Shown here in pieces: positions 1 to 19,898 of a stretch of DNA of 19,898 bases; position 1 is the first letter of the stretch; each line of letters opens with the position of its first letter. This stretch comes from Candidatus Altiarchaeota archaeon. Its GTDB lineage: Archaea > Altiarchaeota > Altiarchaeia > IMC4 > QMZM01. The notes under the pieces were generated by a model, which had not been told where the DNA came from, searched no databases, and saw only the letters and a list, made by a program, of their open reading frames with translations. The DNA is taken from NCBI GenBank assembly GCA_038891095.1, contig JAWAEV010000010.1, positions 1 to 19,898 on the forward strand, given 5' to 3'. The position numbers and the translations under genes are program-made.

Positions 1-66
1 ATATTAGTGAGCAATGGTATATGCAATATATGCTATCAAAAACTAGTGAAAGGTAAAGATTTTTGA
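1..66 (+). CDS. possible 3' end of an upstream gene with a CxxC motif (partial)
   Basis: Frame 1 reads ILVSNGICNICYQKLVKGKDF* and is open from the window edge; too short to assign a family. Confidence 0.35.
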   Translation: MLVSNGICNICYQKLVKGKDF

Positions 67-101
67 TTTTTTAGTATAATTCACAAGAATAATCGAGAAA
101 A

Positions 102-753
102 ATGGGATTCATTGACAGACGCGAGAGGGACAATGGCAAACAGGATAACCGGAATTTTATCTTGATGACAATCTTCCTCATAGCCATTATTGCTATTGGA
201 TATACTGCAAACAAAAAACCTTCCGACTCTGGACCTATTGGGAAGGCTGTTTCTTATAGCGATTATTCAGAACATTGCAAAAATTATACTTTGGTAAGAT
301 ATGTATGCTCAAATGGCGCAATTGTCGATAACACCGCAAATTGTTTTTCTTCTATTGTAACAATTTCTGGAACAGCAACAACAATTGCCACAAAAACAAA
401 TGCCAATAAATTTTCAGTAAGGAGATGCATCTCTGGCAGATGTGTGGAAGTAGAAATTTCTAAGGAATTTGATTTTCTCTATAGCGAATGCACAGTAGAC
501 AATGACTGCTATGATATTGTTTGTCATAGAAAAACAACCACTGCAACAACCTAGACAATAAGCACAACAACAACCACTACAACATCAACTACCACCTACA
601 ATTCGTGATGATTGTACAATACTTGGCTGTCCTCCAGGCACAAAATTTGTAGGCAGTAAAAAAATAACAGATGCTAATAGAGTATGCCTAATGACTGAAG
701 AGGAAGCACAACAATATGGATTTGTACCTTGTCCTATAAAAGAATTATTTTGA
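102..753 (+). pseudogene. disrupted membrane-anchored Cys/Thr-rich protein with C-terminal Ada-like metal-binding domain remnant
   Basis: ORF 102-554 has an N-terminal TM and Cys-rich part and stops at TAG 552-554 within a poly-Thr linker. The linker continues in frame (TISTTTTTTTSTTT). After a +1 shift near 595 the frame reads TIRDDCTILGCPPGTKFVGSKKITDANRVCLMTEEEAQQYGFVPCPIKELF* to TGA 751-753. Confidence 0.65.
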
Positions 754-1782
754 CTATACCCCTGATAAAATTCTCCTTATTACTTCATCAGTACTTATGC
801 CTCTTCTTTCAGATTCAAAATTTAGAATTAGCCTATGTCTCAAAACAGGAAACGCCATCTCTGCAATATCTTTCCTTGAAACATAAGTTCTACCTTCAAT
901 TAATGCTTTTGCTTTTGATGCTAAAACCAAGGCGATTGATGCTCTTGGAGAGGCACCATATTCTAGGAATTCCTTTGCTATATCACTATTCTCAGGTCTC
1001 GTTCTTGTAACAACCTCTAAAGCATAATTTTTATTTTCTTCTGATATTGGAACTTTTCTTGTTAGTTCCTGTATGGTAAGTAATGTGTTTTTATCAAGAA
1101 CTTTTTTTGTTTTTGGTATTACATCAGATGTGTATCTCGTAATAATCTGGCCCTCTTCTTCCTTTTTTGGATATCTCACAAGAATTTTTAGCATGAATCT
1201 ATCAATTTGTGCTTCTGGTAAAGGATATGTGCCTTCCATTTCGATTGGATTTTGAGTTGCAAGAACAAAAAAAGGGTCTTCTAATGGATAAGTGGCATTA
1301 CCTATGCTGATTTGTCTTTCTTGCATTGCTTCAAGTAGAGCAGATTGAGTTTTAGGAGTTGCTCTATTTATCTCATCTGCAAGAAGTATATTTGTAAATA
1401 CTGGTCCTTGTTCAAATCTAAATGCTTTTTTACCTTCAACTTCTTCAATAATGTATGTACCTGTTATGTCAGATGGCATTAAGTCAGGAGTGCATTGAAT
1501 CCTTTTAAATTTCAAGTCCATTAAAGAGGCAATAGTTGAAATTATTAATGTTTTCCCTAATCCAGGAAAGCCTTCTAAAAGAGCATGATTTTTTGTAAAT
1601 ATTGCGATAAGAATTTGTAATATAACCTCATCTTGGCCAACAACAACTTTCGATAGCTCATTCTTCAAATTTTTATAAATTAATCCAATACCGGAGTAAA
1701 CCCTTTCTAATTCTTCATCTACTCTTTTTTCTTCATTACTAAGGACAGTCTTTCCTATACCTATACCTACTGGAGCAGCCAT
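754..1782 (-). CDS. moxR: MoxR-family AAA+ ATPase
   Basis: Walker A GFPGLGKT, RIQCTPDLMPSDITG, Walker B LLADEINR, ATQNPIEMEGTYPLPEAQIDRF, GASPR. Confidence 0.95.
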   Translation of the reverse strand: MAAPVGIGIGKTVLSNEEKRVDEELERVYSGIGLIYKNLKNELSKVVVGQDEVILQILIAIFTKNHALLEGFPGLGKTLIISTIASLMDLKFKRIQCTPDLMPSDITGTYIIEEVEGKKAFRFEQGPVFTNILLADEINRATPKTQSALLEAMQERQISIGNATYPLEDPFFVLATQNPIEMEGTYPLPEAQIDRFMLKILVRYPKKEEEGQIITRYTSDVIPKTKKVLDKNTLLTIQELTRKVPISEENKNYALEVVTRTRPENSDIAKEFLEYGASPRASIALVLASKAKALIEGRTYVSRKDIAEMAFPVLRHRLILNFESERRGISTDEVIRRILSGV

Positions 1783-1816
1783 AAATATCTATTAAAATTA
1801 TGAGATAAAAAAGGAA

Positions 1817-2743
1817 CTATGCTTCTTTCTTTTTCTCCTCCTCTGCGAGTAATTTTTCAAAATATTTTTTCACAATCTCTTCATACTTCAAAGACTCTTC
1901 ACTTGGTATTTCTGAAGCTTTAGCTTCTTTTATTGAAATTTCCTCAGAAAATTTTCTTGTTTTTTGTTCTTTAATTTCAATTTCGCCACCGTATTCAGGA
2001 TAAACACGCATTATAACATTCTCACCATAAATTTTTACCGATTTCTTCTCAGAGAAGATGTCAGTATCTTCAACTGAGCCAGCACCTTGACCTCTGCCAG
2101 GAATTGGGCCTTTGCTAAACCCTGGTATTTCGCCTTTATCACCTAAGCCTATCTTTTCTTTTTCTTTAACATTGGTATAATTACTTTTCTCAAATTCTTC
2201 AAAATTTGCATTTCCCTCAGGTGTCATCGAAGTAAAAAGTGTTAATCCCTCTGGCATAATCCCACCAAAGAAATTTAAAAAATTTAAATTTTTCTTAAGA
2301 GTTAAGACATTGAAATTCCATGCAGAAAATAGCATAAAAATAAAAATTATCGCCATAGCTAAAAAAATTTTTAATGAAATTTCTCTCATGTTGATAAATT
2401 CAGATTCTTCAAGAGAATCAATTACAGCTGAGGTTTCTCTAAGCAATTTCTTTACAATAAAATTTTTCTCTGTTCTATTATCATATGCTGTTTTCAGTTT
2501 TTCTTCAATTTCAGGGCAATTTTTACAAGTTTTATAAATTGCTTTTGATTCATCATACTTTTGTACAAATTTAAAGACAAAATAAAATATTGCTGGAAAA
2601 ATTCCATAGAGCCAAAAAATTCTTAGAAAGTTAAGAATTAGCATACTAAAAAGGAAGATAAGTATCGAATCTAAAGTGATTGAAAAAATTTCTAACTTTT
2701 TCAGAGTTTTTCTGAGATCAGTAATTTTATATTCAAGATCCAT
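1817..2743 (-). CDS. uncharacterised membrane protein (about 3 TM plus Gly-rich/acidic C-terminal tail), MoxR-adjacent
   Basis: 308 aa ORF; two N-terminal hydrophobic helices, a third near residues 125-145, and a GPIPGRGQGAG low-complexity segment; 34 bp upstream of moxR on the same strand. Confidence 0.75.
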   Translation of the reverse strand: MDLEYKITDLRKTLKKLEIFSITLDSILIFLFSMLILNFLRIFWLYGIFPAIFYFVFKFVQKYDESKAIYKTCKNCPEIEEKLKTAYDNRTEKNFIVKKLLRETSAVIDSLEESEFINMREISLKIFLAMAIIFIFMLFSAWNFNVLTLKKNLNFLNFFGGIMPEGLTLFTSMTPEGNANFEEFEKSNYTNVKEKEKIGLGDKGEIPGFSKGPIPGRGQGAGSVEDTDIFSEKKSVKIYGENVIMRVYPEYGGEIEIKEQKTRKFSEEISIKEAKASEIPSEESLKYEEIVKKYFEKLLAEEEKKKEA

Positions 2744-2755
2744 AATTTCTTCTAC

Positions 2756-3484
2756 TTATGCTTTTTTCAATGAATTTTTTATTAAATTTATGCTCGTGCG
2801 CAAGTTTTCAACTTTACTCTTTAGAGAGTTAATAGCAGTTGAAACATCTCCTGCTTTTTCATTAAAATCTGCCCTTAAATTTGGATCTTCAATTTCATTA
2901 ATCAACTTCTCTAATTTATCAAGTTCACTATCAATTGTATTAACTAATCCTTGTAAGTCGGTTGTTGTCTTATCCACGCCATTAGAGCCACTAATCTCAG
3001 AGTTTATTTCATTCACAATACTATTCAGAAGATTTATTCTTTTGTTTGCAGCGTTTAATTCCTGGTTTTTTATCTCATAATTTTTCTTCCAAAGTTCTAA
3101 ATCTTGCTTTGTTTCTGTGTATTGCAATTTCCATTTATCCCTTTCTTTTTCAGTATCTCTCAAATTTTCTTGAAGCTCCTCTCTGATGCTCTTTTCCTTT
3201 GTATAAAATTCTCCAAGTGTTGAAACTTTTTGCTCTGACAAATTTAACTCCTTTATGATATCATTCAGGATTCTCTCTCGCTCTGCTAATTCTAAATTTT
3301 TTTTATTCACTTCGCTTATTGTTTCATTTAATTCATGACTCAAATTTTCAACATTCTTTAGAGCAATATTATAGCGGAGTATCAAATTTTCATAATTGCT
3401 GTTAAAATAAAGAGCCAATGCTATCATTGAAATTAAAACAATTACAATTAATGCAAAGAGAAATAAGTTAACATTTTTTTTCAT
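2756..3484 (-). CDS. membrane-anchored long coiled-coil protein
   Basis: N-terminal TM (LFLFALIVIVLISMIALALYF) followed by about 200 aa of E/K/L/N heptad-like sequence. Confidence 0.8.
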   Translation of the reverse strand: MKKNVNLFLFALIVIVLISMIALALYFNSNYENLILRYNIALKNVENLSHELNETISEVNKKNLELAERERILNDIIKELNLSEQKVSTLGEFYTKEKSIREELQENLRDTEKERDKWKLQYTETKQDLELWKKNYEIKNQELNAANKRINLLNSIVNEINSEISGSNGVDKTTTDLQGLVNTIDSELDKLEKLINEIEDPNLRADFNEKAGDVSTAINSLKSKVENLRTSINLIKNSLKKA

Positions 3485-3519
3485 TTATATAAAGATATTA
3501 GACTTCAGATATTTTAACT

Positions 3520-3951
3520 TTATATATCACACACAACTTGTGCCATCCAGCCTTTCTCTGTTTTCTTTACAAATAAGTCATGATATGTAATGGCTTTTAC
3601 CTCAGTGCTTACCTTGTGTTTTTTTCTATCAAATTTTTCCCCAAAAACAGATGCTTTTAAGTAGTATTCCCCATTTTGAGAAATTTTCACCTCAAATTTT
3701 TTTAGAATCAGTGAAGATGTCTCAAAAATAAACAAAAGTTCTGATAGAAAATCATGCAGTAGGATTTCTATACTCTCACTTTTAAGTTCTATCTCTTTTT
3801 TTATTTTTATAGAAACTAAATCAATATTTTCCAACATAGCATAGAAGATTGCCATTGCAGAATTCTGGAAGAGTTCATCAAGAGTTTTTCCATAGGCAAT
3901 AAATTTTAGATCAGCAGTATGTTCTAAAAATTCAAAATGCTCTTTATACAT
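3520..3951 (-). CDS. archease (RtcB tRNA ligase cofactor)
   Basis: FEFLEHTAD N-terminal motif, EVKAITYH, C-terminal DI; ATG at 3951 chosen over TTG at 3957. Confidence 0.93.
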   Translation of the reverse strand: MYKEHFEFLEHTADLKFIAYGKTLDELFQNSAMAIFYAMLENIDLVSIKIKKEIELKSESIEILLHDFLSELLFIFETSSLILKKFEVKISQNGEYYLKASVFGEKFDRKKHKVSTEVKAITYHDLFVKKTEKGWMAQVVCDI

Positions 3952-3953
3952 TC

Positions 3954-4136
3954 TCAATCAAAGATTTCGATAACTTTTGAGTTTATCTCTGCTAAGCCAC
4001 CCTTTGGAATTGCAAGAACTTTATCGCAGACCAAACATTTAACAATAGTTTTTGCATGGTTAAAAATTACCTGTTCATTTCCACAATCATCACATTTAAC
4101 CCTCAAAAATTTACTTTTTTGTTCTTTAAGTATCAT
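3954..4136 (-). CDS. rps27e: 30S ribosomal protein S27e
   Basis: SKFLRVKCDDCGNEQVIF...VKCLVC...PKGG, C4 zinc finger. Confidence 0.96.
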   Translation of the reverse strand: MILKEQKSKFLRVKCDDCGNEQVIFNHAKTIVKCLVCDKVLAIPKGGLAEINSKVIEIFD

Positions 4137-4137
4137 T

Positions 4138-4419
4138 TTACTTTATCGTTATTTGTTTTTTTGTTCTTGATGAATAAACTCTTTGATGCTTTTTACCGCA
4201 AACTTTACATTTCAATATCAATACAGCTCTCTTCCCAACTTTATAAACTGGTTTTTTTGGAGTTCTTGGAGAACCACCATAACCTTTTTTTATCTCTTCA
4301 TATTTTCTTCTACCTCTTGACATCGCCCTCTCTTTACCTTTCCTACTTAGTTTAACTTCATTCTCAGTTCTTTTATTGCAATATTTGCAGTATGTTTTTA
4401 TAACAGCTGGAATTTTCAT
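4138..4419 (-). CDS. rpl44e: 50S ribosomal protein L44e (eL42)
   Basis: MKIP...TYCKYC, GYGG, LKCKVCGKKH; directly upstream of rps27e, the usual archaeal order. Confidence 0.96.
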   Translation of the reverse strand: MKIPAVIKTYCKYCNKRTENEVKLSRKGKERAMSRGRRKYEEIKKGYGGSPRTPKKPVYKVGKRAVLILKCKVCGKKHQRVYSSRTKKQITIK

Positions 4420-4485
4420 CTTACTTTACTATTTTAAAAAAGAAAGTTAAAAATCAGGCAATTTATCTTTAGAAAAAAGTCGAAG

Positions 4486-4572
4486 ATGTTCATCAGAAGC
4501 TACCCTTATCTTCATAGCTTAAAATTGGCAAAGGCCAATGCTCAGTCTGGAACGGTATCATCACATGAACAT
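4486..4572 (-). ncRNA. box C/D 2'-O-methylation guide sRNA
   Basis: Minus strand: ATGTTCA-T-GTGATGA (C box, 4564-4558), TACCGTTCCAGA (12-nt guide), CTGA (D', 4545-4542), GC-ATTGGC-CTTT-GCCAAT-TTTAA-GC-T, ATGAAGA (C', 4515-4509), TAAGGGTAGCTT (12-nt guide), CTGA (D, 4496-4493), TGAACAT. Perfect 7-bp terminal stem; T-tract follows at 4478-4473. Confidence 0.88.
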
Positions 4573-4636
4573 TATAATATTAAAATTTTTGGTAAAAAAT
4601 AAAAATTGTAGGTAATAAATAAATCTAGAATAAAAT

Positions 4637-5017
4637 TTATTCTGCTACCGTAACATTACTACCTGTTTGTAAATTTTTTAACATAGTTTGAATTTCATTT
4701 CTCATCTCTGATAGCTTCTCAGTTAATCTTTTCTCCTCTTTTTCAAACATTTTTGTTCTGGTATCTATTATGCTCTGCTCCTCATTTAATTTTTTCTTTG
4801 ACTCTTCTTTTGTTGTTTCTATTAGCAAAGGACCTGAGACCTTGTAAATCTTAGCATTATTTTCAATTTTTTCTAACTCCTCAAGAGCATTTTTAATTTC
4901 AATAGACTGCCTTAGCAACTGTTGCTTTTGTAGTGTTATCAGCTGCAATTGTTTTTGTAAATTTTCAAATTGTATCAACTTATCCTGAACCTGCTTTGGG
5001 ATTTCAACTTCATCCAT
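4637..5017 (-). CDS. pfdB: prefoldin subunit beta
   Basis: EIPKQVQ...Q-rich coiled coil, ALEEL, IYKVSGPLLIE beta-hairpin; downstream of pcc1 as commonly seen in archaea. Confidence 0.93.
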   Translation of the reverse strand: MDEVEIPKQVQDKLIQFENLQKQLQLITLQKQQLLRQSIEIKNALEELEKIENNAKIYKVSGPLLIETTKEESKKKLNEEQSIIDTRTKMFEKEEKRLTEKLSEMRNEIQTMLKNLQTGSNVTVAE

Positions 5018-5029
5018 TTTAACTGGACA

Positions 5030-5329
5030 TCATATAATATTCGGATTTGGACTATTAAAGGCAATTTGTTTTTTATGGATATCGCTGTTGCTTTCCTCAA
5101 TTAATTTACAGCATATTATTAGCCATCTTAAATATGTATTCATCGCAGCTCTCATAGCAGAAAGATCCTTTGATTTTATTATAATTTTTAAAATTTTATC
5201 TTTTTTACTATAAAAAATTGATACTGAAGATCTTGACATTTCGTGAGTTTTTGATTCTAATGAAATTGCTTTCTCACAAATTTTTCCAATATCCTCCTTA
5301 ATTTTAAAATCCATCTCTAATATATTCAT
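5030..5329 (-). CDS. pcc1: KEOPS complex subunit Pcc1
   Basis: RSSVSI...LKIIIKSKDLSAMRAAMNTYLRW motif. Confidence 0.88.
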   Translation of the reverse strand: MNILEMDFKIKEDIGKICEKAISLESKTHEMSRSSVSIFYSKKDKILKIIIKSKDLSAMRAAMNTYLRWLIICCKLIEESNSDIHKKQIAFNSPNPNII

Positions 5330-5344
5330 TTCAGAGCAAAAAGT

Positions 5345-6127
5345 TTAAAATAACTTCACAGCTTTATCAATAAGTTCACCTAACTGTAGTCTACCACAAT
5401 TTTTTCTGTTTTCTTTTGCCAATTCAAATTTAGGATTTGCAATTATTGCATTGTCAAAACTTTGAATGGCTTCATCATATCTTTTTAGTGTACATAAAAC
5501 AACTCCTCTTCCGTTCCAAGCTTCTTCATAGCCAACATCTAAATCAATCGCAAAATCAAAGCATTTTAATGCACCTTCATAATTTTGAATTTTGTAGAGT
5601 AATTTACCTAAGTTGTTCCACATCTCTTTTGATCTGTTATTTATTTCAATTGCTTTATTATACGAAATAAGAGCATTATTATAATCTCCCTTCATTTCAA
5701 ATGTCACAGCTCGTTCATTCCATGCGATCCAATTGCTTTCATTTATATCGATTAATTTATCAAAATATTTGACTGCATCATCATATTTTTTCATCGAGCG
5801 AAGTAAATTTGCTTTCCTTTCTAACGCTGGTTGAAAATTTTCATCAATTTGTAGAGATTTATCATAACAAAGTAGTGCATCTTCAAACCTTTGCAATTTT
5901 TCTAATGTTGCGCCCTTATTGAACCATGAAATTTTTCTATTTGAATCAACTTTTAATGCATTATCAAAATAAATCAAAGCACTTTCATAATTGCCCTCAT
6001 TGAATTTTTTCAATCCTTCAACGCTCAGAAATTCTGGTAATTGAAATCTTACAAAATATACAAGAAAAAGAAGGATAGATAAAAAAACTATCAAATAGAC
6101 TGCTTTCTTAAGCTCTATTGGTTTCAT
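5345..6127 (-). CDS. membrane-anchored tetratricopeptide repeat protein
   Basis: N-terminal TM then about 6 TPR units (WFNKG..L..L..Y.DAL..YDKAL pattern). Confidence 0.9.
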   Translation of the reverse strand: MKPIELKKAVYLIVFLSILLFLVYFVRFQLPEFLSVEGLKKFNEGNYESALIYFDNALKVDSNRKISWFNKGATLEKLQRFEDALLCYDKSLQIDENFQPALERKANLLRSMKKYDDAVKYFDKLIDINESNWIAWNERAVTFEMKGDYNNALISYNKAIEINNRSKEMWNNLGKLLYKIQNYEGALKCFDFAIDLDVGYEEAWNGRGVVLCTLKRYDEAIQSFDNAIIANPKFELAKENRKNCGRLQLGELIDKAVKLF

Positions 6128-6142
6128 ATTCTGCTGTCTAAT

Positions 6143-7075
6143 TTAATTAGAAAGCCTCTCTCGAACTGGAAAATTTTTTATTAAATTTCTGTTCTTAAAT
6201 TCTCTTATCAAGTCTTCGCACCTATTTTTTATTGCGGATTCTGGTATCTCAGGCAGAGGGATAATCCTTTCAGTTTCTTTATCTTTTGTGATCCTACCTG
6301 CAAGATAAATTGCTGCTGCAGCCATTGACATAGGCACTTTTCCTGAGATGATACCTTCCTTTCTTGCTATCTCTAAAATTTCAATAGCCTTTGCTTCAGT
6401 CTCACCCGAAATTCCTATTAATGAGGCAAGTCTTGGTACATAATCTGATGCACTTACTATAGGCATTCTTAGGCCAAGTCTTCTGCATATAATCCTATAA
6501 CTTCTACCAATATCTTTTCTAGTCACACCAGAGACTTTTGATAACTCTTCTAAAGTTTTTGGATTTTGATTTTTCTTAGATATAAGATAAATTATTGCAG
6601 CAATTACACTTTCAATTGACCTTCCTCTAACAATACCTTTATTAACACATTTTCTATAAAGTCTAGCACATTCCTCCTTTATGTTATTTGCAATATTTAA
6701 ATGAGCGCACATTCTGTCTAATTCTGGCAAAGCTATTGATAAATTCCTATCAACTGAAGTTCCCATTCTTGAGCGTATCTGCCATTTCCTAAGTCTATAT
6801 AGCTGTGCTTTTCTTTCAGATGGAATTGCTGACCCTTTTATGTCGCGGTCATATCTGTCTATCTCAGTTGTTAAACCTATGTTCTGCTTAGCAAGTTTTA
6901 TTGGCGAACCAGTTCTTGTTCTCTTGCTAATTTGCTCTTCATCAAATGCTCTCCACTCAGGACCAAAATCAAAAACAGTTTCATAAATAACGAGGCCACA
7001 ATCCTTGCATATAACCTCGCCACGTTTGTAGTCAGTTATCACATGTTGGCCCCCACATAATTTACATCTTTCCAT
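6143..7075 (-). CDS. tfb: transcription initiation factor IIB (TFB), divergent C-terminal HTH
   Basis: Zn ribbon CKLC...CKDCG, B-reader GPEWRAF, linker LYRLRKWQ, cyclin repeats with RGRSIE and SGKVP; ATG at 7075 chosen. Confidence 0.93.
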   Translation of the reverse strand: MERCKLCGGQHVITDYKRGEVICKDCGLVIYETVFDFGPEWRAFDEEQISKRTRTGSPIKLAKQNIGLTTEIDRYDRDIKGSAIPSERKAQLYRLRKWQIRSRMGTSVDRNLSIALPELDRMCAHLNIANNIKEECARLYRKCVNKGIVRGRSIESVIAAIIYLISKKNQNPKTLEELSKVSGVTRKDIGRSYRIICRRLGLRMPIVSASDYVPRLASLIGISGETEAKAIEILEIARKEGIISGKVPMSMAAAAIYLAGRITKDKETERIIPLPEIPESAIKNRCEDLIREFKNRNLIKNFPVRERLSN

Positions 7076-7138
7076 TTTGTAATAAATTCTCCACAATAAT
7101 TTAAAGGAAAAATTATAAAACAGAGGCGATATCTACAA

Positions 7139-7174
7139 TCAGAAGTTAAAAATAAGTTCGATATCCACCTCCAA
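7139..7174 (-). other. putative 11-aa leader uORF (MEVDIELIFNF) in the tfb 5' region
   Basis: Perfect SD GGAGGTGA (7186-7179) 4 nt before TTG at 7174; TGA at 7141-7139; overlaps an inverted repeat. Confidence 0.35.
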
Positions 7175-7233
7175 AACCTCACCTCCCTTTTTAAATAATT
7201 TAAACTCAAATGTTATTTATATTACAATTCGCC

Positions 7234-7249
7234 TATAAATACTTTTCGG
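7234..7249 (-). promoter_or_regulatory. BRE-TATA promoter upstream of tfb
   Basis: Minus strand CCGAAAAG-TATTTATA matches the archaeal BRE + TATA consensus. Confidence 0.6.
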
Positions 7250-7270
7250 TTTTTCTTTCTCTTATTGAGA

Positions 7271-7858
7271 TTAAATAACCTTAAGAAATTCTAATATAAA
7301 CAGAAGCATGCCTACAATAATCCCGGCAGAGAGTGTTTTTATTCCTTCTTTTATTGGATTCTCCACTGCAATTTTTCCAACTATAAAACCTAATGAAAAG
7401 AGCATACTCAGAATTAACATAAAAGAAATAAAAAAACCATACTCTAAAGAAAAAAAATTCATAGATGAAAGTATAAATGGCATAGATAGAAGTAAAGAAA
7501 CAAGGAAAGGAGATAGTCCGTCAACTAAAGCCACTAATATTGAAACTTGTGCAAGTTTTCTACCAATTTTAGTTTCATCTAAATCTGTCATAAGATGTTT
7601 TTCCAATTCTTTCAGTTCTCTTAGCCTTTCAGCTCTTTCTGCAGCATAAGCCCCATAAATTCCAGAAACAAACATTGCAATTCCTGCTCCTAAGCATGAT
7701 ACTACAATTATTTTTGCTTCTTTAACATTAGCAAAGAATAAGGCTATTAGTAAACCAAGAATTGTTAGTGCACCATCGAAAGAATTCATCACAAAGTATC
7801 TTCTTATTATGTTATCTTTACCCAAAAATTTTAAATATTTTAAAAGTTTAAATTTCAT
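7271..7858 (-). CDS. VIT1/CCC1-family membrane protein (archaeal metal transporter-like)
   Basis: RRYFVMNSFDGALT, SGIYGAYAAERAE, about 5 TM helices. Confidence 0.85.
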   Translation of the reverse strand: MKFKLLKYLKFLGKDNIIRRYFVMNSFDGALTILGLLIALFFANVKEAKIIVVSCLGAGIAMFVSGIYGAYAAERAERLRELKELEKHLMTDLDETKIGRKLAQVSILVALVDGLSPFLVSLLLSMPFILSSMNFFSLEYGFFISFMLILSMLFSLGFIVGKIAVENPIKEGIKTLSAGIIVGMLLFILEFLKVI

Positions 7859-7878
7859 TTATACTTTGGCTTTTAACT

Positions 7879-8193
7879 TTATGGCACTTCTATAAATTGT
7901 TTTTTCTTACCAAGAATTACTTTATCCATGGAATGAATAACGCCCCCATTATTTTCAATTAATTCTTTAACACGGGAAAAATTCATATTTTCGCCTTCAA
8001 GTATAATTTTCACTGACTCTGTTTTTTCATCTACTGCATAGACAGATAAATTTGCATTTTCAATTGTTGGTTCTCTACAAATTAATTTTCCAAATTCCAA
8101 AATATTTGGTTGATGTGGCTTTAGGACATCTAAAACAAGAAGCCTAACTGGAATCTCCCTTGGATTTTTATGTTCCATTTCTTTCTTATTCAT
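7879..8193 (-). CDS. DUF211 family protein
   Basis: RLLVLDVLKPH and GGVIHSMD motifs; typically paired with the archaeal VIT1-like gene, as here; start uncertain (8193 or 8178). Confidence 0.85.
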   Translation of the reverse strand: MNKKEMEHKNPREIPVRLLVLDVLKPHQPNILEFGKLICREPTIENANLSVYAVDEKTESVKIILEGENMNFSRVKELIENNGGVIHSMDKVILGKKKQFIEVP

Positions 8194-8246
8194 CAAGTTT
8201 TATATATGCTTTTGTGTAATTATTAATATTAATAACAAAATTAAAA

Positions 8247-9002
8247 ATGAGGTATTCTGAGAGATGTCCTACAGGAATTCCTGGATTTGATGAACTTATA
8301 AATGGTGGATTTGTGCGTGGAAGAACAATATTGCTAAAGGGAGCATGTGGAACTGGAAAGACAATTTTTGGATTACAGTTTCTTTATAATGGGATAATAA
8401 AGTATAACGAGCCAGGAGTCTTACTACTTTTAGAGCAGAATGTTCAGCATTTAAGGAGAGATATGCTTCAATTTGGTTGGGACCTAAATGAAGTAGAAAG
8501 TTTGGGAAAATTAGTTATAATTGATGCAAGTCTTTCAAAATTCAATTTGACTGATATTAACATCCCAAGACCACCACATGATAGAAGTTTTTCATTGACG
8601 TCAATGGAAATTATAGAGACAAAAGAGATAGTTGACATTCTTGTTGATACAGCAAAGGAAATAAATGCAAAAAGAGTAGTTATTGATTCTTTACCTGCAT
8701 TAGATAATTTAGTTAAAAGTAAGGATAATGTCAGAGATATACTCTTAAATATAAACTACCGCTTGCAATCTGCAGAATTGACATCAATCATTATAGACGA
8801 TCTCCTTGAGAGAAGGGAAAAAGGGGTTGAGGAATATGTAACAGATGGCGTTATTCTACTTGAATATAAAACCACTGGTCCAGAAATAGGTCGCTATTTG
8901 ACAATAGAAAAAATGCGTGGAACTCCTCATTCTGAGAGCATACATCCAATAAGGCTTAGAGAAGGCGTTGGTATTGAAGTTTTAGGAGTTGAAGAAGTTT
9001 AA
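8247..9002 (+). CDS. KaiC/RAD55-like RecA-superfamily ATPase (single domain)
   Basis: TGIPGFDELINGG, Walker A GACGTGKT, Walker B VVIDS, KMRG arginine-finger motif. Confidence 0.92.
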   Translation: MRYSERCPTGIPGFDELINGGFVRGRTILLKGACGTGKTIFGLQFLYNGIIKYNEPGVLLLLEQNVQHLRRDMLQFGWDLNEVESLGKLVIIDASLSKFNLTDINIPRPPHDRSFSLTSMEIIETKEIVDILVDTAKEINAKRVVIDSLPALDNLVKSKDNVRDILLNINYRLQSAELTSIIIDDLLERREKGVEEYVTDGVILLEYKTTGPEIGRYLTIEKMRGTPHSESIHPIRLREGVGIEVLGVEEV

Positions 9003-9012
9003 TCTCCCTCTC

Positions 9013-9816
9013 TTAAATAACTTTACCAATTTTATATATCATACATTTATTTTCTTTACAAATTTCTTCCAACTTTTCATAATTTTTTTCATTAACTGAA
9101 ATTAAAAAATTGTCGAGATTTCGCGTCATTGGGAATGGAATTTCTTTCTCTAAGGAAAAATTTCTCTTTGATTTTTCAGAAATTTCATAAAGAGTTGAAA
9201 TCAGGCCACCTTTTGTGACATCTTTTGCTGCATTAATCCTTACCTTTGTTTTAAGAATTTTATACCAAGTTGAGAAGAGAATTTTTGCTTTTTTAATTCT
9301 CTCATCTTGAGAACCCCAGATTGGCTCACCAATTAAAGCAAGAACGTCGTTTTTTTTGGCACAATTGTCTTTTATAGGAGTTCTAATAAGTAATTTACCA
9401 ATTACAGCGAGAGAGCATCTTGGTTCAACATTTTCAATCATTGTATTGCCCCCTAACAAAGGAATTTTCATAGCATTTGCCTGAATTTTTAAGCTTTTGA
9501 TCATCTCTCTAATGTCACTTTCTGTCCCAGTTAAAGTGTCTAATGCAAATAATGGCTTTGCTCCCTTTACTAAAATATCTGTAGATGCATGAATTAGAGC
9601 AGATTTCATAACAAGCCTTTTCTTATATGGACCATCAACACTGACCACAATTTTATTATCTCCAATTTTAACACAACATGCATCATCCCAATCTTTTATA
9701 CCAAGGATTGGTTTTGCAATTAAATCCATTCTAAGAAGTTCTTTTCTAATCCATTTTAATTGATTTATATGCTTATCTATTAACTTATCATAGTAATCTT
9801 CATAGTTTTTTTCCAT
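9013..9816 (-). CDS. AIR synthase-related (PurM/ThiL/SelD superfamily) protein, function unknown
   Basis: DDAC, SVDG, TDILVKGAKP, GGNT, DVTKGGL, terminal IGKV motifs. Confidence 0.8.
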   Translation of the reverse strand: MEKNYEDYYDKLIDKHINQLKWIRKELLRMDLIAKPILGIKDWDDACCVKIGDNKIVVSVDGPYKKRLVMKSALIHASTDILVKGAKPLFALDTLTGTESDIREMIKSLKIQANAMKIPLLGGNTMIENVEPRCSLAVIGKLLIRTPIKDNCAKKNDVLALIGEPIWGSQDERIKKAKILFSTWYKILKTKVRINAAKDVTKGGLISTLYEISEKSKRNFSLEKEIPFPMTRNLDNFLISVNEKNYEKLEEICKENKCMIYKIGKVI

Positions 9817-9874
9817 TTTATGGTCAGAGAGATATTTATTCTTGTTCTATCTAAAATATATTAGGTTTTAAAAG

Positions 9875-10978
9875 ATGAATAAAAAAATTAATGGGTTTCT
9901 TGTAGTAGCTATCATTTTATGTTGCATATTTTTTTTCTTAGATGTGGCGAGTAGTAAACCAAAGATAAATGTCAATACAGAAGAAAGCTACCGCGTTGGT
10001 GAAATTCTAACTGTTTATGCTTCTCTAACCAACACAACTGGCGAAGCTATAAATGCTTCCTCTTACTGCAATATTACAATAACTCATTGGAATTCAACAG
10101 ATCTAAAGATTGATGTTGATAATGTTGCAATGAACTTCACTGGCAAGAAAGGCTGGTACTTCTATAATTGGCAAATTCCAGAAGATGCTGATTCTGGTAG
10201 CTATGGTGTTCTTGTAAAGGCAGATCCTAATGGAATAGAAACTCAAGCAACATCTGGCTTTCATGTTGCTCCATGGGCAAAAGAAATTCAATATCTCTGG
10301 AAAAAATTCCAGAGAATTAACACTTCAGTAATTCATAACGAGAGCTTTATATCAGCAACATTAAGTTCAACCTACAACATAACTCTCTTTTACAATGTTA
10401 CAATTCCATTAAAAGAAGGCTTCACCACTCAGGATTATATGCCAATGCGTTGGAAGTTTTGGTTTATTGATGCAGAAACAGGAATTTGCATTGATCAATC
10501 TCGTAGCCAAAGATTCATTGAGCCATACTGCAATCCATTAATTGCTCAAGTTATAAATCTTGGAAATTCAACTTTTACAGTGAATATAACAATAAGGCCT
10601 TCTCTAAAAAGAGGTAACTATACTATGATCAGAGAGCTTGAAGTTGATCCAGAACAAGTATGGCTTAGCTATGCTCACGGTCCTATCGGAAATATAACTG
10701 TTCTCGAAGATAATTTTGAGCCATCTATAGATGTAAAAACTGCTAAAGCTATAGGAGCTATAGAAGCTACGAATACTAATAATACACCTGGATATCGCAT
10801 ACAAATTCTCATACCTGTGATGCCCACAACAACTGAAAAAATTTCTAGAAACGAAAGTAAAGGAATTTTAATTGCAAATATATCAAGGAATAAGAACAAC
10901 AGTGGAATGCTTTATGGCTTAATTTTTATAATTTTTTTGTTAGTTATATATACAGTTTTAAAAATATACCAAAAATAG
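9875..10978 (+). CDS. secreted, C-terminally anchored beta-rich cell-surface glycoprotein
   Basis: Signal-like N-terminus, Ig-like segment (YRVGEILTVYA...WQIPEDADSGSYGV), many N-X-S/T sequons, C-terminal TM followed by Lys. Confidence 0.75.
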   Translation: MNKKINGFLVVAIILCCIFFFLDVASSKPKINVNTEESYRVGEILTVYASLTNTTGEAINASSYCNITITHWNSTDLKIDVDNVAMNFTGKKGWYFYNWQIPEDADSGSYGVLVKADPNGIETQATSGFHVAPWAKEIQYLWKKFQRINTSVIHNESFISATLSSTYNITLFYNVTIPLKEGFTTQDYMPMRWKFWFIDAETGICIDQSRSQRFIEPYCNPLIAQVINLGNSTFTVNITIRPSLKRGNYTMIRELEVDPEQVWLSYAHGPIGNITVLEDNFEPSIDVKTAKAIGAIEATNTNNTPGYRIQILIPVMPTTTEKISRNESKGILIANISRNKNNSGMLYGLIFIIFLLVIYTVLKIYQK

Positions 10979-10988
10979 GTCTATCGAA

Positions 10989-12254
10989 ATGGATATAATA
11001 AAGACATCTGAAATTTCTGGTTTTTATAAGTTGAGTATCGAAGAAAGAAGTAAAATTTTGCAAGTTTTCTCCTCTCTAACAAAAGATGAAATTGAAATTT
11101 TGCAAAAAAATCTTATCTTAGAAGATGCTAACCGCATGGTTGAGAATGTTGTCGGTGTAATGCAAATTCCTCTTGGAATAGCAACAAATTTTCTCATAAA
11201 TGGGAAAGACTACCTTATACCAATGGCAACTGAAGAACCTTCTGTGATAGCAGCAGCATCAAATGCTGCAAAAATTGCTCGAAAGAATGGTGGTTTTAGA
11301 GCATCAGCATCTGAGTCAATAATGATAGGTCAAATTCAATTAACTCCGAATGAAGATGTAAATTTTTTAAGGAAAATTATTCTAAAAAATAAAGAAAAAA
11401 TTTTAGAAATTGCAAATTCCAAAGATCCTTCTCTTGTGAAATTTGGTGGCGGTGCGAAAGATTTAGAAATTAGAGTAGTAAAAGCAAAGAGTAAGGAAAT
11501 GCTCATAGTTCATCTTTTAGTTGATTGCAAAGATGCGATGGGTGCAAATGCTGTAAATACAATGTGTGAAGCTGTTGCCCCATTTATAGAAGAAATAACA
11601 AAAGAAAAAACAAATCTTAAGATAATTTCAAATTTAGCTGATAGAAGAATTGCAAAAGCAGAAGTAAAAATAAAGAAGGAAACTCTTGGTGGTGAAGAGG
11701 TTGTTGATTCTATTGTAAATGCATATGAATTTGCAGCTGCTGATATTTATAGAGCAGCAACTCATAACAAAGGTGTAATGAATGGAATCACTGCAATCGC
11801 TCTTGCAACAGGAAATGATACTCGCGCAATAGAAGCTGGAGCTCATGCATATGCTTCAATTTCAGGGAGCTACAGACCAATAACAACTTGGACAAAAACA
11901 GAAGAAGGTGATTTGTATGGAAAAATTGAGTTGCCCATTGCAGCAGGAATTGTTGGTGGTGCTACCTCAAGCAAATTAGCAAGAGTTTGCTTGAAAATTT
12001 TGAATGTAAAAACAGCAAAAGAGTTAGCAATGATAATGGCATCTGTTGGATTAGCACAAAATTTTGCAGCATTGAAGGCATTAACAACAGAGGGAATTCA
12101 AAAAGGCCACATGAAATTACATGCAAAAAATATAGCACAAATGGCTGGTGCAAAGGGCAATGAAATAGACAAGATAGCAGAAATTATGATAAAAGAGAAT
12201 AAAATTAATTTTGAAAGGGCAAAGGAATTATTAGAACAATTATTGGAGCATTGA
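10989..12254 (+). CDS. mvaA: hydroxymethylglutaryl-CoA reductase, class II
   Basis: ENVVG, PMATEEPSV, DAMGAN, ATHNKG, GHMKLHA motifs. Confidence 0.95.
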   Translation: MDIIKTSEISGFYKLSIEERSKILQVFSSLTKDEIEILQKNLILEDANRMVENVVGVMQIPLGIATNFLINGKDYLIPMATEEPSVIAAASNAAKIARKNGGFRASASESIMIGQIQLTPNEDVNFLRKIILKNKEKILEIANSKDPSLVKFGGGAKDLEIRVVKAKSKEMLIVHLLVDCKDAMGANAVNTMCEAVAPFIEEITKEKTNLKIISNLADRRIAKAEVKIKKETLGGEEVVDSIVNAYEFAAADIYRAATHNKGVMNGITAIALATGNDTRAIEAGAHAYASISGSYRPITTWTKTEEGDLYGKIELPIAAGIVGGATSSKLARVCLKILNVKTAKELAMIMASVGLAQNFAALKALTTEGIQKGHMKLHAKNIAQMAGAKGNEIDKIAEIMIKENKINFERAKELLEQLLEH

Positions 12255-13316
12255 AATAGTCTCTCTTATATCTTGTGCAGTTAGCCCACATTCCTTAAAA
12301 TGAAAAATTAATTGTAAATTTTTAATCTCTCTTTCTTTCTCAGCAATGAATGACAAAATTGAATAAATGCTCAAAGGAGTTAACATTGCCTTCTCTTTAA
12401 TAATATGATACATTAACTTATCCAAAGAAATTTCTAAATTTAGAAGAGATCTTTCTCTTTTATAGGCAAGAATAGCTTCATTAACTGAAATTGAATAAGG
12501 GCTAAATTCCAAAATTTTTGAGAAATTCTCAACATCAGATTTTAATAAAAGCCTTAATTCTTTTTCCTTTAAATATAATCCATTTGGCAATAAAAAATCC
12601 TCATATGGAATTGCATTTAATTTACCTCTTAGTAGCGTTTTTAAATTTATTATGTCAATTTTAATGCTTAAAAATTCTCTAAGTCCTTGGGAGCCTTTTT
12701 TCTTTGCTATAGTCTCTGCATCTTTAGTGAATTTCTTAATTAATTCACATTCTAAGGGCATAGTATTACCCAATTTCTTATAATCTTCAATTTTATTCCT
12801 TAATGCAAAGTAATATTTTGTGCCATAAATTTTTGATATAAACTTCTCAACTCTCTCCTGGGTTTCATCTGAAATTTCTGAAAATATCTTGTCATAATCT
12901 ATCTCTGCTTTTATATATGGTATAAAAAAATGTCGCTCATCTCTTGTTTCTTTTAAATTAGAGTGTAGTCTTCTTATGATACTTATCAACTTTCTTAAAT
13001 TTAGCTCTTCAAAAACAATAAAGCTTAGTGCTTCAGCATCTCCTTTTGGAAGAACTGAAAAAATTTCATTGCAATTCCTGAGAAAATTTTTATTTAATGC
13101 ATTTTCAAGATTTTTGATATTTATCTTAGCAGAAATAACTTCCCTCATATCTAAATCATATTCTGTACCCTCAAGAGAAGCAATAACCTCAGAAACGCTT
13201 TTTGCATTTATAAGACTTTCAAATACTCTGAAATCAAAAAGTTTTGATTGCTTTCCTGATATAATCCCAAAAGCGTGTGCATAGCTTCCTTCACTACCAA
13301 ATATGGAAAAATTCAT
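12240..13316 (-). CDS. atpC: A/V-type ATP synthase subunit C (d)
   Basis: YAHA..I....SKL, LEGTEY, DIINLKTLLRGK, KEREIKNL motifs; follows subunits I and K. Confidence 0.85.
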   Translation of the reverse strand: MNFSIFGSEGSYAHAFGIISGKQSKLFDFRVFESLINAKSVSEVIASLEGTEYDLDMREVISAKINIKNLENALNKNFLRNCNEIFSVLPKGDAEALSFIVFEELNLRKLISIIRRLHSNLKETRDERHFFIPYIKAEIDYDKIFSEISDETQERVEKFISKIYGTKYYFALRNKIEDYKKLGNTMPLECELIKKFTKDAETIAKKKGSQGLREFLSIKIDIINLKTLLRGKLNAIPYEDFLLPNGLYLKEKELRLLLKSDVENFSKILEFSPYSISVNEAILAYKRERSLLNLEISLDKLMYHIIKEKAMLTPLSIYSILSFIAEKEREIKNLQLIFHFKECGLTAQDIRETISMLQ

Positions 13317-13382
13317 TTTTTAATTTTTGGACTTTAAAAATTAATTAAAAAATAAAAAAGAAAAAAGTGTAATTTTTAATCC

Positions 13383-13871
13383 CTAAAACACTTTACCTGA
13401 AACCAATAGCAAAACTGCTGTTACAAATCCAAATAATGCTGCAATTTCTGGCATTACAATGAAGATTAAAACTTTACCTGAAATTTTTGGATTTTTTGTT
13501 GTTGCTCCTATAGCAGCAGAGGCAACTTTACCTTGAGAGATAGCAGAAATTCCAGTAATACCTACTGTTATACCTGCTGCCAAACCAATTAATCCCTTTT
13601 CAAGAGTCATATTTCCAGACATTATTCCTAATGTTATTAAAACACCAACGATAAAACCATAAACACATTGTGTCTGTGGAAGAGCTTCCAAAACTAGTGC
13701 ATTTGAGAAATTTTCTTCTTTCTCTCCAGTAACAGCAGCTGCGGTACTACCTGAAATTTCTAAGCCCTTTGCAGAGCTTAAACCAGCTACTACAACAGCT
13801 ATTGCAACTCCTGTTGCAGCTAATACATTTCCTGTAATAAGTCCGGTAGCTAATTCAACAATTCCTGCCAT
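13383..13871 (-). CDS. atpK: A/V-type ATP synthase subunit K (c), 4-TM duplicated proteolipid
   Basis: LEALPQTQCVYG, SAISQG, MPEIAALFG; SD GAGGGTGA upstream. Confidence 0.95.
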   Translation of the reverse strand: MAGIVELATGLITGNVLAATGVAIAVVVAGLSSAKGLEISGSTAAAVTGEKEENFSNALVLEALPQTQCVYGFIVGVLITLGIMSGNMTLEKGLIGLAAGITVGITGISAISQGKVASAAIGATTKNPKISGKVLIFIVMPEIAALFGFVTAVLLLVSGKVF

Positions 13872-13897
13872 TTTTCTTTCACCCTCTATTTTTTATC

Positions 13898-15889
13898 TTA
13901 ATAACTATATCTTCTTTCCTCCTTAAATGGTCTAAATTCTCGCCCACCACCTCTATAAAATGTCCCAAAAAATTCCACATAGTTCAACCTTAAAGAATGC
14001 ACAAAACCACCTAAGGAGTTTATAAGTATATTCATTGTATGTCCAAAAATAAAAATTACTGGAGCTAAAATAAATCCAACATAAAAAGGAATTTGCAAAC
14101 TCATTTTTGCCAGAAGATTAAAACTTAAAGCAATGCCTGCAGTTGTTATACACATTGCCAAAAGTCTTGCGTATGAAAGTGTGTTACCAACTATACCTAT
14201 AACATCAGTGAAAAACATAATACCAATGTGCATATAAAGTAATGTTAAACTTAAAAATACAAGTAAAATTCCAATATATGAAAAAAAGTGAGGCAATAGT
14301 GGTCTTCCACTTGAAGATAAAATTGGAAAATTTGAAAGTAGAAAGAAAAGGATTCCAAAAAGAAGAATAAATTTTGAAATATACGCTTTTAGTGCTTCCA
14401 TATATTCCTTTCTTCGTAAAGAATTAAATGCTCCAAGAAGATAACCAAGATAAAGATGAGTAAAGCCAATTGCACAAACAAAACCAAGGAAAGTCATTGC
14501 ATTCCCATTATACATCGGATCAATCCATAATGCAACACTTTGAGAATTTTTACCAAGGATATATGTGCCTAAGAGATCGCCAAAATAACTACCTGTAAGA
14601 ATTCCAAAAATTATTGCAAAAATTCCTCCACTGGCAAGAATTACAGCAGCATTTTTTGCGTTTTCTGAGTGCTTACCAAATTTTTTGTTGAGCCATAAAC
14701 CCGCTAAAATTAATATGATGCCATAAATAGCATCAGTTAGTACGATTCCAAAAAACAGAGAATAAGCCACCATGAGAAAAATTGTTGCGTCTATACCATC
14801 ATAGGCTGGTAAAGAAAAAAGCTTGGTAAAAACTTCAAAATTTTTCACAGGACCTTTATTTTGTAATAGCACTGGTGCATCCTTAGGATTTTCATCTTTA
14901 TAAATTATAGCAAGATTATTAGTTTCCTCCTTAATTAAATTTTCAACTTCTTTAGCATCTTTTTTTTGGCACCACAAATGCATTATGGTAGTTCTTTTAG
15001 TTTTTCCAAATCTGTTAAAAATCTCGCACTTTTCTTTTTCTATCTTAAGTAACTCCTCAATCGCTAAAAGCTCTTTATGCTTTTCCATATACACCTTCCT
15101 TAATTCTATTAATAAACTCTCTTTTTCATTCTCAATCAACTTTAAGCTTTTTTTTAGTTCTTTAAGAATTTCACTTACTCTTCCTTTCTCACTAATTTGA
15201 ACTTGCTCAAATTCAACTTTCTTTAGAATTTTTTCAAGTTCTTGAACATTTTCATTTAGAACACAAACTACAACAGGAATTTTATTTTCAAATTCTAAAC
15301 CTCTTACTATAAGGAATTTTTCTTTTAAATTCTTCTTTAGTTCTTCTTCAAGAATTCTAAGATTCGTCTTTGTTAATGAACCAATAACTTTGCTTGTATA
15401 TTTTGAATTTTCCAAATTTTCAGTATTCAGCTCCAAGCTTAAAATTTTTTCATATTTCCTTATTTTATCAACAATTTCAGCTTTTTTTGACTCAAGTTCA
15501 GGAACCTTTTTTTCATATAGTTCGATACGCTTTTCAATTTCTCTCAAAGTGTTTTCTGCATGTTCTAAAAGTTCAATATATTGTAAGTGGCCTAACTTTA
15601 TTTTTTCATTTTTTTCTACTCTCAACAAACTCTCAATAAAGCCCTTCTCGTCTATTTTAAAAATTTCAATTGCATCAAGAACTTTTCTAACTCTCAAAAG
15701 CAAATTTGAAATTTCTACAATCCTTTCAGATGGTGTATCCCTAGAAATATTAAATTTCTGTAGATAATTCTGATCGAGAAATTCTATCTCTGCAATTCCT
15801 CTCTTATGTAATCTTTCTATTAACTTAGTCTTATTTTCATCAAATAGAATACATTCTATGCTACACATGCGAACTGTTTCTAAAGCCAT
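13898..15889 (-). CDS. atpI: A/V-type ATP synthase subunit I (a)
   Basis: FFGIVLTDAIYG, LSYARLLA (essential Arg), VHSLRLNYVEFF. Confidence 0.96.
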   Translation of the reverse strand: MALETVRMCSIECILFDENKTKLIERLHKRGIAEIEFLDQNYLQKFNISRDTPSERIVEISNLLLRVRKVLDAIEIFKIDEKGFIESLLRVEKNEKIKLGHLQYIELLEHAENTLREIEKRIELYEKKVPELESKKAEIVDKIRKYEKILSLELNTENLENSKYTSKVIGSLTKTNLRILEEELKKNLKEKFLIVRGLEFENKIPVVVCVLNENVQELEKILKKVEFEQVQISEKGRVSEILKELKKSLKLIENEKESLLIELRKVYMEKHKELLAIEELLKIEKEKCEIFNRFGKTKRTTIMHLWCQKKDAKEVENLIKEETNNLAIIYKDENPKDAPVLLQNKGPVKNFEVFTKLFSLPAYDGIDATIFLMVAYSLFFGIVLTDAIYGIILILAGLWLNKKFGKHSENAKNAAVILASGGIFAIIFGILTGSYFGDLLGTYILGKNSQSVALWIDPMYNGNAMTFLGFVCAIGFTHLYLGYLLGAFNSLRRKEYMEALKAYISKFILLFGILFFLLSNFPILSSSGRPLLPHFFSYIGILLVFLSLTLLYMHIGIMFFTDVIGIVGNTLSYARLLAMCITTAGIALSFNLLAKMSLQIPFYVGFILAPVIFIFGHTMNILINSLGGFVHSLRLNYVEFFGTFYRGGGREFRPFKEERRYSY

Positions 15890-15949
15890 TTTTAACAGAG
15901 AATAATAAAAAAAGGAATTTAAAATTAAAAATCAAAAATCTAATCCTAA

Positions 15950-16366
15950 TTAAAAATCTAATCTTGTTGTTATTAACATATCTGATTTTTCCACTCCTGG
16001 AAGAGAGGTTAACTTGTTTTTTATTTCTTTTAGTTTTTTGGTTTTGCCTCTTAGGATTATCAACTCCATGCATTTATCTTTACTAAGATGAAAATGCAAA
16101 TTTGTTTTTATCATTTGTGAATAGAAATGTTGTATTTCAATCAAATTTTTTATAACATTTCTCTTGCTATGTTTGTAAATAATTGAAATAACGCCAATAG
16201 ATTTACCTTTCCCAAGTTTCAATTCGTTCTTTGCTATATACTCCCTTACTGCATCTCTTATTGCTTCAGAACGATTTTTATAATACATTTTCTCTATCAT
16301 AGAATCAAATTTTTTCAATAGACTTGGCTCTAAAGAAACCCCGATGCGAGAAACTTTTTCTTTCAT
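15950..16366 (-). CDS. nikR: nickel-responsive transcriptional regulator NikR
   Basis: RHH domain RIGVSL...NRSEAIRDA; Ni-site residues IQH...HFH.....CME. Confidence 0.93.
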   Translation of the reverse strand: MKEKVSRIGVSLEPSLLKKFDSMIEKMYYKNRSEAIRDAVREYIAKNELKLGKGKSIGVISIIYKHSKRNVIKNLIEIQHFYSQMIKTNLHFHLSKDKCMELIILRGKTKKLKEIKNKLTSLPGVEKSDMLITTRLDF

Positions 16367-16410
16367 ATTAATTCTTTGGTATTACTTAAGTATAAAGATT
16401 TATTAGAAAA

Positions 16411-16437
16411 GTGTTACTATTTTAAAAAAAGTGTTAT
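16411..16437. promoter_or_regulatory. putative NikR operator GTGTTAC-N13-GTGTTAT
   Basis: Two near-identical 7-bp half sites with a 13-bp A/T spacer in the divergent nikR intergenic region; third related heptamer GTATTAC at 16379-16385. Confidence 0.6.
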
Positions 16438-16481
16438 TGCTTTTTAAGTACGAAATCATAATATTCCATAGTTGATTAAAG

Positions 16482-16796
16482 ATGGCATGTTTTCTTGTTC
16501 CTGCAGGAATAGCAGTTATAACAACTTTAATGAGGAAAAAATTCCCAAAAAATTTGCATGTTGAATGGCTAAATTCAATGTTATATGGTGGAGTTTTAAT
16601 GCTTGCTGTTGAGCATATTGCTCATGGAGAAGTTGTGCCATATCCGCCATTTTTAACTAAGGGCATAGAAGAAATTCTCCCAGAAATGATAAAAATTGGC
16701 TTACCGATGACAATATTTGTTTTTATAGCGTGGTATGGGATTGTTATTTTCTCAGAAAAATTAAAATTAAAAAATTTGAAATTTGCAAAAACATAA
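16482..16796 (+). CDS. small 3-TM membrane protein (MACFLVP... type), candidate metal transporter subunit A
   Basis: 104 aa; three hydrophobic segments; N-terminal MAC, MLYGGVLMLAVEHIAHGE, PYPPFLT. Confidence 0.8.
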   Translation: MACFLVPAGIAVITTLMRKKFPKNLHVEWLNSMLYGGVLMLAVEHIAHGEVVPYPPFLTKGIEEILPEMIKIGLPMTIFVFIAWYGIVIFSEKLKLKNLKFAKT

Positions 16797-16797
16797 A

Positions 16798-17082
16798 ATG
16801 TGGTTAGTAACAACACTAACTTTTGCAATTATTGTTACCTTATTATGGTTCAAAAATAGGAAATATAAATTAGATTTCCTTGCTTTAATGCTTTGGGGAG
16901 CAACCATAATGATATTTACTGATCATATTCTTGGATATGAGGGCGGTGATTTTATAGAAATTGAAACAGAAGGTTTAATCACAAATGCTGGTATGTTAGG
17001 AATTTTAATGTTATTACCTTTGATTATAATATGGGCAATCTTACTCTATATTGAAGGCAAAAAATCCAAAATGCTACTCTAA
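16798..17082 (+). CDS. small 3-TM membrane protein similar to the upstream gene, candidate metal transporter subunit B
   Basis: ATG 1 nt after the upstream TAA; 94 aa; MLWGATIMIFTDHILGYE aligns with the upstream MLYGGVLMLAVEHIAHGE. Confidence 0.78.
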   Translation: MWLVTTLTFAIIVTLLWFKNRKYKLDFLALMLWGATIMIFTDHILGYEGGDFIEIETEGLITNAGMLGILMLLPLIIIWAILLYIEGKKSKMLL

Positions 17083-17259
17083 GATAGAAATTGCTCCTGT
17101 AGGGCAAGATGCTTCACATGCTCTACATGCTAAACATTCTTCTGACCTGCCTGAAATTTTCACTTTCTCATCTGTTATAGCATAAATTCCAACAGGGCAA
17201 ATTTCAACACATGCCCTGCAGCCATTGCATTTAGCCAAGTTGATTCTTATCTCAACCAT
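17074..17259 (-). CDS. 2[4Fe-4S] ferredoxin
   Basis: CNGCRACVEICP and CLACRACEASCP. Confidence 0.93.
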   Translation of the reverse strand: MVEIRINLAKCNGCRACVEICPVGIYAITDEKVKISGRSEECLACRACEASCPTGAISILE

Positions 17260-17274
17260 TTTAAATTTTTTAAT

Positions 17275-18147
17275 TTAAGCGATTCTTCCTGCGACATACT
17301 CTCTATTTCTTTTTATATCAACCACCTTAACTTTTGCAGGTGCAAAAATTTCCTTTGGCAATTTATAGAAATCATTCCCATACTCTTTGAATATATCTGA
17401 AAATTTTTTTCCATAAAATTTAGAGGACATTGAAATTGCTTTATCAGTTAAATTAAAGTCCCAGCCATTTACCTTAAAAAAAACAAAACTGCTATAAATT
17501 AATGCATCATTTGCATTTGTCATTACATTGCTATTTAACTTTGGAATTGAGACTTCTCCTTTAGCATAAAGAATTTTTCCTATATCATAGCCTAAGTTAT
17601 ATAACCTAAAAACTCCTAATTCAACAACTCTCGCGAGAATGTTAATAAGGCCAATATATGATGCTGTTTTGAATGCTACAATCAAAATTTCTTTTGAGTT
17701 TGTCTGCTCTAAAATTTCCTTACAAGTTTCGTTATCAGGCAAATGATCTGTTTCAATTAACAATGCTGCTTTTTCAGCTTTTTCATAATAGCCAAGTTTC
17801 TCAATTAATTCCTCAGGTTTTTTAGCAAGTATCCTCCCCGGACCTGAAGCTAATGCATTTTCACCCTTGATGGAAATTTTCCAACCTGCAAGTTGTGAGC
17901 TAAGAGTTGCAACTGCAACTTTTTCAGGAATTTCAACCTTCAATTTCTGTTTTTCAATTGAAATTTTTCCTAATAAACCAAGTGATGCTTCAGCAATTGT
18001 CAAAGCAGTTTCATCGTCAGAACTTATAGTATTAATAAAATCTAAAACAATTGCTTTTTTGCCATTAAATGAAAATTCCTCTGCATTTATCTTTTTTCTT
18101 TTTTTAAGTTCATACAAAATTCTGTATGTACTTTCATTTAAATTCAT
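17275..18147 (-). CDS. mch: methenyltetrahydromethanopterin cyclohydrolase (divergent)
   Basis: ATLSSQLAGW, SGPGRILA, ARVVE, NDALIY, FYKLPKEIFAPA motifs. Confidence 0.85.
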   Translation of the reverse strand: MNLNESTYRILYELKKRKKINAEEFSFNGKKAIVLDFINTISSDDETALTIAEASLGLLGKISIEKQKLKVEIPEKVAVATLSSQLAGWKISIKGENALASGPGRILAKKPEELIEKLGYYEKAEKAALLIETDHLPDNETCKEILEQTNSKEILIVAFKTASYIGLINILARVVELGVFRLYNLGYDIGKILYAKGEVSIPKLNSNVMTNANDALIYSSFVFFKVNGWDFNLTDKAISMSSKFYGKKFSDIFKEYGNDFYKLPKEIFAPAKVKVVDIKRNREYVAGRIA

Positions 18148-19135
18148 TTTTCATTTCAGGAGTTATAATCTTCATTGCTTCATCAACATCTCTCTTTGTT
18201 ATCCTTTGAACCATTTTCACCTTAGCAATAGAATTTGCTATCCTAATTATTCTATTTGAAATTTTCCTAATTGCACTTTGGTTAAATTCTTTTATTTTTA
18301 TTGTTTTTAATAATACTTCTGCTTTTTCTTTTACATATTCCCTTAAATTAGCATCTAAACTACCTGCATTAAATGCAACCTCCCTTTTTTTATAAATTTT
18401 TAAAAATTCCCTCTCAAGTAAAACTTCATTTATTCTCAGAGGCAAATAATTTTTGTGTGTTAAAAATTTCTTTAGCATAGGGCTTCGTGTTGCTAAATCT
18501 AATTCAAAATAATATTGTAATGTTCCCAAAATTCCCATCTCCTCTAACCTTCTTGATGATGTGATAACAAAAAAATCAGTGAAATATCTTATCTTTCCTT
18601 TTTTCCTAAGTCTAACAGCAAAATCTCCATCTTCCAATGGAACATCCCTAAAGCCTTTAACAGCATAGAAAGCCTCTCTCCTAACACAAGTATTAAATCC
18701 AAGTAAAATTGCTGAATTTATTTTATCTCTAAATTCAAGGTAAGAGTTTGTTATTTTTTCTGCCAATAAAAATTTCTTTTCTTTTTTTGGGAATGAGAAA
18801 CTTGCTGAAAAAGCCAAAAGTTCTTTGTCAAGAAATTTCTCCATAACTTTTGAGAGATAATTTTCTGGAATGAGAGTATCTGCATCTATAAAAACAAGAT
18901 ACTCGCCCTTTGAGAATTTTGCTCCGGTGTTTCTTGCTATTGCAATGCTTCTTCTTTTAGAATAAACAACTTTATCAGCATATTTCTTAGCAATTTCAGC
19001 TGTTTTGTCTTCACTCATGCAATCTGCAACTATAAGCTCATAACTTGAATTTGTATTTTGAGAGCATATTGATTTTAATGATGTTTCAATACAACTTTCT
19101 TCATTAAATGCCGGTACAATAACTGAAATTTCCAT
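18134..19135 (-). CDS. GT2 family glycosyltransferase with extra C-terminal helical domain
   Basis: ISVIVPAFNEE, ARNTGA, FIDAD, GF...LED, TSSRR; about 100 aa C-terminal extension. Confidence 0.9.
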   Translation of the reverse strand: MEISVIVPAFNEESCIETSLKSICSQNTNSSYELIVADCMSEDKTAEIAKKYADKVVYSKRRSIAIARNTGAKFSKGEYLVFIDADTLIPENYLSKVMEKFLDKELLAFSASFSFPKKEKKFLLAEKITNSYLEFRDKINSAILLGFNTCVRREAFYAVKGFRDVPLEDGDFAVRLRKKGKIRYFTDFFVITSSRRLEEMGILGTLQYYFELDLATRSPMLKKFLTHKNYLPLRINEVLLEREFLKIYKKREVAFNAGSLDANLREYVKEKAEVLLKTIKIKEFNQSAIRKISNRIIRIANSIAKVKMVQRITKRDVDEAMKIITPEMKNEFK

Positions 19136-19164
19136 TTAATAAAATAAAATTCGGAATTTGAGAT

Positions 19165-19898
19165 TTAGGTCTTTAACGCTTTTTCTAATTCTTCAACAGA
19201 TTCTGGATTTGCTAATGTTGAAATATCTCCTACATCATAACCCTTTACTTTTGCTTTTATAACTCTACGCATTATCTTTCCAGAGCGTGTTTTAGGGAGA
19301 TCTCTAACAAAAGTTATTTTTGATGGTCTTGCAATAGGACCACATTCCTTAGTAACATGGTTAGATAGCTCTTCTTTTAATTTATCTGTCGGTTGAAAGC
19401 CAGATTTTAAGCTAACAAGAGCAAGAATTACCTCACCCTTTATTTCATCTGGTATGCCAACAACAGCTGCTTCTGCAACAGAGGGATGGCTTACCAATGC
19501 TGATTCAACTTCTGCAGTTCCTATTCTATGACCCGCAACTTTCAAAACATCGTCTTCTCTTCCTTGAATCCAAAAATAGCCATCTTCATCTTTTCTTGCA
19601 AGATCACCTGTTAAATAAGCAGTTTTAAATTTACTCCAATATTGCTCTTCATATTTCTTAGGATCATTGTAAATTGTTCTTAACATTGATGGCCATGGTG
19701 ATTTTATAACTAAATGACCTCCTTTATTCACAAGAGGTTTACCTTCATCATTGAAGACATCAACATCAAAACTTGGGAATGGTTTTGTTGCAGATCCAGG
19801 TTTTAGTGGAGTTATTGGTAATGGCGTTATAATAAAGCAACCTGTCTCTGTTTGCCACCATGTATCCATTATTGGGCATTTTTCAGAGCCAATATTTT
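19165..19898 (-). CDS. acs: acetyl-CoA synthetase (AMP-forming), 5'-truncated by the window edge
   Basis: [47 protein letters not shown]; frame open to the window end ([10 protein letters not shown]...). Confidence 0.96.

Follow-up and report, generated by a model that had tools for sequence, protein, structure and literature searches.

Next to nikR in the archaeal window studied here (the whole stretch of DNA that was analysed, 19,898 nucleotides) lie two small membrane-protein genes, called A and B below, whose products probably make up an ATPase-independent heterodimeric nickel uptake permease that is repressed by NikR. We arrive at this putative function because the pair belongs to no described family, appears obligate, is tied to nikR and nickel pathways across phyla and takes the position of nikMNQO, which taken together make a pseudo-symmetric permease that works without ATP the best reading; the direction of transport, the substrate, the liganding residues and the energy coupling are what we infer from it. 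The initial annotation of this DNA had proposed such a permease, or else a metal-sensing module, and is partly supported; it fails on the nickel enzymes that were suggested as clients. The features are, with positions in the window:

15950-16366, minus strand: nikR, a ribbon-helix-helix nickel-responsive repressor of 138 aa (NikR_C, RHH_1, NCBIfam NikR)
16411-16437, no strand: candidate NikR operator GTGTTAC-N13-GTGTTAT, a pattern match in the divergent promoter region
16482-16796, plus strand: subunit A, 104 aa, three TM helices, predicted N-out/C-in (family alignment, hydropathy and charge, AF2)
16798-17082, plus strand: subunit B, 94 aa, three TM helices, paralogue of A (family profile, hhalign)

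The coordinates agree with the layout described from the start, in which nikR and ORF A stand head-to-head 115 bp apart (16367-16481) and the two small ORFs are coupled by the TAA of A, a single A and an ATG. The start of B was placed at ATG 16798 and not at TTG 16783 because the homologues begin with MW; the N-terminus of ORF A reads M-A-C. As had also been stated, the window holds no linked gene for an ATPase or a binding protein. The surroundings are AT-rich archaeal DNA with genes for TFIIB, prefoldin, archease, A/V-ATPase subunits, HMG-CoA reductase and mch.

The nikR gene encodes a full-length NikR. Its product matches NikR_C in Pfam at 1.4e-24 (86.5 bits, cut-off 22) and carries the N-terminal DNA-binding domain RHH_1 in residues 7-46 (1.1e-9), and the NCBIfam NikR models score 140 and 136 bits, both over their cut-offs (140 against 111 for one). 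The nickel-binding His/His/His/Cys site is intact, as was noticed at first sight; H80, H91, H93 and C99 are kept in 33-34 of 34 aligned NikRs, and by their spacing we take them to correspond to H76, H87, H89 and C95 of E. coli. No other gene in the genome that the window comes from matches NikR_C.

The signal recognised by NikR has been given as GTGTTAC-N13/14-GTAACAC, and the reversed form GTAACAC-N13-GTGTTAC has also been derived (Rodionov et al. 2004, PMC545781). One match to GTRWYAC-N13-GTRWYAY is present in the window, at 16411-16437, and 200 shuffles gave 0 matches. This box is centred in the 115-bp region with 44 bp to either start codon, and its spacer is A/T-rich and could be the site of a TATA box. 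The half-sites are of the type published by Rodionov et al. (PMC545781) and are direct, not inverted as in the published signal, which is likewise the case in the relative G023. We nevertheless predict that the box is a functional NikR operator, because the half-site in itself is near-palindromic (GTnnnAC) and both inverted orientations have been published. The contig of a relative that is about 87 % identical has many indels at 16371-16406 and at 16458-16471, and none between these among the differences listed. Another match to the box pattern in the genome that the window comes from (C7) lies inside the ORF of a 424-aa membrane protein and was dismissed as chance.

Among the relatives, six of nine spacers between nikR and A/B have GTRRCAC-N13-GTGTTAY immediately before the first start codon, with an A-rich spacer, and the two spacers between nikR and CbiM have the same kind of sites; G006 shows no clear NikR box between nikR and A/B. 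When 80 A/B loci from a wider set of organisms (844,592 bp) were scanned with GTRWYAY-N13/14-GTRWYAY, 29 of the 31 NikR-type sites that were found lay upstream of the pair or its operon and 2 elsewhere, and such sites precede A/B or its operon in 26 of the 80 loci. They are situated at most 100 bp upstream of the pair in 13 loci, 11 of which have no nikR within four genes, and upstream of nikR or the porin in 13 loci with operons of the type nikR>porin>B>A. Neither a NikR box (pattern scan) nor a riboswitch (Rfam) was found in the clostridial A/B loci. Of the metal or cobalamin riboswitches that the initial annotation had proposed to look for, none is linked; Rfam at gathering thresholds returned one tRNA and no NiCo or cobalamin riboswitch from the window and 13 loci. 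It is very likely, judging from boxes and gene context, that A/B is a nickel-related member of the NikR regulon.

The mutual similarity that had been pointed out between A and B is seen in the single sequences (29 % identity over 52 aa, E 1e-4, BLASTP) and more strongly in the family profiles, of which 92 columns align with a probability of 97.5 % and an E of 8e-12 (hhalign); by these alignments the resemblance is real and the two proteins are paralogues. That they are unlike the known nickel transporters agrees with the database searches, where neither protein had a match in Pfam or NCBIfam at E <= 1, including CbiM, NicO, HupE_UreJ and the Mer families of Pfam, and where profile searches of the PDB sequences with both families found no relative (best E 2.3 and 0.61). 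Matches in the ESM Atlas were solely clusters labelled 'hypothetical protein', and in a protein collection clustered at 90 % identity the 175 clusters of A and 264 of B were 'hypothetical' save for a few automatic labels on B. The searches thus support the view that A/B lies outside every described family in the libraries used (Pfam, NCBIfam, PDB). We found no description of the family in a literature search that had most subscription journals and TCDB outside its scope.

The family is large and widespread. An exhaustive profile search gave 402 representatives at 50 % identity with E <= 1e-3, 254 of them with E <= 1e-10, and a pattern scan with one genome per species confirmed A/B loci in at least 556 species genomes. 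According to the titles of the records, they include the bacteria Omnitrophota, WOR-3, Patescibacteria, Elusimicrobia, Clostridia and Dehalococcoidales and the archaea Hadarchaeota, Thermoplasmata, Methanomassiliicoccales, Thermoproteota, Aenigmatarchaeota, Micrarchaeota and Archaeoglobi.

In 78 of the 80 best loci, which come from many phyla, the genes for A and B are direct neighbours; one of the remaining two is ended by a contig edge and the other has no ORF for B of at least 45 aa. The order is B>A in 45 loci, A>B in 32 and divergent in 1, and the median gap is 3 nt. Natural fusions of the two also exist, of which five were verified with HMMs among the 150 representatives listed (P0251, P0265, P0291, P0352, P0365), and three to four further representatives resemble fusions by eye. 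In the fusions the B part opens at position 16-24 of the B profile, i.e. at TM2, and has lost the first helix of B. Since the C-terminus of A would be in the cytoplasm, where TM2 of B would also start, a fusion lacking TM1 of B is what should be expected, and the fusions are therefore support for a physical unit of A and B and for a parallel orientation of the two. They emerged from the exhaustive profile search; a search for longer relatives by word index had come up empty. That A and B form an obligate pair is supported by adjacency and fusion alike.

Hydropathy gives three hydrophobic segments in each protein, in line with the three or so TM helices first assigned to them, and together with the positive-inside rule this fits a topology in which the N-termini and the TM2-TM3 loops are outside and the C-termini inside. 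The common core of methionine, acidic residue and histidine that the initial annotation had ascribed to both subunits is refined by the alignments, which put nearly every invariant polar residue in subunit A. In subunit A the residues A2, P7, G36, E44, H45, H48, E50, P56, F57, E68, G73, M76 and W84 are identical in 80 of 80 sequences, to which C3 can be added with the reservation that M1 and C3 were demanded by the trimming pattern, which 79 of the 80 passed. In subunit B, D42 is the sole invariant residue besides the M-W start; its histidine is not invariant, and a GYEGG loop is kept among the closer relatives. All invariant polar residues of A, the cysteine, glutamates, histidines and methionine included, map to the predicted outer face. 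The putative nickel ligands are, from this conservation, the Ala2-Cys3 N-terminus, E44-H45, H48, E50, E68 and M76 of A together with D42 of B.

Subunit A was modelled by AF2 with a pLDDT of 87.3 and helices at 2-16, 27-47, 56-59 and 62-103, and the fusion P0251, folded from alignment A3 only, by AlphaFold2 with a pLDDT of 85.6 and a pTM of 0.78. In comparisons with solved folds, for which SemiSWEET-type dimers of three-helix bundles would be an example, VIA-align reached Z scores of at best 6.9 (model of A) and 6.5 (model of the fusion), both to helical pieces of unrelated proteins, and Foldseek gave only generic helical matches with E > 2 for both models, scores which are non-decisive for helical bundles. 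Prediction of the complex from alignments A1 and A2 reached a score of 0.20 against a mark of 0.32, which speaks neither for nor against binding.

In 11 relatives nikR adjoins A/B, and in G038 and G021 it is instead divergent from CbiM-PDGLE-CbiQ(-ABC), i.e. nikMNQO, so that by gene order the relatives' nikR loci show A/B replacing nikMNQO. Among 41 genomes of the family and order of the window, 17 have A/B, 10 have CbiM over the cut-off and 0 have both (the match in G003 is merely 21 bits and sub-threshold), and in an independent bacterial order of 51 genomes the numbers are 6, 32 and 1; the Fisher p values of 0.002 and 0.02 overstate the exclusivity, because kin genomes do not count as independent cases. 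None of the 41 relatives gave a NicO/NiCoT match. The exclusivity is not absolute, as CbiM also occurs in two of five A/B-bearing genomes that belong to other phyla; these co-occurring copies may be cobalt transporters.

The genome from which the window comes (958,546 bp, 93.65 % complete) points in the same direction. It encodes, on another contig, a four-subunit [NiFe]-hydrogenase of cytosolic type in one operon (Fer4_22, NAD_binding_1 with an Fe-S domain, Oxidored_q6, NiFeSe_Hases), and at this completeness no CbiM, CbiQ, NicO/NiCoT, HupE/UreJ or SBP_bac_5 was found in it. As no known nickel importer was found, A/B is the only candidate for a nickel entry route that is visible. LarC, HypA and CdhC, the acetyl-CoA synthase, were not found either, and with no CdhC the idea that the transporter serves nickel enzymes of C1 and acetyl-CoA metabolism had to be dropped; the hydrogenase is the nickel client that was found. 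The 'acs' at the end of the window, rejected as a nickel enzyme, is a fragment of an AMP-binding (AMP-forming) acyl-CoA synthetase.

In other organisms the neighbours of A/B were counted over four genes on each side of the 80 best loci, clustered, and the cluster representatives named by Pfam; the counts are lower bounds, because contig ends truncate many of the loci. The linkage to nikR that had been anticipated is found in 29 of the 80 loci within four genes and in 33 anywhere in the locus DNA examined, while 47 loci, many of them cut by contig ends, have no nikR in that DNA. An OprB-type porin is present in 11 loci, a MetA-type outer-membrane channel in 4, a TonB-dependent receptor followed by ZnuA and an ABC ATPase in 4, LarC in 7, LarB in 6, HypF in 3 and HypC-containing proteins in 3. 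Typical layouts are nikR>porin>B>A in Omnitrophota, A>B>nikR>TBDR>znuA>ABC in loci of the WOR-3 type, nikR< >B>A or nikR< >A>B in archaea, nikR< >B>A <larC<larB in Thermoplasmata, and A>B>larB>larC in Clostridia.

We can thus picture the pair as a pseudo-symmetric inner-membrane heterodimer of 3+3 TM helices that would import Ni2+ without an ATPase. At low nickel the divergent promoter would be unoccupied and A/B produced. Ni2+ would be captured at the outer face, in a site formed mostly by subunit A, to which the Met-Ala-Cys3 N-terminus would contribute, probably through a free amine and a thiolate, along with E44-H45-x2-H48-x-E50 at the outer end of TM2 and E68 and M76 at the start of TM3; D42 of B would complete it. 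The ion might then pass between the two three-helix bundles, driven by the membrane potential and by cytoplasmic sinks such as the maturation of [NiFe]-hydrogenase. With ample nickel, NikR on the box at 16411-16437 would cover the common promoter region and silence both A/B and nikR.

A different role, which we find unlikely, is that A/B does not translocate anything and is a nickel-binding accessory or capture module serving an ECF module, a ZnuABC-type importer or a sensor. Both proteins are small, and the conserved extracytoplasmic N-terminus recalls the S-components CbiM/NikM, in which an invariant extracytoplasmic N-terminus is needed for metal binding. The four loci in which A>B>nikR is followed by a complete-looking TBDR-ZnuA-ABC set fit such a role as well, and in these A/B might be an accessory and not the permease itself. 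Of the 17 A/B-bearing relatives 8 have CbiQ/EcfT, but it was not found in the other 9, among them five genomes with a completeness of at least 90 % (G000, G005, G006, G024, G030), and this makes a dependence on an ECF module unlikely. In the genome of the window no known nickel importer, CbiM and SBP_bac_5 included, was found that A/B could serve, most loci have no linked transporter gene, and the nikR>porin>B>A operons stop after A.

The substrate of an A/B permease could also be something else than free Ni2+, such as cobalt, another divalent metal or a nickel chelate, which is a somewhat slimmer prospect. The NiCoT and CbiM/NikM families include cobalt-specific members (PMC2667541), and a ligand set of His, Glu, Cys and Met is not specific for nickel, but the linkage is to nikR, larB/larC, hypF and NikR boxes. 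Cobalamin genes are absent among the recurrent neighbours in the 80 loci, and the 14 sources scanned with Rfam held no cobalamin riboswitches. Quite improbable is the last alternative, that A/B exports or sequesters nickel as a NikR-controlled device for resistance or homeostasis: small membrane proteins for metal efflux are known, NikR in Helicobacter can also activate genes, and the direction of transport by A/B is predicted from gene context, but we prefer uptake because the boxes that stand right before the start codons lie across the A/T-rich promoter core, a placement that suggests repression at high nickel, because porins, MetA-type channels and TonB receptors for outer-membrane uptake share operons with the pair and nickel-consuming lar and hyp genes adjoin it, and because A/B occupies the place of the importer nikMNQO, and no NiCo riboswitch was found in the window and 13 loci.

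The nickel uptake permease that we favour can be set beside several known systems. NikMNQO/CbiMNQO is alike in its position, being divergent from nikR with the same type of operator in the relatives and alternating with A/B across genomes, but its S-component has 6-7 TM helices against 3+3 in A/B, A and B gave no sequence match to it (CbiM, PF01891) and no fold match other than generic helical ones, and it depends on a module of EcfT/CbiQ and ATPase, for which A/B has no linked counterpart. NiCoT (HoxN/NixA) and HupE/UreJ also take up nickel independently of an ATPase, as proposed for A/B, are regulated by NikR in some organisms, and have a motif of acidic residue and histidine at the end of a TM helix, as A/B does; the signature of NiCoT is HX4DH. 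They are, however, single polypeptides with 8 or 6 TM helices whose domains (NicO, PF03824; HupE_UreJ, PF04955) are unmatched by A/B, whereas A/B would be a heterodimer of paralogous three-helix subunits with an N-terminal cysteine. Because the defining domains were not found in it, A/B is in none of the groups NikMNQO, NiCoT and HupE/UreJ. The mercury importers of MerT/MerF type, inner-membrane proteins of 2-3 TM helices with cysteine near the start of TM1, are similar to subunit A in their very small size and in this cysteine, but they have pairs of cysteines and belong to mer operons, while A has a single one, presumably binds metal mainly through histidine and glutamate and is found in a nickel context. 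In Table 4 of Rodionov et al. (2004, PMC545781) a two-gene cluster of Desulfotalea psychrophila, '422176-177', is listed with function unknown and two NikR sites, and its boxes are of the form GTAACAC-N13-GTGTTAC, in the same orientation as in the archaeal relatives; going by that description, the two genes may belong to the A/B family.

The novelty of A/B would then consist of a known function, NikR-controlled nickel uptake, in a new and unrelated architecture, and we believe that this is rather likely to be so. A more far-reaching idea, which is tentative and on present grounds doubtful, is that A/B founds a new class of metal transporters, a paralogous three-helix heterodimer with five helices if fused. 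Ni2+ would in that case be bound by the N-terminal amine of A, the thiolate of Cys3 and the outer-face cluster of Glu and His, a 'nickel hook' convergent with the N-terminal sites of NikM/CbiM and Ni-superoxide dismutase, and nickel would enter many uncultured anaerobes chiefly through the pair (Omnitrophota, WOR-3, Hadarchaeota, Thermoplasmata, DPANN-type archaea and some Clostridia).

The supply of nickel limits hydrogenases, CODH, urease and lactate racemase, and to our knowledge no nickel importer can be recognised in many of the genomes that encode these enzymes. If the nickel uptake function holds, A/B would close this gap when the metabolism of many uncultured anaerobic lineages is reconstructed, and metal transport would gain a protein architecture that is new to it. 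Being compact and easy to express, the pair would also be a suitable part for providing engineered hydrogenases or Lar-type enzymes with nickel.

A contig of 169 nt from an RNA-seq library is identical to 16562-16730, within gene A, and is a weak hint of transcription of the gene and nothing stronger, because carry-over of DNA is possible. Leaving uncovered parts uninterpreted, the DNA runs X2, X3 and X6 show that the locus is present in hot-spring metagenomes.

The surroundings of nikR vary among the relatives, and the following features were found beside it.

L107:1944-3179, ORF of 411-412 aa between A and nikR (relative G016)
L109:1989-3227, the corresponding ORF in relative G005
L114:658-2057, nikR divergent from an ORF of 208 aa, with a ZIP-family transporter gene after it (relative G031)

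In one genus of relatives (G016, G005 and also G012) the gene order is B>A>ORF>nikR, where A and B are the paired small 3-TM proteins. The intervening ORF of 411-412 aa, which is present in all three genomes and had no Pfam match, possibly belongs to the nickel cluster as well. The partner of nikR in G031 is neither A/B nor the nikMNQO importer operon, and we think that the unannotated 208-aa ORF facing nikR, together with the ZIP-family transporter, could be a third nickel-uptake solution within the same order.

Other genes are also found beside the A/B pairs. In three loci of Methanomassiliicoccales type (L048, L053 and L057), none of which has nikR nearby, B>A faces a divergent gene for a cupin/AraC_binding-like protein of about 200 aa, which is a possible alternative regulator. 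Three Omnitrophota operons (L007:3533-3985, L024 and L025) continue after A with a conserved ORF of 150 aa that gave no Pfam match. Within the genome sample of its order, A/B and CbiM occur together only in the Omnitrophota genome G041, where about 11 kb separates the B>A pair from the CbiM gene on one contig.

G041:C3:392026-392649, CbiM gene

The A/B family may have been sighted early, in Desulfotalea psychrophila: Table 4 of Rodionov et al. 2004 (PMC545781) tags genes 422176-177 as a two-gene cluster with a "?" and gives them NikR sites GTAACAC-N13-GTGTTAC (n=2).

Further features concern the window and its own genome (G000).

G000:C5, L120:5421-9674, [NiFe]-hydrogenase operon of four genes
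Window 19165-19869, C-terminal fragment of an acyl/acetyl-CoA ligase of the AMP-binding type
Window 17074-17259, 2x[4Fe-4S] ferredoxin gene, convergent with B

The hydrogenase is of the cytosolic (sulfhydrogenase-like) type, and its operon has a CutA1 gene upstream and, downstream, an ORF of 125 aa that gave no Pfam match. Neither HypA nor CdhC was found in this genome. The "acs" of the initial annotation is the ligase fragment, not the nickel-dependent acetyl-CoA synthase. A VIT1-like membrane protein, weakly matching an iron/manganese transporter family, and a DUF211 protein are encoded side by side on one strand (window 7271-8196), possibly as another metal-handling pair. The ferredoxin gene overlaps the last 9 bases of B.
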